This document shows positions 1-64,000 of a stretch of DNA of 64,000 nt, piece after piece. The stretch comes from an uncultured Clostridia bacterium (GTDB taxonomy: Bacteria; Bacillota; Clostridia; Christensenellales; CAG-917). Position 1 is the stretch's first letter, and the number at the start of each line of letters is the position of its first letter. A model generated the notes under the pieces. It saw nothing but the letters and a program-made list of their open reading frames with translations. It had not been told where the DNA came from and made no database searches. Made by a program: the position numbers and the translations under genes. The stretch covers positions 10,240 to 74,239 of the forward strand of contig CAKQMI010000002.1 in NCBI GenBank assembly GCA_934254835.1, given 5' to 3'.

Positions 1-202
1 GACAACGGTTGCCGACGTCCTCAACAAAAAGTACGGGATTGCCGTCCGCGCGGGACTGCACTGCGCTCCGCTTATCCACAACTACCTCGGCACGCTTGAA
101 AAAGGCGCGGTGAGAATAAGCGTCGGCTACAACAATAAAAACGCGGACGTCGAAAAGTTAATCGAAGCAATCCGCGAGATAGCAAATACCGACCGAGAAT
201 AA
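1..202 (+). CDS. C-terminal fragment of a class V aminotransferase / cysteine desulfurase-family PLP enzyme (5' end outside the window)
   Basis: Frame 2 reads without stops: TTVADVLNKKYGIAVRAGLHCAPLIHNYLGTLEKGAVRISVGYNNKNADVEKLIEAIREIANTDRE, with TAA at 200-202. The R-x-G-x-HCA block and the VRIS tail are typical of NifS/SufS/Csd-type enzymes. Confidence 0.6.
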   Translation, partial: TTVADVLNKKYGIAVRAGLHCAPLIHNYLGTLEKGAVRISVGYNNKNADVEKLIEAIREIANTDRE

Positions 203-258
203 TACAATAACGGCATTGTTATGGTTTTCGGTCGGCATTGAAATATAAATAAAATAAT

Positions 259-1551
259 TTACAGTTTTTTAAGGCGTTCTTGGCGTTCTTTCACGACTTT
301 TTCATAGCCGTGGTCGGTGGGAACGTAAAATTTTGCGTCTTTCAGGTCGTCAGGCAGGTATTGCTGTTCCACATAGCCACCGTAGTCGTGCGGATATTTA
401 TAGCCCGAAATTTTTTCTTGCTTATAGTTCACGTCGCGAAGATAGACGGGGACTTCCTCTTTTTTCACCGTTTGGACGGCTTGTTCGGCATTGTCGCGCG
501 CCACCACGACGCTGTTGGATTTTTCGCTTTCGCAAACGTATATTATGGCTTCGGTAAGCGGGAGTTTGCCCTCGGGCATACCGATTTTTTCATACGCTAC
601 AAGCGCGTTCGTCGCGACGACCAAAGCGTTGGGGTTTGCCATACCGACGTCTTCTGCCGAGTGCGCGATGATACGCCTGAAAATCAGCAACGGATCGCAA
701 CCTGCGTCTATAAGACGCATCGCCCAGTAAAGACCTGCGTTGCTGTCGCTTCCTCGCAGTGATTTGCAAAACGCCGACAGCATATCGTAATAGTTGTCCT
801 CGCTTATCGACAGCACCCGTTTTTGTATGCTTTGCGAGGCGATTTCTTTCGTGATATGGATTGTGCCGTCTTTTGATGCGGACGTCGTCACGACGGCAAG
901 TTCCAGTGCGTTCAACGCCGTTCTTACGTCACCGCCCGACGCCCAGGCAAGGTGCTCCAATGCCCCGCTTTCCGCAACGACGTTCATATCGAGAAGCCCG
1001 CGTTTGTCGTTTATCGCGCGGTTTAACGCCTTCCAGACGTCCTTGTCGGTCAGCGAGTGAAACTCGAACAATCGGCACCTCGACACAATAGCCTTCGTCA
1101 TCGACACAAAGGGATTTTCCGTCGTGCTTCCGATAAACACGATATAGCCCTGCTCGATTGCCGACAACACGCTGTCCGACTGCGCCTTGTTCCAGCGATG
1201 ACATTCGTCCAACAGTAAATAAGTCTTCTTTCCGTACATCATCAGACGATTTTTGGCTTCCTCGATGACTCGCTTTGCGTCGGCGACACCGCTCGACACC
1301 GCGTTCAAAATCTCAAAATGACTGTTGGTATTGTTGGCGATAATATTTGCAAGCGTGGTCTTGCCCGTGCCCGGAGGTCCGTAAAAAATGCAACTCCCGA
1401 GCCTGTCCGCGGAAATCGCGCGACGAAGCAGACTGCCTTCGCCCACGATGTGCTCCTGCCCGATAAACTCGTTCAGCGTCGTGGGGCGCATGCGCTCTGC
1501 AAGAGGTCTTAGCCCGTTGTCTTGTTGGTTTGCATACTCGAATAAATCCAT
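259..1551 (-). CDS. rarA: Replication-associated recombination protein A (AAA+ ATPase RarA/MgsA)
   Basis: 430-aa ORF with ATG start. Walker A motif FYGPPGTGKTTLA, and an N-terminus LAERMRPTTLNEFIGQEHIVG typical of RarA/YrvN. Confidence 0.93.
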   Translation of the reverse strand: MDLFEYANQQDNGLRPLAERMRPTTLNEFIGQEHIVGEGSLLRRAISADRLGSCIFYGPPGTGKTTLANIIANNTNSHFEILNAVSSGVADAKRVIEEAKNRLMMYGKKTYLLLDECHRWNKAQSDSVLSAIEQGYIVFIGSTTENPFVSMTKAIVSRCRLFEFHSLTDKDVWKALNRAINDKRGLLDMNVVAESGALEHLAWASGGDVRTALNALELAVVTTSASKDGTIHITKEIASQSIQKRVLSISEDNYYDMLSAFCKSLRGSDSNAGLYWAMRLIDAGCDPLLIFRRIIAHSAEDVGMANPNALVVATNALVAYEKIGMPEGKLPLTEAIIYVCESEKSNSVVVARDNAEQAVQTVKKEEVPVYLRDVNYKQEKISGYKYPHDYGGYVEQQYLPDDLKDAKFYVPTDHGYEKVVKERQERLKKL

Positions 1552-1577
1552 ATTTTGATTTTATCATATCGCATTTT

Positions 1578-4115
1578 TTATTGCAAGGAATTTTTGACTT
1601 TCTTATCATTTCGCGGTTTTTGTTTTTTCGTTTTTTTAAGTTTAAATTTTTCGGGTTTTTTCAAAAGTCTTTTTCCCGACACCGCGTGGCGAATTTCAGC
1701 ACAAAAAATTATCGTGTTTTTAAGCGCGAAATACGGCAACGTCAGCAATGAAAACAAGTCGGATAAGAATACTTTTATGAGGTTTTTCAGATACTTTTTC
1801 GGGCAATTATCGACAAACACTTCAAAAAATCCGCACAACAAAACCACCACCGTTTTTATAAAAAACAACGTCAAAAAATATGCAACGCCCCATAGATTTC
1901 CAAAAACAACGCCCAAGATTATTAGTGCAAAAAAGCACGGAACGGATAATACAATAATTCCGTTAATAACCGTCAAAAAGTCGATAAATTTGTTGATTTT
2001 TTTGTTGTTTTCATTTTTAATTGTAATATTTGCAAACGGCAAAAGTTTGACGGCATTGCGCTTTTTTGCGTCTTTTTCGGAAAAAACCGCTTTGATATTT
2101 TTCGGCGCGCGCTCGTACACGCTTACCCCCGACGCGCCCGCGTCAAGTAATTTTGCCTCGATAAATTCGGCAGGCGAAACGTTTTTTATATCGTCCTCGT
2201 TTTTCACAACGAATTTTTCAAGGTCGTATATCCCCTTCCCCGTCGAAATACTTTCCCTGAAAATGCAGTGAAAACGGCTTTGGAAATCCGCGCGGTTTTC
2301 ATCTTCTTCCCCGCCATAAATAAAGCGTAAAAACGCCGATGACAAAGAACGTTTGTTTGTCTTTTCGATAAACGAAAGACAATCGTATTTTTGATTTTCC
2401 GCATGCGAAAACTCGTTGACCGCCCGCAACACCCCTTTTTGGTCAAGCTCGTCAAAGAGGTCAAGCGTGATGAAATACTTTGGCTTGTCGGCATTTTGAA
2501 AGCCGATAAGTCGCAAAAATTTATCGCTGTTGCCGAAATATAAAAAGTCTGAATAATCTTTGACGGCGTTCAATTTCCTTGCCTTTTCGCTCTGCTCGCC
2601 TTTTTTGTTCTCGTGCTTTTTCACGGCGACGCGAAGAAATGACGGCACTTCAAAATACGGCAATGACAAGATTTTTTCGTCATTCACATTTTCGTCGCAA
2701 ATATTCAGGTCGATTATGAGCGTAAAAGTGGCATTTTCGTCGCGGTTGAAGTCAAAAACCTGCCTTAAATACTCGACGGCGCGTCGTATATCGTTTTCGT
2801 CATAAACGCACACGGGCACCACGACGTCGGTTTTATATTCCGATGGGATTTTTTCATAGTTTCGGCTGAACACGGGTTTTTTGGGTAAAATCGCCAAAAA
2901 TACTTTGTTTGTAAGGATATAAGCGACGTCCGAAAACGCAAACATCGCAAAAACCACCGAAATAATTTGCAAATATAATTTGTCAAACGCAAAATAACTT
3001 ACGGCACAAAGCCCCGAAAGTACGACGAAAAACACTAAGATATACAATGCGGATTTGTTGATTTTTCGCGGTTTTTTCAAAAGAGGTTTGTCTTTTTCAA
3101 TGCTTTTGAACAGCGACTTGTCGGACGAAAACAACCCGCCGATAAGCCCGTTTTTTGAAAACTTCATCACCCTTTTTATATACTCGTCTTCCAAAATATT
3201 TATTTCGTCGGACTTTTTCAAAACAAGCGACAGACACACTTTTTTGGACGTTTCCGATGACAAAGAAAATTCGCAGTCGGTCATCGCGACGGCGTAAACG
3301 GGAAGCCTTTTGTAAAGTCCGTCCAAGACGCAATCGACCGCCGACAAACTATCGATAAGGTTGTTTGTCAATATATTATTTTCGGTGACAAATTCGGAAA
3401 AAATCTGTAAATCGTCGGCAATATCTTCGCCCGATGCGATGACATTTTTTATTTTGAAATAGCATTTTTTGTTGTTTTTTTCAACAAAACTCATAAAAAT
3501 ACTGTTGTTAATGTACTTTTTGACAACCCTTTCGGACGTTCTTGACAGCCTGTTCATTTTGTCCAAACACCTTGCCTTGTCATAAACTACCGCGATTTTT
3601 TCAAGCAACGCGACCTTGAATACGGCGGGCATATTTTCGGCTTCGCTGAAAGTAAACGCACGCTCTTTTATAAACGTGTCAAACGCCTTTTCGACGGCGT
3701 CTTTCGTGACGCAACCGAAATTCATCGCCACGCACGCCCTTGCAAAAATCAGTGCGCGAGGCTCTTTGTTGTGCGGTAAATCAAAAAAATCAAAATGATT
3801 TTCGTCAAAGATTTTCAAAATGTTTTTTTCGTTTTCGTACAGCAATTTTTCAAAGGGGTAAACCTCTTTGCCCTTTTTGACTTTTTTCGATATGACCTTG
3901 CACCCTTTTTTTATCGCGGACTTTATCGGGGCGACGTCGATGCCTTTCCCCGACGGCTCGGGTGCGGACAGCCTTTTGGACAGTTCCTCGATTTTCCTTA
4001 AAAACACCTCTTCGTTTTCATAGAGCGCAACGTCCTTATAGTACTTTTTCCCGAGTTTTTTCAGAATGCCGAACAGACAAAACAAAACTATGACGGCACA
4101 AAAGAATATAAACAT
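1578..4115 (-). CDS. Large (845 aa) lysine-rich multi-pass membrane protein of unknown function, with weak resemblance to the membrane glycosyltransferase core of cyclic beta-1,2-glucan synthase-type (GT84) proteins
   Basis: Uninterrupted 845-aa ORF. It has an N-terminal TM helix, central TM helices (ALYILVFFVVLSGLCAVSYFAF, IISVVFAMFAFSDVAYIL) and C-terminal TM helices. The segment DVVVPVCVYDENDIRRAVEYLRQVFDFNRDENATFTLIIDL resembles the xVVxPxLL...LE...N.D.N..FALL.D block of GT84 enzymes. The gene looks more A/T-rich than its neighbours by eye. Confidence 0.5.
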   Translation of the reverse strand: MFIFFCAVIVLFCLFGILKKLGKKYYKDVALYENEEVFLRKIEELSKRLSAPEPSGKGIDVAPIKSAIKKGCKVISKKVKKGKEVYPFEKLLYENEKNILKIFDENHFDFFDLPHNKEPRALIFARACVAMNFGCVTKDAVEKAFDTFIKERAFTFSEAENMPAVFKVALLEKIAVVYDKARCLDKMNRLSRTSERVVKKYINNSIFMSFVEKNNKKCYFKIKNVIASGEDIADDLQIFSEFVTENNILTNNLIDSLSAVDCVLDGLYKRLPVYAVAMTDCEFSLSSETSKKVCLSLVLKKSDEINILEDEYIKRVMKFSKNGLIGGLFSSDKSLFKSIEKDKPLLKKPRKINKSALYILVFFVVLSGLCAVSYFAFDKLYLQIISVVFAMFAFSDVAYILTNKVFLAILPKKPVFSRNYEKIPSEYKTDVVVPVCVYDENDIRRAVEYLRQVFDFNRDENATFTLIIDLNICDENVNDEKILSLPYFEVPSFLRVAVKKHENKKGEQSEKARKLNAVKDYSDFLYFGNSDKFLRLIGFQNADKPKYFITLDLFDELDQKGVLRAVNEFSHAENQKYDCLSFIEKTNKRSLSSAFLRFIYGGEEDENRADFQSRFHCIFRESISTGKGIYDLEKFVVKNEDDIKNVSPAEFIEAKLLDAGASGVSVYERAPKNIKAVFSEKDAKKRNAVKLLPFANITIKNENNKKINKFIDFLTVINGIIVLSVPCFFALIILGVVFGNLWGVAYFLTLFFIKTVVVLLCGFFEVFVDNCPKKYLKNLIKVFLSDLFSLLTLPYFALKNTIIFCAEIRHAVSGKRLLKKPEKFKLKKTKKQKPRNDKKVKNSLQ

Positions 4116-4151
4116 AACTTGATTTTTGCCGTTTTTTAAAAATCAAACCAT

Positions 4152-4184
4152 AAAAAAAGATTGTCGGTTCATGCGCCGACAATC
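4152..4184 (-). terminator. Rho-independent terminator of the RNase P-like RNA unit
   Basis: The minus strand reads GATTGTCGG-CGCATGAA-CCGACAATC followed by UUUUUUU. Confidence 0.75.
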
Positions 4185-4192
4185 CTTATGAT

Positions 4193-4314
4193 GCGAGATT
4201 AGTCTGTAAGCCGAGTTCTGTCTTGAAGTCGCCTTCACAGGTATTTCACCTGCACCCTGCCTTGTGATGCTCGGACTTTCCTCATCTTGCGATGCGACCG
4301 TCCGGCTAACTCGC
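4193..4314 (-). ncRNA. 122-nt RNase P RNA-like minimal core: P1-P4 plus a P8-like hairpin, with no S-domain and no P15-P18
   Basis: The minus strand carries GAGGAAAGUCCGAGC (CR-I), AGGCAGGGUGCAGGUGAAAUACCUG (like the E. coli P7/P8 region) and ACAGAACUCGGCUUA (CR-V). Pairings that can be drawn: P1 GCGAG-UUAG/CUAA-U-CUCGC, P2 GGUCGC/GCGACU, P3 CAUC-GCAA-GAUG, and P4 AAG(U)CCGAG/CUCGGCUU with the bulged U. The unit has its own promoter and terminator. Confidence 0.6.
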
Positions 4315-4320
4315 AAAGCG

Positions 4321-4349
4321 AGTATACCCGAAAAACCCCGCAATGTCAA
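4321..4349 (-). promoter_or_regulatory. Sigma-A type promoter of the RNase P-like RNA
   Basis: On the minus strand: TTGACA (4344-4349), a 17-nt spacer, then TATACT (4321-4326). The predicted +1 is about 7 nt downstream, at the first G of helix P1 (about 4314). Confidence 0.6.
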
Positions 4350-4382
4350 GAAGATTGTCCCCTTTCGGGAAATTGTCTTCGA

Positions 4383-4467
4383 CAGTGATATGCCGTTGGC
4401 GTGATATTGCTTACGCAGTTATATTGTCTTCGACAGTGATATTTGCCCTGCGGGCAAGTTATGGATA
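4383..4467. repeat. Dispersed intergenic repeat (CAGTGATAT...TTGCCCnnnGGGCAA family), copy A, with an 18-nt internal duplication
   Basis: cagtgatatgccgttggcgtgatattgcttacgcagt[tatattgtcttcgacagt]gatatttgccctgcgggcaagttatggata aligns with 9666-9732, apart from the bracketed duplication and a few substitutions. Confidence 0.75.
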
Positions 4468-4493
4468 AATACCTTAGCTTCGGCTGAAAGCCG

Positions 4494-4557
4494 AAATATA
4501 ACTTGCGAAGCAAATATAACTTGCGAAGCAAATATAACTTGCGAAGCAAATATAACT
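4494..4557. repeat. Perfect tandem repeat, 18 nt x 3.5 (AAATATAACTTGCGAAGC)
   Basis: Units at 4494-4511, 4512-4529 and 4530-4547, plus a partial unit at 4548-4557. Each unit contains a TTGC-GAA-GCAA mini-hairpin. Confidence 0.95.
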
Positions 4558-4599
4558 GTCCGCCCGCAACGGCAAATTGATTTGCCGTTGCGGGCGGAC
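4558..4599. repeat. Perfect 19-bp inverted repeat (hairpin) with a 4-nt loop
   Basis: gtccgcccgcaacggcaaa-ttga-tttgccgttgcgggcggac. It sits directly between the tandem repeat and the sigK upstream region. Confidence 0.9.
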
Positions 4600-4653
4600 T
4601 TGCACTTTCCTCCTTTTTTCGACATATACTGTTTTTACTTTGGAGGCGTGATT

Positions 4654-5355
4654 TTGCTGGATAGTTTGTTTTTAATGCTCAAAAACCTTTTGATATTCTC
4701 GTCCTACGTCGAAAACAAAAACTCTTTCCCGAAGCCTCTGTCGCGGGAAAAAGAGGCGGAGTACGTTTTGCGCGCCGAGCAAGGCGACAAAGAGGCGACG
4801 GAACTTTTGATACGTCATAATCTCAGGCTTGTCGCGCACATCGCAAAAAAGTACGGCAACTACCCCGACACCGACGAACTTATCTCAATCGGAAGCATCG
4901 GACTTATCAAGGCCATCAGGACGTACAAATCGGGAAAAGGCACCGCCCTTGCGACCTACGCCGCAAAATGCATCGAAAACGAAATACTGATGACTCTGCG
5001 CGTCAACAAAAAGCACAAAAACAACGTGTCGCTGAACGATCCCGTCGGCACCGACCGCGACGGCAACGAACTGACGATAATCGATATGCTGTCCACCGAC
5101 GAGGAAGGAGTCATCGCCGACGTCGAAAATCGCCTGCTTATCGAAAAGGTTTCGGAAATCGTGAAAACCTCGCTTGACAAACGCGAGTACGAAATCATCA
5201 AAATGCGATACGGCTTGAACGACACGCCGTCCCTGACACAGCGCGAGGTTGCCGAAAAGTTCGGGATATCCCGAAGTTATATTTCGCGGATTGAAAAAAA
5301 GGCGTTGCAAAAAATAAAAACAGCCGTCCTTAAAAACGACTTCGATTTCAATTAA
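4654..5355 (+). CDS. sigK: Sporulation sigma factor SigK (pro-sigma-K), uninterrupted
   Basis: LIFSSYVENKNSFPKPLSREKE matches the pro-sequence/cleavage region of B. subtilis SigK (LVSYVKNNAFPQPLS). Also present: [27 protein letters not shown] and a C-terminal GISRSYISRIEKKAL. Start chosen at TTG 4654, 7 nt after GGAGG (4642-4646). GTG 4648 and TTG 4582 are in-frame alternatives. Confidence 0.85.
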   Translation: MLDSLFLMLKNLLIFSSYVENKNSFPKPLSREKEAEYVLRAEQGDKEATELLIRHNLRLVAHIAKKYGNYPDTDELISIGSIGLIKAIRTYKSGKGTALATYAAKCIENEILMTLRVNKKHKNNVSLNDPVGTDRDGNELTIIDMLSTDEEGVIADVENRLLIEKVSEIVKTSLDKREYEIIKMRYGLNDTPSLTQREVAEKFGISRSYISRIEKKALQKIKTAVLKNDFDFN

Positions 5356-6158
5356 ATGCTGATTTTTTTGGCGTTTAGATAATACAAAAAACTGCCTTTA
5401 TCAAAGAAAAAAACAAGTTTTTTTGCCGTTAATTGCTGTTTTTTGACACCGAATTTGTCGTTTATATCATCGCGACCGTACTTGCCGTCGCCCAAAATAA
5501 AGTGTCCGTGTGCGGAAAGTTGCGCGCGGATTTGGTGGGTTTTTCCGTTGTGGATAGTCACCTCGACAAGCGTCGAATTTTTGTCGTATCCCACGACTTT
5601 GACGCTCGCCTCGACCGGCACCGCGCCCGCTCGTTTTTCCTGAAAAATCCTGACCTTGCCCTCTTTGGCGTTTTTCAAAAGTAAGTCGCGATAGACAACG
5701 TCGCTTGGGACTTTTCCGTAAACGCGCGCCTCGTAAACCTTTTCGATTTTTTCCGCCTTGAAGCCTTTTGAGATTTCCTCCGCCGATTTTTCGTTCAACG
5801 CAAAAATCAAAAGCCCGTCGGTGTTGGTGTCGAGGCGGTGGCAAAGTATCGCCGATTTTTCATACTCTCTCAAGATACTTTCGGCGGAAATATCGCCCTC
5901 GCTTTTCAGCCCTTTCGGCTTATAGACGATAAGAATATTTTGGTCGCGATAGACTTCTTTGAGCCTCATATCCTTGGCATAGCACCTTATCGTCGCCCCG
6001 CTTTCGACAACGACGTCGTCGCCGACTTTCACGCCGTCCACGCGAATTTCCTTATCTTTGATAAGTTTCAAAATCGCATTATAAGAAAACAGCGGATAAT
6101 ACTCCGCCGTAATTTTTGAAAGCCGTTGGGGTTTTCCGTTGTAAACGAACTCTTTCAT
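5352..6158 (-). CDS. RluA-family pseudouridine synthase with an S4-like N-terminus
   Basis: 268 aa. HRLDTNTDGLLIFA catalytic Asp motif and GKTHQIRAQL motif. The start ATG overlaps the nrdR stop (TAATG). Confidence 0.85.
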   Translation of the reverse strand: MKEFVYNGKPQRLSKITAEYYPLFSYNAILKLIKDKEIRVDGVKVGDDVVVESGATIRCYAKDMRLKEVYRDQNILIVYKPKGLKSEGDISAESILREYEKSAILCHRLDTNTDGLLIFALNEKSAEEISKGFKAEKIEKVYEARVYGKVPSDVVYRDLLLKNAKEGKVRIFQEKRAGAVPVEASVKVVGYDKNSTLVEVTIHNGKTHQIRAQLSAHGHFILGDGKYGRDDINDKFGVKKQQLTAKKLVFFFDKGSFLYYLNAKKISI

Positions 6159-6655
6159 TACTTTTTATCTTTGTTTTTTTTGCCGTCGGCTGTCAAGGTT
6201 TCTTTGAGTTGCACCAAACTTTCGATTTCGTTCAAAAGGGTGTTGATATCCTTGAACTGACGGTGGACGCTTGCAAATCTGACGTAGGCGACCTCGTCGA
6301 GCGACTTCAACTCTTCCATGACCATATCGCCGATTTCCGCGCTTGTGATTTCCTGTTCGAGGCTGTTGTAAACCTGCTTTTGGACGTTGTTGATGACTTT
6401 ATCGACGTCGTACATCGAAACGGGGCGTTTTTCGCACGCTTTCATAACGCCGGCGCGGATTTTGTTGACGTCGAAAGCCTGACGATTTCCGCTTTTTTTG
6501 ACGACCATGACGGGGGTATATTCAACCGTTTCGTAGGTTGTAAAGCGTTTTCCGCAGTTGACGCACTCTCTGCGACGTCTGATCGACGTGCCGTCCTCGT
6601 TCAATCTGCTGTCAACGACCTTGCTGTCCAAACAACCGCAGTACATACATTTCAT
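6158..6655 (-). CDS. nrdR: Transcriptional repressor NrdR
   Basis: MKCMYCGCLDSKVVDSRLNEDGTSIRRRRECVNCGKRFTTYE is a zinc ribbon followed by an ATP-cone. Start set at the ATG preceded by GAGGTG; the track ORF extends 6 codons further upstream. Confidence 0.92.
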   Translation of the reverse strand: MKCMYCGCLDSKVVDSRLNEDGTSIRRRRECVNCGKRFTTYETVEYTPVMVVKKSGNRQAFDVNKIRAGVMKACEKRPVSMYDVDKVINNVQKQVYNSLEQEITSAEIGDMVMEELKSLDEVAYVRFASVHRQFKDINTLLNEIESLVQLKETLTADGKKNKDKK

Positions 6656-6768
6656 ATAACACCTCAAACACAATGAATTGCCGAAACAATGAGTTCAACG
6701 TTACTATCATACAACATATTGTGGTCGAGGTCAAGTTTTTCAAACAATTTGGCGATTTTTGTTGATTT

Positions 6769-7065
6769 TTATCTTGCGGGAGGTGCGGATTCCTCGTCAT
6801 CTTCCGCAAAAACTTTTGCGGTATTTTGCGAAAGTTCCACCAAAACCGCGTCGGTGCCGATTTTGATGACGTTGCGCCACGGAATAAACAACGAGTCCCC
6901 CGACGTCAACCCTTTCAAAAACTTCGCGTTGCCCGGCACGATTATCCCGAACACCTGCCCGCGACAAGTAAAAGCGATGTCCACCGCCCTGCCGAGACTT
7001 CTGCCGTCGATGACGTTTATGACGTCCTTTTCCCTGATTTCGCAAAAAGTATATTCCTTTCCCAT
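6769..7065 (-). CDS. YlmC/YmxH-family sporulation protein (PRC-barrel)
   Basis: 98 aa. CEIREKDVINVIDGRSLGRAVDIAF...IPWRNVIKIGTDAVLV is the YlmC/YmxH signature. Its position next to sigG is conserved in spore formers. Confidence 0.85.
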   Translation of the reverse strand: MGKEYTFCEIREKDVINVIDGRSLGRAVDIAFTCRGQVFGIIVPGNAKFLKGLTSGDSLFIPWRNVIKIGTDAVLVELSQNTAKVFAEDDEESAPPAR

Positions 7066-7105
7066 AGGAAAAACTTATGCGCACCCCAATGAAATAATGC
7101 GGTTA

Positions 7106-7876
7106 TTACAAATATTTCCTTATCGTTTCGATCGCGCTTTTTTCAAGCCTCGACACCTGCGCCTGCGACACGTTGACCGCCTTTGAGATTTCCACCTGCG
7201 TTTTCCCCGCAAAGTAGCGAAGATACAGTATTTCCCGCTCTCTTTTCGACACTCTTTGCACGGCGTCCGACAAGGCGATGTTTTCCGTCCACTTTTCGTC
7301 GGTGTTTTTCTCGTCGGCGAGTTGATCCATCAGCATAGTGGCGTCACCGTCCGAGTTCACGACGGAATCGAAATAACTGACGGGTTCGGACACGGCGTCG
7401 AGCGCGCACGCGATTTCCGACACGGGCACGTCGATTTCTTTTGCGATTTCGGTCATACACGCGCTCATATCCGCGCCCGCATTACCCATACGCTCGCGCG
7501 CACTAAACGCGCGGTACGCGATGTCACGCTGACTGCGACTGACTTTTATCCCCGTGCTTTCCCGCTGAAACCGCCTGATTTCACCGATTATCATCGGCAC
7601 GGCGTATGTCGAAAATCTGACGTTTTGCGACACGTCGAAGTTGTTGAGTGCTTTCAACAGTCCGACACACCCCACCTGAAACAAATCGTCCGCCTCTCCC
7701 CGACCGTTTGAAAACCTCTGTACGACCGACAACACCAGCCTGATATTTGCGTTGATAAATTCGTTTTTCATTTCCTCGTTGCCGTTTTTGATTTCCAAAA
7801 GGTATTTGCGCGACTCTTCCCCCGTGATTTTCGGCAGTGACGAGGTGTCCACGCCGATAATTTCGATTCTTTTCAT
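7106..7876 (-). CDS. sigG: Sporulation sigma factor SigG
   Basis: MKRIEIIGVDTSSLP..., NIRLVLSVVQRF, DLFQVGCVGLLKALNNFD and FSTYAVPMIIGEIRRF closely parallel B. subtilis SigG. Start set at ATG 7876, preceded by AAAGGAGG. The gene lies directly downstream of sigE. Confidence 0.87.
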   Translation of the reverse strand: MKRIEIIGVDTSSLPKITGEESRKYLLEIKNGNEEMKNEFINANIRLVLSVVQRFSNGRGEADDLFQVGCVGLLKALNNFDVSQNVRFSTYAVPMIIGEIRRFQRESTGIKVSRSQRDIAYRAFSARERMGNAGADMSACMTEIAKEIDVPVSEIACALDAVSEPVSYFDSVVNSDGDATMLMDQLADEKNTDEKWTENIALSDAVQRVSKREREILYLRYFAGKTQVEISKAVNVSQAQVSRLEKSAIETIRKYL

Positions 7877-7917
7877 AAAAAAACCTCCTTTGAGTATGTA
7901 AGAAGGTTTTTGATTTT

Positions 7918-8631
7918 TCACACGAGTTTGCTGATTTCCTTTTTGAGTTTTCCGACGATTTTCTTTTCCAGGCGCGATATGTACGACTGCGATATTCCCA
8001 TTTCGAGCGCGATTTCTTTTTGAGTTTTCTCCTCTTCGCCGAAAAGTCCGAAGCGCATTTTCAGTATTTTCTTTTCTCGCTCGCCGAGGCGGGCAAAACT
8101 TTCGGCAAGAATTTCTCTTTCCGCCCCGCTCTCGACGTCCTTATAAATCACGTCGCTGTCGGTGCCCAAGACGTCGGACAACAGCAATACGTTGCCCTCC
8201 CAATCGACGTTCAACGGCTCGTCAAAGGATATTTCGGCTTTTTGTCGCACCGTCTTTCTAAGGTGCATCAATATTTCGTTTTCTATGCATCGGCTGGCGT
8301 AGGTTGCAAGTTTGATTTGCTTTGTAAAGTCGAAACTGTTGACGGCTTTTATCAGCCCTATCGTGCCGACGGAAATAAGATCTTCCATATCGATGCCGGT
8401 GTTTTCAAAGCGTTTGGCGATATATACGACCAGACGCAAGTTCCTTTCGATGAGTTCGTTTTTGGCATTGACGTCGCCGTCGTTCAATCGTTTGACGACT
8501 TCCTGCTCTTCCTCGGGCGTCAACGGAGCGGGCAACGCCTCGCCTCCGCAAAGATAGTCCACCGTGTCGTAGGACGCGGATAAATCGAAAAATCGCATCA
8601 CCCAACCGATAAGTTGCTTAAACTTTTTCAT
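7918..8631 (-). CDS. sigE: Sporulation sigma factor SigE (pro-sigma-E)
   Basis: [54 protein letters not shown] and [26 protein letters not shown] are near-identical in pattern to B. subtilis SigE. Confidence 0.93.
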
Positions 8632-9433
8632 ATTTCCCCCTTAACGCATTCGCATTGTAGATGAGTTGGCACCCGTCGAAATTCGTGTCGGCAATAGCGA
8701 CGGGAACTTTTTCATATGCACGCGCGCCGTCGCTTGTGCGCATTATGAGCGCGTCCGCAATGAACACGGGACACGACCGCACCGAATGAACGGTCTTTAC
8801 GTCTATGTATCTTTCGACTTTGTCGCGGTATTTTTTGCCGACGTCCGAGGACAATATCACCACGCCTTTTCCGCTGACGCTGTCGATAAGTCCGTTGCCC
8901 GTATCGTTGAAACATTTGACGATTTCGCGTTTGCCGTCCACGACAACCTCGCAGGATACCGCCTCAAAGCCCGAAATTCGGCGTCTGACGGCAAAATTAC
9001 CCATTTGCCATAAGAATACCCATAAAAAGGCTAAACCACCGATTACAGCCCATTTTACGCCTCCGCGCGTCGGATACGCGAGCATGCGCCCGTGCGAAAC
9101 GCCGATTCCCAAAAATGCGACCGCCGTCCCGCCCGCCAAAAACGATATCGCCGAAAAGGTCATAAGATACAAAAAGTAGCCTTTCACGCTTTTGTGTTTG
9201 AGCGCAAATATCGTCGTGGCTATGAGGGTTGCGATTTTGTATGCCCACGTCGCTCTTTTCACAAACGGCAGGCACACCGCAAACGTCGCGCCGACAACCG
9301 CCGACAAAACCGTGCGAAACTTGCTTTTGTCAAGTTTCAGTATCGTCGCGCTCAAGGTCAGTATCACGCCGTTTATCAAAAAGTTTACAATCGCAACTTC
9401 CTCAATATAAACCACGCCGTCATTGTGGCACAA
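8618..9433 (-). CDS. spoIIGA: Sigma-E processing peptidase SpoIIGA
   Basis: Polytopic N-terminal membrane domain, then [20 protein letters not shown] (aspartic protease D-T/S-G-N motif). The 3' end overlaps the sigE start. The start is uncertain: TTG at 9433, or the GTG 6 codons downstream. No clear SD for either. Confidence 0.82.
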
Positions 9434-9665
9434 GTCGCTGTCGCATACATTCCGATTGTGTCGAATTTTTTATACATTTTAATGAATATTTATACATTTT
9501 GTATGAAAAAAATATGCATAAATCTTCTGCAACCCCGATGAATACAGGGTTTGCGCCGTTATGCATTTATACATTTTGCCCGAAAAACCGAAAAGCAAAA
9601 AGCATTTTTTATAAAAACTAACGATTCGTTTTACAAGGTTTCCCTTCCCCTGAGATTACCTACGG

Positions 9666-9732
9666 CAGTGATATGCCCAAGGCGTTAGATTGCTTGCGCA
9701 GTGATATTTGCCCTTTGGGCAAGTTGCGGATA
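9666..9732. repeat. Dispersed intergenic repeat (CAGTGATAT... family), copy B
   Basis: cagtgatatgcccaaggcgttagattgcttgcgcagtgatatttgccctttgggcaagttgcggata aligns with 4383-4467. Confidence 0.75.
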
Positions 9733-9944
9733 CTATAATTATCATTCCGAGCGAAGCGTGGGAATCCCCTGGGAAGGTACCAAATCATACTGACGTTTAT
9801 GTGGTTTCGTTCCCACGAGATTCTCACGGCATCGTAGACGATGCCTCAGAATGACAGAAGTGAGAGGAATGTCACACAACGCTCGCAATGACAAATAAAA
9901 ACCCGCACTACCCTAAATTCTATAAAAAAACTATGTCAGCCAAG

Positions 9945-10037
9945 AATAATGCAAACAAAGATAAAACTCCGAGAGTTTTGATGATTTTTGAAAAAGACGA
10001 ACGCGGTTGTTTTTGTACAAAAGCGAGCATTTTTGAA
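9945..10037. repeat. Dispersed intergenic repeat (TTTTGATGATTTTTGAAAAAG family), degenerate copy
   Basis: aataatgcaaacaaagataaaactccgagagttttgatgatttttgaaaaagacgaacgcggttgt...acaaaagcgagcatttttgaaa aligns with 13169-13270. Confidence 0.7.
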
Positions 10038-10135
10038 ATATTAAACTTTCTAAATCGGTGGTAATTTATAAATTTTCTACTATCCTAAAACGGCAAAATA
10101 ACTCTTAAATAAAACAACAAAACTAACTCTCTAAT

Positions 10136-10261
10136 AAAACGGCGAGAATTTGATGGATTTTTGACGTTTCTTACGGGGTTCTGAAAATCCTAGTGTACTA
10201 AGTGTACACGGATTTTCAGGTTCTCGGAAAAACTCAAAAAGGCGCAAATTATCGCCGTTTT
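10136..10261. repeat. ~125-nt palindrome-rich element enclosed by a terminator-like stem (AAAACGGCGA ... TCGCCGTTTT)
   Basis: The internal ~105 nt (gaatttgatggatttttgacgtttcttacggggttctgaaaatcctagtgtactaagtgtacacggattttcaggttctcggaaaaactcaaaaaggcgcaaatta) are close to identical by eye to 44332-44440. The outer stem differs from that copy but is still self-complementary. Confidence 0.8.
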
Positions 10262-10565
10262 ACAAAAAATCGGGGAGTCAATGCGCCTGCTCACAACGCC
10301 AACTCCCCGAAAAGAATCAGTAAATGTTTTTCAAAATGACCGCGATTATTTGTCAAAAATTCGACCTGCCCCACCCGCACACGCTACGATACGCAACGTT
10401 TGCACGCAAGGACTTTTGTCGCGCGACGCAAAATACGCCACAGGACAAATTATCGGTGTGTTATCCTGCCCGAGGAAACGCTCGGGCAAGATTAAATTTT
10501 ATACTTTCCCCGCGATTTGCGGGACGCGCCGTCCGACAGCGTCGGTTTTGCGCGATATGTCGAGA

Positions 10566-11768
10566 TTAGTTGGAACGAGAACGAATCATGCGAAGGAATT
10601 CGGGGATATCTTTGTCGCCCGTATCCATACGACTGCTGTTCACTTCCCCACTGCGGGCGCCAGCCATGACGGGTTCACGCGCGGGAGCGGGAGCGGGCTC
10701 GGCATTGATTTCGGCACGAATGGAGTTGAGTTGTTCTTCTTTCTTATTTTCTTCGACGGTTGCTTGGAAAGCGTTGGCGTCAAAGAGTTTCGCACCCATA
10801 TCGAACTCGGGAGTGCGTTGAGTGTGACCGTTGAAGCCGGTTGCGATGATGGTAACGACGACTTTGTCGCCAAGTTCTTCGTCAACGCCTGCGCCGAAGA
10901 TGATATTTGCACCGCCGTCCACAACGTCCTGAACGAGTTTGGACGCTTCGGCAACTTCGGACAACGAAATATCCAAGCCACCGGTCACGTTGATGATGAC
11001 GCCGGTTGCGCCTTCGATATCAGTTTCGAGCAACGGAGATTGTACAGCCTGACGGACTGCTTCGAGAGTACGGTTTTCGCCCTCTCCGCAACCGATACCC
11101 ATGTGGGCAAGACCTTTGTCGGACATAACCGTGCGAACGTCGTTGAAGTCCAAGTTGATGAGAGCGGGGTTGACGATAAGGTCGGAAATGCCCTGAATAC
11201 CTTGACGGAGTACGTCGTCGGCAACCTGGAACGCTTTTACGATAGGCGTGCCCTTGGGAACAACGCTCAAAAGTTTCTCGTTGGGGATAATAACGAGAGT
11301 ATCGACGTATTGACGGAGGTTTTCAATGCCAGCTTCGGCGTTCTCCATACGTTTTTTACCTTCGAAATTGAAAGGTTTCGTCACGACAGCGACGGTGAGG
11401 ATACCCATTTCACGAGCGAGGCTTGCCACGACGGGAGCAGCACCCGTGCCCGTTCCGCCACCCATACCTGCGGTGATGAAAACGAGGTCGTTGTCTTGCA
11501 AAACTTCTTTGATTTGATCGATGCTTTCTTGTGCAGCCTTTTCGCCGATTGAGGGATCCGCGCCTGCGCCAAGACCTTTGGTAAGTTCTGCGCCGAGTTG
11601 GATTTTCAATTCCGCCTTACTGCGAATGAGGGCTTGATAGTCGGTATTCATAGCGACGAATTCCGCGCTTTTGATACCTGCGTCAATCATTCTGTCAACA
11701 GCGTTGTTTCCTCCGCCGCCAACACCTATAACACGAATACGAGCAACATTTACCGGTGAACCATACAT
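10566..11768 (-). CDS. ftsZ: Cell division GTPase FtsZ
   Basis: [17 protein letters not shown], the [11 protein letters not shown] tubulin signature and NFEG. 400 aa. Confidence 0.97.
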
Positions 11769-11774
11769 AATTAA

Positions 11775-12956
11775 CTATCCTCCTATTTTGGATAAAAGAT
11801 TTTGTAGTATTTTATTTAACCCCGTGAGTTCCTGAGCGTTTAAGTCGGAAGCGACGTCAAGCAATGAAATCGTTGACGAAAACTTCGGCTTATTGTAGCA
11901 AGGAACGTCGGGAGCAATAATTTCAATGGGTTTTTTAAGGACTTGCGACATATATTCTTTTGCACCGCGTATCGTTGTGATGCCGTTGCCCGTCAGATAA
12001 ATCGGACAATGTGCGTTGCACTCGAACCCCGACTGCGCGATACTTTCCGAGATAAACTCGGCAATAGTGTCAAGCCTGCTTTTTGCAATTTCGTTGACGT
12101 CCAGCGCCGAAAAACGATATTTCCCGTTTTCGCCCGCCGAATAATAACTTGTCTCATCGTAAGCCAACGAAAGATCGATTTTGTCTTTCACTTCCTCGGC
12201 GGCAGAGAACGGAACCTCGAACATCATCGCAATATCGCTTGCAACGTGCCCCCCGCCAAGTGAGAACGAAGTAAGACTGACAAGACCGTCGCCCTGCGCG
12301 ACTGCCACGCTGGACGTAATATATCCGACGTCCGCGATAAGTTGACGGCGGTAACGCTTGTCCTCTGAAAGCAACGACATACTTTCCGCCCATATCGACG
12401 AAACGTATTCAACCTCTTTCAATCGCAATTCCTTTGCAATATCTTCAAACAATGAAGTAAACGACCTTTCGCAAAGAACGTACGACACAAGACCGGTGAT
12501 TTTGTAAGCGTCCATACCGCGCGGTTCGATAATGCGTCTTGTCTTATCGTCCAAGGTGTAATAGACGGCAAAATTTCCGATGGTCGTATAGCGAGAGTGA
12601 TTTTTGTAAGTATCGCCCTGCTCGAACAGTTCGGTAATGTCGGCGTCGGTGATGCGTTGTGCGCGTCCGCGCGCAAGAACGACTTCCTTCACCACGATTG
12701 CGATAAACTCCGACGGGACGCCGATGTACAACTTCCTGACCTTTATTCCGCTTTCCGCCTCGGCAACGCGAAGTGCCTTGGAAACAGCGGACTTCAAATC
12801 CAAAACGTTGAACCACTTCCCGCCCGAAAAACCGCTGTAATAGCACGAGCCGAAACCTTTGACGTTGAAAACGCCCTTCAAGGTCTTGCTTCCGATCATA
12901 ACGGATATTTTCTTCGAGCCGATGTCCAGCACGGCGACGTCGTTGAGTTTTGCCAT
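11775..12956 (-). CDS. ftsA: Cell division protein FtsA (actin-like ATPase)
   Basis: 393 aa. VLDIGSKKISVMIG and the actin-fold phosphate motif GGGHVASDIA. Lies immediately upstream of ftsZ with a 6-nt gap. Confidence 0.9.
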   Translation of the reverse strand: MAKLNDVAVLDIGSKKISVMIGSKTLKGVFNVKGFGSCYYSGFSGGKWFNVLDLKSAVSKALRVAEAESGIKVRKLYIGVPSEFIAIVVKEVVLARGRAQRITDADITELFEQGDTYKNHSRYTTIGNFAVYYTLDDKTRRIIEPRGMDAYKITGLVSYVLCERSFTSLFEDIAKELRLKEVEYVSSIWAESMSLLSEDKRYRRQLIADVGYITSSVAVAQGDGLVSLTSFSLGGGHVASDIAMMFEVPFSAAEEVKDKIDLSLAYDETSYYSAGENGKYRFSALDVNEIAKSRLDTIAEFISESIAQSGFECNAHCPIYLTGNGITTIRGAKEYMSQVLKKPIEIIAPDVPCYNKPKFSSTISLLDVASDLNAQELTGLNKILQNLLSKIGG

Positions 12957-12991
12957 TGTTACTCCAAATAGTTGTAGATATATTTATTATA

Positions 12992-13112
12992 ACGTGCGTA
13001 TGCGTGCGCGTCAAGTATTTTACTAAACTTTTTATATATAGTTATCGCGTGTGCGCATATATTTGAGCGCATTATGCGTGCATATACGCATATATGTGCG
13101 CCCGCGTGCGCA
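12992..13112. repeat. Cluster of perfect alternating purine-pyrimidine tracts (Z-DNA-prone)
   Basis: Uninterrupted R-Y alternation at 12992-13011 (20 nt), 13046-13062 (17 nt), 13073-13101 (29 nt) and 13103-13112 (10 nt). The tracts are built from GTGCGC/ATATAC-type units. Confidence 0.85.
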
Positions 13113-13168
13113 AATCCCGCGATTTGTAAACTCAAAAATCTCTTATTTCGAACGGTATGCCTGCCAAA

Positions 13169-13292
13169 AATAATGCGCACACAGATAAAACCCCGAGATT
13201 TTTGATGATTTTTGAAAAAGGCGAGCGCAGTTGTACTTTAGTTGTACTACAAACGAGCATTTTTTGAAAAGCACGGAAATATCGAGGTTTTT
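13169..13292. repeat. Dispersed intergenic repeat (TTTTGATGATTTTTGAAAAAG family) enclosed by AAAACCCCGAGA ... TATCGAGGTTTTT
   Basis: Aligns with 9945-10037. The outer arms aaaaccccgagattt / aaatatcgaggtttt are complementary at 13 of 15 positions. Confidence 0.75.
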
Positions 13293-13321
13293 CAAAGTTC
13301 GTATTGTTTTCGGCAGGCAAT

Positions 13322-13351
13322 AAAAAAACGCAGGCATTTCATTTGCCTGCG
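13322..13351 (-). terminator. Rho-independent terminator after ftsQ
   Basis: The minus strand reads CGCAGGCA-AATGAAAT-GCCTGCG followed by UUUUUUU, 16 nt after the ftsQ stop. Confidence 0.7.
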
Positions 13352-13366
13352 CTGAAATTTCGGATT

Positions 13367-14170
13367 TTAATAAACTCGCTCTCCCACGAACTCCTTATTG
13401 TCGATGTCGTATCTTGCGATGTATTTATCCGTCCTTTGCTCACTGCCCTCGGGGAAACTGACGTACCACTTGTATGCAAGAGGCACTCTTTCGCTGATTT
13501 GTTCGGTGGTGAGATTTCCTCCGAGTTTTATGACGACTCCGCTTCTCGTGTGCAAATCGATTTGTCCCTCGGACAGTCGCACCGACTTGATGAACGCAAT
13601 AAACTGCTTGGGCGTAAGACCTTCGTTGTAAAACCCGCTCGCCACGTTTTGGAGATAATAAACGGAATTGCCGAATTCGACGGGCAACGTCCTGCCGATT
13701 TCGATGGTGTACTTTCCGACAAGCTCGAACCCGTCCACGAATACGAAGTTTTGGTCGGTCGGCTTTTCATCGAAGAATTCAAGAGCGACCATATCGCCGT
13801 CAACCGCAACGTACTTTGCAATTTCCGACGTCGTCTGGCGATACTTGATGAGATAAACCGCCACCCTCTTTGAAACGTGAATGACGATACGGTTGGGAAA
13901 AATTCTTTCGATATTGACGACTCGGACGTCGGGAATTTCAGACGCAATGTTTTTTATCATGCGACTTTCGCTGACGCCGAAGATGTTTTTTCCTTTTTTG
14001 AGCCTCGATGCGGTGATTATCCTTTCCGCTTCGCCCTCCTCCGCCTGAATCGAACTTTCCGTATCGAAATCGACGGTGATGGTTTTCACCTTGAACAGAA
14101 AACCGTTGAGGAGTGCGATCGTCGCAATCAGAACAAGCCCCACGATCAGCACAATGTGTTTTTTAGTCAT
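13367..14170 (-). CDS. ftsQ: Cell division protein FtsQ/DivIB (POTRA domain)
   Basis: One TM helix (HIVLIVGLVLIATIALL), then a POTRA-like ITVDF...IKNIASEIPDVRVVNIERIFPNRIVIHVSKR. Start set at ATG 14170, which overlaps the murA stop (AATGACTAA). The track ORF extends to 14254. Confidence 0.8.
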   Translation of the reverse strand: MTKKHIVLIVGLVLIATIALLNGFLFKVKTITVDFDTESSIQAEEGEAERIITASRLKKGKNIFGVSESRMIKNIASEIPDVRVVNIERIFPNRIVIHVSKRVAVYLIKYRQTTSEIAKYVAVDGDMVALEFFDEKPTDQNFVFVDGFELVGKYTIEIGRTLPVEFGNSVYYLQNVASGFYNEGLTPKQFIAFIKSVRLSEGQIDLHTRSGVVIKLGGNLTTEQISERVPLAYKWYVSFPEGSEQRTDKYIARYDIDNKEFVGERVY

Positions 14171-15419
14171 TGACAAAAATCCTTTGTATTTTTGCTCCGA
14201 GCGACGAAAGAGTTTTTTCAAACGATTCGTATCCTCTGTCGATGAGGTTGACACCGCTTATCGTCGTTATGCCGTCGGCTTTCAGCCCCGCAAGCACCAG
14301 CGCGCTTCCTCCGCGAAGGTCGGACGCATGCACCTCGGCACCGTACAGTTTCCTGACGCCTCTGACAACCGCGACGTCACCGTGCACCGTAATGTCCGCG
14401 CCCATTTTCCGAAGGTCGGGGACGTGCTTGAAGCGGGTTTCAAAAATATTTTCGATGATAATACCCGCGCCGTCGGACACCGCGTTCAATGCCGTGAACT
14501 GCGCCTGCATATCCGTCGGGAACCCGGGATACGGCGACGTTTCGACGTCAATCGCTTTCGTTCTTAAATTACTCGATATCAGTATTCTATCACAAAACGC
14601 GCGCACCTTGCAACTGCTTTTGACGAGTTTTGACGTTATCGACGCAATATGTTCGGGCACTACGTTTTCGATTTCGACCTCACCTCCCGCAATGCCGACA
14701 GCCGTCATCAAAGTCCCCGCGACAATCCTGTCGGGAATGGGCGTGTAAACCGTACCGTGCAATTCCTTTACACCGTCAATTCTTATCACCGGAGTACCCG
14801 CTCCCCTGATTTTTGCACCCATGGCGTTCAGCATATTTTGAAGGTCGGTGATTTCGGGTTCTTTCGCAACGTTTCTAAGTATCGTCGTGCCACGACCGAG
14901 CACCGACGCCATCATCAGGTTTTCGGTTGCGCCCACGCTGATTTTGTCCAGTCCGACGTCCGCGCCGATTATCCCGTCGGTTTCGCAATTGACGTAGCCC
15001 GATTGCTCGTCGATTTTGATATTCAATTCCTTGAGCGCGCGTATATGTATGTCCACGGGACGCAAGCCTATGTCGCACCCGCCCGGATACGCTATGCGCG
15101 CCCGCCCGAGCGTCGCGATAAGACTACCCATCAAGAATACACTGCTTCTTATCTCGTGCGCAAGGCTTTCGGGGACGTCGCCGTTTTTCGCGCCTCCGCT
15201 TATCGTGATTTCGTCGCCGTGCCTTTCGACCTCTGCCCCCAGCGTTTTGATTATCTCGCACATATTATGTACGTCGGTAATGCAAGGACAATCTTTGATT
15301 GTCACCTTGTCTCGCGTGAGCAACGCGCCCGCAAGCAACGGAAGTATGCTGTTTTTCGCGCCTTTCAGTTTCGTCTTGCCGTAAAGGCGGTTACCGCCCG
15401 ATACGATAAATTTTTCCAT
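14163..15419 (-). CDS. murA: UDP-N-acetylglucosamine 1-carboxyvinyltransferase MurA
   Basis: 418 aa. MEKFIVSGGNRLYGKTKLKGAKNSILPLLAGALL and GGCDIGLRPVD with the catalytic Cys loop. Confidence 0.93.
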   Translation of the reverse strand: MEKFIVSGGNRLYGKTKLKGAKNSILPLLAGALLTRDKVTIKDCPCITDVHNMCEIIKTLGAEVERHGDEITISGGAKNGDVPESLAHEIRSSVFLMGSLIATLGRARIAYPGGCDIGLRPVDIHIRALKELNIKIDEQSGYVNCETDGIIGADVGLDKISVGATENLMMASVLGRGTTILRNVAKEPEITDLQNMLNAMGAKIRGAGTPVIRIDGVKELHGTVYTPIPDRIVAGTLMTAVGIAGGEVEIENVVPEHIASITSKLVKSSCKVRAFCDRILISSNLRTKAIDVETSPYPGFPTDMQAQFTALNAVSDGAGIIIENIFETRFKHVPDLRKMGADITVHGDVAVVRGVRKLYGAEVHASDLRGGSALVLAGLKADGITTISGVNLIDRGYESFEKTLSSLGAKIQRIFVND

Positions 15420-15430
15420 AGTTTATATTA

Positions 15431-16522
15431 CTATTTCGGCAAGGTTTTTTGTGAATGGTCGGCGCAAAGACAAAGTACGCCCGAAAATGTCATGAACGCC
15501 ACAAGACTGCTTCCGCCCGCGCTGATGAACGGCAACGGCAACCCCGTCGGGGGAATCGCACCGCTTACGACCGCAAAATTTATCACGCTTTGCACCGCGA
15601 CGATTGCCGTTATCCCCGTCGCAAGATAACTTTTGAAGCGGGTTTTTGCGTTTATCGCGATTTTTATGCCAGAATATATGAAAACGACAAAAATAATTGC
15701 AAGCGTCACCACACCGAAAAATCCCGTTTCCTCGCCGATGACCGACAGTACGAAGTCGCTTTCCGAAAAAGGCAAAAACAAATATTTCTGACGGCTGTTG
15801 AGATAGCCGAGCCCGAAAAACCCTCCGCCCCCGAGCGCATAATAACTTTGTATGAGTTGGTACCCCTCGCCTTTCGGGTTCTCCCACGGGTTCAGAAAAG
15901 CAAGAAGTCTTTTCATGCGGTACGGCTCGGCAATAATAAGCGCGGGGACGGCAAGGACGGCGGGTGCAATCACCGTCAAAAGTTTCTTTCTTTTCAGTCC
16001 GCAGACGAACAGCATAATAAGCATTACTGCGCCCAAACATACCGTAATTGACATATTTGGCTCCAAAATAATCAAAATGCACGAAAAAACGCCGAAAAAC
16101 AGAATTTTCAGCAACGTTTTTGTATCATTTACGTCGTTATCGGCGCAAATTCCCGCACAAAACACCGCATATCCGAACTTTGCGTACTCGGACGGCTGTA
16201 TCGTGAAAAACCCGAGGTTTATCCATCGCTTTGCCCCGTAACTTTCGACGCCTACGTTCGGCACGAATACGAGAGCCAGCAAAATCAGGCTGAAAACCAT
16301 AATCGGATATTTGGCTTTTTTCAGTTTTTCGACGTCGAATATCCGCACGGCGAACATCAAAAACAGTCCGATTGCAAACGCTATCCCCTGCTTTTTGACG
16401 TAAAAAAAAGCGTCGCCCGCATCGATGAGCGCAGAATATCGCGACGCACTGAATATAAACGCCATTCCGATGAGCGACAGCAATACGGACGTGGCGTAAA
16501 CGGTGACGACGTACTTTTTCAT
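15431..16522 (-). CDS. ftsW: FtsW/RodA/SpoVE-family peptidoglycan glycosyltransferase
   Basis: 363 aa and polytopic. C-terminal GLPLPFISAGGSSLV signature. Located between murD and murA in the dcw cluster. Confidence 0.88.
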   Translation of the reverse strand: MKKYVVTVYATSVLLSLIGMAFIFSASRYSALIDAGDAFFYVKKQGIAFAIGLFLMFAVRIFDVEKLKKAKYPIMVFSLILLALVFVPNVGVESYGAKRWINLGFFTIQPSEYAKFGYAVFCAGICADNDVNDTKTLLKILFFGVFSCILIILEPNMSITVCLGAVMLIMLFVCGLKRKKLLTVIAPAVLAVPALIIAEPYRMKRLLAFLNPWENPKGEGYQLIQSYYALGGGGFFGLGYLNSRQKYLFLPFSESDFVLSVIGEETGFFGVVTLAIIFVVFIYSGIKIAINAKTRFKSYLATGITAIVAVQSVINFAVVSGAIPPTGLPLPFISAGGSSLVAFMTFSGVLCLCADHSQKTLPK

Positions 16523-17826
16523 AACTCGAAAAACAACTCGTCAAAGGCTTTGCCCCGCTCGACGTAGTTTTTGTATCCGTCGAAGCTCGACGACGCCGGT
16601 GAAAACAAAACGTTGTCGGCACGCACCACCACGCTTTCCATAAAACACTCTTTGAGCGTCCGCCGATAGGTCACGTTGTAAAAGCCTTCGGCAATGGCTC
16701 CGTCCATAATTTCGCGTGAGTTTTCGCCCGTAATAAACGCATGAATTACATTTTTGGGCAAGTTTTTGAACAAATCTGCAAAATTTTCGCCCTTTCCGCG
16801 CCCGCCGAGTATCAAAACTGTATCGCCTTTCAGACTTTTCGCGCTTTTTAGGGTGGCGGACACGTTGGTGCCCTTGCTGTCGTTATAAAACTTTCTGCCC
16901 CTTTTCTCGCCGAGATAGGTCACGCGGTACAGCGGTGCGACGAAACATTTCAAAGTCATTCTGATGATTTCGGGATTGATTTTTCGCGCCATACAAGCGG
17001 TGGTTGTCGCAAGGACGTTTTCAAGATTGACGCCCGCGCACGCCGAAAGTTCGGTGCAGTTTGCGATATGTATTCGTTTTTCGTCCTCGAACACGATTTC
17101 GTCGCCGTCGAGATACGCGCCCCTTACCCGCTTTTCCGTGCTGAAAAAATACTTGTCGGCTTTGACGATTTTGGAAATATCATTTGACGTTTCGTCATCG
17201 GCGTTCAAAACGGCGATTTCCCTTTCGCACTGTCCCTCGAAAAGTTTGGCTTTCAGACTTTTATAAGTCGCAAGGTTTTTGTGGCGGTCGAGATGGTCGG
17301 ACGTGACGTTGGTCAGCACCGCGATATCTGGACAAAGTTTTTTCGTGGTTTCCAACTGAAAACTGCTGACTTCCACCACCGCGATATCGTCGGACGACAG
17401 CGACAGCACCTTTTGCGACAGCGGGACGCCGACGTTGCCTAGAGCATACGACTGATATCCCGCCCCGTTCAGCACGTCGTTTATCATAAGCGTGACGGTG
17501 GTTTTTCCGTTTGTACCGCTCACCGCGATAAACTCGCTTTCCAAAAAGTCGGTGGCAAGCGACAACTCGCCCGTGACCTTGTTTTCTTTCACCGCTTTTG
17601 CAATCGACGGCGTATCGATCGGCACCGCCGGACTTAATACCGTCAAGTCCGCAGACGACGAAAACCTTGCGTCCGACACCACGGTCACGCCCTTTGGAAT
17701 TTCTTTGTTGTTTATATCGTCGTCGAAAACGTAAACGTCCGCACCCTTTCTTTTCAAAAGTTCGATTGCCGAAAGTCCGCTCGATTCGAGCCCGTACACC
17801 AAAACCTTTTTGTTCCTAAAATTCAT
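16519..17826 (-). CDS. murD: UDP-N-acetylmuramoylalanine--D-glutamate ligase MurD
   Basis: 435 aa. N-terminal Rossmann VLVYGLESSGLS and Mur ligase P-loop VSGTNGKTT. ATGA overlap with ftsW. Confidence 0.92.
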   Translation of the reverse strand: MNFRNKKVLVYGLESSGLSAIELLKRKGADVYVFDDDINNKEIPKGVTVVSDARFSSSADLTVLSPAVPIDTPSIAKAVKENKVTGELSLATDFLESEFIAVSGTNGKTTVTLMINDVLNGAGYQSYALGNVGVPLSQKVLSLSSDDIAVVEVSSFQLETTKKLCPDIAVLTNVTSDHLDRHKNLATYKSLKAKLFEGQCEREIAVLNADDETSNDISKIVKADKYFFSTEKRVRGAYLDGDEIVFEDEKRIHIANCTELSACAGVNLENVLATTTACMARKINPEIIRMTLKCFVAPLYRVTYLGEKRGRKFYNDSKGTNVSATLKSAKSLKGDTVLILGGRGKGENFADLFKNLPKNVIHAFITGENSREIMDGAIAEGFYNVTYRRTLKECFMESVVVRADNVLFSPASSSFDGYKNYVERGKAFDELFFEL

Positions 17827-18826
17827 ACATCACCTTTGAAATCACGTTAAGCGCGCCAAACAGCAACGTTATCACCTGATACCGACACACTACGTTCCAC
17901 TCGGGTATCCCCTTCTTTTCCAGATGATGATGATACGGAGCCATTAAAAACACTCGCTTCTTTTTGAGTTTGAAATAAGTTACCTGCACAATTACTGATA
18001 TGCAGGACACCACAAACATTATGCCCGATATCATTATCGAAAAAGGATTTTTCAGAAAAACCGCAACAGTCGCCACCGCGCTTCCGAGCGCAAGACTGCC
18101 GGTATCGCCCATCATGATTTTGGCGGGATTGAAGTTGTACCACAAAAACGCCGAAAGTCCCCCGACAAGCGACGCCGAAAACACCGCGATTCCTTTGACC
18201 TCGGTTGCGGTCAAGTCCTGCCCGTAATAAGTCAACCCCAAAACCTCGACGATTGCGATTATTACAAATCCCAAAAAATAAATGAGCGACGTCGTCGTCG
18301 CAAGTCCGTCCAAACCGTCGGTCAGGTTCACGGCGTTGGTGGTCGCGATGTAAACAAGCATCGTGAACGGAATTATTCCATAAGAAAAATCGGCGGTCGC
18401 CGTCGTGAACGGAAACGCCACTTTACTTCCTATCACGGGATTTTTATATACGAATACCGACGCGATAACCGCAAGCCCCGTCTGCCCGATAATCTTTTGG
18501 TACGGCTTCAACCCCATATTGTCGTGGGTTTTTATCTTCAAAAAGTCGTCCAAAAATCCGACGAGCGAGTACCCCAGCATCAACAGCACCGCCACAAGCG
18601 ACAACTTGCTATACCCGACGGCAAGCGTCACCACCGCGACGGGCAACAAAAAAATTATCCCGCCCATCGTCGGCGTGCCCTCTTTTGCGCTGTGTTGCGT
18701 GACGTAGCCGAGTATCACCTGTCCGGCTTTCAGTTTCTTCATCGTCTTTATGACAAGCGGAGCAATCAGCATCGAAAATAAAAAGGTCGCCGTCAGCGCG
18801 ATAAAACACGAAAGTTCGATTTTCAC
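17816..18826 (-). CDS. mraY: Phospho-N-acetylmuramoyl-pentapeptide transferase MraY
   Basis: 336 aa with GTG start. Contains TPTMGGIIF, NLTDGLDGLA and MGDTGSLALG motifs. Confidence 0.95.
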   Translation of the reverse strand: MKIELSCFIALTATFLFSMLIAPLVIKTMKKLKAGQVILGYVTQHSAKEGTPTMGGIIFLLPVAVVTLAVGYSKLSLVAVLLMLGYSLVGFLDDFLKIKTHDNMGLKPYQKIIGQTGLAVIASVFVYKNPVIGSKVAFPFTTATADFSYGIIPFTMLVYIATTNAVNLTDGLDGLATTTSLIYFLGFVIIAIVEVLGLTYYGQDLTATEVKGIAVFSASLVGGLSAFLWYNFNPAKIMMGDTGSLALGSAVATVAVFLKNPFSIMISGIMFVVSCISVIVQVTYFKLKKKRVFLMAPYHHHLEKKGIPEWNVVCRYQVITLLFGALNVISKVMYEF

Positions 18827-20268
18827 CTTTCACCTCTTGATAAAGCGATGGCTTCGTCGATGTCCGAATATCTAACGCGACGTCCGTTTCGCTCTATGTA
18901 CTTCTCCGCGCCCTTGCCGGCAACAACCAGTAAATCGCCGTCTTTCAAAAGTCCCGACGCAAACTCGACCGCCTCTTTTCGCTCCTCGACGATAAAGACT
19001 TTTCCGTTTCCTTTCGCGCCCTCCATTATGTCGGATATGATATTTTTCAAAGGCTCGCTTCGGCTGTTGTCCTCGGTGACGATTACTATGTCCGAAAGAC
19101 GCGACGCGATTTCGCCCATTATTTTGCGTTTTCCTTTGTCGCGATCCCCTCCGCAACCGAACACCGTTATCATTTTCCCGCGCGAAAGCGTGCGTGCGGT
19201 TTTCAAAAGTTTCTCCATTCCGTCGGGCGTATGTGCAAAATCGACGATGATTTTTGCGTTTTTGTACGAAAAAATGTTAAATCTCCCCGGTATCGGCGGT
19301 AATTTTTGTAAACTTTCTGCAATTACGGGCATCGGCACTTTCAGCGTTTTTAGTAACGTCACCGCAGAAAGCGCGTTCAAAACGTTGTATTTTCCGAAAA
19401 GTGGCATGTACAACTCGTATATCTCGTCAAAGACGTTGACGACAAACGACGTGCCTTTGCTTTTTCGCGCGATGTTAACCGCAAACACGTCGCTCGGCTC
19501 GTCGATGCCGTAGGATATTATCGGCATATCGAAGGTTTTATATAACTCCCGTCCCAAATTATCGTCCACGTTTACTATCGCGCTTTTGGTCATTCCGTTT
19601 TTGAAAAATGACAATTTTGTGTCGTAATAACTCGAAAAACTGCAAAAATAATCCAAATGTTCGGGTGAAACGTTGGTAAAAATGCTAATATCGCTTGTTA
19701 TCCCGTACAACCTGTCCTGCGCGATTGCGTGCGCCGACACCTCCATCACGACTATTTCGACGCCCGCCCTCACCATTTTCCTGAAAAGTCGGTTCAGAGT
19801 GAAACTATCGGGCGTTGTGAGGTCCGCTTCGTACGTTTCGTCCAGTATTTTATAGCCGATTGTGCCGATTACGCCCGTCTTATACCCCGCCGATTTCAAT
19901 AAATGCTCGACGATATACGACGTCGTGGTTTTGCCGTTCGTGCCGACGATTGATACAATTTTTAACTTCAAATGCGGTTTTTCAAAGAAATTTTGGCATA
20001 TTTTGCTGTAACTCTGCCTTGAATTTGTAACAATCGCTGTCGGAAGTCCGCTTTCGGTGGCGTGCTCGGAAAGGATTGCAACCGCGCCAAGCATCTCCGC
20101 TTCGAGGGCGTGATTGTGTCCGTCGTCGCCTCTCCCCTTAATTGCGACGAACAAATCGCCGTCTTTCACCTGCCTGCTGTCGGTTGCGATTCCCTTGATT
20201 TTAATTTCCGACATATCCGTTTTACTTTCGTAAGGAAGGTTTTCAAAAAGTTTTTCAATCGTAATCAT
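18823..20268 (-). CDS. murE: UDP-MurNAc-L-Ala-D-Glu--2,6-diaminopimelate ligase MurE
   Basis: 481 aa. VGTNGKTTTSY P-loop, and DFAHTPDGMEKLL plus a DNSRSEP (DNPR-like) block, which are typical of MurE. Confidence 0.92.
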   Translation of the reverse strand: MITIEKLFENLPYESKTDMSEIKIKGIATDSRQVKDGDLFVAIKGRGDDGHNHALEAEMLGAVAILSEHATESGLPTAIVTNSRQSYSKICQNFFEKPHLKLKIVSIVGTNGKTTTSYIVEHLLKSAGYKTGVIGTIGYKILDETYEADLTTPDSFTLNRLFRKMVRAGVEIVVMEVSAHAIAQDRLYGITSDISIFTNVSPEHLDYFCSFSSYYDTKLSFFKNGMTKSAIVNVDDNLGRELYKTFDMPIISYGIDEPSDVFAVNIARKSKGTSFVVNVFDEIYELYMPLFGKYNVLNALSAVTLLKTLKVPMPVIAESLQKLPPIPGRFNIFSYKNAKIIVDFAHTPDGMEKLLKTARTLSRGKMITVFGCGGDRDKGKRKIMGEIASRLSDIVIVTEDNSRSEPLKNIISDIMEGAKGNGKVFIVEERKEAVEFASGLLKDGDLLVVAGKGAEKYIERNGRRVRYSDIDEAIALSRGER

Positions 20269-20378
20269 AGCGTCGCCCCTTTAATATTTATTATTATAAA
20301 TATTATCAAATGAACGACGCTATTACAACAGCGCGGTAAAATTAGACTTTTTTTGACAATCTTTGCTTTGCTCGGCTT

Positions 20379-22139
20379 TCAGTATTCATAGTCGTACGGG
20401 TTGAACGGCATGGACGCAACCTTGTCGCTTTCTTCGGTTATGCAAGGAGCAATGCCGAAATACGCAAACATTCCTTCGAATATTTCTTTGACAAAAGGCG
20501 CGGCAACGATACTTCCGTAGTACGCTCCGACAGGCTCGTCAACAAGAAACAAAACGACCGCTTCGTGACCTTCGTACTTCTCGAAGCCCAAAAAACTCGA
20601 TATGTATTTCCCGCCTGCAATCGCCCCGTTTTCGTATTTTTGCGCGGTGCCCGTCTTTCCGCCGACGTCGTAGCCGTTGATATACGCCCCTTTTCCACTG
20701 CCTTCGGTCACGACGGAATACAAAATTTTTATCAATTTTTCGGACGTCGCGCTTGAAATTACGCGGTTTTTTACGACGGGATTATTCTCTTTCACCACTC
20801 GTCCCGACGCGTCGGTTGCGCTTTTTAAGAGGTAAGGCGTGACGATTTCCCCTCCGTTTATCACCGCCGACGTCGCCACCGCAAGTTCGATCGGAGTCAG
20901 CGCAACCGCCTGCCCGAATCCTATTCTTGCAAGGTCAACGTTTTTGACGGTGTTTTCGGCAAGCGTGATTCCCCTTGTTTCGCCCGTCACGTCGATGCCG
21001 GTTTTCGTCATTATGCCAAAATTTTTCAGGTACGAATAAAACTTTTGAGTGCCGACTTGAAGCGCGCAATCCATAAAAACGCAGTTGCAACTGTTCCTGA
21101 CGCCCTCGGCAAAAGTTTGACTTCCGTGCCCTTTCGACCGCCAGCATTTTATCCTTTTTCCGTCAACAATGCGGTTGCCGGCGCAGTAAAATCTGTGCGA
21201 CTCGGGGAACGCGTTTTCTTCGATGGCGATTGCCGAAGTCAGGATTTTGAAGGTGCTTCCCGGCTCGTACACCGCCGACACCATAGTGTTTTTGCTGTAC
21301 TGAAAAAGAGCGGACAAGTCGCCACGCGGGACGTTGTTCAGGTCGTACGACGGGGTTTCCGCCATCGCAAGAATTTCGCCCGTCATCGGGTTCATCACAA
21401 GACACGACACCCTCTTTGCTTTGGTTTGGAGCATAGCCTTTTTTATGGTGTTTTCGACGATGCACTGAATGTAAAAATCGACGGTGAGCGTTAAATCCGC
21501 GCCCGACGTCGACGGGATATAATACCTCGTCCCGCCTATGCTCCGCCCCACGAGGTCGGCTTCGGACAGCACGCTTCCGTTCACGCCCGTGAGGTATTTG
21601 TCGTAATAGGACTCCAGTCCGCTTTGTCCCTGCAAATCGATATTTGTAAATCCCAAAACCTGCGTCATAAAGTCGCCGTACGGATAATAGCGAAAGCCGT
21701 CCTCCGAAATATAAATGCCTTTCTGGTTTTTTCGGACGATGCTCATCACCTTATCTTTTTCGACTTTTTTCGCAACGGTGATTTCGCCGACGCCTTTTTT
21801 TGTGATTTTTCCCAAAAGTTTTTGATAATCCGCGCCCGCGTATTCGGACAGGACCTTCGCCACTTCCTTTGGATTTTCGACGGCGTTCGGACGGACGTAA
21901 ATCGTATATCTTGTCGAGGTGTCGGCAAGCGTCACTCCGTTTCGGTCGTAAATTCCGCCCCGTCTTGCGACAAGCGGTAAGTCGCGATACCATTGTTCCG
22001 AGGCGCGCGCCTGCAACTTCGCGGACGAAAAAACCTGAACGTATAAAAACTTGAAAAGTACCGCCGTAAAGAAAAAGACTATTAACGTAAAAACAGTTAA
22101 TAGCCTTGGTTTGGGGTTATATATTAGGTTGTTGTTCAA
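20379..22139 (-). CDS. Class B penicillin-binding protein (FtsI/PBP2B/SpoVD type transpeptidase)
   Basis: 586 aa with TTG start. N-terminal TM helix, and STFK (SxxK), SCN (SxN) and KTGT motifs. Confidence 0.9.
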   Translation of the reverse strand: MNNNLIYNPKPRLLTVFTLIVFFFTAVLFKFLYVQVFSSAKLQARASEQWYRDLPLVARRGGIYDRNGVTLADTSTRYTIYVRPNAVENPKEVAKVLSEYAGADYQKLLGKITKKGVGEITVAKKVEKDKVMSIVRKNQKGIYISEDGFRYYPYGDFMTQVLGFTNIDLQGQSGLESYYDKYLTGVNGSVLSEADLVGRSIGGTRYYIPSTSGADLTLTVDFYIQCIVENTIKKAMLQTKAKRVSCLVMNPMTGEILAMAETPSYDLNNVPRGDLSALFQYSKNTMVSAVYEPGSTFKILTSAIAIEENAFPESHRFYCAGNRIVDGKRIKCWRSKGHGSQTFAEGVRNSCNCVFMDCALQVGTQKFYSYLKNFGIMTKTGIDVTGETRGITLAENTVKNVDLARIGFGQAVALTPIELAVATSAVINGGEIVTPYLLKSATDASGRVVKENNPVVKNRVISSATSEKLIKILYSVVTEGSGKGAYINGYDVGGKTGTAQKYENGAIAGGKYISSFLGFEKYEGHEAVVLFLVDEPVGAYYGSIVAAPFVKEIFEGMFAYFGIAPCITEESDKVASMPFNPYDYEY

Positions 22140-22155
22140 AAATTATAATTTCTCC

Positions 22156-22767
22156 TTATTCACCCAACTTATCGAGCACGGTATCGAACCAGTTCGTTTG
22201 AGTTTCAAAGGTATTATACGACGAGTGGACGAAATTAAGACCATTTTCGTTGACGTCGTAAAGACTGCTGACCGACGCGGAGGGTTCTTGCGCGGGCTCG
22301 ACGGACGGAGTATTGATAAGTTCCGCATTGACGATAACCAGCGTGACGATAAGCAATACTACCGCAAGGTACACAGCCATGATTACTTTGCCCTGAGTGC
22401 TGAGTTGTTTGGACGCCTTGCGTCTTGCCTGAGTGCGAGTTTGGGTTTCGCGCAATCTCATCGGCTCGAAAACTTCGACTTCCTGCTGTGCGGAATAGCG
22501 GTTTTCGATTGCCCCGCGACTGACGTTGTTGGTGTTAAGACGATTCCACAAGTCCTCGCGAGCGGGATCCTGGACGGGAGCGTACATATCCTGTCGAGGC
22601 ATAGGACGTTGATTGACCGCATCCGCCGAAGCATAACGATCGTACGTCGGTTGTTGACGGCCGAGACGCGCGTCAAAACTGGGCACGGGCCTGTCGGGGC
22701 TGTACGTGTAATCCCTGTTATCAATATCTTCTCTTAATCCTTCGCGGTTGACGGTGGTTCCTAACAT
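22156..22767 (-). CDS. Single-pass membrane protein at the FtsL position of the dcw cluster (203 aa)
   Basis: Lies between rsmH and the PBP gene, where ftsL normally sits. One TM helix (VIMAVYLAVVLLIVTLVIV), preceded by a ~115-aa R/Q/P/D/Y-rich cytoplasmic region. No recognisable similarity to FtsL was seen by eye. Confidence 0.5.
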   Translation of the reverse strand: MLGTTVNREGLREDIDNRDYTYSPDRPVPSFDARLGRQQPTYDRYASADAVNQRPMPRQDMYAPVQDPAREDLWNRLNTNNVSRGAIENRYSAQQEVEVFEPMRLRETQTRTQARRKASKQLSTQGKVIMAVYLAVVLLIVTLVIVNAELINTPSVEPAQEPSASVSSLYDVNENGLNFVHSSYNTFETQTNWFDTVLDKLGE

Positions 22768-22803
22768 TTCCCTATCCTCACTTATTTTATTTATAATACC
22801 TTA

Positions 22804-23742
22804 TTACAATTTTTCGATTATTCGCAATTTTGCGCTTTTGCTTCTGCCGTTTTCGTCCTGTTCGTCCTTCGACGGCAAAATTGCCTTATTTGATACAAAT
22901 TTTACGATTTCGTGCCTTCCGCATACGCATATCGGCAACGATTTGTCGCAAATGCACCCCGTTGCGAGGTCCTTCATCGTTTGTTTGACTATCCTGTCCT
23001 CTTCCGAGTGGAAAGTAATGACGCACATTCTTCCCTTGGGGTTCAGATAATCGACAAAAGTTCTCACCGCGGTGTCCAGACCTCTCAGCTCCCCGTTCAC
23101 TTCGATGCGGATTGCCTGAAAAGTGCGCTTTGACGGATTTCCGAATTTCCAGCGGTTCCCGGCGGGTACGCTGTATTCGATTATTTTTGCCAACTGCCCC
23201 GTCGTCGATACCGGCGACTTTTCTCTTTCGCGCACGATGTTTTTTGCGATGTTTCTTGCAAATCTTTCGTCACCGTACGAAAAGATGATTTTTTGGAGCT
23301 TTTCTTCGTCATAGAAGTTCACGACGTCGTATGCCGAAAAAGGCTTGCTCCTGTCCATTCTCATATCGAGCGGTGCGTCTTTCATATAAGAAAACCCGCG
23401 CTCCGCAACGTCGATTTGGTAACTTGAGACGCCAAGGTCGGCAAGCACTCCGTCAATCGATGAAACGGACAGTTCTTTCAGTATGTTTTCAACGTTCTTA
23501 AAATCATCGTGTACAAACGTGATTTTATCTTTATAGGCTTTCAGCCTTTCTTTGGAAAACGCGATTGCGTCCGCGTCTTTGTCAATCGAAATAAGTCGTC
23601 CTGTCGTCAGTCGCTTTGCGATTTCTCCGCTGTGCCCGCCTCCGCCTAACGTACAATCGACATAGATCCCGTCGGGCTTAATATTCAACCCTTCGATACA
23701 CTCGTTCAGGAGCACCGGAACGTGATTGAAATTTTCTTCCAT
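22804..23742 (-). CDS. rsmH: 16S rRNA (cytosine1402-N4)-methyltransferase RsmH
   Basis: 312 aa. HVPVLLNECIEGL, DCTLGGGGHS and DLGVSSYQID. Confidence 0.95.
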   Translation of the reverse strand: MEENFNHVPVLLNECIEGLNIKPDGIYVDCTLGGGGHSGEIAKRLTTGRLISIDKDADAIAFSKERLKAYKDKITFVHDDFKNVENILKELSVSSIDGVLADLGVSSYQIDVAERGFSYMKDAPLDMRMDRSKPFSAYDVVNFYDEEKLQKIIFSYGDERFARNIAKNIVREREKSPVSTTGQLAKIIEYSVPAGNRWKFGNPSKRTFQAIRIEVNGELRGLDTAVRTFVDYLNPKGRMCVITFHSEEDRIVKQTMKDLATGCICDKSLPICVCGRHEIVKFVSNKAILPSKDEQDENGRSKSAKLRIIEKL

Positions 23743-24191
23743 CAGAATCCGTATTTCCCGAGAGGCTCCAGCGACTTGTCGTATTCTTCGTCGTCGAGTT
23801 CTTGGAAGCGTTCGTTATAATTCTCCGCCGACCACAATTCGATTCTGTCAAACATTCCGACGAAAACGACGTCCTTTTGGATTTTCGCGATGCGCCTTAA
23901 ATTGGCGTCAAGCACAAAACGTCCTTGGTTGTCTTCTTCGGGAATCGACATCGTCGCAACCATTCTGCGAATGGCGTCGGTGGCTTCCTTGCCCTCTTCG
24001 GTGACGAATGAAATGTTTTTGGACTTCTCTTCGTAAAGATTTGCAAACTGCTCTTGTGAGTAAATGAACAAGCAACCGCTCGTCCCGCGAACTATGGCAA
24101 AATTCTGACCGAGTTCCGCTTTGAGTTTTGCGGGGATACGTAAACGGTTTTTCTGGTCGAGTTGGTGATTGTACTTTCCGACGTATGCCAT
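23742..24191 (-). CDS. mraZ: Transcriptional regulator MraZ
   Basis: 149 aa. Duplicated DQKNRLRIPAKL / DNQGRFVLDANL (DxxxR) motifs. First gene of the dcw cluster. Confidence 0.95.
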   Translation of the reverse strand: MAYVGKYNHQLDQKNRLRIPAKLKAELGQNFAIVRGTSGCLFIYSQEQFANLYEEKSKNISFVTEEGKEATDAIRRMVATMSIPEEDNQGRFVLDANLRRIAKIQKDVVFVGMFDRIELWSAENYNERFQELDDEEYDKSLEPLGKYGF

Positions 24192-24221
24192 AATTCCCTC
24201 CTTTAAGAAGTTTGTACACTA

Positions 24222-24256
24222 ATCATATCACATAGATTGACCACTTGCAACCACTT
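24222..24256 (-). promoter_or_regulatory. Candidate mraZ promoter overlapped by two direct AAGTGGT repeats (putative MraZ operator)
   Basis: Minus strand: AAAAGTGGTTGCAAGTGGTC-aatctatgtga-TATGAT. That gives TTGCAA (24245-24250), a 17-nt spacer and TATGAT (24222-24227). AAGTGGT boxes sit at 24240-24246 and 24250-24256, with a 10-nt period. The promoter is about 30 nt upstream of the SD and ATG. Confidence 0.45.
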
Positions 24257-24454
24257 TTAGCAATTTTTTTTGATTTTTTTCAGAAAAATTTTGTAAATTT
24301 TCTTAAATCCGTCGTTTTAATAGCAAATTTTCGACATAAATAGTAATATTTTGCTATTGACAGAAAATTGTTGTAGTGGTCAGCGTTCCCTAAGTTTTCG
24401 TGTTTGCCACCATATTATGCCCCAAAAGTCGATTTTGTGCAAGCGTTTTTACAT

Positions 24455-24483
24455 AAAAAAACAACCCGAAATTTATCGGGTTG
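24455..24483 (-). terminator. Rho-independent terminator after the metallophosphoesterase gene
   Basis: The minus strand reads CAACCCGA-TAAATT-TCGGGTTG followed by UUUUUUU. Confidence 0.75.
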
Positions 24484-24530
24484 AAATTGCGGATTTTTAA
24501 CTTTACTTCGTAAGGAAAAGTTTTTTGATT

Positions 24531-25232
24531 TTAATCTGCAGAAATTTCGTACAAGCGATTGCCCAACTTGTCGCACGACGTCATGATATATTCGATTCCG
24601 TTTTTTTCATGTGAAATTTCTGTCCTTCCACGCGCGCCGTGCAAGTGTCCGTACACCACTTTTTTGACGCCGTATTTTTCAGAAAGCAAGGTAAAGTCGC
24701 TGTCGGCGTTGTTCAGTTCGAACGGCGGGTAATGGAGCATTGCGATAATCTCGTCGCCCTCTTCTTGCATTTTCTTTGCCTCGGTCAAAGAAAGTTCGTA
24801 TCTTATGACTTCTCTTTTATAAACTTTTTCGTCCTCGGGCGTCTTGTTGGACTCGGGCAAAGTCCAGCCACGCGTCCCGCAAAAAACGTATTTGCCGAAT
24901 TTCAGGGCGTTGTTTTGTATCGCATAAATGTTTTTTTCGGCAAAAATATTGAAAAGTTTTGTATAGCTTTGCCACCAATAGTCGTGATTTCCGCGGATTA
25001 TTATCTTTTTTCCTTTCAATTTTTCGATTTCTCGGACGTCAACAAGCGCGTTTTCAAAGGTCATCGCCCAGGATAAATCGCCGGCAAGCAATACGATATC
25101 GTCGTCGGTCACTTTCTCCTGCCAGTCCGCGACGATTTGCTCGAAATGGTTTTCCCACATCGTTCCGAACACGTCCATCGGTTTATCCGACGAAAACGAT
25201 AAATGAAGGTCTGAAATTGCAAAAATTCTCAT
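24531..25232 (-). CDS. Metallophosphoesterase (calcineurin-like)
   Basis: 233 aa. Contains ISDLHL, LLAGDLS, RGNHDYW and GHLHG metal-ligand motifs. Confidence 0.85.
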   Translation of the reverse strand: MRIFAISDLHLSFSSDKPMDVFGTMWENHFEQIVADWQEKVTDDDIVLLAGDLSWAMTFENALVDVREIEKLKGKKIIIRGNHDYWWQSYTKLFNIFAEKNIYAIQNNALKFGKYVFCGTRGWTLPESNKTPEDEKVYKREVIRYELSLTEAKKMQEEGDEIIAMLHYPPFELNNADSDFTLLSEKYGVKKVVYGHLHGARGRTEISHEKNGIEYIMTSCDKLGNRLYEISAD

Positions 25233-25327
25233 ACTAATAGATTGCGCGCACGCTTTTTATATCGTTCTAATATATATACTTGTTATATCATATTATATAA
25301 AACTTTTCAAGCACTGGCGCGAATTTC

Positions 25328-25355
25328 ACAAAAAATTTATGCATTACATAAAATA
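25328..25355 (+). promoter_or_regulatory. Possible SigK/SigE-type (mother-cell) promoter
   Basis: AC (25328-25329), a 17-nt spacer, then CATAAAATA (25347-25355). This matches the SigK consensus AC-N16-17-CATA---TA and lies 28 nt upstream of the ATG. Confidence 0.3.
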
Positions 25356-25382
25356 AGGTATAAACGCTTTGGAGGTGTAAAA

Positions 25383-26030
25383 ATGTCGTTTTGCAATACC
25401 CTAAAACCCGACAGGACGCCCGGACCGATTTCCGGCAATCCACTGCATAATCTGTGCGAGCGTGCCTGCATACAAGTCAGAAAAGTCTTTGACGCGTGTA
25501 TCAATCAGTCGTCACTTGAAAACTACGGCGTGACGATCACAAATCCCACGCCCGCAAACTATGCCACTCCTCTGACTTTCGTGTCCGCCGCTTCGACGTC
25601 GGCAGTCGGGACGATTTCCAACCTTATCGTCACCCCGCTGTCGGGCGATAATCCCCACAACTCGCGCGTGCAGGCAACGATAACTATCCCCATCGAGGTG
25701 ATTTTCGTCGACGCCAACAACGTCGAAGGCAGAGGCGTTGCGGAAATAGTCGTCAACGAGGACGTCATCATGTGCTTCCCCGACAACTCGGTTATCCCCG
25801 TCGAGATTGCGTCGACCGTCAACGCGGTGTCCCCGCAAGGCGAATGGACGGAAGGACTTTCCTTTTCAATCACTTGTTGCGTGACCGTCGTCTTAAAAGC
25901 CGAGGCGGAAGTCGAACTTTTGGTGCCGTCGTACGGCTATTGCTACATACCGCCTTGTCAGGCGTATACGCAGGAAGTTTGCACGGGTGTTTTCGACCTG
26001 CCGTTGTTTCCGACGTCCGTCACGAGATAA
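25383..26030 (+). CDS. Hypothetical 215-aa cysteine-containing protein, possibly a spore coat or other structural protein
   Basis: ATG at 25383 preceded by GGAGGTG. The track ORF starts earlier, at 25242, with no SD. LCERACIQVRKVFDAC recalls the CxxxxVxKIxxxQ-type N-termini of CotY/CotZ-like coat proteins. T/V/S/P-rich and beta-rich. No enzyme motif was seen. Confidence 0.55.
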   Translation: MSFCNTLKPDRTPGPISGNPLHNLCERACIQVRKVFDACINQSSLENYGVTITNPTPANYATPLTFVSAASTSAVGTISNLIVTPLSGDNPHNSRVQATITIPIEVIFVDANNVEGRGVAEIVVNEDVIMCFPDNSVIPVEIASTVNAVSPQGEWTEGLSFSITCCVTVVLKAEAEVELLVPSYGYCYIPPCQAYTQEVCTGVFDLPLFPTSVTR

Positions 26031-26053
26031 CGCCAAAGTTTTCACAAAACAAT

Positions 26054-26088
26054 GAACGGACGCAATTCATTTTGCGTCCGTTCTTTTT
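26054..26088 (+). terminator. Rho-independent terminator, possibly bidirectional
   Basis: GAACGGACGCAA-TTCATT-TTGCGTCCGTTC followed by TTTTT. It lies between convergent genes. Confidence 0.75.
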
Positions 26089-26148
26089 CAAAAATTTTGT
26101 CGATTTATTTGGAAATACTATGAAAAACGGCTTATTTTAGAATACTTC

Positions 26149-26739
26149 CTACACATTTTCAAGGATTTGAGCAATTCTTTCGAGGATTTCGCTCTTTCCC
26201 GTTTTTTCGCTGGACGACACCGCATAGATGTTATCCACCCCTATTCCCACCTTTGTGGCGATGTTTTGCAACGACTTTTTTTGTTGCATTTTCGACAATT
26301 TATCGGCTTTCGTTGCGATTACCGAAAACTGGAAATTGTAGTGGAAAAGGTAATTTATCATCTGCATATCGTCCTTTGTAGGATCGTGACGAATGTCCAA
26401 AAGCACGAAAACGTGCACAAGATTTTGACCGTTTTCAAAGTACCCTTCAATCATCGGTCCCCACTTTGCCTTTTCCTCTTTGCTGACTTTTGCATAGCCG
26501 TATCCCGGCAAATCCACAAAGTAAAACTCACCGCCGTTGATTTCAAAAAAGTTGATAAGCCTTGTGCGACCGGGATCCGACGACGTCCTTGCAAGCCTGT
26601 TTTGGTTGACCATAAAATTGATGAACGACGACTTGCCGACGTTGGACTTCCCTACAATGGCGATTTCGGGCGCGTCGAATGACGGGATTGCCCTCCCGTT
26701 GGAAACCGACTGAATGAATTTTGCGCTTTTAATTTCCAT
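26149..26739 (-). CDS. engB: Ribosome biogenesis GTPase YsxC/EngB
   Basis: 196 aa. [12 protein letters not shown] (G1), DLPGYGYA (G3) and TKADK (G4). Conserved position after lon. Confidence 0.92.
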
Positions 26740-26741
26740 AA

Positions 26742-29036
26742 TTATTTCTCGATTGCCGTCTCGAAAACTTCCGACACGTTTTGTACGGGCAAAAATTTCA
26801 ACCCTTTTTTGACGCTTTCGGGAATTTCCGCAAGGTCTTTTACGTTGTCAACGGGGATCAAAACGACTTTTATTCCCGCGCGCATGGCGGCAAGCGTCTT
26901 TTCTTTCAGCCCGCCGATGGGCAACACTTTCCCGCGCAGAGTGATTTCACCCGTCATCGCGACGTCGTTTCTGACGCCCTTCCCGGTGAGCGCGGACAGC
27001 ACCGCCGTTGCAATGGTAATTCCTGCGGACGGTCCGTCTTTGGGGATTGCGCCCTCGGGGACGTGAATGTGGATATCCTTGTCCTTGAACGCACTTTCGG
27101 GAATATCGTAGTCGTCGGCGTGCGCGTGGATATAACTTATCGCCGTCCTTGCGCTTTCTTTCATAACGTCGCCGAGATGACCTGTCAAAAGTATCTCGCC
27201 CTTTCCGTTGACGATTGAAACCTCGATTGTCAAAATTTCACCGCCGACGGCAGTCCAAGCAAGCCCCGTCGCGCTTCCTACCTCGCTATGTTCGGGTTTT
27301 TCGTTTTCAAGATATTTTTCAACACCCAAAAATTCTTTGACGTTGTCCTTGGTCACGACGATTTTTTCGGGCGCGCTTCCCGACACGATTTGCACAGCGA
27401 CTTTTCTCATGACGTTGGCAATTTCTTTTTCAAGTCCCCTCACACCGCTTTCACGGGTATAAGCGTAAATGATTTTTTCGATGCCGTCGTCGGTAAAGGT
27501 TAATCTGTCGTTTGTGATGCCGTGCGCTTTCAGTTGTTTTTCGATGAGGTGTTTTTTGGCGATTTGCACCTTTTCTTCGGGCGTATAACCGCTCATTTCG
27601 ATGATTTCCATACGGTCGAACAACGGCGCGGGGATTGCGTCGGGGTTGTTGGCGGTCGTGATGAAAATCACCTTGGACAAATCGAACGGAATTTCGAGAT
27701 AGTTGTCGCGAAAAGCGTTGTTTTGCTCGGGATCCAGCACTTCAAGGAGCGCGCTGGACGGATCGCCCTTAAAATCGGACGCGAGTTTGTCGATTTCGTC
27801 CATCAAAAACACGGGGTTCATCGTGCCGGCAATACGGATATTGCTGATAATTCGTCCCGGCATTGCGCCGACGTAAGTTTTGCGATGTCCGCGAATTTCC
27901 GCCTCGTCGCGGATACCGCCGAGGCTCATTCTGACGTATTTTCTGTTCAACGCCCTTGCAATGCTTCGGACAATCGACGTTTTGCCGACGCCCGGAGGTC
28001 CGACCAAACAAATAATCGGCTCGCGTTTCTCGTCGGTGAGTTGTCTGACCGCCAGAAATTCCAGTATTCTTTCCTTTATTTTTTCAAGCCCGTAGTGGTC
28101 CTCGTCCAAGATTTTTTTGGCGTTTTCGATGTCGTTGTTGTCCTCGCTCTCGACGCCCCACGGCAAGTCGAAAACAAAGTCGAAATAATTCCTCGAAATG
28201 GCATAATCGGGGCTTGAAGTGGGCATTTTTGCGTTGCGCTCGATGTCCTTTTTCAGTTTTTTCTTGCTTTCATCGGGAATGGGCAACTTGTCCGCTTTCA
28301 ACATTAAATCGTCGTCGTCCTCGTCGCCGAGTTCCTCCTGAATTGCTTTTATTTGCTCGCGAAGGTAGTATTCTTTCTGACCTTTGTCGATACTTTCGCG
28401 TACTTTTCGATTGATTTTCTTTTCGATTTTGGCGATTTCGAGTTCCTCTTCCAAAAAGTCCAACAGTTCGTCGTACTTTTCGATGACGTCGTCGATTTCC
28501 AAAAATCCCTGTCTGTCGGGGATATCCATAAGATGCGCCGTGCGGTACAAAAACGCCACGGGTTCTTCGGTTTCGCTCAGGATATTAAAGACGTCTTTCG
28601 TTGCCCGCTCGCCCACGAAATAATGCTCCTCGACGACGGACATACATTTTCTTCTGTACGCTTTCGCCTCGAGAGTGCGCGCGTGCAATTCTTTCATCGG
28701 CTCGTAAGAGGCAACGAAAAAATCGGGGTTATCGACGTAACCCGTAATTTTGACTTTTTTGATGCCGTCCACGATAATTCTCAGAGTTTCGCCACCGCCG
28801 GAGATGACCTGAACGACGCGAGCAAGCACGCCGACCGTGTTGATTCCGTCCGTACCGGGATTGCTTTCGTCGGTGTTGATTTGACGACACAAAAGGATTT
28901 TTCCGTTTCTGTTTTTAACGGCGTCGGTAACCGCCGAGACAGATTTTTTCCTGCCGACGTCAAAATTTACCGTAGTATTTGGAAAAACCGTTAATCCCCT
29001 GAGGGGGATTAGCGGTAAATCAAAGTTTTTTTGCAT
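26742..29036 (-). CDS. lon: ATP-dependent protease Lon (LonA)
   Basis: 764 aa. [11 protein letters not shown] Walker A, and [14 protein letters not shown] containing the catalytic Ser. Confidence 0.96.
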
Positions 29037-29048
29037 ATATGCTCCGTG

Positions 29049-30293
29049 TCAGGCGATCTTGCGTCTGACGATTTCCGCGGGTACGCCTTTTTCGACTGTA
29101 TCACCGCTTATGATGACTTTTTCGATTGATTTATCGCCGGGGATTTTGTACATTACGTCCAGCATAATTTGTTCCAAAATGGCACGCAGTCCCCTTGCGC
29201 CCGTCTTCAACGCGATGGCTTTTTTGGCGACCGCCGACAATGCGCTGTCGTCGAATACAAGTTCCACCCCGTCGAGTTTCAGCATTTTTTGATACTGCTT
29301 GACAAGCGAGTTTTTGGGCTCGGTCAAAATCCTGATGAGCGCGGATTCGTCCAGTTCGTCAATCGAAACGACAATGGGAAGTCTGCCGACGAATTCGGGA
29401 ATAAGACCGAATTTAATAAGGTCGTCGGGTTGAATATCCCTGATGATGTCGCTGTATTTTTTGTCCTTATCCTCTTTCAGCACCGAGTTGAAGCCCAAGG
29501 ACGAGTTGTCCGTGCGCTTGCCGATGATGCTGTCCAGCCCCACGAACGCTCCACCGCAAATAAACAGGATATTGGTTGTATCGATTTGGTACATTTCCTG
29601 CATGGGGTGTTTGCGCCCGCCCTGCGGAGGCACGTTGGCGACGGTGCTTTCGATGATTTTGAGCAACGCTTGTTGCACGCCTTCGCCGGACACGTCGCGA
29701 GTTATCGACACGTTTTCGCTCTTCCTTGCGATTTTGTCGATTTCGTCGATATAGATAATTCCCTGTTCGGCGCGCCTGATCTCGCCGTCGGCGGACTGGA
29801 TAAGTTTCAAAAGAATGTTTTCGACGTCTTCGCCGACATAGCCGGCTTCCGTCAAAGTCGTCGCATCGGCGACCGCAAACGGAACGTTGAGGATATCCGC
29901 AAGAGTGCGCGCAAGCAATGTCTTGCCACAGCCTGTGGGGCCAAGCAACAAGACGTTACTTTTGTCCAAAACGACGTCGTCATCGTCGGATCTTTTGTTA
30001 CTGCCGATCCTTTTGTAGTGGTTGTAAACAGCCACCGACAACACTTTTTTGGCGGAATCCTGACCGATGATATAGTCGTCAAGACGCGCTTTGATTTCCT
30101 CGGGCGTCGGCAATTTGAAAGAGTCGATATTCGGCGTATCGGCTTCGATATACTCCTTTTCGAGAATATCGTTGCACTCGTCGATGCACTCGTCGCAGAT
30201 GGTAACCCCGTTGGGGCCCGCGATGAGTTTCAACACTTCGTCCTCGCTTTTACCGCAGAAGGAACAATATTGTTTTACAGTTTTTTCTTCCAT
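29049..30293 (-). CDS. clpX: ATP-dependent Clp protease ATP-binding subunit ClpX
   Basis: 414 aa. N-terminal zinc finger [11 protein letters not shown]...[16 protein letters not shown] and the IGF-type loop LGFNS. Confidence 0.97.
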
Positions 30294-30299
30294 ATACTC

Positions 30300-30896
30300 C
30301 TAATTATGGCGGGGATATATAATTTTATCGACGATACCGTAAGCAAGAGCCTCTTCGGCGGACATAAAGTTGTCGCGGTCGGTATCGCGCTCGATAACGG
30401 AGATATCCTGCCCCGTCATTTCCGCGAGATATCTGTTCATTTTCTCTTTGGTTTTGGCGATGTGTTGCGCGGCAAGAATGATATCGCTTGCCTGACCTTG
30501 CGCGCCACCCAAAGGTTGGTGAATCATAATTTCGCTGTTGGGAAGCGCATAGCGTTTGCCCTTCGCGCCCGCTGCAAGCAGGAACGCACCCATCGACGCC
30601 GACAGACCGATTGAAATGGTGCTGACGTCGCATTTGATATAGTTCATCGTATCGAAAATCGCCATGCCGTCGGTGACACTGCCACCGGGGCTGTTGATGT
30701 ACAACGCGATATCCTTGTGAGGATCACGCGCCTCGAGATAGATAAGTTGAGCGATAATGTAGTTTGCAAGGTCGGTGTTGACTTCACCGCTCAAAAAAAT
30801 TATTCTGTCTTCGAGAAGCCTCGAAGCGAGGTCGTATTGACGCTCGCCCCTGTTGGTTTGCTCGACGACGCTAATCATTTTTTCATTAACGTTCAT
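30300..30896 (-). CDS. clpP: ATP-dependent Clp protease proteolytic subunit ClpP
   Basis: 198 aa. [14 protein letters not shown] (catalytic Ser) and MIHQPLGG (catalytic His). Confidence 0.97.
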
Positions 30897-30952
30897 AAAA
30901 CTCTCCGAAATTATTTTATACTTTTTCCCGCTATATATTCGACAAGGAATAC

Positions 30953-32239
30953 TTACTTCGCGGGGTTGAGTTCCTTAAGTTTTGCCATAAGAGCGTCGGT
31001 GAGGCTTTGGTTCAGAAGATAGGTCAAATATCTCGGATCCATAGTCTTTTTGTACTCTTCGACGGACTTGTCCTGACCTTTTGCCATTTCTTCGATTTTC
31101 TTATTGACGGATTCTTCGTCGGGAAGAATGTTTTCGGCTTTGATGACAGCCTCGAGGACAAGACGAATCTTTACGTTTCTTTCGGCGGCCTCGCGATAGT
31201 CTTCTGCCATCTTTTCGCGCGTGATGCCCGAGAATTTAAGATAATCGTCCAACTTCATACCTTGGTACATAAGACGATATTCAAACTCTTTGATCATCTC
31301 GTCAACTTCGTCGGCGACCATGCACTCGGGCACTTCGACCTCGGCGTTTTTGACGATGGCTTCGACGCGTTTGTTTTCTTCGCTGATTTCGGCGCGTTCT
31401 TCGGCTTGCTTCACAAGACCTGCTTTGATGTCCTCTTTGTAAGCGTCAAGAGTGTCGAATTCCGAGACGTCTTTTGCGAAATCGTCGTTAAGTTCGGGCA
31501 GTTCCTTGACCTTGATTGCGTTGAGCGTGACAGTGAAAACTGCCTCTTTGCCCGCAAGATTGTCGGCGTACTCTTTGGGGAATGTGACGGTGATATCTTT
31601 CGTCTCGCCCTTCTTCATGCCTGCAACGCCTTCTTCAAAACCGGGGATAAAGGTTTTGCTTCCAAGTTCCAAATCATAGTCTTTGCCCGCTCCGCCCTCG
31701 AATTTGACGCCGTCGACAGCGCCTTCGAAATCGATATTGCAGATATCGCCTTTTTTGGCTTTTCTGACCTTTTCGATCTCAACGATACGAGCAGACTTGT
31801 CTTGCGCAAGCAAAAGTTCAGCCTGGACTTGGTCGTCGGTGACTTCGACTTTTTCTTTTGCGACTTTGATGCCCTTGTATTTGCCGAGTTTGACCTCGGG
31901 TTGGACGGTGATGGTGACCGCGAATTTCACTGATGCGGGGCTAACGTCCAAAATGTCCGCTTCGGGACGGCTGACCGGCTCGACCGTGGGTTCTTTCTCA
32001 AGCGCTTCTTCAAAGTACTTGGGAAGAATGATGTCCAAAGCGTCGTTCAAAAACACGTCTTTGCCGAATTCGGCCTCAAGCACCTTGCGGGGCACTTTGC
32101 CGGGACGGAAGCCTTCAAGTTTATATTTGCTTTTGTTCTTGTTGTAAGCTTCTTGGATAGCCGATTCTACTTCGGCTTCGTTGATTTCGATTGTAAATTT
32201 TACTTGACTTTTTTCAAGTTTTTCGAGTGTGTAGTTCAT
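30953..32239 (-). CDS. tig: Trigger factor
   Basis: Start set at ATG 32239, preceded by [24 protein letters not shown]..., the GFRPGKVP ribosome-binding motif and a central FKBP-type domain. The track ORF extends 29 codons further upstream. Confidence 0.93.
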
Positions 32240-32407
32240 AAAACCTCCAAATATTGCTACCGTAAGCCTTACTAATATAACATATATATAATTATTTTGC
32301 AATATAAAATCCCTATTTTCACTCATTGATTTTGTCGATTTTTGTCATTTTTTGTTAATATTTGTCACACGCTTGAAAATAAATCGCCGATACGCTATAC
32401 TTTTTGT

Positions 32408-34108
32408 ATGCCACAAGACCTTTTAACGCTAAAATCGTTGCAAAAAGAACTGAAATCACTGCTTAACGGCGGTAAGATACAAAAAATCAACCAGCCCGAA
32501 AAAGACGAGGTACGCTTCGTCGTGTATTCGGGTGGGACTTCGTACGTCCTCGTTGCGTCGGCAAACCCCAACACCGCAAGGATTCATATCGCCTACGACA
32601 AAAAAGAAAATCCTTATTCCGCCCCCGCCTTTTGCATGCTTTTGAGAAAGCATCTGCTCGGCGCGACGATTAAGGATATTTCCATATTAAACGACGACCG
32701 CGTTTTCAAAATCTCGCTCTCGGCACGCACCGAAATGCAGGACGTCAAAGACTTTTTCCTTATCGTCGAATTGATGGGACGATACAGCAACGTCATACTT
32801 TTGGACGAAAAGGAAATCGTGCTGGACGCGATAGTCAGAATCGGCGTCAGCGAAAAAGGCAGACGCGTCATTATGCCCGGGGTGAAATATACCCCGCAAT
32901 CGAAAGGCGACAAGGCGGAACTTTACGATTCAAACGGCATAAAAACCCGCCTCGAAACTTCCGACAAACCAACCCTTTACGACGCACTTTTGTCGTCGGT
33001 CAACGGACTGTCGAAGCAAAGCGCAAAAGAGATTTCGTGGCGAGCGAACGACGCCGAAAACCCTGTGGAAAAAGCCGTGCAAGAAATTACATTTTTGGAC
33101 GATATTTTTGGAAAATCCGCATTCAAACCGTGTGTTTTGAAAGATTATTCAGACTTTTTTGTCACACCGTATTTGTCGCTCGCAAGCGAAAACGACTTTA
33201 TTTTCTTACCCACTTTGAACGGAGCGGTCAACGCTTGTTTCACCCTTTCCGACAAGGCTCAACGCGAAAAAAATTACTTCAAAGACGTCGTCGTTTTGAC
33301 CAAAAGACACCGCGATAAACTCTTGAAAAAAATCGAGATTGCGCACGAAAAACTCGTCGAGTGCGACGACATGGAAAACGTCAGAATTTCTGCCGAACTT
33401 CTTTCAAACAATCTTTATAAAGTAAATCGTGGCGACGCGTCAGTCACCGTCGAAAACTACTATGACGATATGCGCCCCCTCACGATAAACCTTGACGTCA
33501 CGAAGACGCCCGGGCAAAACGTACAACACCTTTTTAACAAGTATAATAAGCTGAAGCGCGCAAAGGAAATCTCGCATCGACAAATCGAGGAATACCAAAA
33601 AGAACTGGACTACGTCAACTCAATTATCGACGCCCTCTCCCGTGCCGAACTTTCGGACGCCGAAAACATAAAAGAGGAACTCGTCGCCCTCAAAATCATC
33701 AAAAAACAAGGCGGAAATCAGCGCAAAAAATCCGTAGTAAAATCCGCGCCGAAGACTTATGAAGTTGACGGATTTACAATCTACGTCGGCACCAACAATA
33801 TATTGAACAACGAGGTTACTTTCAAAATCGGCAGGTCGTTCGACGTGTGGCTACATGTCAAAAATCACCACGGAAGTCACGTAATTATCAGAAAAAACAA
33901 CGAAAACGACGCAATTCCCGACTCGGTTTTGTCATCTGCCGCAGAAACCGCCGCATACTTTTCAGAGGCTTCGAACTCCGAAAACGTCGCGGTTGACTAC
34001 ACCGAACGCCGAAACGTCCGCCGCATCAAAGACGCCGGTCTCGGCATGGTAAATTACGACGACTACAAAACGATTTTCGTCACCCCGAAAAACAATCTGA
34101 AAAAATAA
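32408..34108 (+). CDS. rqcH: Ribosome quality control protein RqcH (NFACT / FbpA family)
   Basis: 567 aa from ATG 32408. N-terminal NFACT-N (KIQKINQPEKDEVRF, ELMGRYSNVILLDE) and C-terminal NFACT-R (WLHVKNHHGSHVIIR). Confidence 0.88.
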   Translation: MPQDLLTLKSLQKELKSLLNGGKIQKINQPEKDEVRFVVYSGGTSYVLVASANPNTARIHIAYDKKENPYSAPAFCMLLRKHLLGATIKDISILNDDRVFKISLSARTEMQDVKDFFLIVELMGRYSNVILLDEKEIVLDAIVRIGVSEKGRRVIMPGVKYTPQSKGDKAELYDSNGIKTRLETSDKPTLYDALLSSVNGLSKQSAKEISWRANDAENPVEKAVQEITFLDDIFGKSAFKPCVLKDYSDFFVTPYLSLASENDFIFLPTLNGAVNACFTLSDKAQREKNYFKDVVVLTKRHRDKLLKKIEIAHEKLVECDDMENVRISAELLSNNLYKVNRGDASVTVENYYDDMRPLTINLDVTKTPGQNVQHLFNKYNKLKRAKEISHRQIEEYQKELDYVNSIIDALSRAELSDAENIKEELVALKIIKKQGGNQRKKSVVKSAPKTYEVDGFTIYVGTNNILNNEVTFKIGRSFDVWLHVKNHHGSHVIIRKNNENDAIPDSVLSSAAETAAYFSEASNSENVAVDYTERRNVRRIKDAGLGMVNYDDYKTIFVTPKNNLKK

Positions 34109-34146
34109 CCGTCAACAACATTCTGCCTGAATTTTCCCAACAAAAA

Positions 34147-34170
34147 ACCGTCCTTGCGGACGGTGTTTTT
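34147..34170. terminator. Short hairpin terminator between convergent genes
   Basis: ACCGTCC-TTGC-GGACGGT followed by GTTTTT on the plus strand, with an A-run on the other side. Confidence 0.6.
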
Positions 34171-34181
34171 GATTTTGTCGA

Positions 34182-34541
34182 TTATTTTCCGCTGGCTTGC
34201 TTTGCGTAGTTGGCGATGTCGACAATCATCGGAATAAGGACGAATGCGTACGCAACCACAACACTCAGCCAATAGCAGATTTTGACGCCCTTGCCCTTGT
34301 TTTTGACAAAGCCGACGCTCACTATCGTGAAAACCGTGTAGGTCAGAAGACCTACGATGCCTTGCAGGATAACGGGTACGAGTTGATACCACGCTGTGAT
34401 TTCCTTGTTGTTGGCGATGCCCAGCGCAAAGTTGACGATCATGGTAATCGCGCCGATAACAAGAACGATAAACGCCATAAGCCCCAAAGTTTGCTTACCG
34501 CCGGATACTCTCTCCTCGTCTTCGTTGTCAGTTTTGAACAT
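34182..34541 (-). CDS. Small membrane protein (119 aa, 3-4 TM helices), function unknown
   Basis: ATG start, and hydrophobic segments LGLMAFIVLVIGAITMIVNFALG, VPVILQGIVGLLTYTVFTIVSVGF and YWLSVVVAYAFVLIPMIV. Confidence 0.6.
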   Translation of the reverse strand: MFKTDNEDEERVSGGKQTLGLMAFIVLVIGAITMIVNFALGIANNKEITAWYQLVPVILQGIVGLLTYTVFTIVSVGFVKNKGKGVKICYWLSVVVAYAFVLIPMIVDIANYAKQASGK

Positions 34542-34599
34542 AGTTGTATATTCTCCTTAAAGTTATTCGTAGTATATGTAGCGTCGCTACCCTTTAATG

Positions 34600-35511
34600 C
34601 TAACTTCTTTTTTCAAGAATGTCAAGTACCCCTTTGAAATAATCGGGAAGCGGAGCGGTAAAAGTCATTACTTCCCCGGTTTTCGGATGAGTCAGCACAA
34701 GTTTATAGGCGTGCAGGAGTTGACCGTTCAGTTTGAACTCGTTACTGCCACCGTAAACCGTGTCGCCGACGACGGGGTGGTGCATAAACTTTGCGTGCAC
34801 TCTTATTTGATGTGTGCGCCCTGTCTTCAGCTCGAACTCGCAATAGGTGTATCTTGAAAACCTCTTTAATACGGTGAAATGAGTTTCGGCGTTTCTGCCG
34901 TCCTGAACAACCGCCATTTTTTTGCGGTCGGAGTGACTGCGTCCGACGGGTTCGTCGATGACGCCCGAGTCCTCTTTGACGTTGCCATCCAACAGCGCGA
35001 CGTAAAACCTTTTCGCGTCCTTTTTTTGGATTTGCGATTGCAGATTTTTGTGCGCCTCGTCGTTTTTTGCGACAACGAGAAGTCCCGACGTGTCTTTGTC
35101 GAGCCTGTGCACAATCCCGGGACGCACGACGCCGTTTATCGCGCTGAGCGACGAAAGGTTGTATAAAAGCGCGTTGACGAGCGTTCCGTTTTCACTTCCG
35201 CACGCGGGGTGCACAACCATGCCTTGCGGTTTATTGATGACGGCGATATCGTCGTCCTCGTAAATAATATCGATGGGGATATTTTCGGGTGCGAGCGACA
35301 AAGTTTTGGGCGACGGCAAATTAAAAACGACTTTGTCGTTTTCCTTTAATGACGCGCCCGCTTTTTCTTTTTTGCCGTTGACGGTCGCACCGCCCTCTTC
35401 GATTATCGTTTTAACGTGACTTCTGGAAACGTCCTGAAGATTTTTTTGCAAAAACCTGTCCAGCCTTTCGCCCTTGTCTTCATTTGTCACGACAAACTCA
35501 TACGTTTTCAT
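34600..35511 (-). CDS. rluD: 23S rRNA pseudouridine synthase RluD
   Basis: 303 aa. S4 domain, HRLDKDTSGLLVVAK and GRTHQIRVH. Downstream of lspA, as in many Firmicutes. Confidence 0.9.
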   Translation of the reverse strand: MKTYEFVVTNEDKGERLDRFLQKNLQDVSRSHVKTIIEEGGATVNGKKEKAGASLKENDKVVFNLPSPKTLSLAPENIPIDIIYEDDDIAVINKPQGMVVHPACGSENGTLVNALLYNLSSLSAINGVVRPGIVHRLDKDTSGLLVVAKNDEAHKNLQSQIQKKDAKRFYVALLDGNVKEDSGVIDEPVGRSHSDRKKMAVVQDGRNAETHFTVLKRFSRYTYCEFELKTGRTHQIRVHAKFMHHPVVGDTVYGGSNEFKLNGQLLHAYKLVLTHPKTGEVMTFTAPLPDYFKGVLDILEKRS

Positions 35512-36136
35512 TTTCGTTCGTGCTTTGGACGGTGCCGTCGGGTATCGTCGGACTGTCCGTCGTTACGTCACGCTTGTTTATCGCGTCGTAAGGATACGCC
35601 GTGGGATAAGTCGCGTCAAGTTTTTCCTTTTCTTCCTGACGTTTTTTGATGTCCTTCGGCATAAAGAAAATGGCGTATATCGCAAAAAGTATCGTCGCGA
35701 CGGTCAAAAAACTGTCCGCCACGTTGAATGTCGCAAACTGTGGCCAAAAATCGAAATTGATGAAATCCCTGACGTAGCCGAAAACAATGCGGTCATAAAG
35801 GTTGCCGAGCCCGCCCGCAAGGATCAACACCAACAATACTCTGAAAAATTTGTTTTCCTTTTTGTTGAAAATCAGATAAAACAGCAATATAGAAAGCCCC
35901 ACCGCCGTGAAAGCGATGAGCGCGCCCGTTTTTCCCGTGAACGAGCCGAAAGTCGCGCCCGTGTTTTCGCTGTAAGAAAACGAGATGAAATTTCTTATAA
36001 ACTCGATATCGCCGTTTTTTTGAATTATGTCACCGTTTGGGGCGTGTCCGATCCCCAGCGCTTGTACGATGCCGTATTTACTGCCAAGGTCAAGCGCAAG
36101 CACCGCGATGACGATAAGAATTTCGTACCAAAACAT
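35498..36136 (-). CDS. lspA: Lipoprotein signal peptidase II (LspA) with a ~55-aa C-terminal extension
   Basis: 212 aa. Contains NTGATFG and GGLGNLYDRIVFGYVRDFINF motifs. Confidence 0.88.
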   Translation of the reverse strand: MFWYEILIVIAVLALDLGSKYGIVQALGIGHAPNGDIIQKNGDIEFIRNFISFSYSENTGATFGSFTGKTGALIAFTAVGLSILLFYLIFNKKENKFFRVLLVLILAGGLGNLYDRIVFGYVRDFINFDFWPQFATFNVADSFLTVATILFAIYAIFFMPKDIKKRQEEKEKLDATYPTAYPYDAINKRDVTTDSPTIPDGTVQSTNENENV

Positions 36137-36759
36137 CAGCGACGATTCCTTCTTTCTTCAATTGATTTTGCAATGTCACCGCCCGCCGATATCGACACAC
36201 CGTAAGGCGTCAGCAGGAATATCGTGCCGTTAATGCGTTGCATACTTCCGCCAAGCGCGTAAATCGCACCGCTTAAAAAGTCCAAAATGCGTTGACCGTC
36301 GTCGTCGCCGATACCTGCAAACTCGACAATTGCGGGTTCGTGCATGCGAAGGTGGTCGATAAGCGACTGTACGTCGCCGTAATTTTTGGGAGAATACAAA
36401 ACCACGTTGCCGATTGGCACGCTTTGGAATGCGGGATTTTGAGGCGCGGAGTATTGTTGCGGAGCGGGTTGTTGAGGCGGAACGAACTGCCCCGACGGCT
36501 GAGGAGTGCGGACGGGTTGTCCGATGGGAGGCAGAGTGCGATTGAGTCTTTCGTCGGTGGAGCGAGCCACGCTTTGGCGCGCGTCGTCCGAACGACGGTC
36601 AAAATATCCGCCGCCGGAGTATTGACGGTCAAAGTTGTTCCCCGCGCGGTCGTAATCGCCACGACGGTCGTAGGAATCGCGACGGTCGTAGGAATCGCGA
36701 CGGTCGTATCCGTCGTCCCTGTTCGATCCTCTTCTGTTGTTTCCGAAAAAGTCAGCCAT
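36136..36759 (-). CDS. sepF: Cell division protein SepF with a repeat-rich R/D/Y N-terminal extension
   Basis: The C-terminal 90 aa (VVLYSPKNYGDVQSLIDHLRMHEPAIVEF...DFLSGAIYALGGSMQRINGTIFLLTP) are the SepF domain. The N-terminus contains DSYDRR repeats, encoded by an 18-nt tandem repeat at 36662-36710. Confidence 0.85.
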   Translation of the reverse strand: MADFFGNNRRGSNRDDGYDRRDSYDRRDSYDRRGDYDRAGNNFDRQYSGGGYFDRRSDDARQSVARSTDERLNRTLPPIGQPVRTPQPSGQFVPPQQPAPQQYSAPQNPAFQSVPIGNVVLYSPKNYGDVQSLIDHLRMHEPAIVEFAGIGDDDGQRILDFLSGAIYALGGSMQRINGTIFLLTPYGVSISAGGDIAKSIEERRNRR

Positions 36760-37456
36760 TCAAAATTACCTCTCGTTCTCCGAATAACGCCCTGCCGAGC
36801 CGTACTATGTTTGCGCCGTATCTCACCGCAATGTCATAGTCGTTGCTCATGCCCGCGGAAAGATATCTTATATCCGCATTCGTAAGTTTTGTCAGTTTAA
36901 GTGTATCATATAACTTGCTTAATTGCAAATAAAAAGACTCCAGCAAGGATTTTTCGACGTTGGGAAGCACGCTCATCAGCCCCTTTACCCTGACCGACGA
37001 ATACTTATCCGCCTCCCGCGCGAAATCGATGACGTCGTTTGGCGACAGCCCGCCCTTCTTTTCCTCACCGCCCATATTGACCTCGATGAGGATATCTTGC
37101 ACCTTGTCGTGCTTTTTTGCCTGACGGTCGATTTCTTGCAACAGGTTTATCCTGTCCACCGAGTGGATAAGGTCAACCTTGTCGATGATATACTTCACCT
37201 TATTGGTTTGCAGTTGTCCGATGAAATGCCAGGTGACGTCGGGCGTGTATTTCTCCAAAAGTTCCTGCACGCGGTTTTCGCCGAAAATTTTGACGTCGGT
37301 GTGGTCTTTTACAAAAAGAATTCTGTCCAAAGGCATAGTTTTGGACGCACCTATTACAAGCACGTCCTCCATACTTCTTCCGCTTTCTTCCGTCGCCGTT
37401 TTCAGGCGGTTTATTGCACGTTTGTAGTTTTCCAGAACTATTTCTTCATTTACCAT
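36752..37456 (-). CDS. yggS: YggS/YlmE-family PLP homeostasis protein
   Basis: 234 aa. VIGASKT (PLP Lys), WHFIGQLQTNKVKY and LSAGMSNDY. Confidence 0.9.
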   Translation of the reverse strand: MVNEEIVLENYKRAINRLKTATEESGRSMEDVLVIGASKTMPLDRILFVKDHTDVKIFGENRVQELLEKYTPDVTWHFIGQLQTNKVKYIIDKVDLIHSVDRINLLQEIDRQAKKHDKVQDILIEVNMGGEEKKGGLSPNDVIDFAREADKYSSVRVKGLMSVLPNVEKSLLESFYLQLSKLYDTLKLTKLTNADIRYLSAGMSNDYDIAVRYGANIVRLGRALFGEREVILNG

Positions 37457-37504
37457 ATCATATATGGTAACACTCGCCGACGCGCTTTGTCAAGCGACCT
37501 TAAA

Positions 37505-38176
37505 TTATCTTTCGTCCGAGGCGCAATCTTCCTTGAAATTTCCGCAGTTTTCACCCTCGATTTCATCGTTTTCGGCATAGATTTTGCTTATCGACACCTC
37601 GTAGGCGGTTTTTACGACAAGATCGCCGTCGATGTTTTTCTGATATTCGCGACTTTGTATCCGTCCCGCAAGCGTGATTTTGTCGCCCACTTCCAAGCTC
37701 CCCGCAAAGCGCGCGTTCCTGCCCCAAGCGATACACGGAATATAGTCCGACTTGTTGTAGGCGCGATTGACCGCAATAAGCGCGTCGCAGATTTCCCGCT
37801 TGAACGGAGTCGTGCGATATACCGTCGGCTTGCAAACGTAGCCGGTAAGTTCGATGATATTCGGGTTTCTTTCCTCATCGTCGTCGACGATTTCCCGCGC
37901 AAATACCGTCAGCATAAGCCTGCTTTTTCCGTTTTCAAACTTGTTGTAACTTCTGAATTGCCCGTCCACCGACAGCGTGTCGCCAACACGGATTTCGGTG
38001 TCTATCATCAGTCTTTCGGAAAGCGTCACGGGGATTACGTCCTCCTGCTCGGACATTCGCTTGACCGCAAGCATTACTTCGTAAAAGCCCTCGCCCATCA
38101 CCTCGTGCGTGAAGACGGGAGCCGTGATTACCTTCCCCGACAAAAATACCTTGTTGTTGATTTGTGCGTCTGTCAT
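37505..38176 (-). CDS. SSB-like protein with two tandem OB-fold modules
   Basis: Start set at the ATG preceded by GGAGA-N5. Module 1: NKVFLSGKVITAPVFTHEVMGEGFYEVML...VDGQFRSYN. Module 2: IELTGYVCKPTVYRTTPFKREICDALIAVNR...IPCIAWGRNARF...GRIQSREYQK. Both resemble the short clostridial ssDNA-binding-protein family. Confidence 0.6.
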   Translation of the reverse strand: MTDAQINNKVFLSGKVITAPVFTHEVMGEGFYEVMLAVKRMSEQEDVIPVTLSERLMIDTEIRVGDTLSVDGQFRSYNKFENGKSRLMLTVFAREIVDDDEERNPNIIELTGYVCKPTVYRTTPFKREICDALIAVNRAYNKSDYIPCIAWGRNARFAGSLEVGDKITLAGRIQSREYQKNIDGDLVVKTAYEVSISKIYAENDEIEGENCGNFKEDCASDER

Positions 38177-38199
38177 AATTTTCTCCATTTATGTGTTTT

Positions 38200-38961
38200 T
38201 TATTTTTTGCGCTGTACACCGTTGTTGTCGATAGTGTAGTTTTCTCGAAATACCAGTTCGTCAATCGACACCGCTTTGTATCCGTCAGCCTTTAAGCGCG
38301 GAAGTATGATTTTGAGCGCGTCCAAAACGTGGTCGCTGTTGTTGTGGAAAAGGATTATCGCACCGTTTTTGAGTTTCGGGATAACCCTGCCCGCAATCTG
38401 CTCGCCCGAAAGTCCTTTCCAGTCAAGACTGTCGATGCTCCACTGCACGCCCACCATATTTTTTTCGTTCACGACGCTCAAAAGTTTGTTGTCGTACTCC
38501 CCAAACGGCGGACGAAAATATGCGGGCGTTTTTCCCGTCAAGTCCCTTATTCGCTCGTTTACGCTGTCGATTTCCTTATTTATCTCGTCTTTCGACAGTT
38601 TGCTCATGTGCAAGTGGTTGTTGCTGTGATTGCCGATTTCAAGCCCCGCGTCCGCAATCAACTTGGTTTCTTCGGGGTATTTGTCAATCCAAAATCCCAC
38701 CAGAAAAAAGGTGCCGTCCGCGTCGTATTTTTTAAGCAGGTCGATTATACCTTTGGTTTTGTCCGCGCCCCACGCAGCGTCGAAAGTCAGCGCGACAACC
38801 TTTTCTTCGGTCTCCACCGAGTACACCGGCACCAGCCGTTTTTCGGACGCAAGATATACGGGCGCAACCCCGCCCACAGCCGTCACCGCAACAAGAAGCA
38901 CCGTAATTACCGCAACGAAAACCGCCTTCAACACGTCGTTCTTTTTCACGACAATAAACAT
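38200..38961 (-). CDS. Polysaccharide deacetylase (NodB homology domain; PdaA/PdaB-like)
   Basis: Start set at ATG 38961, preceded by GAGG-N5. N-terminal TM helix, then LTFDAAWG, HSNNH and LFHN motifs. Confidence 0.85.
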   Translation of the reverse strand: MFIVVKKNDVLKAVFVAVITVLLVAVTAVGGVAPVYLASEKRLVPVYSVETEEKVVALTFDAAWGADKTKGIIDLLKKYDADGTFFLVGFWIDKYPEETKLIADAGLEIGNHSNNHLHMSKLSKDEINKEIDSVNERIRDLTGKTPAYFRPPFGEYDNKLLSVVNEKNMVGVQWSIDSLDWKGLSGEQIAGRVIPKLKNGAIILFHNNSDHVLDALKIILPRLKADGYKAVSIDELVFRENYTIDNNGVQRKK

Positions 38962-39096
38962 CTTTACCTCATCATAAATTATTTTTTTATTGATTTTTTT
39001 CGGTATTTTTGCGGATTTTGTCGATTTTTGCAAAAAAACAGCGCAAAAAAAATACCCTAAAATAGGGTACTTTCAAAATCTTGGTAATATGACTTT

Positions 39097-42000
39097 TTAC
39101 TTGAAATACTTCACTCCACTTTCAAAAATTTTGGCGTCCCACTCGCCTGCAGAGTTTTGATATAAGGTGTCGCTCACGCGCGAAAAACGAGTGACTCGTC
39201 CGTAAATCCTGCCGTCGGGACTGAATATTCCGTCAACGGCGTTTGCGCTTCCGCACGGATTGAACGGAGTTTCCACAGTCGCGTTGTCGTTCAGGTCAAC
39301 GTACTGCCCCGCAATTTGCCCTTTGACGATAAGCGCGTCCATCAGTGCTTTGTCGGCGACGAACCGTCCGCTCTCTTCTGCGATTTGCGCCTTGAAAATA
39401 TCGCCCGTTTTCACGCCGTTGAACCAAGGCGAAAGGTTGCTTGTCACCCTTATTCTCCTGATTCCGCACGTTTTTTTCGCGCCGATATTGTCAATCAGCG
39501 ACGCCTTTATAAACTTATCGTCCACAAATTTTCCGTACGGCAACAATCCTGTTTTAAGGAGGGTATTAAAGCCTTGTGCGACGCCCAAAATAAGTCCGTC
39601 GCGGGACAACAATTCCTCAACGGCACGCTTAATTTCGTCAAGCGTAAACAGCGCGTCCATCAACAAATTTCCGTCCGATAACAACAAAATTTGGCAATTT
39701 TTCAACGTTTTTGCAAATTCTTCGGCATTTTTTGTAAAATCTTTTTCGTCGGTATCTTTCAAAATCAGCGTTTCGGTGCGCGCGCCCGCCACCTTAAATC
39801 GCCTTATCGCCTCGGCATCGTACGTCGTGTCGAACACCGGCATAAACACCTTTGGACGGGACACCTGAAAACCGCAGACTTTCTTTTTTGTGAAACTTAT
39901 CCCGAGGTTTTTCGTAAAACCTTCGCAGTACGTTTCGGTGGGGAATGATTTTTCAAAGGTTGACGAGTACGCTTTTGTCACGGCGTCGGCGCGTAGGGAC
40001 GCGTCGTTTATGATAAATTTCGGCACGTCGGTGACTTCGCCGACTTCCGTCAAAAACTTCCCGAATCCGCTTTCCCCTTTTTCCAAAATCAGTATATCGC
40101 CAAAATCGTTTTGGAACAAGGTTTCGTCAACAAACCCCGTCATATACAAGCCCATTCCGTTGCCTATTGAGGATTTTATCGCCGACACGACCACCCCGCC
40201 GTCTTTTACGACGGTTGCCGAATCGAGCGCGCCTTGCTTTGCAAGTTTTTGCACAATATCAAAGTATCCGCTTATTTTTTCAAAGTCCCACACGCCCGCG
40301 GTCTTCAAAGGAATTCTCAAAAGCCGTCCTTTTTTTGAAAACGTCGCGCCGACAATGGCTTTCATCGACGAAAACGCCGTCGCCGTCACCGTAATAACGT
40401 TGGTTTTTGCGGATACGATCTCGACGTCCGACACGGACACGCCCAAGTTTCTTGCGACGGTCATCGCGCCCAAAAGAGCGAGTTTCGCTTTTTCAAAGTC
40501 GTCCGTTTCGACAAAAATCGACGTTGTTTTGTCGGCTTCCGCGCCCGACGCGACAAGGCTTGAAAGTGCGGTAATTTGTGCGTCGAACCCGCCCGAAAAG
40601 TCGCACTCTCCGCTTGCCGAGGCAATCACTGCCCCGACGCCGTCTTTGACCTTAGTGACGGTGACGTTTTCTTTTGTCAGACGGTACTTTCCGCCGACGT
40701 TGTCAAACGCCGTTGACTTGCCGTCAAAGGTATCGTCAAGTCCCGCTTTCCCCGCGACATTAGGTTTTGTGAGTTCGTACAAGACGCCCTCTCTTTGACG
40801 GTCGGCGTTTATAAGTCCCGCGGTAATTTTATCGACAGGTTTAATATCGTATTTGATTGTATTTTCGGAAATTTTTGTGTTTTCGTTTGTTTTTTCAAGC
40901 AAAATTGTATTTTTGAAAACAGTTTTGCCTTTGATTTTTATCGTGGTTTCGTCGTTATTTACGCTTCCGATTTCGACGGCGCAAATATTTTCCGCCCTCA
41001 ATATCTTGATTAAGGATTTTGCGTTTTCCGTCACAACGAAAAGAGAGTTTTCAAGCATGCGTTTTGCGCTTTCGAACTCGACTTTTTTGAGGTCGATATC
41101 CACGCCGATATTTAAGACGTTTTGAAGATTATCGACAAAAGAAATTATCCCTTTCGCATCTTCGTTTTCAAAAACACGTTTGAGCTTGAACAGAGTTTCG
41201 GGTGCGCCGAAAACGTCCGCCGAAAGCAAAAGTACGGCGTCGCCTTTTTTAACGTCCGCAAAGTCAAGTTTTTTCACGCCCGCAACCGCAACGCTTTGCC
41301 CTGCGCCGACAAAACCATTCGCTATAAAACTTTCGTGCGACGCCGAGATATTTGCCTTTTCCAAAAACTCAGCCGTCCTTTTGGCGTTTTCAAGCGCAGA
41401 AAAACAACTTTTATTGTCCTTTGAAAAATACGACGTAACGACAGCAGACACCGGGACGTACCCTTTTGAATACGCTTTCAAAACAGCGGACACGGCATTC
41501 CCCGAAAAGGTTTTAAGGGTAAGTTTTTCACCGTCGTCGATTTCTTTTTCTATTGCGGTTTTTTTGAAAACTTCTTTGTTTTCTTCGATTTTTTTTGAAA
41601 ATTTAATGTTATCTGAGGAAATTTTTGCAACGTTTTCATCAAATAGATTGTCCAAAAATCCGACGTTGGTTTCTGTTTTTTCACTAAACAATCTTTTTAT
41701 TTCTTCTTCGATATTCTTTTCGTCGCACTCGGTTTCGGCGCGCTTAAATCGCACGTCAAGCGCACTTTTCAATGCGTCCTCGTCATCTTTTTTCACGCCG
41801 TATACCATGGCGATTTTTGCGCATTTGACGGTCACGTCCTCGCCCGTTGCGACCTTCACCGCCCTTTCGTACCTTTCGTTTTTGGCATTTTCGCACTCGT
41901 ACACAAAAACTTTGGCGTCGCTCGTGTCGACGCTTTCATAGATGTCCGTCGAAAATCCGTCGAAAAAAAGCCCCTTGCACTTTTGAAAGCCGTCATCGGA

Positions 42001-42138
42001 CAGCCCGAAAATCTCAAAACGAGAAAACTCAAGAAGCCCGTCGGTGCAAACCCCGCTTGCGGAAACGACTTTTGAAAGGGTGTCCCGAGACAGCGCGTCA
42101 AAGCCCTCTTTTTTTGCGCAATAGAACTTTCTTTCCAT
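39097..42138 (-). CDS. Degenerate paralogue of large phosphoribosylformylglycinamidine synthase (PurL-like, glutaminase triad lost)
   Basis: 1013 aa from ATG 42138, preceded by GGAG. The N-terminus RKFYCAKKEGFD resembles the clostridial PurL start. The C-terminal 250 aa align with the PurL glutaminase domain, but GVAQGFN replaces G-x-C-N-G-x-Q, IAEESGRF replaces the xHGEGR block, and VTRFSRV replaces the xHPER block. No ETHNHP-type or DxGAGGLS-type synthetase motif was seen. Confidence 0.7.
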   Translation of the reverse strand: MERKFYCAKKEGFDALSRDTLSKVVSASGVCTDGLLEFSRFEIFGLSDDGFQKCKGLFFDGFSTDIYESVDTSDAKVFVYECENAKNERYERAVKVATGEDVTVKCAKIAMVYGVKKDDEDALKSALDVRFKRAETECDEKNIEEEIKRLFSEKTETNVGFLDNLFDENVAKISSDNIKFSKKIEENKEVFKKTAIEKEIDDGEKLTLKTFSGNAVSAVLKAYSKGYVPVSAVVTSYFSKDNKSCFSALENAKRTAEFLEKANISASHESFIANGFVGAGQSVAVAGVKKLDFADVKKGDAVLLLSADVFGAPETLFKLKRVFENEDAKGIISFVDNLQNVLNIGVDIDLKKVEFESAKRMLENSLFVVTENAKSLIKILRAENICAVEIGSVNNDETTIKIKGKTVFKNTILLEKTNENTKISENTIKYDIKPVDKITAGLINADRQREGVLYELTKPNVAGKAGLDDTFDGKSTAFDNVGGKYRLTKENVTVTKVKDGVGAVIASASGECDFSGGFDAQITALSSLVASGAEADKTTSIFVETDDFEKAKLALLGAMTVARNLGVSVSDVEIVSAKTNVITVTATAFSSMKAIVGATFSKKGRLLRIPLKTAGVWDFEKISGYFDIVQKLAKQGALDSATVVKDGGVVVSAIKSSIGNGMGLYMTGFVDETLFQNDFGDILILEKGESGFGKFLTEVGEVTDVPKFIINDASLRADAVTKAYSSTFEKSFPTETYCEGFTKNLGISFTKKKVCGFQVSRPKVFMPVFDTTYDAEAIRRFKVAGARTETLILKDTDEKDFTKNAEEFAKTLKNCQILLLSDGNLLMDALFTLDEIKRAVEELLSRDGLILGVAQGFNTLLKTGLLPYGKFVDDKFIKASLIDNIGAKKTCGIRRIRVTSNLSPWFNGVKTGDIFKAQIAEESGRFVADKALMDALIVKGQIAGQYVDLNDNATVETPFNPCGSANAVDGIFSPDGRIYGRVTRFSRVSDTLYQNSAGEWDAKIFESGVKYFK

Positions 42139-42259
42139 AAAAACTCCAAAAAATAATATAAACATATTTTATTATCTAAAATATACTATGTCAATGAAAA
42201 CTTAACGCAAAAACAATTTCGTTGACAAAACGCCGACGGTATTCTAAACTGAAATCATT

Positions 42260-43189
42260 ATGATTGACGTATGTTTCGGAATATTGATGGATTTGTTGAA
42301 AACACGCAAGGTTACGGCGCGGTACTTGTCCGACAAGTACGAAATATCCATAAGAAGCGTTTATAGGTATATCGACGTTCTGTCGGCAAGCGGAGTGCCC
42401 GTATTTACCGAGCGCGGACGAGGCGGTGGCGTGACGATTGCCGACAATTACCGCCTGCCCGCAACTCTCCTCACAAAGGACGAGCAAAGCGACGTCTTGT
42501 CCGCCCTGTCCTTGTACAAAGGCGCAAACCCCGCGCGCGACGTGGACGCAATCCGTGACAAACTGCTGTCGGTCAACACCTCGGACGACGCAAAAAGCCT
42601 GATTATGTCGGGCGACAAACTTATCCTCGAAGGCGTCATCGGCGACGAAAAACTTTACCGCGCCAAAATCGAACCGCTGTCGAAAGCCGTGGACGACCAA
42701 AAAAAGGTCACCGTGGTTTATCACGACCGTGGCGGTGAAATCACGACGCGCACAATCCACCCGCACGCCTTTGTCCTCAAGGACTTCATCTGGTACGTCT
42801 ATGCTTTTTGCGAACTTCGGCAAAGTTTCCGTATGTTCAAAATCAGTCGTATCGAGAAGTTGAAAGTCACGGACGAGTCGTTTGACAGAAAATCGCGCGA
42901 CGAGTTCACCCCGTGGAATTTGTCCCCCGAAACGTCGCAATCGATAACCATTCTTTTGTACGTCAAAGAGGAGGCGCGCTACGGCGTCGAGGAGTGGCTG
43001 GGCGTTGAGTGCGTCAAACCGCAAAAAAACAAGTCGTTCCCTTACGTCGCCTCGTCGCAGGTCGCTTTTGACGACACTCTTATCCCCAAGATTTTGTCGT
43101 ATGGCTCGGCGGTCAAGGTGCTGGAACCGCAAAGTCTTGTGAAAGATATCGTCGCGTCCGCGCATAATATAAGTACTCTTTACGACTGA
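42260..43189 (+). CDS. YafY-family transcriptional regulator (HTH + WYL domain)
   Basis: 309 aa. The N-terminal HTH (KVTARYLSDKYEISIRSVYRYIDVLSASGVPVFTERGRGGG) is typical of DeoR-like/WYL regulators. A central WYL-like segment reads FIWYVYAFC. Confidence 0.85.
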   Translation: MIDVCFGILMDLLKTRKVTARYLSDKYEISIRSVYRYIDVLSASGVPVFTERGRGGGVTIADNYRLPATLLTKDEQSDVLSALSLYKGANPARDVDAIRDKLLSVNTSDDAKSLIMSGDKLILEGVIGDEKLYRAKIEPLSKAVDDQKKVTVVYHDRGGEITTRTIHPHAFVLKDFIWYVYAFCELRQSFRMFKISRIEKLKVTDESFDRKSRDEFTPWNLSPETSQSITILLYVKEEARYGVEEWLGVECVKPQKNKSFPYVASSQVAFDDTLIPKILSYGSAVKVLEPQSLVKDIVASAHNISTLYD

Positions 43190-43200
43190 TTATTTTGATG

Positions 43201-43229
43201 TTGACAAAACGCCAAAAAACCGCTAAAAT
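43201..43229 (+). promoter_or_regulatory. Sigma-A type promoter for the Sel1-repeat gene
   Basis: TTGACA (43201-43206), a 17-nt spacer and TAAAAT (43224-43229), 30 nt upstream of the ATG. Confidence 0.5.
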
Positions 43230-43258
43230 ATAATGTACGTTTAATAGGAAGTTTTTGT

Positions 43259-43945
43259 ATGGAAAAAATCGACATAGACAAGTTTTTGGACAACGATTAC
43301 GATACGGCGTCAAAGCCCGACCTCTCCTCGCTCACCTTGCAGGAACGCGCGGATCTCGGCGATGCGGACGCTCAAAATGAACTCGGCACCGCCTATATGC
43401 AAGGCTACGGCGTCCAACTCGACTACAAAAAAGGTCTGAATTGGTTCATAGAAGCCGCCACTCAAGGTCACACCGGCGCGTTTGCGAACCTCGGTGTGTG
43501 CTTCCTTACGGGGCTCGGCATTCCCAAAAACTATAAAAACGCATTCAAACTTCTGAAAAAATCGGCAGAACGCGGATACGCCCTCGCTCAATACAACTTG
43601 GGCGTTATGTACGAAAACGCTTTCGGCGTCGAGGAAGACTACGAGATGGCTCTTTACTGGTACGCCCTCTCCGCAAAACAAAACTATGCCATGGCAATCA
43701 ACAACATCGGCAACTGCTTTATGTACGGAAAAGGCGAACAGAAAAATTATCAGGCGGCGTTTTCTTACTATATGCAAGCATCGAAACAGAACTTGCCCCT
43801 CGCGCAATACAACGTCGGCGTGTGCTACTTCAACGGCTTTGGCGTCAACAAAGATATGGCTCTTGCCGAAAAGTACCTGCGCCTTGCGGCAGACGGTGGC
43901 AACCGCGACGCCATAGTCGCCCTGCAAACGATTTTCAAAAAGTAA
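43259..43945 (+). CDS. Sel1-like repeat (SLR/TPR-like) protein
   Basis: 228 aa with about five repeats of the A-x-x-LG-x-x-Y-x-x-G-x-G-V-x-x-D-x-x-x-A-x-x-W type. Confidence 0.9.
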   Translation: MEKIDIDKFLDNDYDTASKPDLSSLTLQERADLGDADAQNELGTAYMQGYGVQLDYKKGLNWFIEAATQGHTGAFANLGVCFLTGLGIPKNYKNAFKLLKKSAERGYALAQYNLGVMYENAFGVEEDYEMALYWYALSAKQNYAMAINNIGNCFMYGKGEQKNYQAAFSYYMQASKQNLPLAQYNVGVCYFNGFGVNKDMALAEKYLRLAADGGNRDAIVALQTIFKK

Positions 43946-43960
43946 ACAATCGGCAAAATA

Positions 43961-43992
43961 AAAACAACGCAGTTGCGACTGCGTTGTTTTTT
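43961..43992 (+). terminator. Rho-independent terminator after the Sel1-repeat gene
   Basis: AAAACAACGCAG-TTGCGA-CTGCGTTGTTTT followed by additional T residues. Confidence 0.75.
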
Positions 43993-44062
43993 AGTGTAAA
44001 ACATTTTCAATTAACAATCAACTTGACGTTTGAAAGCCGTGCGCTTTCGCAAAAGCGTCGCA

Positions 44063-44322
44063 CGCAATGACATAACTCTCATAAAAAGTCAGATTTTGAT
44101 GAGAATACTGCCCCAAAAGTACAAGTATCTTTTGGAGTTCCCGAACGTTTTTCTCGGCTGACTTATAATAAGGTTACCCTTCCGGGAGATTGCCACGTCG
44201 CTCTGCTCCTCGCAATGACACAACTCTCATAAAAAGTCAGAATTTTGATGGATTTTCGGGGTTCTTGACAGGTTCTGAAAAATCCTCAAATAGTCACCCT
44301 AAAACGGCGAGAAAATTCTCTC
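44063..44322. repeat. Composite array of short dispersed repeat units
   Basis: The direct repeat cgcaatgaca(t/c)aactctcataaaaagtcaga(a)ttttgatg occurs at 44063-44102 and 44210-44251. A gagattgccacg...tcgcaatgaca unit at 44186-44220 is related to 9817-9856. A partial ggttctgaaaaatcc unit and a ctaaaacggcgagaaaatt unit are related to 10085-10150. Confidence 0.7.
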
Positions 44323-44449
44323 AAAAAGTCAGAATTTTGATGAGGTTTTGACGTTTCTTTTGGGGTTCTGAAAATCCTAGTGTACTAATGCGTACACGGA
44401 TTTTCAGGTTCCCGAAAAAACTCAAAAGATCGCAAAATTATGACTTTTT
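44323..44449. repeat. ~125-nt palindrome-rich element enclosed by a terminator-like stem (AAAAAGTCA ... TGACTTTTT), second copy
   Basis: The interior matches 10146-10250. The outer stem differs in sequence from that copy but is self-complementary. The right arm abuts the stop codon of the minus-strand LURP-one-like gene. Confidence 0.8.
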
Positions 44450-44930
44450 ACTGGCTTAATATGCCGGTATTGCCCCGATGATGCACATGATCAAACATCA
44501 CCGCAATCGCCAAAACAAGCGGTATATTCTTTTCGTCATAGACGTCCACAACGTAGGAGTCGCGCACGAACGTGACCGTCTTGAATACCGACGCGATTTC
44601 CTGTCCGTCGCGAATGACCTTGTAGTTGTAGGCGAAGAAGGATCCGCTGATTTGCACGTTTATTCCGTTGAACTCGTACTTCGGCTTGAAGGTGAACTGA
44701 CGTTTTGCAAAGCACACCATCGTATCGCCCTTATAAAAGTCGAAGCGCGGAAGCAGGCGGAACATACGTTTTTTAATGCGGACGATTTCTTTGTCTTGCA
44801 TATCGTATACGCGGTATTTCCTGGGGAGCGCGAAGTTGCCCTTCACGACAAAGACGTTGTTGCCCTGTTCGTCCTTGATGAAGTACTTGCCTGCAATACT
44901 CAAGATTTTTTGATTGATAACGAATCTCAT
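44448..44930 (-). CDS. LURP-one-related / YxjI-family (tubby C-terminal-like) protein
   Basis: 160 aa. MRFVINQKILSIAGKYFIKDEQGNNVFVVKGNF...YRVYDMQDKEIVRIKKR is the typical DUF567/LOR pattern. Confidence 0.8.
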   Translation of the reverse strand: MRFVINQKILSIAGKYFIKDEQGNNVFVVKGNFALPRKYRVYDMQDKEIVRIKKRMFRLLPRFDFYKGDTMVCFAKRQFTFKPKYEFNGINVQISGSFFAYNYKVIRDGQEIASVFKTVTFVRDSYVVDVYDEKNIPLVLAIAVMFDHVHHRGNTGILSQ

Positions 44931-44949
44931 AATTTTCTCCTAAAAAAGA

Positions 44950-46167
44950 TTACATATTATCCAGCGTTTCCCTGATTCTCACCAGGAACTCGCGCGAATT
45001 CTGCGGTTTAACCGTGACGCCGTCCTTATGGAACATACCGGCGAGGTCTTTGGTCATAAAGCCGTTTTCTATTGTTTTGACTGTGGCTTTTTCCAGTTTT
45101 TCGGCGAAAGTTTCGAGGTCTTTATTGCCGTCGAGCTGACCGCGTTTTTTAAGCGCGCCCGTCCAGGCAAAAATGGTTGCGACGCTGTTGGTGCTGGTCT
45201 CTTCGCCTTTGAGGTGTTTGTAATAGTGACGAGTAACCGTGCCGTGCGCCGCCTCGTATTCGTACGCGCCGTCGGGGGACACAAGCACCGACGTCATCAT
45301 GGCAAGACTTCCGAATGCGGTTGCAACCATATCGCTCATAACGTCGCCGTCGTAGTTTTTGCACGCCCAGATCATACCGCCACGGCTTCTGATAACGCGA
45401 GCGACCGCGTCGTCGATGAGCGTATAGAAGTATTCGATACCCGCCGACGCAAATTTTTCCTTGTATTCGGCGTTGAATATGTCGTTGAAAATATCCTTGA
45501 AGCGGTGGTCGTAGGTTTTGGAAATGGTGTCTTTCGTTGCAAACCACAGGTCAAGTTTGACGTCAAGCGCATAATTGAAGCAACTTCTTGCGAAACTTTC
45601 GATGCTCTTGTCGGTGTTGTGCATGCCGAGAACGACGCCCGCGGATTTTTCAAAATCAAAGATTTCGACGCGTTTCTTTTCGCCGTCCTTACCGCTCACG
45701 ACGATTTCGGCTTTGTCGCCCTTTTCGACATAAGTTTCGACGTCGCGGTATACGTCGCCGTATGCGTGACGAGCGATAACAATGGGGCTTGTCCAAGACG
45801 GAACGATTGCGCTTATGCCGTCAACCACAATGGGGCTTCTGAAAACGGTGCCGTCCAAAACCGCACGAACGGTGCCGTTGGGGCTTTTCCACATTTCTTT
45901 CAGATTGTATTCTTCAACGCGCTGTGCGTTGGGGGTGATCGTCGCGCACTTTACCGCAACGCCGTATTTTTTGGTGGCGTAGGCGGCGTCCCAGGTGACT
46001 TGGTCGTTCGTTTCGTCGCGGTGGGTGAGCCCGAGATCGTAATATTCGGTTTTAAGGTCGATGTAAGGAGCAAGCAACAGTTCCTTTATGTCTGCCCAAA
46101 GTATGCGTGTCATTTCGTCGCCGTCCATTTCGACGAGCGGAGTGGTCATTTTGATTTTTGTCATCAT
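44950..46167 (-). CDS. icd: NADP-dependent isocitrate dehydrogenase (eukaryote-like type)
   Basis: Start set at ATG 46167, preceded by AGAGG. Contains [20 protein letters not shown] and [13 protein letters not shown] motifs. Confidence 0.93.
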
Positions 46168-46225
46168 AAAACCTCTTTTTCGTATTTTGAAATACAACCG
46201 CACTGCGCGCGTTATATTTTTGTTA

Positions 46226-46233
46226 ATTATACA
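46226..46233 (-). promoter_or_regulatory. Possible extended -10 element (TGTATAAT) for icd
   Basis: The minus strand reads TGTATAAT about 60 nt upstream of the icd ATG. No good -35 was found. Confidence 0.3.
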
Positions 46234-46242
46234 GAAAAAGAA

Positions 46243-47370
46243 CTACTTTTGCAAGTGTTTAGGGGTTTTGCCACGCATAAAATTGCCGATGACGTCGCTG
46301 TCGAACGTAAGGCGCGATTTTCTTGTTTCCTTTTTTCTTTTGACTGCGCCTGAAATTATGCCGTCCAGAAGCGACGAAAACGTTATGCCCATAGGCTCGA
46401 ACAGATAAAACGCCATACTCCCCGGCACCGTGTTCACCTCGTTGACAAACAATTTTTCGTTTTGGCTCAACAAAAAATCCACGCGGACGACGCCCGACAT
46501 ATCGAGGTCTTCGTAAATCCTTTTTGCAATTTCTTTGACGTCGTTTTTGATTTCTGGCGAGATTTTTGCGGGGAGTTCCCGCTTTCCTCCACCGCTCTTC
46601 CCGCCCTCGTATTTGTCCTGGAAGGACAAAAAGTCTTGCCAGGACACGGGACTTTCAACCTCCGACGTGAAAATTTCATTGCCGTTTGAAAATACCGCAC
46701 AGTTCAATTCCTTGAAGTTTTCAAGCGCGGTTTCGACAATGATTTTTTCGTCGAATTTCGACGCCACTTCGATTGCGGTTTTCAGTTCGTCCTCCGTCCG
46801 CGCCTTCCTGATTCCGATGCTACTGCCAAGCCCCGACGGCTTCACGATAAGCGGATATTCCAAAAACGTCAGGACATGGCGCAAAACTTCCGAAGTGTTC
46901 CTTTCAAAATCGGCGCGACGCACGGTTATCGACGGCATTGTATTGAGCATAAGTCCGTCCAAAAGTTGCTTTGAAATCGTTTTGTCCATGCACACCGACG
47001 ACGCGATAACCCCCGCCGACGTATAAGGTATTCCGTTGTATTCCAAAAACCCTTGCAATACGCCGTTCTCACCCTCGCCCCCGTGACAGCAAACAAGCGC
47101 GACGTCGGGCGTTTCCTTTTTCAACAAAATCATGCCTTTTCGTGTGTAAAACGCGCCGTCAATAAGCCAAAGTCTTGTGCATTTTTTGGGATTGAACCCT
47201 TCAAAAAAGCCGACGTCTTTCATGTTTTCCGACGTGTAAAACGCGCCGTCTTTCATATAAACGGGCACAACGTCGTAACTTTTGTCCAGTGCATTCAAAA
47301 CTTGCACGCCCGTGATAATCGAAATATCGTGTTCGCAACTTCTGCCACCGAAAAATACCGCTACGTTCAT
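46243..47370 (-). CDS. ddl: D-alanine--D-alanine ligase
   Basis: 375 aa. VAVFFGGRSCEHDISI, HGGEGENG and an ATP-grasp domain (EVNTVPG). Confidence 0.93.
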   Translation of the reverse strand: MNVAVFFGGRSCEHDISIITGVQVLNALDKSYDVVPVYMKDGAFYTSENMKDVGFFEGFNPKKCTRLWLIDGAFYTRKGMILLKKETPDVALVCCHGGEGENGVLQGFLEYNGIPYTSAGVIASSVCMDKTISKQLLDGLMLNTMPSITVRRADFERNTSEVLRHVLTFLEYPLIVKPSGLGSSIGIRKARTEDELKTAIEVASKFDEKIIVETALENFKELNCAVFSNGNEIFTSEVESPVSWQDFLSFQDKYEGGKSGGGKRELPAKISPEIKNDVKEIAKRIYEDLDMSGVVRVDFLLSQNEKLFVNEVNTVPGSMAFYLFEPMGITFSSLLDGIISGAVKRKKETRKSRLTFDSDVIGNFMRGKTPKHLQK

Positions 47371-47389
47371 ATTCTTCTCCTTTTTTTTG

Positions 47390-48949
47390 TCAGTTATATT
47401 CGTCGGGAAGATCGTTCAGAAACAGCACGACGTCGCCCGCCGAAAACAGGTCGGGAAAATACCTTTCGGCGTCGGACAACTTCCGAAAAATCAGTACGTT
47501 TTCTTCGGGAAAGCCGTTTTCGACAAGTCCTTTTTTGATAAACTCCCCTCGCCGTCCGATGAGCATCACAAGATTTGCGACTTCCGCCATCTCTCTTCCA
47601 AGTTTTTCGTTTTCCCGCGCCTCGACTTTTCCAAGTTCCACAAGCCCCGGCGTCACGACGATTCGGCGGGCGTCAAACGCTTTCAGCACTTCAAGCGCAC
47701 GCAACGCGCCGACGGGATTGCCGTTATAGGTATCGTCGATGATATTTATGCGTCCGTTGTTGATAAGTTCGAGCCTGTGCGGGGTGGGTTTCAACGATTT
47801 TACAGCGTCCAAAATATCTTGTGCGGGGACGTTCAACTTTTTTGCAAGCGCAGAGGCAGCGACAATATCGTCAACTGCGTGCCTGCCCAAAAGACGAGTG
47901 GTCGCAAAGTACTTTTCTCCGTCAAGATATAGACAAAAATTACTGCCCTCTGAATTTATTTCCACATTTTCGGCATAAGCGAAGTCACCTTCCCCGCCCA
48001 CGAAAAAGGCGTTTTTCGGAAGCGTTACTTCCCGCTCGATACCGTTTCGGTTGATGACGATAAAGCCGTCGTTTGCGACGTAATCCATAAGCGAAAATTT
48101 TTCTTTGTAAACTCTGTCTATCGTCTTGAAAGTTTCCAGGTGTTGTCCCGTCACGCCTGTAATTATCCCGTGTTGAGGTTGCACGACGTCGCAAAGCTTT
48201 TTGATGTCACCTTTCTTTCTTGCGCCCATTTCCGCAATGAAAATCCGCGTGGTCGCGCCAACGTTTTTCACGCTTTTTGCTATGCCCAACGGCGTGTTGA
48301 AATTTTTGTCGGTTTTTGCCGTTTCGTACTTTTTGGAAAGCATTGCGTATAAGACGTTTTTTACGGTCGTCTTCCCAAAACTCCCCGTCACCGCAATTTT
48401 AATAAGACAGTCGTTTTCGGATAATTCTTTTTTGGTTTTTTTGACGTAACGTTCGTTGTTTATCCTCTCGAACGGGCATAAAATAACGTTTGCGAAGAAA
48501 GTTGTCGCAACCGTCAAAAACGGCGCGCATGTCGAAAACAATGTAAAGCGAAAATCGTGCAATATACAAAGCGCAACGACGTTTTCCGCAACCGTCAAAA
48601 GTCCCGAAAGCGCAAAAAGTCGCATAAGTCTTTTGGTGTAAACGGGCGGGTTTTTCACCTTTTCCGAAGTCACCGCGCACACAAATACGAATGAAAACAG
48701 CGCGTACAATGCAAAAAACGTCGCGATAAATTCAAGCGAATATGAAAAAAGTCGTCCCAAAAAATACAGCGCGAAAAATACCGCCGACATCACAAAAAAC
48801 GGCGTCAATCGCTTATAAAAAAACCGCGCTCGCCTGAAAATCGCAAAAACGCCGTACCCTTCCGCCTGAATTTGTTTAAGCGTAAGGGGCGTTGTCAGAA
48901 TTTGAAGTATTGTCGTTGTCACCGTCACAATAAGCAGTATCGTTTCCAT
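47390..48949 (-). CDS. murF: UDP-MurNAc-tripeptide--D-Ala-D-Ala ligase (MurF) with an N-terminal polytopic membrane domain
   Basis: 519 aa. The Mur ligase P-loop VTGSFGKTT is at residues ~188-195, and DDTYNGNP is MurF-type. Lies upstream of ddl. The first ~165 aa form about 5 hydrophobic helices in place of the usual soluble N-domain. The start is uncertain: no SD before ATG 48949, and there is a 74-nt overlap with the upstream ORF. Confidence 0.78.
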   Translation of the reverse strand: METILLIVTVTTTILQILTTPLTLKQIQAEGYGVFAIFRRARFFYKRLTPFFVMSAVFFALYFLGRLFSYSLEFIATFFALYALFSFVFVCAVTSEKVKNPPVYTKRLMRLFALSGLLTVAENVVALCILHDFRFTLFSTCAPFLTVATTFFANVILCPFERINNERYVKKTKKELSENDCLIKIAVTGSFGKTTVKNVLYAMLSKKYETAKTDKNFNTPLGIAKSVKNVGATTRIFIAEMGARKKGDIKKLCDVVQPQHGIITGVTGQHLETFKTIDRVYKEKFSLMDYVANDGFIVINRNGIEREVTLPKNAFFVGGEGDFAYAENVEINSEGSNFCLYLDGEKYFATTRLLGRHAVDDIVAASALAKKLNVPAQDILDAVKSLKPTPHRLELINNGRINIIDDTYNGNPVGALRALEVLKAFDARRIVVTPGLVELGKVEARENEKLGREMAEVANLVMLIGRRGEFIKKGLVENGFPEENVLIFRKLSDAERYFPDLFSAGDVVLFLNDLPDEYN

Positions 48950-49589
48950 AAATAAAAGCGGAAAGTACTTTCAAAAAGTAACCGCTATTATCTAAATATG
49001 AAAAATGCCCTGCGTTTGTGAGTACGAAAAGGTGGCTGGACTTGATTTTTTTGTTGAGCTTCCTCGCCATATACATCGGGGTGTCCTTGTCCTTATCGCC
49101 CCAAAAGATGGCGGTGTCGGCTTTTATGTCTTGCAGGAGGTATGTTTCGTCGAAGTTCACGACGTTTTGAAAGGTTTTTTTCATGACGGGCGACAGCGCG
49201 CGATAGTCTTCGCTACCTTTTAGTCCCCGTCCGAATTTTTTGAGAATTTTGTGCAACAAAACTTTGAGGCGGTATTTTATCCCGCGTCGGGGTTTAATCC
49301 CCGCGCTGTCGACAAGCACGAGTTTATCCACTTTTTCGGGATACTTTGCCGAGATATAAATTGCGACTCTGCCCCCGAAAGAGTGTCCGACAAGCGTCGC
49401 TTTTTTGATTTTCAACTTATCCATAATTTCCAAAACACCGTCGGCGTAGTCTTTCACCGTCAGCGGAAAATCGGGGTGCGGGGTTTTTCCGAATCCGTAA
49501 AAGTCCACAAGCGTCGCCGTCACGGACAAGCTTTTCGCCACAAATAAAAACGACCGGACGTCACCGCCCCAGCCGTGTAAAAAAATCAC
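48876..49589 (-). CDS. Alpha/beta-fold hydrolase
   Basis: HGWGG oxyanion motif and GHSFGG nucleophile elbow. The only canonical start is GTG 49589, immediately before IFLHGWGG. Confidence 0.78.
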   Translation of the reverse strand: MIFLHGWGGDVRSFLFVAKSLSVTATLVDFYGFGKTPHPDFPLTVKDYADGVLEIMDKLKIKKATLVGHSFGGRVAIYISAKYPEKVDKLVLVDSAGIKPRRGIKYRLKVLLHKILKKFGRGLKGSEDYRALSPVMKKTFQNVVNFDETYLLQDIKADTAIFWGDKDKDTPMYMARKLNKKIKSSHLFVLTNAGHFSYLDNSGYFLKVLSAFIYGNDTAYCDGDNDNTSNSDNAPYA

Positions 49590-49628
49590 CTCGTGTCCAG
49601 TTCCGAATCGTACGAAATTAAGTATAAC

Positions 49629-50069
49629 TCATTCCCCCGTGTTCAACCAGTATATAAGAGCGTCGTCCACGCCCTCGTAATATTTTTTGCGTCGTCCCGC
49701 CATCTTAAATCCAAAACTTTCGTACAGATTTATTGCAGGGACGTTGTGTTCGTTGACCTCGAGCGTGACTTTCGACACGCCGTTTTCAACCATATCGTTT
49801 AATGCAAATTCCAAAAGTTTTTTGCCAAAACCTTTGCGTTTTTCGTCGGGTTTTACCGCGATATTCGTAATATGCGCTTCGTCAAGTATTCTATAAAACC
49901 CCATATATGCGACTACTTGCGCGTCTTTTTCGATGACAAAGTAGTGCGCAAGCGGGTTTTTCAGTTCGTCCGCAATCATTTGCGCTGACCACGGCGTTTT
50001 GAAACTGACCTTCTCTATTTCGGCAATTTCTTTGACATGCTCCGCACTCATTTTTATGATTTCAGCCAT
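49629..50069 (-). CDS. rimI: Ribosomal-protein-alanine N-acetyltransferase RimI (GNAT)
   Basis: 146 aa. The GNAT motif A is VKPDEKRKGFGKKLL. Located in the tsaE-tsaB-rimI cluster. Confidence 0.88.
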   Translation of the reverse strand: MAEIIKMSAEHVKEIAEIEKVSFKTPWSAQMIADELKNPLAHYFVIEKDAQVVAYMGFYRILDEAHITNIAVKPDEKRKGFGKKLLEFALNDMVENGVSKVTLEVNEHNVPAINLYESFGFKMAGRRKKYYEGVDDALIYWLNTGE

Positions 50070-50637
50070 TTTTCTTTGCCTCGCGCTCCGCCTGACTTTC
50101 GCGAAGATATAAGGGGCGCAAACTTTCCTTGAAGTCGTTGTTTTCAGCTTTTTTTATGAGAACGCTTGAAAAGGCTAAGACATAGTCGTCGTTTTCGTCG
50201 CGGAAAAACCGCGCGCCATTAATCTCGTCTCCGCACTCGAAATATTGCGTTTTTTGGACAATTCCGTCCTTCACGAAAGCACCGTAATAATTTCCGTGCA
50301 TTGCGTCGATAAGCACGACGCCCTCGCCTTTATCGTATGCGACAAGTTCAAAAGAGGTGACGTCGATGACGGGTTTTCCTTTGGCATAAGATAGCGCATT
50401 TATCGTTGACACGCCGACTCTTATCCCGGTGAAACTGCCGGGGCCCGTCACTGCCGAAAAAGCCGTCACGTCGTCCAAAGAATATCCGCTTTCCGTCAAC
50501 AGTTCGTCCACGACAGGGAGAAGTTGCGCGGTGTGCTTTTTATTGCCCTCGCTTGAAACTTTTTGGAAGGTTTTGTTGCCGTCGGTCAGCACCGCAACCA
50601 GCCTGTCGCGCGTTGTATCCACACCCAAAATCAGCAT
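50062..50637 (-). CDS. tsaB: tRNA t6A37 biosynthesis protein TsaB
   Basis: 191 aa. LILGVDTT..., and TGPGSFTGIRVGVST. Confidence 0.9.
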   Translation of the reverse strand: MLILGVDTTRDRLVAVLTDGNKTFQKVSSEGNKKHTAQLLPVVDELLTESGYSLDDVTAFSAVTGPGSFTGIRVGVSTINALSYAKGKPVIDVTSFELVAYDKGEGVVLIDAMHGNYYGAFVKDGIVQKTQYFECGDEINGARFFRDENDDYVLAFSSVLIKKAENNDFKESLRPLYLRESQAEREAKKNG

Positions 50638-51035
50638 ATTTCGATCTCCCTTTCGTCCCCGCCGACGTTTTTAATATTTATCGTAATCAAGTTTTTCGGA
50701 AGGCGCGAAAACTTGTTCCACTCGATGACGCAGACGCCGTTTTCATAAAGATAATCCTCAAGTCCCAGCTCGTACAACTCGTCCTCGGACGAAATCCTGT
50801 ACATATCGAAATGATACACGGGCAATCTCGTGTCGTCGTAGGCGTGCATTATCGTAAACGTCGGGCTGACGACGGTCTTTTTCCCGCCAAGCCCCGCAAC
50901 AAGCCCTTTCGTAAAGGTGGTTTTCCCTGCGCCCAAATCGCCGTTTAACAAAATAACCTCGCCACCCGTGAGGGTTTTGCCGAGGTCTTTTGCGATATTT
51001 TTGGTGTTTTCCGCGCTTTTTGACAAATATTTCAT
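50631..51035 (-). CDS. tsaE: tRNA t6A37 biosynthesis ATPase TsaE
   Basis: 134 aa. LNGDLGAGKTTFTKG, SPTF and HFDMYR. Confidence 0.9.
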   Translation of the reverse strand: MKYLSKSAENTKNIAKDLGKTLTGGEVILLNGDLGAGKTTFTKGLVAGLGGKKTVVSPTFTIMHAYDDTRLPVYHFDMYRISSEDELYELGLEDYLYENGVCVIEWNKFSRLPKNLITINIKNVGGDEREIEIC

Positions 51036-51047
51036 ACAAAGATTATA

Positions 51048-51965
51048 TTACTTTTCGTCGTTATTTGCAAGGTCTTTGTCGTCGTTTTGGACAATATCGT
51101 CGTCCTTTTCATCGGTTTTTGCGGTTTCGTCGTTGTCGGGATTGTCCGTACTTTCGGCATTATCGGCGATATTATCAACGTTTTCATTATCTTTCCTGTC
51201 GTTTTCCTCGTCCGTTACGGTATATACGCCGTCGTTTTCAACGGTATCGACCGCGTCTTCCGTCGACGCTTCAGGATCAACGGGCGTATATTTATCGTTA
51301 TAAACCTCCATCGTTTCGAGTTTCAACGGACGTTTAATGCGCGGATACAGGAAGAAAGTCACCGCCGACACAATAAAGCACCTCAAAAGATTGAACGGCA
51401 GAATGCCAACGCCCAGATACCATTTGTAAAAAGTTTCTTTCGTGATGCCCTTGTAAAGTTTGCTCATCATACCGAGAAGCGGTGCCCAACTGCCCTTGAA
51501 CATAACCTCGACGTAAAACGGTATCGAGATGAAGCGGTTGACGATAATCGACATAACCGTGACCGTCAAAGAGCCCACAACAAGCCCTATAAGCGCGGTT
51601 TTTTTGTTCTTTTTACTGTTGTATATGAGCGAAGACGGCACGACAAAACAAATGCCCAAAATTACGTCGGTTGCCTCACCCACAAAAAACGTGCCCGACA
51701 GCGGAAGTTTCAATAAACACTTGAAGAAAATTACAAGCACACCCGAGATCGGTCCCATCGAAAACCCTGCGATAAGCGCGGGAAGTTCGGAAATCTGAAT
51801 ATCCAAAAAGTTCGGGAACAAAAACGGCAACGGGAATTTTGCAACAACATACAAAATATAGGATAAAGTGGTATAAATTGCGATTTTTACAATGTACTCC
51901 ACCCTGTTTTTGCCGTCGGTGTAACGCTTGAAGTTGGTGACAATGTTTCTTCTGAGTTCGGACAT
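51048..51965 (-). CDS. ribU: ECF transporter S component for riboflavin (RibU-like) with an acidic D/N/E-rich C-terminal tail
   Basis: Start set at ATG 51965. The S-component pattern is FLDIQISELPALIAGFSMGPISGVLVIFFK. It lies directly downstream of an FMN riboswitch. The last ~90 aa are low-complexity and acidic. Confidence 0.8.
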   Translation of the reverse strand: MSELRRNIVTNFKRYTDGKNRVEYIVKIAIYTTLSYILYVVAKFPLPFLFPNFLDIQISELPALIAGFSMGPISGVLVIFFKCLLKLPLSGTFFVGEATDVILGICFVVPSSLIYNSKKNKKTALIGLVVGSLTVTVMSIIVNRFISIPFYVEVMFKGSWAPLLGMMSKLYKGITKETFYKWYLGVGILPFNLLRCFIVSAVTFFLYPRIKRPLKLETMEVYNDKYTPVDPEASTEDAVDTVENDGVYTVTDEENDRKDNENVDNIADNAESTDNPDNDETAKTDEKDDDIVQNDDKDLANNDEK

Positions 51966-51966
51966 A

Positions 51967-52138
51967 TAAAAAAGCCTCGATTTGTATTTTCGAGGCGTCT
52001 TGAAATCATATATTGCAACAAATGCACGATAAACGACTTCTCCCATCCGGACTATACCGTCGGTCAGGGAATTTCACCCTGTCGCTTGCGCTTGTGGACT
52101 GTCACCACCGGTGAGGACTTGCACCTCGCCTCGAAGTA
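51967..52138 (-). promoter_or_regulatory. FMN riboswitch (RFN element) with terminator expression platform
   Basis: Minus strand: CUUCGAGGCGAGGUGCAAGUCCUCACCGGUGGU...GACAGGGUGAAAUUCCCUGACCGACGGUAUAGUCCGGAUGGGAGAAG. This matches the RFN core of B. subtilis ribD (GGGUGAAAUUCCC.ACCGGCGGU ... GCCGACAGU.AAGUCUGGAUGGGAGAAG). It is followed by the terminator GCCUCGA-N9-UCGAGGC-U6 (51967-51996), whose 3' arm contains the only SD-like GAGG. Confidence 0.85.
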
Positions 52139-52143
52139 GTTTC

Positions 52144-52172
52144 ATTATAGCACGGCGTATTCCAAATTGCAA
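52144..52172 (-). promoter_or_regulatory. Sigma-A type promoter of the FMN riboswitch-ribU unit
   Basis: On the minus strand: TTGCAA (52167-52172), a 17-nt spacer and TATAAT (52144-52149). Confidence 0.55.
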
Positions 52173-52228
52173 TACTTATTTCCGTGTTTTTTCAAAATGT
52201 GAAAAATCGTCTTAACTTTTGTCCAATG

Positions 52229-52582
52229 TCAGTTGCTTTCGTACTTCACAACGTTGTCGCCGTCCGACCAGAGTTTGTCAAGGCAGTACAAAACACGCGT
52301 GTCGTCGTTGAAAATGTGCACGATAACCCCGCCGTAGTCCATGACAATCCACCTGCCTTCGCGAGTGCCGTCGACACGAAGCGGTTCGAACCCGTCAACT
52401 TTTGACAGTTTTTCGTCGATGTGTTCATAGATGGCTTTCGCCTGCGCGGTGCTTCTTGCCGTCGCGATGACAAAATAGTCCGCAACGATGGTCAGATGCC
52501 CGACTTTCATAATGGTGATGTCGATTGCTTTCTTTTCGCTGAGTAATCCGCAAATTCTTTCGGCAAGTTCTTGAGGGTTCAT
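52229..52582 (-). CDS. rsfS: Ribosome silencing factor RsfS (iojap-like)
   Basis: 117 aa. DYFVIATARSTAQAKAI and WIVMDYGGVIVHIF. Confidence 0.92.
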   Translation of the reverse strand: MNPQELAERICGLLSEKKAIDITIMKVGHLTIVADYFVIATARSTAQAKAIYEHIDEKLSKVDGFEPLRVDGTREGRWIVMDYGGVIVHIFNDDTRVLYCLDKLWSDGDNVVKYESN

Positions 52583-52617
52583 TAAATTCTCCTTATAGCG
52601 TTCTGTGATATTTGGTA

Positions 52618-53760
52618 TTAAATGGTATTATCAGTATAATAATTTACCGCTTTTGTTGTCAAAGGATAAACCGCCCTGCCCGTTTCGACAACGTAATCGC
52701 GACTGTAAGTCAGGCATTTGATAAATCCCTTTTCAAAATCATTATACACGGCTTTTCGCAAACTTTCAACCCCTTTGAAATCTCTTTCCGACGAAATGAG
52801 GTCGGAAACGTAAATAAGTTTTTCAAAAGACGTCATATTTTCGCGCCCGGTGGTGTGGAAGCGAATGGCGTTCAGCAACTCATCGTCCGAAATTTTGAAG
52901 TCTTTTTTGACAATTTCCGCACTTACGAACTGGTGCTGTACGGGCGAGCCGATCGAATCGGCAGGAATAAGATTTTTGAGATTTTCGGGCAATTTTTCCT
53001 TATCGTACCTCTTCCCGACGTCGTGCAAAAGCCCCGCCAACAACACTTTATTTTCGTCAATCATTAGACAAAAGTTACGATTTAGCGACAGCGCAGTAAG
53101 CGCGGTATTCTTGCTGTGCAAAAACCTTTTTTCGTCCAAATACCTTTCCGCCTTGTCAACGTAAGGGAAGAATTTGGAATATAAGTCGTGCGACTTTATA
53201 TACGCCAAGACTTTTGAATTAAGCCCCGAAACGTCCGCTTTCAACAACAGTCTGTCTCGTATGCTGTGGCTATCGAGCTCGCGCCCGACGTAATCCAAAA
53301 CACGGATATTCCCCTGCCATTTTTCGTTGAGTTCTTGCGCCTTTTTTCTGGCGTCCGGATACCCCTCGCGATTGAAAACCGCAATCTCAAAACTCCTGAC
53401 AATATACTCGGGATTATGCCAACTTTCAATCGCCAACAAACTGTCGCCACCGATGACATAAACAAACTTTCCGTACTTGTTTTCGAGCCGTGGCAAATTG
53501 TCGGACGAATAATTGACGCCCTCGTTTTTGTTTTCGATATCGTCGATGATAATCTCGGCAGGCACCGTCGAAAACGCCAGACGAGCCATCTCGGCGCGGT
53601 CATAAAACGGCGTCTCGGACGCGCTTTTGTGTGGCGGATTTTTGGTGGGTACAACGATAACTCTGTCGGCGCAAAGTTCGTTCACCGCCGACTTCAAAAT
53701 GTTTATGTGTTCGTCGTGGACGGGATCGAAACTCCCGCCGAAAACTACGTTCTTTATCAT
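52618..53760 (-). CDS. nadD: Fusion of nicotinate-nucleotide adenylyltransferase NadD with a YqeK-type HD phosphohydrolase
   Basis: 380 aa. The N-terminus GGSFDPVHDEHI carries the (H/T)xGH-type motif, and GGDSL is present. The C-terminal half has HS...LAGLLHDVGK (HD domain) as in YqeK. These are normally two adjacent genes upstream of rsfS. Confidence 0.85.
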   Translation of the reverse strand: MIKNVVFGGSFDPVHDEHINILKSAVNELCADRVIVVPTKNPPHKSASETPFYDRAEMARLAFSTVPAEIIIDDIENKNEGVNYSSDNLPRLENKYGKFVYVIGGDSLLAIESWHNPEYIVRSFEIAVFNREGYPDARKKAQELNEKWQGNIRVLDYVGRELDSHSIRDRLLLKADVSGLNSKVLAYIKSHDLYSKFFPYVDKAERYLDEKRFLHSKNTALTALSLNRNFCLMIDENKVLLAGLLHDVGKRYDKEKLPENLKNLIPADSIGSPVQHQFVSAEIVKKDFKISDDELLNAIRFHTTGRENMTSFEKLIYVSDLISSERDFKGVESLRKAVYNDFEKGFIKCLTYSRDYVVETGRAVYPLTTKAVNYYTDNTI

Positions 53761-53820
53761 ATTTATATTGTACCACCTTTTTGGCAGTATGCCAACTGAA
53801 GAAACGGGAAAAATTAAACT

Positions 53821-54516
53821 ATGGAATTCTATAAAATCATCGATAATATCACGGCGCGGTTTTTGGTGTTTTTGTTGAACGCAGTGTGGATTCAGTACTT
53901 TGTGCGCAACGTTTTGGCGTCCTTAGTCATTGCGTTTTCGCTGACGCTTTTGATGTTTATCGTCGCAAAAAAGGCGATGGAAAAAGTCCCGCACGACAAA
54001 ATCGACAAATCGGAAATTTACAAATCTTTCGTACTTATGCGCCCCGATGACCTGAAAAAACGCTACTTATCCCTCTCAAACGACGAAAATTTTGTCAAGT
54101 GTGCGATGCGGTTTTCAAATGCGTCGATTGACGACGTCGCGTCGGCGTATCGAGAAAGCGACGGCAATCCCGCCACCCTGCTTGTCGGAAATGCCACAAG
54201 AAGCGTTTTCGTTTTTGCGTCGTCGCTCGAAACCCCCGTCAAAATCGTGACGAAAAAGGACTTGTACAAACTTTTTAAGGCGAATAACGCCCTTCCCGAA
54301 ATCAAAACGAAACCCGCCGAAAAACCGCCCCTTAACGCCAAAGAAATTTTGAAAGCGACGTTTTCCCCAAAAAACGCCAAGTACTTTTTGTTTTCCGCGG
54401 TGCTACTTTCTTTGACCGCATTTTTCACGCCGTTCAAACTTTACTATGCCATAATGGCAAGTGTGTCGATTGTGTTTTCGCTTGTTTCGACAATCAGAGG
54501 AATAAGGGAAAATTAA
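53821..54516 (+). CDS. Hypothetical membrane protein (231 aa)
   Basis: ATG start. Two N-terminal and two C-terminal hydrophobic helices flank a soluble middle region. No recognisable motif. Confidence 0.55.
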   Translation: MEFYKIIDNITARFLVFLLNAVWIQYFVRNVLASLVIAFSLTLLMFIVAKKAMEKVPHDKIDKSEIYKSFVLMRPDDLKKRYLSLSNDENFVKCAMRFSNASIDDVASAYRESDGNPATLLVGNATRSVFVFASSLETPVKIVTKKDLYKLFKANNALPEIKTKPAEKPPLNAKEILKATFSPKNAKYFLFSAVLLSLTAFFTPFKLYYAIMASVSIVFSLVSTIRGIREN

Positions 54517-54517
54517 A

Positions 54518-54545
54518 AACGCGACGAAAAGTCGCGTTTACATTT
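54518..54545 (+). terminator. Weak hairpin terminator
   Basis: AACGCGAC-GAAAA-GTCGCGTT followed by TACATTTTT. Confidence 0.4.
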
Positions 54546-54611
54546 TTCAAATGAATTATCGAAAAATCACCGATATTTTTGCGTTATTTTAATGCAATTA
54601 AAAATCTTTTG

Positions 54612-56036
54612 TCATTTTTCTAAAACGGAGATTGCGCTTGCAATCGTCTTTTCGTAGGCTTCCATACCGTATTTATCGACGTCCGTCTTGCTCTTTTCTC
54701 CGTGGGTAAGACACCCCGCCCCGCCTATGCAACCGCCGACGCACGCCATGCCCTCGATGAAGTTTGCGTCAAGTCTGCCCTTCGATTTTTGCATAAGCGC
54801 GATTTTGCACGCCTCGATGCCGTCGCACGAGGTGGCTTTCAGTTCAAAATCACTGCCGTGTTCAATAAGTCCCTCTTTGACGGCGTCTGCAAGTCCACCG
54901 CACCGCGCGAAAATTCGTCCGAAATACGACGCGTTGTCAAGGACACCTTCTTTTAGCGTCGTTAGGTCGATATCACGGCTGTCGAACAACGCTTGCAATT
55001 CCTCAAAAGTCATCGCGACGTCAACGTAAGGACGCACTTCTTTCTTTTGTACCTCGGCTTTTTTTGCGGTGCAAGGTCCGATAAACACGACTTTGCAAGG
55101 CGCTTCGTGCTCTTTGATATACTTCGCGATCGTTGCCATCGGCGAAAGATTGTGCGACACGAACGGACGCAAATCCTTGAAGTTCTTTTCGATGTAATCG
55201 ACGAAAGCGGGACAGCACGAACTTGTGAGAAATCCTTTTTCTGCAAGTTCCTTTGACTCGGCATCGGCGACCATATCCGCGCCGAGCGCAGCCTCGACGA
55301 CGGTATAAAACCCAAGTTCTTTCAACCCCGTGACGACCTGTCCGAGTTTTGCGTAAGTGAACTGGCTGGACACCGACGGCGCAACGACCGCAAACACCTT
55401 AAACTTTTTATTGTTTTTACTTTTTTTCAATATATCGACGACGTTGATAATATACGACTTGTCGGTGATCGCGCCGAACGGGCATTGATAGACGCACGCC
55501 CCGCACGCGATACATTTTGAGTTATCGATTTTCGCTTCTTTGTCCTGCCCCATCGAGATGGCTTTGACCTTGCACGCGGACTCGCACGGACGGCGATAAT
55601 TTTGTATTGCGCTGTACGGACAAACCTTTGCGCACGCCCCACACTCTTTGCACTTCGACTTGTCGATATGCGCAACGTGATTATGGTCAAAAGTTATGGC
55701 ACCGAAGCGACACACGTCCTCACAACGGTGGGCAAGACAGCCCCTGCAAGAGTTGGTCACTTCATATCCGCCCATCGGACATTCGTCGCAAGCGATATCG
55801 ATGACTTCGATGACGTTGGGGTTTTTCTTGTCCCCGCCCGTCGCGATTTTGACGCGCTCCGTGAGGATTGCCCTTTCCTTATAAACACAGCACCGCATTG
55901 TCGGCACTTTGCCGGGAACGATGATTTTCGGAATGTCCAAAATATTGTCCTCAAGCGTGCCTGCCCACGCCTGTTTTGCAACTTCACGCAGTACCTTGTA
56001 TTTAAGGTACTGCACTTTAGTATCGAATTTTCTCAT
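54612..56036 (-). CDS. [FeFe]-hydrogenase-family protein with N-terminal ferredoxin-like 4Fe-4S domains (HfsD-like)
   Basis: 474 aa. Two CxxCxxCxxxCP motifs (CKECGACAKVCP and CIACGACVYQCP). H-cluster motifs TSSCCPAF (L1), GPCTAKKAE (L2) and EGMACVGGCIGGAG (L3). Confidence 0.85.
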   Translation of the reverse strand: MRKFDTKVQYLKYKVLREVAKQAWAGTLEDNILDIPKIIVPGKVPTMRCCVYKERAILTERVKIATGGDKKNPNVIEVIDIACDECPMGGYEVTNSCRGCLAHRCEDVCRFGAITFDHNHVAHIDKSKCKECGACAKVCPYSAIQNYRRPCESACKVKAISMGQDKEAKIDNSKCIACGACVYQCPFGAITDKSYIINVVDILKKSKNNKKFKVFAVVAPSVSSQFTYAKLGQVVTGLKELGFYTVVEAALGADMVADAESKELAEKGFLTSSCCPAFVDYIEKNFKDLRPFVSHNLSPMATIAKYIKEHEAPCKVVFIGPCTAKKAEVQKKEVRPYVDVAMTFEELQALFDSRDIDLTTLKEGVLDNASYFGRIFARCGGLADAVKEGLIEHGSDFELKATSCDGIEACKIALMQKSKGRLDANFIEGMACVGGCIGGAGCLTHGEKSKTDVDKYGMEAYEKTIASAISVLEK

Positions 56037-56054
56037 TAAAAACTAAAAAACCTC

Positions 56055-57227
56055 TTAAAAATAACTGACTTTTATGCGTTTTCCCATTTGTTTCAGGCAC
56101 TTTGACAACTCCTCGACGAGGTTCATCTTGATATTGAAATTTATGGGAAGGTCGGGATTTTGGTGCGCGGGATTGACCGCTCGCCCGACGAAAAAGTTGA
56201 TGTCGGTGGCTTCTTCAAACAGCAGACGCGCAATAAGACACGCGCCGTCGCGTCCGAAGCTCCACTTTTCGTAAAGTTTGTTTTCGCCAAGAGAGTCCTC
56301 GGCGTATTCCAGCACTTTACTGACGGTGATAACGCCCTCCGTCACAAGGTCAACGCCTTCGATTTCGGCGATTGGCGGGACATCCCCTCCGTCGTAGTTA
56401 ATGCTGGCTTTCAGCGGTTTGCCAAGGTATTTCGCGACAATGGACGAAGTCGTGCCACCGCAGACGATATGTTTGCCCTCTTTCGAGAAAAACAACGCCA
56501 TCATACGGTTTGCGTCGTCGCGATTGGACGGAGGTCCGAAAAGGATATTCATCGGCACGCGCTGTCTGACTTTTATGACGCAAGCGGTGGCGTCGTCGCC
56601 GGGTTGCCCGCCGTAAAGCCTCATGCACTCGTCCACCAAAATGGTTGAATAGGTCTTGGCGGTGTAGCCCGCGGGAGCGATTGTTTCCAAAAAGTCGACG
56701 ATATCGTCCCTTTTCCAGCCGAAGTTGTATTCTCGCCCGATACCCGCATGCGGACAGCCGTCGCTCATAGCGACGAAAATGTCGTTTTCCTGAAGTTTCA
56801 CGGTGGATTTCAAAATCTTTTTCCCGCCGATATTCATTTCTATCGTGGGATAGTCAAAGTTTTGGTCGTCGCGAATCAGGATAACCTGCGGGTTGTCGTA
56901 CTGGATAATTTCCGCTTCTTTGTTGTCGACGATATGGATAATCGTGAACGTGGAATACGCCACGCCCCTGACCGAACAAATCGGCAAAGTCGCGGCGATG
57001 GTCTCGACGCAGTCCTCGATTGTCAAGCCTTCCGCCATCATCGTCGAGATGATTTTTGACGTCAAAGTGGACAAAATACTTGCCTTGACGCCACTTCCCA
57101 ACCCGTCGGCAAGCACGATAACCGTCGAATTGTCACCGCTTTCGACGACGTCGACGTGGTCACCGCAAAGTTGCTCGCCAAAATGGTTTATGCTTTTATA
57201 GCCGATGTCAACGCACAAGTCATTCAT
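56055..57227 (-). CDS. PP2C/SpoIIE-family protein phosphatase (HfsC-like)
   Basis: 390 aa. GEQLCGDHVDVVE...VIVLADGLGSGVKASILS is the SpoIIE/PP2C metal-binding pattern. The start overlaps the stop of the upstream HydS gene by 8 nt. Confidence 0.85.
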   Translation of the reverse strand: MNDLCVDIGYKSINHFGEQLCGDHVDVVESGDNSTVIVLADGLGSGVKASILSTLTSKIISTMMAEGLTIEDCVETIAATLPICSVRGVAYSTFTIIHIVDNKEAEIIQYDNPQVILIRDDQNFDYPTIEMNIGGKKILKSTVKLQENDIFVAMSDGCPHAGIGREYNFGWKRDDIVDFLETIAPAGYTAKTYSTILVDECMRLYGGQPGDDATACVIKVRQRVPMNILFGPPSNRDDANRMMALFFSKEGKHIVCGGTTSSIVAKYLGKPLKASINYDGGDVPPIAEIEGVDLVTEGVITVSKVLEYAEDSLGENKLYEKWSFGRDGACLIARLLFEEATDINFFVGRAVNPAHQNPDLPINFNIKMNLVEELSKCLKQMGKRIKVSYF

Positions 57228-58896
57228 TATCGATTGATTCCTTCAATTTGGTCAGCGCGATTTTGGTTTCCGCCGCGGTCTCGCCGAGGAGCGACGCGAT
57301 TTCTTGCACGACGCGCATTTGTTTGTCAACGACTTTGTCGGCGATTTCAATGGTCTGGCGTGAAATTTTTTCTTTCTTTTCGCGCTCGGTTTCCTCGTCG
57401 GTGACGTCGCGCATTATGCAGATAAGCAGATGATAGGTTGCGTCGTAAACGACGGTTTCTTCAACGTACTTTCCGTATTCGGCAAGATAAACTCGTTGGT
57501 CGCGTACGTTGCGTTTTGTGGACAGCACCTGCAAGAACACGCCGGGATCCATAATGCGTACGACGGGTTCGCCCAAAATATCGGACGAGGAGCGCACGTT
57601 CATAATCTTTCTTGCGGCGGTGTTGATTTGTTGTACTTCCAGTTTTTCATTCAGAACGAAAAGCCCGTTGGGCGTGTTGTTGACTATGCAATCCGAAAAA
57701 CTTTCGGCTTTGTCTTTAAGGTACGGCAGACACATCGAAAGTTCCGCCTTGCCCTGCAAAACCGCGATTGCTTTCTCGCGACAAGTGTCGTATCCGCAAG
57801 AACCGCAGTTGAGTTCGTCCTCTTTTTTATATTTGCCCATCTCGCGAAGTTCGGCGTTGATTTCCGCCTCGGACGGCATCTTCAACTCGTGGTCGATGGG
57901 GATAAAGTGCTTTCTGATTTCAAGGGCTTCGGGTTGATTTACCTCAAAGTCCTTTTTGCCCGCGTACTTCGCGACCGACGTATAGTCTTTCACGGGCGAG
58001 CGGTGGTATTTTTCCATGACGGGACCGCCGACGCAACTTCCGATGCACGCCGACATCTCGATGAAACAGTTGTGGACGTTGCCGTTTTCGATATCTTTCA
58101 AGCATTCCTTGCAGTTTTCGACGCCGTCCACCGCCATATAGGTGTACTTGTCGTTTTGCAAAGCCATGGTTTTAAGGATACCGCCCGTCGTCGGGAAAAA
58201 TCTGGCGCGACTTTTTTCGGTGACGTCCAAATCGGGCTCAAGTTCGATGCGGGCTTCTTTCAGCCACTCGGTGAGTTCCTCAAAGGTCAACACTGCGTCG
58301 ATATAGCCTTCGTAATAATCCGCCTCGTCCTTTTTCGACACGCAGGGACCGACAAACACGACTTTTGCGTTTTTATCGCGCTTTTTAATGTCGCGCGCGT
58401 GCGCAAGCATAGGCGACAAAACGTCCGCAAGATACGGAAGCATTTGGGGAAAATATTTTTGTATAAGCAGATTTATTGAATGACAGCACGACGTGATGAT
58501 GACGTCGCGTTTATCGTCCTCAATCATTCTTTCGTATTCGGTTTTTACGATGGTCGCGCCGATTGCGGTCTCCTCGACGTCGAAAAATCCCAACTTTTTC
58601 AGGGCTTTTCTCATACCGCCGATACCGATGTTTTCGTAATTTGCAATGAACGACGGCGCAAGGCTGACGTAAACGGGATCGCCCGTCTGAATAAGGACTT
58701 TTGCCTTTTCGACCTCGGACGCAATCTCTTTTGCGTTTTGCGGACACACGACGAAGCACTGTCCGCACAAAATGCACTCATTGCCGATAATGTGCGCCTG
58801 ATTGCCCGAAAACCTTATGGACTTCACGGGACAATGGCGTATGCATTTGTAGCAGTTTTTGCAGTTTGATTTTTTAAGCGTAAGACAATCGGACAT
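57220..58896 (-). CDS. Sensory-type [FeFe]-hydrogenase with a C-terminal Cys cluster and PAS domain (HydS/HfsB-like, group C)
   Basis: 558 aa. N-terminal 2x[4Fe-4S] (CKNCYKCIRHCP and CILCGQCFVVCP). H-cluster motifs TSCCHS, GPCVSKKDE and EMSACIGSCVGGP. These are followed by CGSCGYDTC and a ~110-aa PAS-like segment with a coiled tail. Confidence 0.85.
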   Translation of the reverse strand: MSDCLTLKKSNCKNCYKCIRHCPVKSIRFSGNQAHIIGNECILCGQCFVVCPQNAKEIASEVEKAKVLIQTGDPVYVSLAPSFIANYENIGIGGMRKALKKLGFFDVEETAIGATIVKTEYERMIEDDKRDVIITSCCHSINLLIQKYFPQMLPYLADVLSPMLAHARDIKKRDKNAKVVFVGPCVSKKDEADYYEGYIDAVLTFEELTEWLKEARIELEPDLDVTEKSRARFFPTTGGILKTMALQNDKYTYMAVDGVENCKECLKDIENGNVHNCFIEMSACIGSCVGGPVMEKYHRSPVKDYTSVAKYAGKKDFEVNQPEALEIRKHFIPIDHELKMPSEAEINAELREMGKYKKEDELNCGSCGYDTCREKAIAVLQGKAELSMCLPYLKDKAESFSDCIVNNTPNGLFVLNEKLEVQQINTAARKIMNVRSSSDILGEPVVRIMDPGVFLQVLSTKRNVRDQRVYLAEYGKYVEETVVYDATYHLLICIMRDVTDEETEREKKEKISRQTIEIADKVVDKQMRVVQEIASLLGETAAETKIALTKLKESIDNE

Positions 58897-58904
58897 AGCT
58901 CCCC

Positions 58905-59165
58905 CTATTTTTCAAGAAAAAGTCTCGGCGCGACATTATCGCGCCAAAACTCATTGAACGTTTCGGGCGTTACGCCCGTGAATATTTCGTCGTTTACAGT
59001 GACGGTAACTCCTTCGCGGTTGCACTTCCCCGCGCAGAAACTTCCACAAAGTATGACTTCATCGTCCAGTTTTTGCTCCTTAACCTTCTTTTCGAACAGC
59101 GTCACGATTTCGGGTGCGCCTTTCAGGTGGCAAGAACTGCCGACGCAAATTTGTACGATAACCAT
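58905..59165 (-). CDS. Thioredoxin-like [2Fe-2S] ferredoxin (HfsA/NuoE-like), paralogue 2
   Basis: 86 aa. The Cys pattern is CVGSSCHLKG...CGSFCAGKC. Confidence 0.8.
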   Translation of the reverse strand: MVIVQICVGSSCHLKGAPEIVTLFEKKVKEQKLDDEVILCGSFCAGKCNREGVTVTVNDEIFTGVTPETFNEFWRDNVAPRLFLEK

Positions 59166-59407
59166 TATATCCTCGTCAAAATTTCGTTATTGAAAAATTC
59201 ATCGACGGTTTCGGGGCTGACCGAAAAGAACTTGTCGCCAACCGTCACCGAGACTCCTTCCTGACAGCGTCCCATACAGAACGTGCCACCGAGTTCGACC
59301 TTGTCTTTTATCTTGTTTTCGGCGATGAGGTATTGCAATCTTTCAACGACCTGACGCGAACCTTTGATGTGACAAGAACTTCCGATACATACAACTACTT
59401 TTATCAT
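59165..59407 (-). CDS. Thioredoxin-like [2Fe-2S] ferredoxin (HfsA/NuoE-like), paralogue 1
   Basis: 80 aa. CIGSSCHIKG...GGTFCMGRC. The stop overlaps the start of the next paralogue by 1 nt. Confidence 0.8.
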   Translation of the reverse strand: MIKVVVCIGSSCHIKGSRQVVERLQYLIAENKIKDKVELGGTFCMGRCQEGVSVTVGDKFFSVSPETVDEFFNNEILTRI

Positions 59408-59435
59408 TTTTCCCTTTTTCCCTCCTTTTCACGGT

Positions 59436-60185
59436 TTATTGATATTCGACAACGTTCACCCAAGACAGCAGGAATTCGCGTTCCTTTTCGTTGCCTTTTA
59501 CCGATTGCGAAGCCGCAACGATGGGCATCCATTTCTGAACGTATTGTTTTTTGGTATCCGTCTTTTCGCAGAACATATCGAGGTATTCGTTTGCGCCGTC
59601 AATATCGCCGTTGAGCCAGAACAAAAGGTAAGTTCTTGCGACGTCGGCGGAGGCGTTGCCCTGCGTTGCGTGCGACCAGTCGATGACGTACGCTTTTCCG
59701 TCGTCGCCGATGATGATGTTGGACGGGTTGAAATCACCGTGGCAAAGTTTGTTGTGCTTGGGCATGCCCTCGAGCCTCGTGTGCAAGTCATAGCGAGTTG
59801 TCGCGTCGATGTCCGCCTCGGAGATTTTCCTGTTCATTTTGTCCTTCAATTTATTGAGGAGCGGACAGGTTTTGGACTGCACTTCGATTTGCAAATTCAC
59901 GAAAAGTTCCAGATATTCGTGTTTTTTGTCGGGATTTTCAGCCATAAGTCTGTCCAAAGTTTTGCCTTTGATAAACTCGCTGATGATTGCCCATTTGCCG
60001 TCGATGGTTTCCACCGCCTTGACCTTGGGGATATTGAGCCCCGTCTCCTCGACGCGAGCCTGATTCAAAGCCTCGTTCAGGACGTCGGCTTTTTTGAAAT
60101 CTTTGTCAAAGACTTTGACGCAATTTTCGCCGTCGCGATAAACCGTCTTGTTGGTTCTGACTGCAATTACTCTGTCTAAATCCAT
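59436..60185 (-). CDS. APH/choline-kinase-family phosphotransferase (eukaryotic-like kinase fold)
   Basis: 249 aa. HGDFNPSNIII (the HxDxxxxN catalytic loop) and VIDWSHA (metal-binding Asp). Confidence 0.8.
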   Translation of the reverse strand: MDLDRVIAVRTNKTVYRDGENCVKVFDKDFKKADVLNEALNQARVEETGLNIPKVKAVETIDGKWAIISEFIKGKTLDRLMAENPDKKHEYLELFVNLQIEVQSKTCPLLNKLKDKMNRKISEADIDATTRYDLHTRLEGMPKHNKLCHGDFNPSNIIIGDDGKAYVIDWSHATQGNASADVARTYLLFWLNGDIDGANEYLDMFCEKTDTKKQYVQKWMPIVAASQSVKGNEKEREFLLSWVNVVEYQ

Positions 60186-60197
60186 ACCCTTCTCCCT

Positions 60198-62903
60198 CTA
60201 TTTCGATTTTTTATTTTCGTTGTATACTTTTTTGAAGTCGCGAGGATCGACCTTAACGTTCGCTTCCAACTCGACCTCGGGCAACGCCTTTTCGACAAAA
60301 GACTTGCCATAGTATGCGTTCAAATACATTTGTTTGATTTCGCTCATCAGCGGATAACGCGGGTTCGCGCCGGTGCATTGATCGTCGAAAGCCTGCTCCA
60401 CCATCTCGTCCAAACGATTAAGGAAATCTTGCTCGTCGGGGACGTAGTCGCGGATTGTCTTTTTGATGCCGACGCTTGCTTTCAGCCCGTCGATTGCTTT
60501 GATGAGGTTTTCAAGTTTTTCCTCGTCGGTGTTTCCGAAAATCCCAAGGTATTCGGCAACTTCGGCGTACCTTCTCAAAGTGTGCGGGTGGTCGTACTGC
60601 GGGAACGTGCCCATCTTTGTCGGCACTTCGGACGCATTAAATCTCAACACTTCGTCAATCATCAAAGCGTTTGCGACGCCGTGCGGGAGATGATGGAACG
60701 AGCCGAGTTTGTGCGCCATCGAGTGGCATACGCCGAGGAACGCGTTGGCAAAAGCCATGCCCGCCATAGTTGCCGCATTCGCCATTTTTTCGCGAGCGAC
60801 GACGTCGGATTGACCGTTTTCGTAAGCGCGCGGTAAATATTCGAATATTGTTTTCAGCGATTTCAGCGCAAGACCGTCGGTATAGTCGGTTGCAAGCATC
60901 GAAGCATACGCTTCAAGAGCGTGCGTCACTGCGTCGATACCGCTCGCCGCTGTAAGTCCGCGAGGTGCGCTCATGTGGAAATCGGTGTCGATAATCGCCA
61001 TTTTGGGCAAAAGTTCGTAGTCGGCAAGCGGATATTTCACGCCCGTCTTTTCGTCGGTGATGACCGCAAACGGAGTGACCTCACTGCCCGTGCCCGCAGA
61101 CGTCGGGATTGCGATGAAATATGCCTTTTCGCCCATCTTCGGGAAGGTGTAAACACGTTTTCTGATGTCCATAAAGCGCATTGCCATATCCATAAAATCG
61201 GCTTCGGGGTGCTCGTACATTACCCACATAATCTTGCCGGCGTCCATTGCCGAGCCACCGCCGAGAGCGATGATGCAGTCGGGATTGAAGTCGCGCATTT
61301 GCTTTGCACCCTCTTTTGCACAAGCAAGCGTGGGATCGGGTGCGACGTCAAAGAACGTCGTATGGACAATGCCCATTTCGTCCAGTTTATCGCAAATAGG
61401 CTTTGTATAGCCGTTGTTGTAAAGGAAACTGTCGGTGACGATGAACGCCCTCTTCTTTCCCATAACCGTCTTTAACTCATCAAGAGCGACGGGTAAACAG
61501 CCTTTTTTGATGTATATCTTCTCGGGTGCTCTGAACCACAACATATTTTCTCTCCTTTCCGCAACGGTTTTGATATTGACAAGATGCTTGACGCCGACGT
61601 TTTCGCTGACGCTGTTTCCTCCCCAGGTGCCACAGCCCAAAGTGAGCGACGGCGCGAGTTTGAAGTTGTACAAATCACCAATACCACCTTGCGACGAAGG
61701 AGTGTTGACAAGCACACGGCAAGTTTTCATACGGCTTTGGAATTCGTCCAGTTTTGCACGTTCCGTGATTTCATTGAGATATATCGACGACGTGTGACCG
61801 TAGCCTCCGTCGGCGATGAGTTTTTCTGCTTTTGTAAATGCGTCCTCGATGTCTTTTGCGCGGTACATTGCAAGCACCGGCGAAAGTTTCTCGTGCGCAA
61901 ATTCTTCGGATATATCGACGCTTTCGACCTCGCCGATCAAAATCTTGGTGCCTTCGGGAACGGTGACGCCCGAAAGTTGCGCGATAGTCACCGCCTTTTG
62001 TCCGACGATTTTTGCGTTGAGTGCGCCGTTTATCAATATGGTTTTTCTGACTTTTTCGGTTTCGTCGCGGTCAAGGAAGTAGCAACCTCTTTCCAAAAAC
62101 TCGCTTCTTACGGCGTCGTATACCTTGTCCAAAACGATGACCGACTGCTCGGACGCGCAAATCATACCGTTGTCGAACGTCTTTGAGTGGATTATCGAGT
62201 TGACGGCAAGCACGACGTCCGCGGTGTCGTCGATGATTGCGGGAGTGTTGCCCGCGCCGACGCCCAATGCGGGTTTGCCGGACGAATACGCCGCCTTTAC
62301 CATGCCGGGACCGCCCGTTGCAAGGATAATGTCAGCTTCTTTCATAATAAGGTTGGTCATTTCAAGCGACGGGACGTCGATCCAACCTATAATGCCCTCG
62401 GGTGCGCCTGCCGAAACAGCCGCTTCCAACACGACTTTCGCCGCCTCGATGGTGCAATGTTTTGCGCGGGGGTGCGGACTGATAATGATACCGTTTCTGG
62501 TTTTCAATGAAATCAGCGTTTTGAAAATCGCGGTTGACGTGGGATTGGTCGTGGGGATAACCGCCGCGACAAGTCCGACGGGCTCGGCAATCTTTTTGAT
62601 GCCGTACGCCTTGTCCTCCTCGATGACGCCACAGGTTTTTACGTTGCGATATGCGTTGTAAATGTATTCGGACGCATAGTGGTTTTTGATGACCTTATCT
62701 TCGACGATACCCATACCGGTTTCCTCAACCGCCATTTTTGCAAGGGGTATGCGCATTTTGTTGGCGGCGGTAGCAGCAGCCAAAAAGATTTTGTCCACCT
62801 GCTCTTCCGAATAGGTTGCAAATTTTCTTTGCGCCTCGCGCACGCTTGCGATTTTTTCGATAAGCGCGTCGACGCAATCGACGACTTTCACTTTGTTTTC
62901 CAT
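60198..62903 (-). CDS. adhE: Bifunctional acetaldehyde-CoA / alcohol dehydrogenase AdhE
   Basis: 901 aa. N-terminal ALDH domain (catalytic Cys in DNGMICASEQS) and C-terminal iron-ADH domain (GGGSAMDAGK and HSMAHKLG). Confidence 0.97.
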   Translation of the reverse strand: MENKVKVVDCVDALIEKIASVREAQRKFATYSEEQVDKIFLAAATAANKMRIPLAKMAVEETGMGIVEDKVIKNHYASEYIYNAYRNVKTCGVIEEDKAYGIKKIAEPVGLVAAVIPTTNPTSTAIFKTLISLKTRNGIIISPHPRAKHCTIEAAKVVLEAAVSAGAPEGIIGWIDVPSLEMTNLIMKEADIILATGGPGMVKAAYSSGKPALGVGAGNTPAIIDDTADVVLAVNSIIHSKTFDNGMICASEQSVIVLDKVYDAVRSEFLERGCYFLDRDETEKVRKTILINGALNAKIVGQKAVTIAQLSGVTVPEGTKILIGEVESVDISEEFAHEKLSPVLAMYRAKDIEDAFTKAEKLIADGGYGHTSSIYLNEITERAKLDEFQSRMKTCRVLVNTPSSQGGIGDLYNFKLAPSLTLGCGTWGGNSVSENVGVKHLVNIKTVAERRENMLWFRAPEKIYIKKGCLPVALDELKTVMGKKRAFIVTDSFLYNNGYTKPICDKLDEMGIVHTTFFDVAPDPTLACAKEGAKQMRDFNPDCIIALGGGSAMDAGKIMWVMYEHPEADFMDMAMRFMDIRKRVYTFPKMGEKAYFIAIPTSAGTGSEVTPFAVITDEKTGVKYPLADYELLPKMAIIDTDFHMSAPRGLTAASGIDAVTHALEAYASMLATDYTDGLALKSLKTIFEYLPRAYENGQSDVVAREKMANAATMAGMAFANAFLGVCHSMAHKLGSFHHLPHGVANALMIDEVLRFNASEVPTKMGTFPQYDHPHTLRRYAEVAEYLGIFGNTDEEKLENLIKAIDGLKASVGIKKTIRDYVPDEQDFLNRLDEMVEQAFDDQCTGANPRYPLMSEIKQMYLNAYYGKSFVEKALPEVELEANVKVDPRDFKKVYNENKKSK

Positions 62904-63011
62904 TTGAAAATCTCCCGTACGTATTTATTTTAACTTTTATACGCGACTTCGGCAAGCATTATTTACCTTTTTTACTTCGTAAACTCAACTTTTCGTCGTC
63001 GCCGTCAAACT

Positions 63012-63029
63012 TTGTTAAATTTCTAACAA
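63012..63029. promoter_or_regulatory. Candidate Rex operator 1 upstream of adhE
   Basis: TTGTTAA-ATTT-CTAACAA versus the clostridial Rex consensus TTGTTAANNNNTTAACAA: one mismatch. It lies 109 nt upstream of the adhE ATG. Confidence 0.55.
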
Positions 63030-63039
63030 TCTCTTGACA

Positions 63040-63057
63040 TTGTTAATAATATAACAA
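63040..63057. promoter_or_regulatory. Candidate Rex operator 2 upstream of adhE
   Basis: TTGTTAA-TAAT-ATAACAA: one mismatch to the same consensus. It begins 28 nt after the start of operator 1. Confidence 0.55.
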
Positions 63058-63144
63058 TCTTTTGCGGTTGTGAAATAGTACTTTTATATAAAGATATATC
63101 AAAATAAATATAAGCGTTTTTTTGTATTTTTATCCGCCGAAAAT

Positions 63145-63180
63145 AAAAAACCGATTGTATAAATACAATCGGCTGTTTTT
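63145..63180 (-). terminator. Rho-independent (bidirectional-looking) terminator after the LysR-family gene
   Basis: CCGATTGTAT-AAA-TACAATCGG, flanked by an A-run and a T-run. Confidence 0.7.
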
Positions 63181-63191
63181 GTATTTTTGCT

Positions 63192-64000
63192 TTACAGGAA
63201 TTTCCGCTTTGCTTCGCACAGTTTTGTGATGAAAGTTTTGTCAAGAGCCGTCAAATGATAATCCTTTTTATATATAAGGACATCTTTATACATTTTCGTA
63301 TTTTCGGAGCACGGCTTCGATGTAAGCCCGTATTTTTCAAGTTTTTCGGTGGGAACAGGCGACACCCACATAAAAGTTTCGTCGTTTTTGGATAAGACGT
63401 CGAACTGACTTCCCCTCTCGAACACGAAAATACGGCGGGTTATCTCGCCCTGCAACGCCTCTTTTCTGACCTCTGCCAAAGGAAGCGACGGCACAAACGG
63501 ATCGGCGTGCGCGATTTCGATATAGTTTTTGAGGTCGGAATACTTGATTTCGTCCAACTCGTTCAACGCGCTTTCCTTCGAGAAAATCAAGACGTAGTGG
63601 AATTCGGCGATAAGTTCGTGATTCAGTCCTTTTTGCTCCGCCATTTCCTTGAAGTACTTGTCGTACTGCTCGGCGTAGCGCAAAATCCCGAGTTTATAAT
63701 CTTTTTCAAGTATATTGTTTATCGCGCGCAAGGCGTTTGTTTCCTTATAAAAGATTTCAAAATTGTCTTCCTTTTCAAGACACTTTGAAAACTCCGCAAA
63801 GGCGTTTGAAATATAACTTGCGCGGGGCACCGAAATCGAAAAGGACTTTTTCTCGTCCCGCTCGCCCTTGAAGGCGTTTTCGACCTCGTTAATTTGGCGC
63901 AAAATGGTTTTTCCGTATTCGATAAGTCTTTCGCCGTCGGGCGTGAGCGTCATGCCCTTGGAATTTCTGTCAAAAATCGTGATGCCCAAGTCTTTTTCCA
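63192..64000 (-). CDS. LysR-family transcriptional regulator (5' end outside the window)
   Basis: The reading frame stays open to the window edge. LGITIFDRNSKGMTLTPDGERL is the end of the LysR HTH and linker region, followed by a substrate-binding domain. The TTG flagged as the ORF start at 63989 is internal. Confidence 0.85.
   Translation of the reverse strand, partial: EKDLGITIFDRNSKGMTLTPDGERLIEYGKTILRQINEVENAFKGERDEKKSFSISVPRASYISNAFAEFSKCLEKEDNFEIFYKETNALRAINNILEKDYKLGILRYAEQYDKYFKEMAEQKGLNHELIAEFHYVLIFSKESALNELDEIKYSDLKNYIEIAHADPFVPSLPLAEVRKEALQGEITRRIFVFERGSQFDVLSKNDETFMWVSPVPTEKLEKYGLTSKPCSENTKMYKDVLIYKKDYHLTALDKTFITKLCEAKRKFL

Follow-up and report, generated by a model that had tools for sequence, protein, structure and literature searches.

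The pseudoenzymes derived from large PurL/PFAS enzymes that are known to date come from herpesviruses, where the vGAT/vFGARAT tegument proteins of gammaherpesviruses (ORF75, BNRF1) are PFAS homologues that act through cellular PFAS (PMC7605207). The searchable literature yielded no example from bacteria. The protein encoded at 39097..42138 on the minus strand of the window (the whole 64,000-nucleotide stretch of Clostridia DNA analysed here) resembles the vGATs through shared PurL ancestry, and like them it is a large PurL/PFAS homologue without the glutaminase triad, apparently outside purine synthesis and kept for another role. There are also differences. The vGATs are captured host genes that target the immunity of the host, in part through recruitment of active PFAS, whereas the present protein, referred to here as the relic, is the product of a bacterial chromosomal gene that appears to have died in place after displacement of its operon, and a similar relic occurs in genomes that yielded no PurL.

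Xenologous (non-orthologous) operon displacement, in which the displaced genes are normally lost altogether, is the other system to which the locus may be likened, as a distinct type I pur operon is present and the native type II operon has been taken apart. However, one of the six displaced genes has been kept here, intact and under selection. With the clostridial large PurL (TIGR01857) the relic shares full-length collinear homology, a predicted four-domain fold and the ancestral purL position on the chromosome. Unlike this enzyme, it scores far below the TIGR01857 cut-off, lies outside any pur operon and lacks the triad, ETHNHP, DFGAGG, the GRDGCGGATGSS loop, GGKDSMSG and PGGFSGGDEPDGSGK. 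It is considered likely that the relic is the in-place descendant of the type II operon purL, an enzymatically dead pseudoenzyme maintained by selection and probably acting by binding.

Gene model and transcription signals

The ORF containing the relic spans 39097..42165 on the minus strand, with the start MERKFY, common to all relatives, corresponding to the ATG at 42138. A ribosome binding site, GGAG (42144..42147, minus strand), is found 5 nt 5′ of this ATG, behind a predicted sigma-70-type promoter TTGACA-17-TAAAAT (42166..42194, minus strand) which is homologous to that before purE in the congener G001. Start, GGAG and promoter (ending at 42166) together bear out the coding sequence of 1013 aa plus stop codon at 39097..42138 that was proposed in the initial annotation. 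Right after the stop codon there is a hairpin with a U-run (39045..39074, minus strand; dG -14.1 kcal/mol, z -2.7) resembling an intrinsic terminator, which suggests that the relic may form its own transcription unit, though this hairpin was not called by the consensus terminator scan. A permissive Rfam scan of positions 38900-42400 gave no riboswitch or leader match.

The gene had been described as A/T-rich compared with its neighbours. Its GC content (46.5% vs 47.4% for the window) and GC3 (54% vs 58-67% in neighbouring genes) are indeed slightly lower, but the difference is marginal. A foreign origin on grounds of composition was rejected, the GC content being barely below average and both synteny and phylogeny showing a native origin.

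Domains, catalytic motifs and predicted fold

Alignment with the canonical PurL of the same genome and with other clostridial PurLs shows the relic to be approximately 225 residues shorter than the large clostridial enzyme. Its domains, all on the minus strand, begin with an N-terminal (PurS-like) domain (aa 1-135; 41734..42138) which aligns with the canonical N-domain and has a dN/dS of 0.06-0.25. This is followed by a degenerate linker and A1-B1, the former catalytic half of the synthetase (aa 136-430; 40849..41733), which has no Pfam match and is the least constrained region (dN/dS 0.23-0.41). The ETHNHP- and DxGAGGLS-type motifs, which the initial annotation could not find, are missing in different ways: KNETHNHP is substituted by KEIDDGEK, while (ND)FGAGGVSVAIG is deleted, as is the glycine-rich GRDGCGGATGSS loop of A1-B1. 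Two further stretches of the canonical enzyme, the DTYWSDHCRHTTF block and PGGFSGGDEPDGSGK, are also deleted. In A2-B2, the structural half of the synthetase (aa 431-755; 39874..40848; dN/dS 0.17-0.23), GGKDSMSG reads VSDVEIVS.

The most constrained part of the protein (dN/dS 0.04-0.17) is its dead class-I glutaminase domain (GATase_5, aa 756-1013; 39100..39873; Pfam 108 bits). Here the nucleophile motif GICNGFQ reads GVAQGFN, with Ala854 (codon 39577..39579, minus strand) at the position of the Cys, and GHSER reads TRFSR, with Arg984 and Ser986 at the positions of the triad His and Glu (codons of Arg984-Phe985-Ser986 at 39181..39189, minus strand). The SHGEGR block is likewise altered to AEESGR, as had been noted, its His being replaced by Glu921. 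The nucleophile elbow G-x-C-x-G is without its Cys throughout, reading GVAQG in the window and GVGQG or GVGHG in the sister clade. The triad of the Salmonella enzyme (1T3T) is Cys1135, His1260 and Glu1262, and in a HMMER alignment to this protein the latter two again fall opposite Arg984 and Ser986. A full-length profile-profile alignment of the relic with PurL (hhalign, probability 100, E 4e-98) leaves the catalytic positions unshifted. The replacement of all three catalytic residues, originally read from a manual alignment that could have been out of register, thus holds in the clostridial PurL and profile-profile alignments and, for His and Glu, in the HMMER alignment.

Of the 346 columns in which canonical PurLs are conserved to 95% or more, only 85 retain their residue in the relic. 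GATase_5 (PF13507) is the sole Pfam match of the relic, with 107.8 bits against a gathering score of 27 over residues 761-1012, and no AIRS, AIRS_C or FGAR-AT linker match was obtained in this search. The score against TIGR01857 is 299.6 bits, below the cut-off of 1057, and covers profile positions 543-1239 only. As the triad and all recognisable ATP/FGAR-site motifs are lost, the relic is, judging from its sequence, unable to make FGAM.

The four-domain PurL fold (N-domain, A1-B1, A2-B2, glutaminase) is nevertheless predicted to be retained, in line with what had been supposed in the initial annotation. The AF2 model has a pLDDT of 80 and a pTM of 0.82, a PurL-like model being favoured by the canonical PurLs in the input alignment. 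Its best Foldseek matches are Salmonella (1T3T) and human PurL/PFAS with TMq values of 0.73-0.78 (0.78 for 1T3T) and E-values of 1e-43 to 1e-45, 1T3T and human PFAS 9NB3 being the structures which we take as references for large PurL.

Origin of the relic and the second pur operon

The relic stands between a divergent HTH-WYL-WCX regulator (42260..43189, plus strand) and a polysaccharide deacetylase gene, pda (38200..38961, minus strand), with which the conserved block on the downstream side (pda, SSB-like, yggS, sepF, lspA, rluD) begins. In the congener G001 and in genus g10 a complete pur operon occupies the same slot, with ygiQ sitting between purL and pda: the order is WYL, purE-M-H-D-purL-ygiQ-pda-...-sepF-lspA-rluD in G001 (WYL divergent as in the window) and purE-M-N-H-D-purL-ygiQ-pda-ssb-yggS-sepF-lspA-rluD in G011 of g10. 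The window shows WYL followed directly by relic-pda-ssb-yggS-sepF-lspA-rluD, and its intergenic promoter region aligns with that before purE of G001, which has the same WYL regulator and promoter upstream of the operon. The genes purE to purD and ygiQ are therefore gone from the window locus and the old pur promoter lies directly before the relic. G002, another genome of the genus, matched neither PurL nor YggS and was uninformative.

The divergent arrangement with the WYL gene had been described correctly in the initial annotation. However, since WYL also flanks the intact operon of G001, this adjacency is inherited synteny with the ancestral pur operon and gives no evidence of a functional link. 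For the same reason a connection to a defence system through WYL was discarded; the relic has no PADLOC match and the regulator matches generic WYL models only.

The window genome (G000) possesses a second pur locus. Its contig C16 carries a type I operon, purE-C-F-M-N-purO-purH'-D-L, beside pyr genes, and the canonical PurL encoded there, which the initial annotation had proposed to look for, scores 1846 bits against TIGR01857. This operon is closest to those of genus g15 and related MAGs. Its pur genes are 44-60% identical to those of G001, as compared to 55-79% for the adjacent pyr genes.

In the phylogeny, the relics form one clade with the PurLs of G001 and g10 (support 100/100), the relic clade sitting beside G001 PurL on a very long stem of 1.8 substitutions per site. 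The canonical PurL of the window genome falls in a different clade, and the AU test rejects a single clade of this protein and the relic (p 2.5e-6), which together rule out that the relic arose from this PurL by recent duplication. The earlier term "PurL paralogue" is thus apt insofar as the relic is a PurL homologue, but tree and synteny make it the positional descendant of the original operon purL and not a duplicate, original being meant here in the sense of this lineage and not of the whole family.

G000 is an 80%-complete MAG, and it is from composition and co-occurrence that both pur loci are placed on one chromosome. C16 is typical of the genome (tetranucleotide correlation 0.992, GC 0.469), and two independent assemblies contain both the exact relic and the exact canonical PurL. 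A 6.1-kb contig in the MAG of another genus (G104:C81) is 95% identical to part of C16, and a binning artefact was considered, but is unlikely given the composition, the G001-like pyr genes and this co-occurrence. PurLs which are 81-82% identical and have the same pur-pyr arrangement are also present in human-gut (Hadza) MAGs; these type I PurLs could not be linked to genomes of the sister clade (L003/L005).

The following history is proposed as the most likely one. The relic would stem from the purL of the ancestral type II operon. In the common ancestor of the window species and its sister species, purE, purM, purN, purH and purD together with the downstream ygiQ would have been deleted, bringing the old pur promoter directly before purL. 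De novo purine synthesis would have been handed to the phylogenetically distinct type I operon now found beside the pyr genes on C16. Released from catalysis, the old PurL would then have evolved very fast and lost its triad and ATP/FGAR-site motifs, the gene being kept, with its four-domain fold, under a selection that would weigh most on the A2-B2 and dead glutaminase parts. The protein would most likely act by binding a protein or small molecule and not by catalysis.

Selection, comparable relics and possible role

The relic protein is under purifying selection, strongest on A2-B2 and the dead glutaminase module. Values of dN/dS range from 0.21 to 0.24 across five pairs of species or strains and stay below 0.42 in each domain, and C54, C512, C755, C815, C891 and several charged residues do not vary among members of the relic family. 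The relic evolves 3-8 times faster than the neighbouring genes (58% identity vs 81-93%), from which the constraint appears to be moderate.

Relics of this family were found in G000 only among the 108 genomes of the bacterial family, and a pattern scan of GTDB contigs gave no further member; the N-terminal 430 aa match only their own family among 1.84 billion representatives. Two other genera, g13 and g16, have comparable dead PurL relics with intact ORFs in this slot. That of G014 (934 aa) lies before ygiQ and those of G017 and G026 (770 and 754 aa) lie before pda, all without the nucleophile Cys. The g16 ORFs have remained intact at 48% identity, with a dN of 0.49 against a dS of at least 2.2. 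A canonical PurL co-exists with the relic in G000 and G014, while neither canonical PurL nor PurM was found in the g16 genomes searched, which are 97-98% complete. The tree unites all relics (g1, g13, g16) with support of 100/100, and the AU test disfavours a clade of the window relic and G001 (p 0.016). However, none of the 346 canonical-invariant columns holds a derived residue common to the three lineages, G001 is closer to the window species than g16 is, and the branches are very long, which are arguments for separate events.

That catalytic residues have been lost from a protein still kept intact by selection points to a probable new, non-enzymatic job, and with the fold kept the most likely action is binding. 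Both objections foreseen in the initial annotation fall away, as the profile alignment finds no triad and a canonical purL is present elsewhere in the genome. The idea of a pseudoenzyme whose PurL fold is kept for a role other than catalysis is accordingly supported by residue loss, predicted fold, selection and the second purL.

Three other explanations were weighed. It is improbable, although the least so of the three, that the dead PurL is a regulatory or scaffolding partner of the active pathway, binding the type I PurL, other pur enzymes or intermediates and tuning flux. Such a role has a viral precedent in vGAT (PMC7605207), and would suit a gene which is predicted still to be driven by the ancestral pur promoter, exists alongside a canonical PurL in two genomes and keeps the glutaminase domain-interface motifs RDGL.LG, SPW, NP.GS and SPDGR. 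However, the g16 relic occupies the same slot in genomes that yielded no canonical PurL or PurM and, while a function or origin shared with the window relic is not assumed, the role is on this account probably not to assist an active PurL. A neofunctionalised enzyme, with a different active site on the PurL scaffold and an unrelated reaction, is less probable again. The purifying selection on all domains and the invariant cysteines and charged residues would be expected of it, but no PurM-superfamily or GATase active-site motif is left, PurL is the only Pfam or NCBIfam family matched and hardly any derived residue is common to the three relic lineages.

The last and least credible explanation is that of a non-functional remnant nearing loss, its ORF open by chance or only because premature stops would have polar effects on essential genes further downstream. 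Fast evolution, a GC3 below that of the neighbours and the deletion of the partner genes are all in keeping with decay. Against this, the ORF is open in both clades despite 34% nucleotide and 42% amino-acid divergence, when in simulations of neutral change 5% is sufficient to close it in more than 99% of runs, and relics are intact in g13 and g16 as well. A dN/dS of approximately 0.2 denotes amino-acid-level constraint which polarity alone does not explain, and with a terminator-like hairpin at its 3′ end the downstream genes need not depend on translation of the relic. A maintained pseudoenzyme is thus the preferred reading, and we infer, by exclusion, that its function is probably binding and independent of purine synthesis.

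It is worth mentioning that automatic annotation names the relic genes "phosphoribosylformylglycinamidine synthase" or "PurQ", which would lead metabolic models of human-gut MAGs, those of g16 for instance, to predict purine prototrophy wrongly. The locus is an unusually clean natural experiment, with the intact ancestral state in a congener, an identifiable replacement operon, a dead copy under selection and relics in sister genera, and raises the testable question of what the PurL scaffold does once FGAM production has ceased. A more speculative possibility, put forward tentatively, is that in these small-genome gut Clostridia the A2-B2 and glutaminase module of the type II PurL serves a second function that is not catalytic, the dead protein being kept at the head of the pda/SSB-like/yggS/sepF block whenever purine synthesis is displaced or abandoned. 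This would have occurred in at least three genera, possibly independently, including genomes that yielded no purine pathway genes. If so, the relics would point to a moonlighting role of PurL not yet described, which might for instance concern the physiology of the cell envelope or of division, or the sensing of metabolites.

Gene structure and loss of the catalytic motifs

The PurL-like gene of the window, here called the relic, lies on the minus strand in a region with a single long ORF (39097..42165). The 1013-aa product at 39097-42138 proposed in the initial annotation is the right one, as MERKFY is the N-terminus in 13 of 13 close relatives, its Met corresponding to the ATG at 42138, with a GGAG ribosome-binding site ahead of it (42147-42144, minus strand) and a promoter (TTGACA-17-TAAAAT, minus strand) ending at 42166, so that the upstream ATG at 42165 precedes the likely transcript start. 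Just past the relic stop is a terminator-like hairpin with a U-run (39045-39074, minus strand; dG -14.1 kcal/mol, z -2.7), which was not picked up by a consensus terminator scan of the window; its position suggests that the relic is a separate transcription unit. The description of the gene as A/T-rich is only marginally correct, with a GC of 46.5% against 47.4% and a GC3 of 54% against 58-67% for neighbouring genes.

The only Pfam match of the protein is a C-terminal GATase_5 domain (108 bits); AIRS, AIRS_C and the FGAR-AT linker were not found in this search. The NCBIfam profile for clostridial large PurL (TIGR01857, cut-off 1057 bits) gives 300 bits, over profile positions 543-1239 only. 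When aligned with the canonical PurL of the window's own assembly and other clostridial PurLs, the nucleophile elbow GICNGFQ reads GVAQGFN (Cys to Ala854), SHGEGR reads AEESGR and the triad His/Glu block GHSER reads TRFSR (His to Arg984, Glu to Ser986). KNETHNHP is substituted by KEIDDGEK and GGKDSMSG by VSDVEIVS, and the blocks DTYWSDHCRHTTF, GRDGCGGATGSS, FGAGGVSVAIG and PGGFSGGDEPDGSGK are absent by deletion. Residues His1260 and Glu1262 of Salmonella PurL fall on the same Arg and Ser in a HMMER alignment. A profile-profile alignment of the relic family to canonical PurLs runs collinearly from end to end (probability 100, E-value 4e-98) and recovers no lost motif. Of the 346 columns with at least 95% conservation among canonical PurLs, the relic keeps the residue at only 85. 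These comparisons uphold the reported replacement of all three glutaminase catalytic residues. The ETHNHP- and DxGAGGLS-type motifs are likewise missing as claimed, the former by substitution and the latter with deletion of the FGAGG block, and the profile alignments leave these positions unshifted, with no triad or ATP-site residues at the catalytic sites. The relic is outside the FGAM synthase equivalog, whose score, triad and ATP-site features it lacks, and it belongs with PurL by its fold and the domain-level GATase_5 match only. As far as sequence can tell, it qualifies as a pseudoenzyme.

Synteny, the canonical PurL and the origin of the relic

The WYL regulator noted as divergent from the relic is confirmed, and this arrangement is also found in relatives of 1015-1016 aa and 57-60% identity, which come from assemblies of human-gut and other metagenomes, the common order being WYL regulator, divergent relic, polysaccharide deacetylase (pda), tandem-OB SSB-like gene (ssb), YggS, SepF, LspA and RluD. 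Among 108 representative family genomes the relic protein is present in one, the window's own; a pattern scan of GTDB contigs gave no further family member, and in a search of 1.84 billion representative proteins the N-terminal 430 residues had matches within their own family only. In the congener G001, purE, purM, purH, purD, a canonical purL (1242 aa) and the radical-SAM gene ygiQ occupy the slot from the WYL regulator to the deacetylase, and G011 of genus g10 has the order purE-M-N-H-D-purL-ygiQ-pda-ssb-yggS-sepF-lspA-rluD. The intergenic region of the relic with its TTGACA/TAAAAT promoter aligns to that ahead of purE in G001, and the same promoter-relic junction is found in the sister relic clade, for which no canonical pur operon could be tied to the same genome. 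Homology of the relic to PurL covers the whole protein, none of the catalytic signatures is left, and the gene stands behind the ancestral pur promoter. Another genome of the genus, G002 (a single 1.5-Mb contig, 81% 'complete'), has no match to PurL or to the window's YggS and is either a very different genome or a record with a data problem.

When the window's entire assembly (1.51 Mb in 54 contigs, 80% complete) was searched, TIGR01857 did identify a canonical PurL of 1237 aa (1846 bits) elsewhere, on contig C16, in a type I operon with the order purE-purC-purF-purM-purN-IMP cyclohydrolase (PurO type)-AICARFT-purD-purL, downstream of which lies pyrC-carB-pyrK-pyrD-pyrF-pyrE-pyrB. The composition of C16 is typical of the assembly (tetranucleotide r 0.992, GC 0.469), its pyr genes and those of G001 share 55-79% identity (68-79% for the genes flanking the relic), and the exact relic protein and exact canonical PurL co-occur in assemblies ERZ27286948 and ERR7746113. 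Both genes are therefore very probably from one organism. All genomes in this analysis are MAGs. The pur genes of C16 are 44-60% identical to those of G001 as against 53-74% to those of a genome of genus g15, and the pyr operon of G001 has no adjoining pur operon.

A 6.1-kb contig in a MAG of another genus, g15 (G104:C81, locus L058), is 95% identical in DNA to the purL-purD part of C16, and the rest of the 20-kb stretch (C16:12000-31999) has no match in that genome; the contig is probably a mis-binned piece of a genome related to that of the window's organism, or else was transferred recently. On C16, pyrC is directly followed by carB (21100-22400 and 17600-20900; L020, L070). The carA of G001 (372 aa), which lies there between carB and pyrC, gave no tblastn match in any part of the 80%-complete assembly and is absent also from the related contigs L024 and L070, and so the glutaminase subunit of carbamoyl-phosphate synthetase may have been lost in the lineage. 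Upstream of the type I purE is a 184-aa ORF with a WCX domain only (C16 34588..35142; L070 1071..1625), which resembles a truncated WYL-family regulator at the border of the inserted pur operon; the homologue in G001, close to pyrC, has 331 aa.

In maximum-likelihood trees the relics fall inside the clade of G001 and g10 PurLs with 100/100 support, their stem measuring about 1.8 substitutions per site, and the canonical PurL of the window's assembly is nested in a different clade, with genera g15, g9, g2, g4 and g6. That the relic is a duplicate of the genome's own canonical PurL was rejected (joint tree, AU p 2.5e-6; synteny with the G001/g10 slot), and the label of paralogue must be dropped, as synteny, promoter, trees and AU test mark it as an in-place remnant of the native purL. 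The pur genes of G001 and g10 are 64-79% identical (neighbouring genes 49-70%) and look vertically related. The simplest history would start with a native type II operon at the relic slot and the arrival of a type I operon next to the pyr genes, followed by deletion of purE-purD and ygiQ from the native operon, which would leave purL alone, joined to the old pur promoter.

Dead PurL-like genes in genera g13 and g16

Further degenerate PurLs occupy the same chromosomal slot in two other genera. The g13 genome G014 has a dead PurL-like ORF of 934 aa (L077 5285..8089, on G014:C26, minus strand; TIGR01857 99 bits), with an ABC-F ATPase gene on one side and ygiQ directly downstream on the other, with GMGGGF at the nucleophile elbow and without the His/Glu pair; its canonical PurL, on C12, is a distinct gene that belongs to a third lineage. 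Genus g16 has two such ORFs, both with GVGGGF and both on the plus strand after an ABC-F gene and directly upstream of pda-ssb-...-rluD, of 770 aa in G017 (L091 8366..10678, G017:C26) and 754 aa in G026 (L090 4626..6890, G026:C28). Only A2-B2 and the glutaminase domain are recognisable in these (residues 234-770 align to canonical 640-1249), and annotation pipelines would label them as PurL or PurQ. Canonical PurL and PurM were not found in the g16 genomes (97-98% complete). The two ORFs are intact at 48% identity (neighbours 74-80%), with dN at 0.49 and dS saturated at 2.2 or more.

There is evidence both for one and for several origins of the three relic groups. The tree unites them with 100/100 support, and in the tree with all relics a grouping of the window's relic with G001 is disfavoured (AU p 0.016), a test which shares the model's long-branch pull on extremely long branches. 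Derived residues common to all relics number 0, and those common to pairs 3, 9 and 7 of 346 columns; loop deletions are unequal in length between groups, and the window's genome is clearly nearer to G001 than to g16 (flanking proteins 68-79% identical as against 57-61%). Under one origin or several, three genera conserve a dead PurL, and in one of them purine pathway genes were not found.

Selection, predicted fold and possible role

At 58% identity, as against 81-93% for the neighbouring genes, the relic is by far the faster to evolve. It is under purifying selection, which acts most strongly on A2-B2 and the glutaminase domain, the only part that g16 has kept. Its dN/dS is 0.21-0.24 in five comparisons spanning 96% to 58% amino-acid identity (neighbouring genes 0.02-0.28), being 0.04-0.17 for the dead glutaminase domain, 0.17-0.23 for A2-B2, 0.06-0.25 for the N-domain and 0.23-0.41 for the degenerate A1-B1. 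The frame of about 1015 codons is open in both relic clades despite 34% nucleotide divergence, and in simulation 5% random substitution closes it in >99% of runs. The AlphaFold2 model (mean pLDDT 80, pTM 0.82; low confidence mainly at residues 133-155 and 412-423) was built from an alignment of relics and canonical PurLs and so leans towards the PurL fold. Compared with the PDB by Foldseek, it has full-length matches to Salmonella FGAM synthetase and human PFAS (E-value 1e-43 to 1e-45, TMq 0.73-0.78), with half-domain matches to small PurL, ThiL, HypE and SelD. The PurL fold is very probably retained, and the view of the protein as a pseudoenzyme keeping this fold is supported by the lost signatures, the predicted fold and the purifying selection.

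It is likely that the relic is a dead but maintained remnant of the displaced operon. Its specific role is much less certain; it would most likely act by binding and not by catalysis and, as g16 keeps its relics where no PurL was found, probably independently of FGAM synthesis and of active PurL. A functionless remnant, its frame kept open only against polarity on downstream genes, is highly improbable, a case weakened by the hairpin after the stop. The nearest analogues on record are the vGAT proteins of gammaherpesviruses, PFAS homologues which also lack the triad, do not complement purine synthesis and act partly via recruitment of active PFAS (PMC7605207); no paper on bacterial PurL pseudoenzymes was found in the literature searched. 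A comparable regulator of the active purine pathway is an unlikely role for the relic, and a new enzymatic activity is more doubtful still.

Canonical PurL was found in 59 of the 108 family genomes and not in 32 of 52 g15 genomes, most of g12 and all of g8 and g16, and the holders divide into at least two PurL/pur-operon types with a deep separation. In these gut genomes of 1.1-1.9 Mb, purine synthesis thus seems to have been lost and replaced often.

Follow-up and report, generated by a model that had tools for sequence, protein, structure and literature searches.

A seven-gene block from adhE to a group B hydrogenase in an uncultured Clostridia bacterium probably forms one operon of a known type

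The locus raises the question of why adhE lies in one block with a PAS-domain [FeFe]-hydrogenase, a phosphatase and a kinase, and whether the block acts as a single unit. The window (the whole 64,000-nt stretch of DNA that was analysed) comes from an 84-kb contig, part of a draft genome of 1.5 Mb. Seven co-directional ORFs occupy 54612-62903 of its minus strand, in the order adhE, APH-fold kinase, two small [2Fe-2S] proteins, HydS-type PAS-[FeFe]-hydrogenase, PP2C and group B [FeFe]-hydrogenase (Table 1). An ORF check recovered all seven where the first-pass annotation had placed them, and its gaps of -8 to +28 nt were reproduced from the sequence (+12, +28, -1, +8, -8 and +18 nt, 5' to 3'). 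We give a probability of about 0.8 to the reading that this is one operon, equivalent to the cluster rex-adhE-kinase-fdx-fdx-hydS-PP2C-hydA2 on pRUMAL01 of Ruminococcus albus 7, and that it encodes a 'high-hydrogen' fermentation mode with a built-in putative sensor unit.

Table 1. Features of the locus (window coordinates; a dot stands for no single strand)
Feature	Position	Strand	Details
LysR-family regulator, 3' part	63192..64000	-	full length 307 aa, leaves window; HTH_1 PF00126 in full-length contig ORF
Terminator-like hairpin + T-run, end of LysR transcript	63149..63174	-	11 pairs, then TTTTTATTTTC
Sigma-70-like promoter candidate	63046..63074	-	TTCACA, 17 nt spacer, TATTAT; 10/12 matches; consensus match only
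Rex-box-like operator 1	63040..63057	.	TTGTTATATTATTAACAA (coding strand); 1 mismatch to TTGTTAANNNNTTAACAA; overlaps -10 hexamer; consensus match only
Rex-box-like operator 2	63012..63029	.	TTGTTAGAAATTTAACAA (coding strand); 28 nt 3' of box 1; consensus match only
adhE, bifunctional acetaldehyde-CoA/alcohol dehydrogenase, 901 aa	60198..62903	-	NF010378, 1389 bits vs cut-off 951
APH/ChoK-fold kinase, 249 aa	59436..60185	-	PF01636; 12 nt past adhE stop codon
Thioredoxin-like [2Fe-2S] protein 1, 80 aa	59165..59407	-	2Fe-2S_thioredx PF01257; Cys7, 12, 44, 48
Thioredoxin-like [2Fe-2S] protein 2, 86 aa	58905..59165	-	2Fe-2S_thioredx PF01257
15-bp hairpin, then UUUUCUUG	58920..58952	-	last codons of [2Fe-2S] protein 2 gene; 24 nt before hydS start
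HydS/HfsB-type PAS-[FeFe]-hydrogenase, 558 aa	57220..58896	-	Fer4 + Fe_hyd_lg_C + PF04060 FeS + PAS
PP2C/SpoIIE-family phosphatase, 390 aa	56055..57227	-	SpoIIE PF07228; Foldseek to SpoIIE, RsbU, RsbX
Group B (B1) monomeric [FeFe]-hydrogenase, HydA2/HfsD-type, 474 aa	54612..56036	-	TIGR04105 'FeFe_hydrog_B1', 560.8 bits vs cut-off 450
Bidirectional terminator-like hairpin, operon end	54517..54539	.	72 nt past hydrogenase stop codon

Judged from its sequence, the seven-gene block is a real operon. A terminator scan of 10.5 kb placed terminator-like hairpins on both flanks of the block and none in the intergenic gaps; with the gene content, the domain matches and the short gaps, this bears out the operon reading and the hfs/HydS assignment made at first pass. 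The upstream terminator-like hairpin would set LysR apart from the operon. Of 54 related loci, 37 have a co-directional LysR gene within the 2 kb upstream; conservation of the gdh, HAD and AKR genes beyond it was looked for in the related loci, and none was found. The promoter candidate is located about 145 nt 5' of the adhE ATG. Transcription would start in this region, from a promoter covered by the two putative Rex operators, so that a high NADH/NAD+ ratio would be predicted to de-repress the operon. The two boxes are the only Rex-box-like sites in the entire 64-kb window. Similar boxes (up to two mismatches) occur 5' of adhE in 9 of the 14 related loci that have adhE as the first gene, and a rex gene is present on another contig of the genome (NF003990, 285 bits; cut-off 233).

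The HydS protein consists of two [4Fe-4S] clusters, the H-domain, a Cx2Cx4Cx16C cluster, a PAS domain and a short C-terminal tail. Over the whole protein the PAS match reaches 21.4 bits; a scan restricted to the C-terminus gives 24.3 bits (cut-off 22.6). Residues 135-140 form TSCCHS, the L1 variant that the first-pass annotation had read together with the PAS domain. In the alignment with CpI, M353 is replaced by G183 and M497 by S282; every H-cluster ligand is retained, as is the proton-relay cysteine (CpI C299, here C137). The beginning of the PP2C gene and the end of hydS share 8 nt, as they do in 79 of 79 related loci, and HydS and PP2C behave as a single translationally coupled unit. The C-terminal α/β domain of PP2C (approximately residues 225-390) is uncharacterised, and Pfam and PDB sequence searches with it gave zero matches. 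The two [2Fe-2S] proteins are paralogues (44% identity). The final gene product belongs to group B and scores no more than about 80 bits against any group A structure. Its motifs had been called canonical, which is roughly right: L1 (TSSCCP) and L3 (EGMACVGGC) are as read, but L2 is GPCTAKKAE and MPC is absent. The other assignments made at first pass from motifs agree with the profile and fold matches: the kinase has an APH fold (PF01636, with both HGDFNPSN and IDW found), the third and fourth products are thioredoxin-like [2Fe-2S] proteins (PF01257), and the sixth is a PP2C/SpoIIE phosphatase (PF07228, Foldseek).

The linkage was surveyed across 300 sampled genomes of the same class. A HydS-like gene is present in 106 of these, and 37 of the 106 have adhE on the same strand at a distance of up to 6 kb, an adjacency whose recurrence elsewhere had been put forward as a check. 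The gene order around this linkage takes at least three different forms, and most of 80 related loci share the order seen here.

Two other readings of the block concern its transcript and its sensor. The transcript could consist of two units, with adhE, the kinase gene and both fdx genes ending at the hairpin in the fourth gene, and hydS, the PP2C gene and the hydrogenase gene depending on read-through or on an unrecognised promoter. This hairpin (-24.4 kcal/mol, z = -4.08; 0 of 200 shuffles equally stable) is the strongest terminator-like site of the scanned 10.5 kb, and a U-rich run comes after it; the first-pass statement that there is no internal terminator holds for the intergenic gaps but not for this gene. 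However, the U-run is interrupted, and as the hairpin sits within a translated ORF, ribosomes would normally melt it. The scan found no promoter-like site between the hairpin and hydS, the hairpin is not conserved in any of 81 related loci, and the orthologous R. albus cluster acts as one regulated unit (PMC6776011). Other copies of the hairpin, as a genomic repeat, were sought in the genome and none was found. We regard two separate units as quite unlikely and the hairpin as a candidate attenuator or terminator, which could split or attenuate the operon transcript. HydS, for its part, might be chiefly a catalytic or electron-transfer subunit of a multi-subunit 'Hfs' hydrogenase formed with the [2Fe-2S] proteins and the group B hydrogenase, with the PAS domain merely tuning activity. 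The retained proton-relay cysteine (TSCC), a feature of no more than about 17% of group C enzymes (PMC10055695), means that HydS could still have a catalytic role. The genes of two dedicated small Fe-S proteins adjoin hydS, the activity of TmHydS is measurable (PMC10055695), and Thermoanaerobacterium saccharolyticum has less hydrogenase activity once its entire hfs operon is deleted (PMC5707799). Deletion of hfsB only, by contrast, raised hydrogenase activity and altered adhE expression (PMC5707799), which is regulator-like behaviour, and the phenotype was restored by hfsD alone. The glycine and serine at the CpI M353 and M497 positions match the slow sensory enzyme TmHydS (PMC10055695), and the invariant translational coupling to PP2C points to signalling. 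A chiefly catalytic HydS is rather improbable in our view.

The kinase and PP2C had been proposed to form an antagonistic pair, a partner switch under HydS that acts on AdhE or on a regulator. Both genes share one operon in the window, R. albus and Clostridium thermocellum, and catalytic residues are invariant in both enzymes (in the kinase K24, H149-G150-D151, N156 and D169 across 31 orthologues). Moreover, 10 of 83 kinase homologues in the 300 genomes adjoin a HydS cluster without adhE. Against this, 65 of the 83 are located within 400 nt of adhE, and 38 of these 65 have no HydS or PP2C nearby, 29 of the 38 being in genomes without any HydS match. The adhE-kinase gap in related loci has a median of 15 nt and is at most 60 nt in 37 of 39. 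HydS-PP2C clusters also exist without the kinase (L011, L037, L038, L046, L051, L075, L082, G138 and G152). In two family-mates, G009 and G248, identity to the kinase and AdhE is 74% and 84%, and 67% and 81%, respectively, as compared to 41-46% for HydS and PP2C; the kinase tracks AdhE. A domain search of the operon products found no STAS or HATPase_c protein. The predicted kinase structure (pLDDT 92.6) is closest to APH(3'), APH(4), YtaA and LicA; the 50 best fold matches consist of small-molecule kinases and YtaA and include no kinase of the Hanks type. The partner switch is unlikely on these grounds. Gene linkage makes an action of the kinase on AdhE or the AdhE pathway plausible, and the kinase would be a functional partner of AdhE, not of the phosphatase.

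In the single-operon reading, AdhE would dispose of NADH as ethanol, and the ferredoxin-dependent group B hydrogenase would reoxidise ferredoxin with release of H2. The pair of small [2Fe-2S] proteins are probably redox partners of HydS or of the hydrogenase. HydS would bind H2 at its modified H-cluster, and the signal, as the literature suggests, may pass through the C-terminal [4Fe-4S]/PAS part to PP2C, whose translationally coupled gene is paired with hydS in the compared loci. The phosphatase would then act on a target and feed back on expression, with the conserved LysR neighbour as a candidate. Our literature search found neither experimental proof of H2 sensing by HydS nor a phosphatase target for any organism.

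The R. albus 7 pRUMAL01 cluster is reportedly treated by Zheng et al. 2014 (J Bacteriol 196:3840). The window operon is colinear with it (NC_014824.1 137906-147916), with protein identities of 56-76% (gene by gene 75, 72, 71, 56, 66, 76 and 73%). The cluster (RUMAL_RS17345-17385) encodes LysR, Rex, AdhE, a phosphotransferase, two (2Fe-2S) ferredoxins, HydS, a SpoIIE phosphatase and HydA2; order and strand are identical, LysR is the upstream neighbour in both, and sizes are close (249 aa kinase, 558 aa HydS, 389/390 aa PP2C). R. albus 7 has rex between LysR and adhE, where the window has no rex but two Rex boxes, its rex being on another contig. The R. albus cluster is carried on a megaplasmid, whereas the window operon is on a contig of a draft genome, and the hairpin within the fourth gene is peculiar to the window genome. 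The R. albus cluster drops 111-fold in low-H2 co-culture and is published as H2-regulated, with the sensor described as co-transcribed with hydrogenase and alcohol dehydrogenase (Greening et al. 2019, PMC6776011). The physical tie of adhE to an H2- and redox-sensing module, which the first-pass annotation had pointed out, is thus already published for the orthologous cluster, and it is visible in C. thermocellum (PMC3848806).

There, the co-regulated genes Cthe_0422-0430 (Clo1313_1798-1793; PMC3848806) encode Rex, AdhE, an 'aminoglycoside phosphotransferase', a hypothetical protein, HfsB, SpoIIE and hydrogenase subunits. The front half (Cthe_0422-0427) matches by gene order as rex-adhE-kinase-small protein-HydS-PP2C, but the downstream hydrogenase is, by annotation, multi-subunit and NADH-linked (Cthe_0428-0430) in place of the monomeric group B enzyme. 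Deletion of hfsB gives more ethanol in C. thermocellum, and hfsB deletion is reported to raise adhE transcript as well as ethanol (PMC5707799), in line with the ethanol effect given as background at first pass. The hfsABCD operons of T. saccharolyticum and T. thermosaccharolyticum have the same core of HfsB PAS-hydrogenase, HfsC PP2C and HfsD ferredoxin-linked hydrogenase; HfsD is described as R. albus HydA2-like, and an Fe-S protein gene precedes the core. The Thermoanaerobacterium operons, however, have no described kinase, and adhE (Tsac_0416) maps to another chromosomal site; the window also differs in its two [2Fe-2S] proteins of 80-86 aa. TmHydS of Thermotoga maritima, a biochemically characterised group C sensory [FeFe]-hydrogenase, shares the layout of N-terminal [4Fe-4S] clusters, H-domain, C-terminal 4-Cys cluster and PAS domain. 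Read through the alignment to CpI, it also shares the glycine at M353 and the serine at M497 (PMC10055695), but has alanine at the C299 position where the window HydS has cysteine. As this type of operon has already been described in R. albus 7 and C. thermocellum, the locus adds a new example of it but no new principle.

The seven open reading frames of the block lie on one strand, and ORF calls return exactly the coordinates and the range of gaps (-8 to +28 nt) that the first-pass annotation had given for them. Measured on the sequence in transcription order, from adhE to the terminal hydrogenase, successive genes are +12, +28, -1, +8, -8 and +18 nt apart. Profile searches bear out all seven of the gene assignments made there, and the motifs quoted with them are present: gene 5 has TSCCHS (residues 135-140), and the kinase has both HGDFNPSN and IDW. 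Co-transcription of the block is predicted on comparative grounds, from small gaps that are kept across species.

Features of the adhE-hydS operon and its borders (window coordinates)
Feature	Position	Strand	Details
LysR-family regulator	63192-64000 and beyond (432-1355 in L083, the extracted locus of the window's LysR side)		307 aa; co-directional, upstream
Terminator-like hairpin	63174-63149	minus	ends the LysR gene, upstream of operon
Promoter-like site	63074-63046	minus	3' of LysR terminator
Rex-box-like palindrome 1	63040-63057		1 mismatch to TTGTTAANNNNTTAACAA; overlaps -10 hexamer
Rex-box-like palindrome 2	63012-63029		1 mismatch to TTGTTAANNNNTTAACAA
Gene 1, AdhE	60198-62903	minus	901 aa; NF010378, 1389 bits (cut-off 951)
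Gene 2, APH-family kinase	59436-60185	minus	249 aa; PF01636
Gene 3, thioredoxin-like [2Fe-2S] protein	59165-59407	minus	80 aa; PF01257
Gene 4, thioredoxin-like [2Fe-2S] protein	58905-59165	minus	86 aa; PF01257
Perfect 15-bp hairpin, then UUUUCUUG	58952-58920	minus	last codons of gene 4
Gene 5, HydS-type PAS-[FeFe]-hydrogenase	57220-58896	minus	558 aa; PF02906, PF04060, PAS
Gene 6, SpoIIE/PP2C phosphatase	56055-57227	minus	390 aa; PF07228
Gene 7, group B1 monomeric [FeFe]-hydrogenase	54612-56036	minus	474 aa; TIGR04105, 560.8 bits (cut-off 450)
Bidirectional terminator-like hairpin	54539-54517		operon end

The H-domain of gene 5 (PF02906, 2.7e-52) is accompanied by two N-terminal CxxCxxCxxxC motifs for two [4Fe-4S] clusters, and C138, C185, C284 and C288 align with the H-cluster ligands of CpI. 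A PF04060 domain (1e-10) has C364, C367, C372 and C389 in the spacing Cx2Cx4Cx16C and is followed by the PAS domain (PF00989), which passes its cut-off of 22.6 bits when the C-terminus is scanned by itself (24.3 bits) and stays under it in a scan of the full protein (21.4 bits). M353 and M497 of CpI are replaced by Gly183 and Ser282; the characterised sensory enzyme TmHydS has the same residue types at these positions (G177 and S267; PMC10055695). C299 of CpI, the proton-relay cysteine, is retained as Cys137, the first cysteine of TSCC; in group C, only some 17% of the sequences have it (PMC10055695). From its architecture and its 66% identity to the Ruminococcus albus protein, we would place gene 5 with group C, the group to which the HydDB authors assign the R. 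albus orthologue (PMC6776011). Gene 5 could conceivably keep a residual catalytic role.

Gene 7 scores above the cut-off of TIGR04105 and below those of the group A models, and it has the Cys-rich N-terminal extension and two [4Fe-4S] clusters that group B requires. Its L1 and L3 motifs are canonical, as had been claimed for all three, but L2 reads GPC instead of MPC. The same glycine is reported in L2 of the group B enzyme CpIII (PMC10055695). The labels in use conflict: NCBIfam gives group B1 for gene 7 and, via 73% identity, for R. albus HydA2, whereas PMC6776011 calls the R. albus enzyme 'group A1'.

The structural model of the phosphatase (pLDDT 79.8) matches the PP2C domains of SpoIIE, RsbU and RsbX in Foldseek (5mqh, 5ucg and 3ke6, E = 1e-10 to 5e-15), and the metal-binding motifs DG, SDG and DD are invariant. 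Residues ~225-390 (window 56055-56555) form a separate, highly conserved α/β domain with the motifs HIxCGGTTS, DLVTEGVIT and NPAHQNP. This domain has no Pfam match even at E = 10, and among PDB sequences the best profile hit stood at E = 0.14. With the whole model, the Foldseek results are dominated by the PP2C domain.

A scan of the genome collection with gene 5 gave more than 590 relatives, and loci were compared for the 80 best of them, which are 73-80% identical and come mostly from uncultured Clostridia of gut and rumen. The order fdx-fdx-hydS-PP2C-hydrogenase is kept in nearly all of these 80. The end of hydS and the start of the PP2C gene share 8 nt in 79 of 79 related loci. Where the upstream side could be assessed, adhE is found there in 39 loci and is absent in 18; rex precedes adhE in 19 of the 39, and the other 20 are without rex, like the window. 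Between adhE and the kinase gene the median gap is 15 nt, and 37 of the 39 loci have at most 60 nt there. Prevalence was estimated in 300 genomes spread evenly over the class, 106 of which have a full-length HydS-like gene. The position of adhE beside an hfs-like cluster, as annotated for the window, recurs in 37 of these 106 (same strand, no more than 6 kb away; upstream in 29, as in the window, and downstream in 8) but not in the other 69, where adhE lies elsewhere or on another contig (28) or has no match (41). At least three distinct gene orders join adhE to HydS-PP2C, which points to repeated selection for this linkage.

The first-pass annotation had further proposed that the kinase and the phosphatase form a partner switch acting on AdhE or on a regulator. 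The phosphatase does belong to the SpoIIE/RsbU clade that such a switch employs; the HATPase_c kinase and the STAS antagonist that complete it are not encoded, as profile searches found neither domain in the seven proteins. The kinase model (pLDDT 92.6) has an APH fold. Its 50 best structural matches (TM 0.5-0.7) are kinases of the aminoglycoside/antibiotic type (APH(3'), APH(4), Cph001 and APH(2'')), putative APH proteins, kinases of the choline/ethanolamine type such as LicA, and YtaA, with no Hanks-type protein kinase among the 50. The catalytic Lys and the HGD...N and D(W) residues are invariant. The kinase also tracks AdhE: in the 300-genome sample, 65 of 83 homologues have an adhE no more than 400 nt away, and 10 of 83 lie by a HydS cluster that has no adhE. 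For 38 of the 65 adhE-adjacent kinases there is no HydS nearby, and 29 of these 38 are in genomes in which no HydS was found at all. The kinase adjoins adhE in 65 of 99 AdhE genes that are at least 64% identical to that of the window, and in 0 of 42 more distant ones. Gene company, fold and missing domains together speak against the partner switch.

Two sampled genomes of the window's own family, G009 (locus L084, G009:C7:54000-68000) and G248 (locus L085, G248:C3:40500-54500), keep the frame of the operon with a HydS-PP2C pair of another type. AdhE (84/81% in G009/G248), the kinase (74/67%) and the hydrogenase (72/55%) are close to those of the window, whereas HydS (43/41%) and PP2C (46/45%) are distant and their genes do not overlap. 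Because the identities split in this way, HydS and PP2C would be one evolving cassette and the kinase would go with AdhE. The pair looks like a cassette that was replaced or was moved by lateral transfer. The window's HydS is common to many other families at 70-75% identity. A bolder reading, with roughly one chance in three of being right, is that adhE and the kinase gene form a conserved two-gene unit in Clostridia, independent of the H2 sensor, with the kinase as a dedicated partner of AdhE. Of the earlier proposal, the part in which the kinase acts on AdhE or its pathway is retained as a suggestion, and gene linkage is what suggests it. As a dedicated partner, the kinase might have AdhE itself as its substrate, for example to control the activity or the filament state of that enzyme; alternatively, its substrate might be a small molecule from the acetyl-CoA/ethanol branch. 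A literature search returned no paper on the function of the kinase.

The two Rex-box-like palindromes of the promoter region are the only matches to TTGTTAANNNNTTAACAA (one mismatch each) within the 64-kb window; at least two such matches anywhere in the window arise in 8 of 100 shuffles. There is no rex gene between LysR and adhE in the window, and Rex is encoded on another contig of the same genome (G000:C4:46435-47067; NF003990, 285 bits; assembly of 1.51 Mb in 54 contigs, 80% complete). With an operator-like element in its promoter region and Rex in the genome, the operon is a putative member of the Rex regulon. Rex boxes with up to two mismatches occur 5' of adhE in 9 of 14 related loci in which adhE comes first. 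Where rex is encoded in the cluster, a canonical box precedes it in one of 23 loci (L006, L007, L009, L010 and 19 others), and the cluster-encoded Rex may use a different operator. Its identity to the Rex of the window genome is only 28%. An Rfam scan of 54000-64000 gave no match at E ≤ 1; therefore, the 5' UTR contains no known riboswitch or leader.

The absence of an internal terminator, as first described, holds for the gaps between the seven genes, which are too short for any terminator, but is less certain for the interior of gene 4. The hairpin there, a candidate terminator or attenuator, ends 24 nt ahead of the hydS start and folds at -24.4 kcal/mol (z = -4.08). It was not found in 81 related loci. 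The idea of a conserved attenuator was discarded: the 80-nt segment folds at -31.9 kcal/mol in the window, whereas the relatives have a median of -12.9 over the corresponding 80 nt and none goes lower than -21.4 kcal/mol. A repeat element was likewise rejected, since the sequence occurs once in the genome.

The terminator-like hairpin upstream separates the LysR gene from adhE. Even so, 37 of 54 related loci, and R. albus 7 as well, have a co-directional LysR gene no more than 2 kb upstream; conservation does not extend to the genes beyond it. LysR is unlikely to regulate the neighbouring gdh instead of the operon because related loci keep LysR while none of them has gdh, HAD or AKR. As a candidate, LysR could supply the missing output or act as a co-regulator of the operon. 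On the other side, just 3' of the operon, a convergent ORF of 231 aa (53821-54516, plus strand) has no above-threshold match in Pfam or NCBIfam. A further ORF of 380 aa (52618-53760, minus strand) joins NadD (nicotinate-nucleotide adenylyltransferase) and a YqeK-type HD domain; its NF005519 score of 246.6 bits is below the cut-off of 315.

Taken from the operator-like sequences, high NADH would relieve repression by Rex and open the promoter. By family assignment, AdhE would re-oxidise NADH and the group B hydrogenase would re-oxidise ferredoxin. HydS, going by the literature, would report H2 to the coupled PP2C, so that phosphorylation of a target changes and feeds back on expression. Operons of this type are the best genomic clue to the switch between acetate plus H2 and ethanol that arises in fermenting gut and rumen Clostridia when hydrogen builds up. 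They also underlie biofuel engineering, in which deletion of hfsB raises the ethanol yield.

The best match to gene 5 among plasmid-record proteins is from R. albus 7 pRUMAL01 (66.5% identity), where the annotation reads LysR, Rex, adhE, phosphotransferase, two (2Fe-2S) ferredoxins, [FeFe]-hydrogenase domain protein, SpoIIE phosphatase and 4Fe-4S dicluster protein. Order and strand are as in the window, gene lengths are almost equal, and window proteins 1-7 are 75, 72, 71, 56, 66, 76 and 73% identical to their counterparts; the R. albus cluster differs in having rex first. This locus was described by Greening et al. 2019; its expression drops 111-fold where H2 is held low by a hydrogen consumer (PMC6776011). 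The Clostridium thermocellum cluster has the front half in common with the window: Cthe_0422 (rex), 0423 (adhE), 0424 ('aminoglycoside phosphotransferase'), 0425 (hypothetical), 0426 (Fe-S protein) and 0427 (SpoIIE) precede hydrogenase subunits, and this region is co-regulated (PMC3848806). The hfs genes of C. thermocellum are Clo1313_1796-1793, and adhE is Clo1313_1798. Compared by domain architecture with published descriptions of hfsABCD, the window has HfsB-, HfsC- and HfsD-like genes in that order, with two small [2Fe-2S] proteins at the position of HfsA. The first-pass observation is confirmed and its interpretation partly supported: the central inference, a physical tie between adhE and a module for H2 and redox sensing, is right but already in print for the R. 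albus 7 cluster, and it can be seen in C. thermocellum. The window is a further example of the R. albus 7-type operon and adds no new principle. What the comparison sharpens is the question: the sensor's real partner would be the translationally coupled PP2C, the kinase would belong to AdhE, and LysR is a possible output. The same genes are present in R. albus 7 and C. thermocellum, where all three points can be tested directly.
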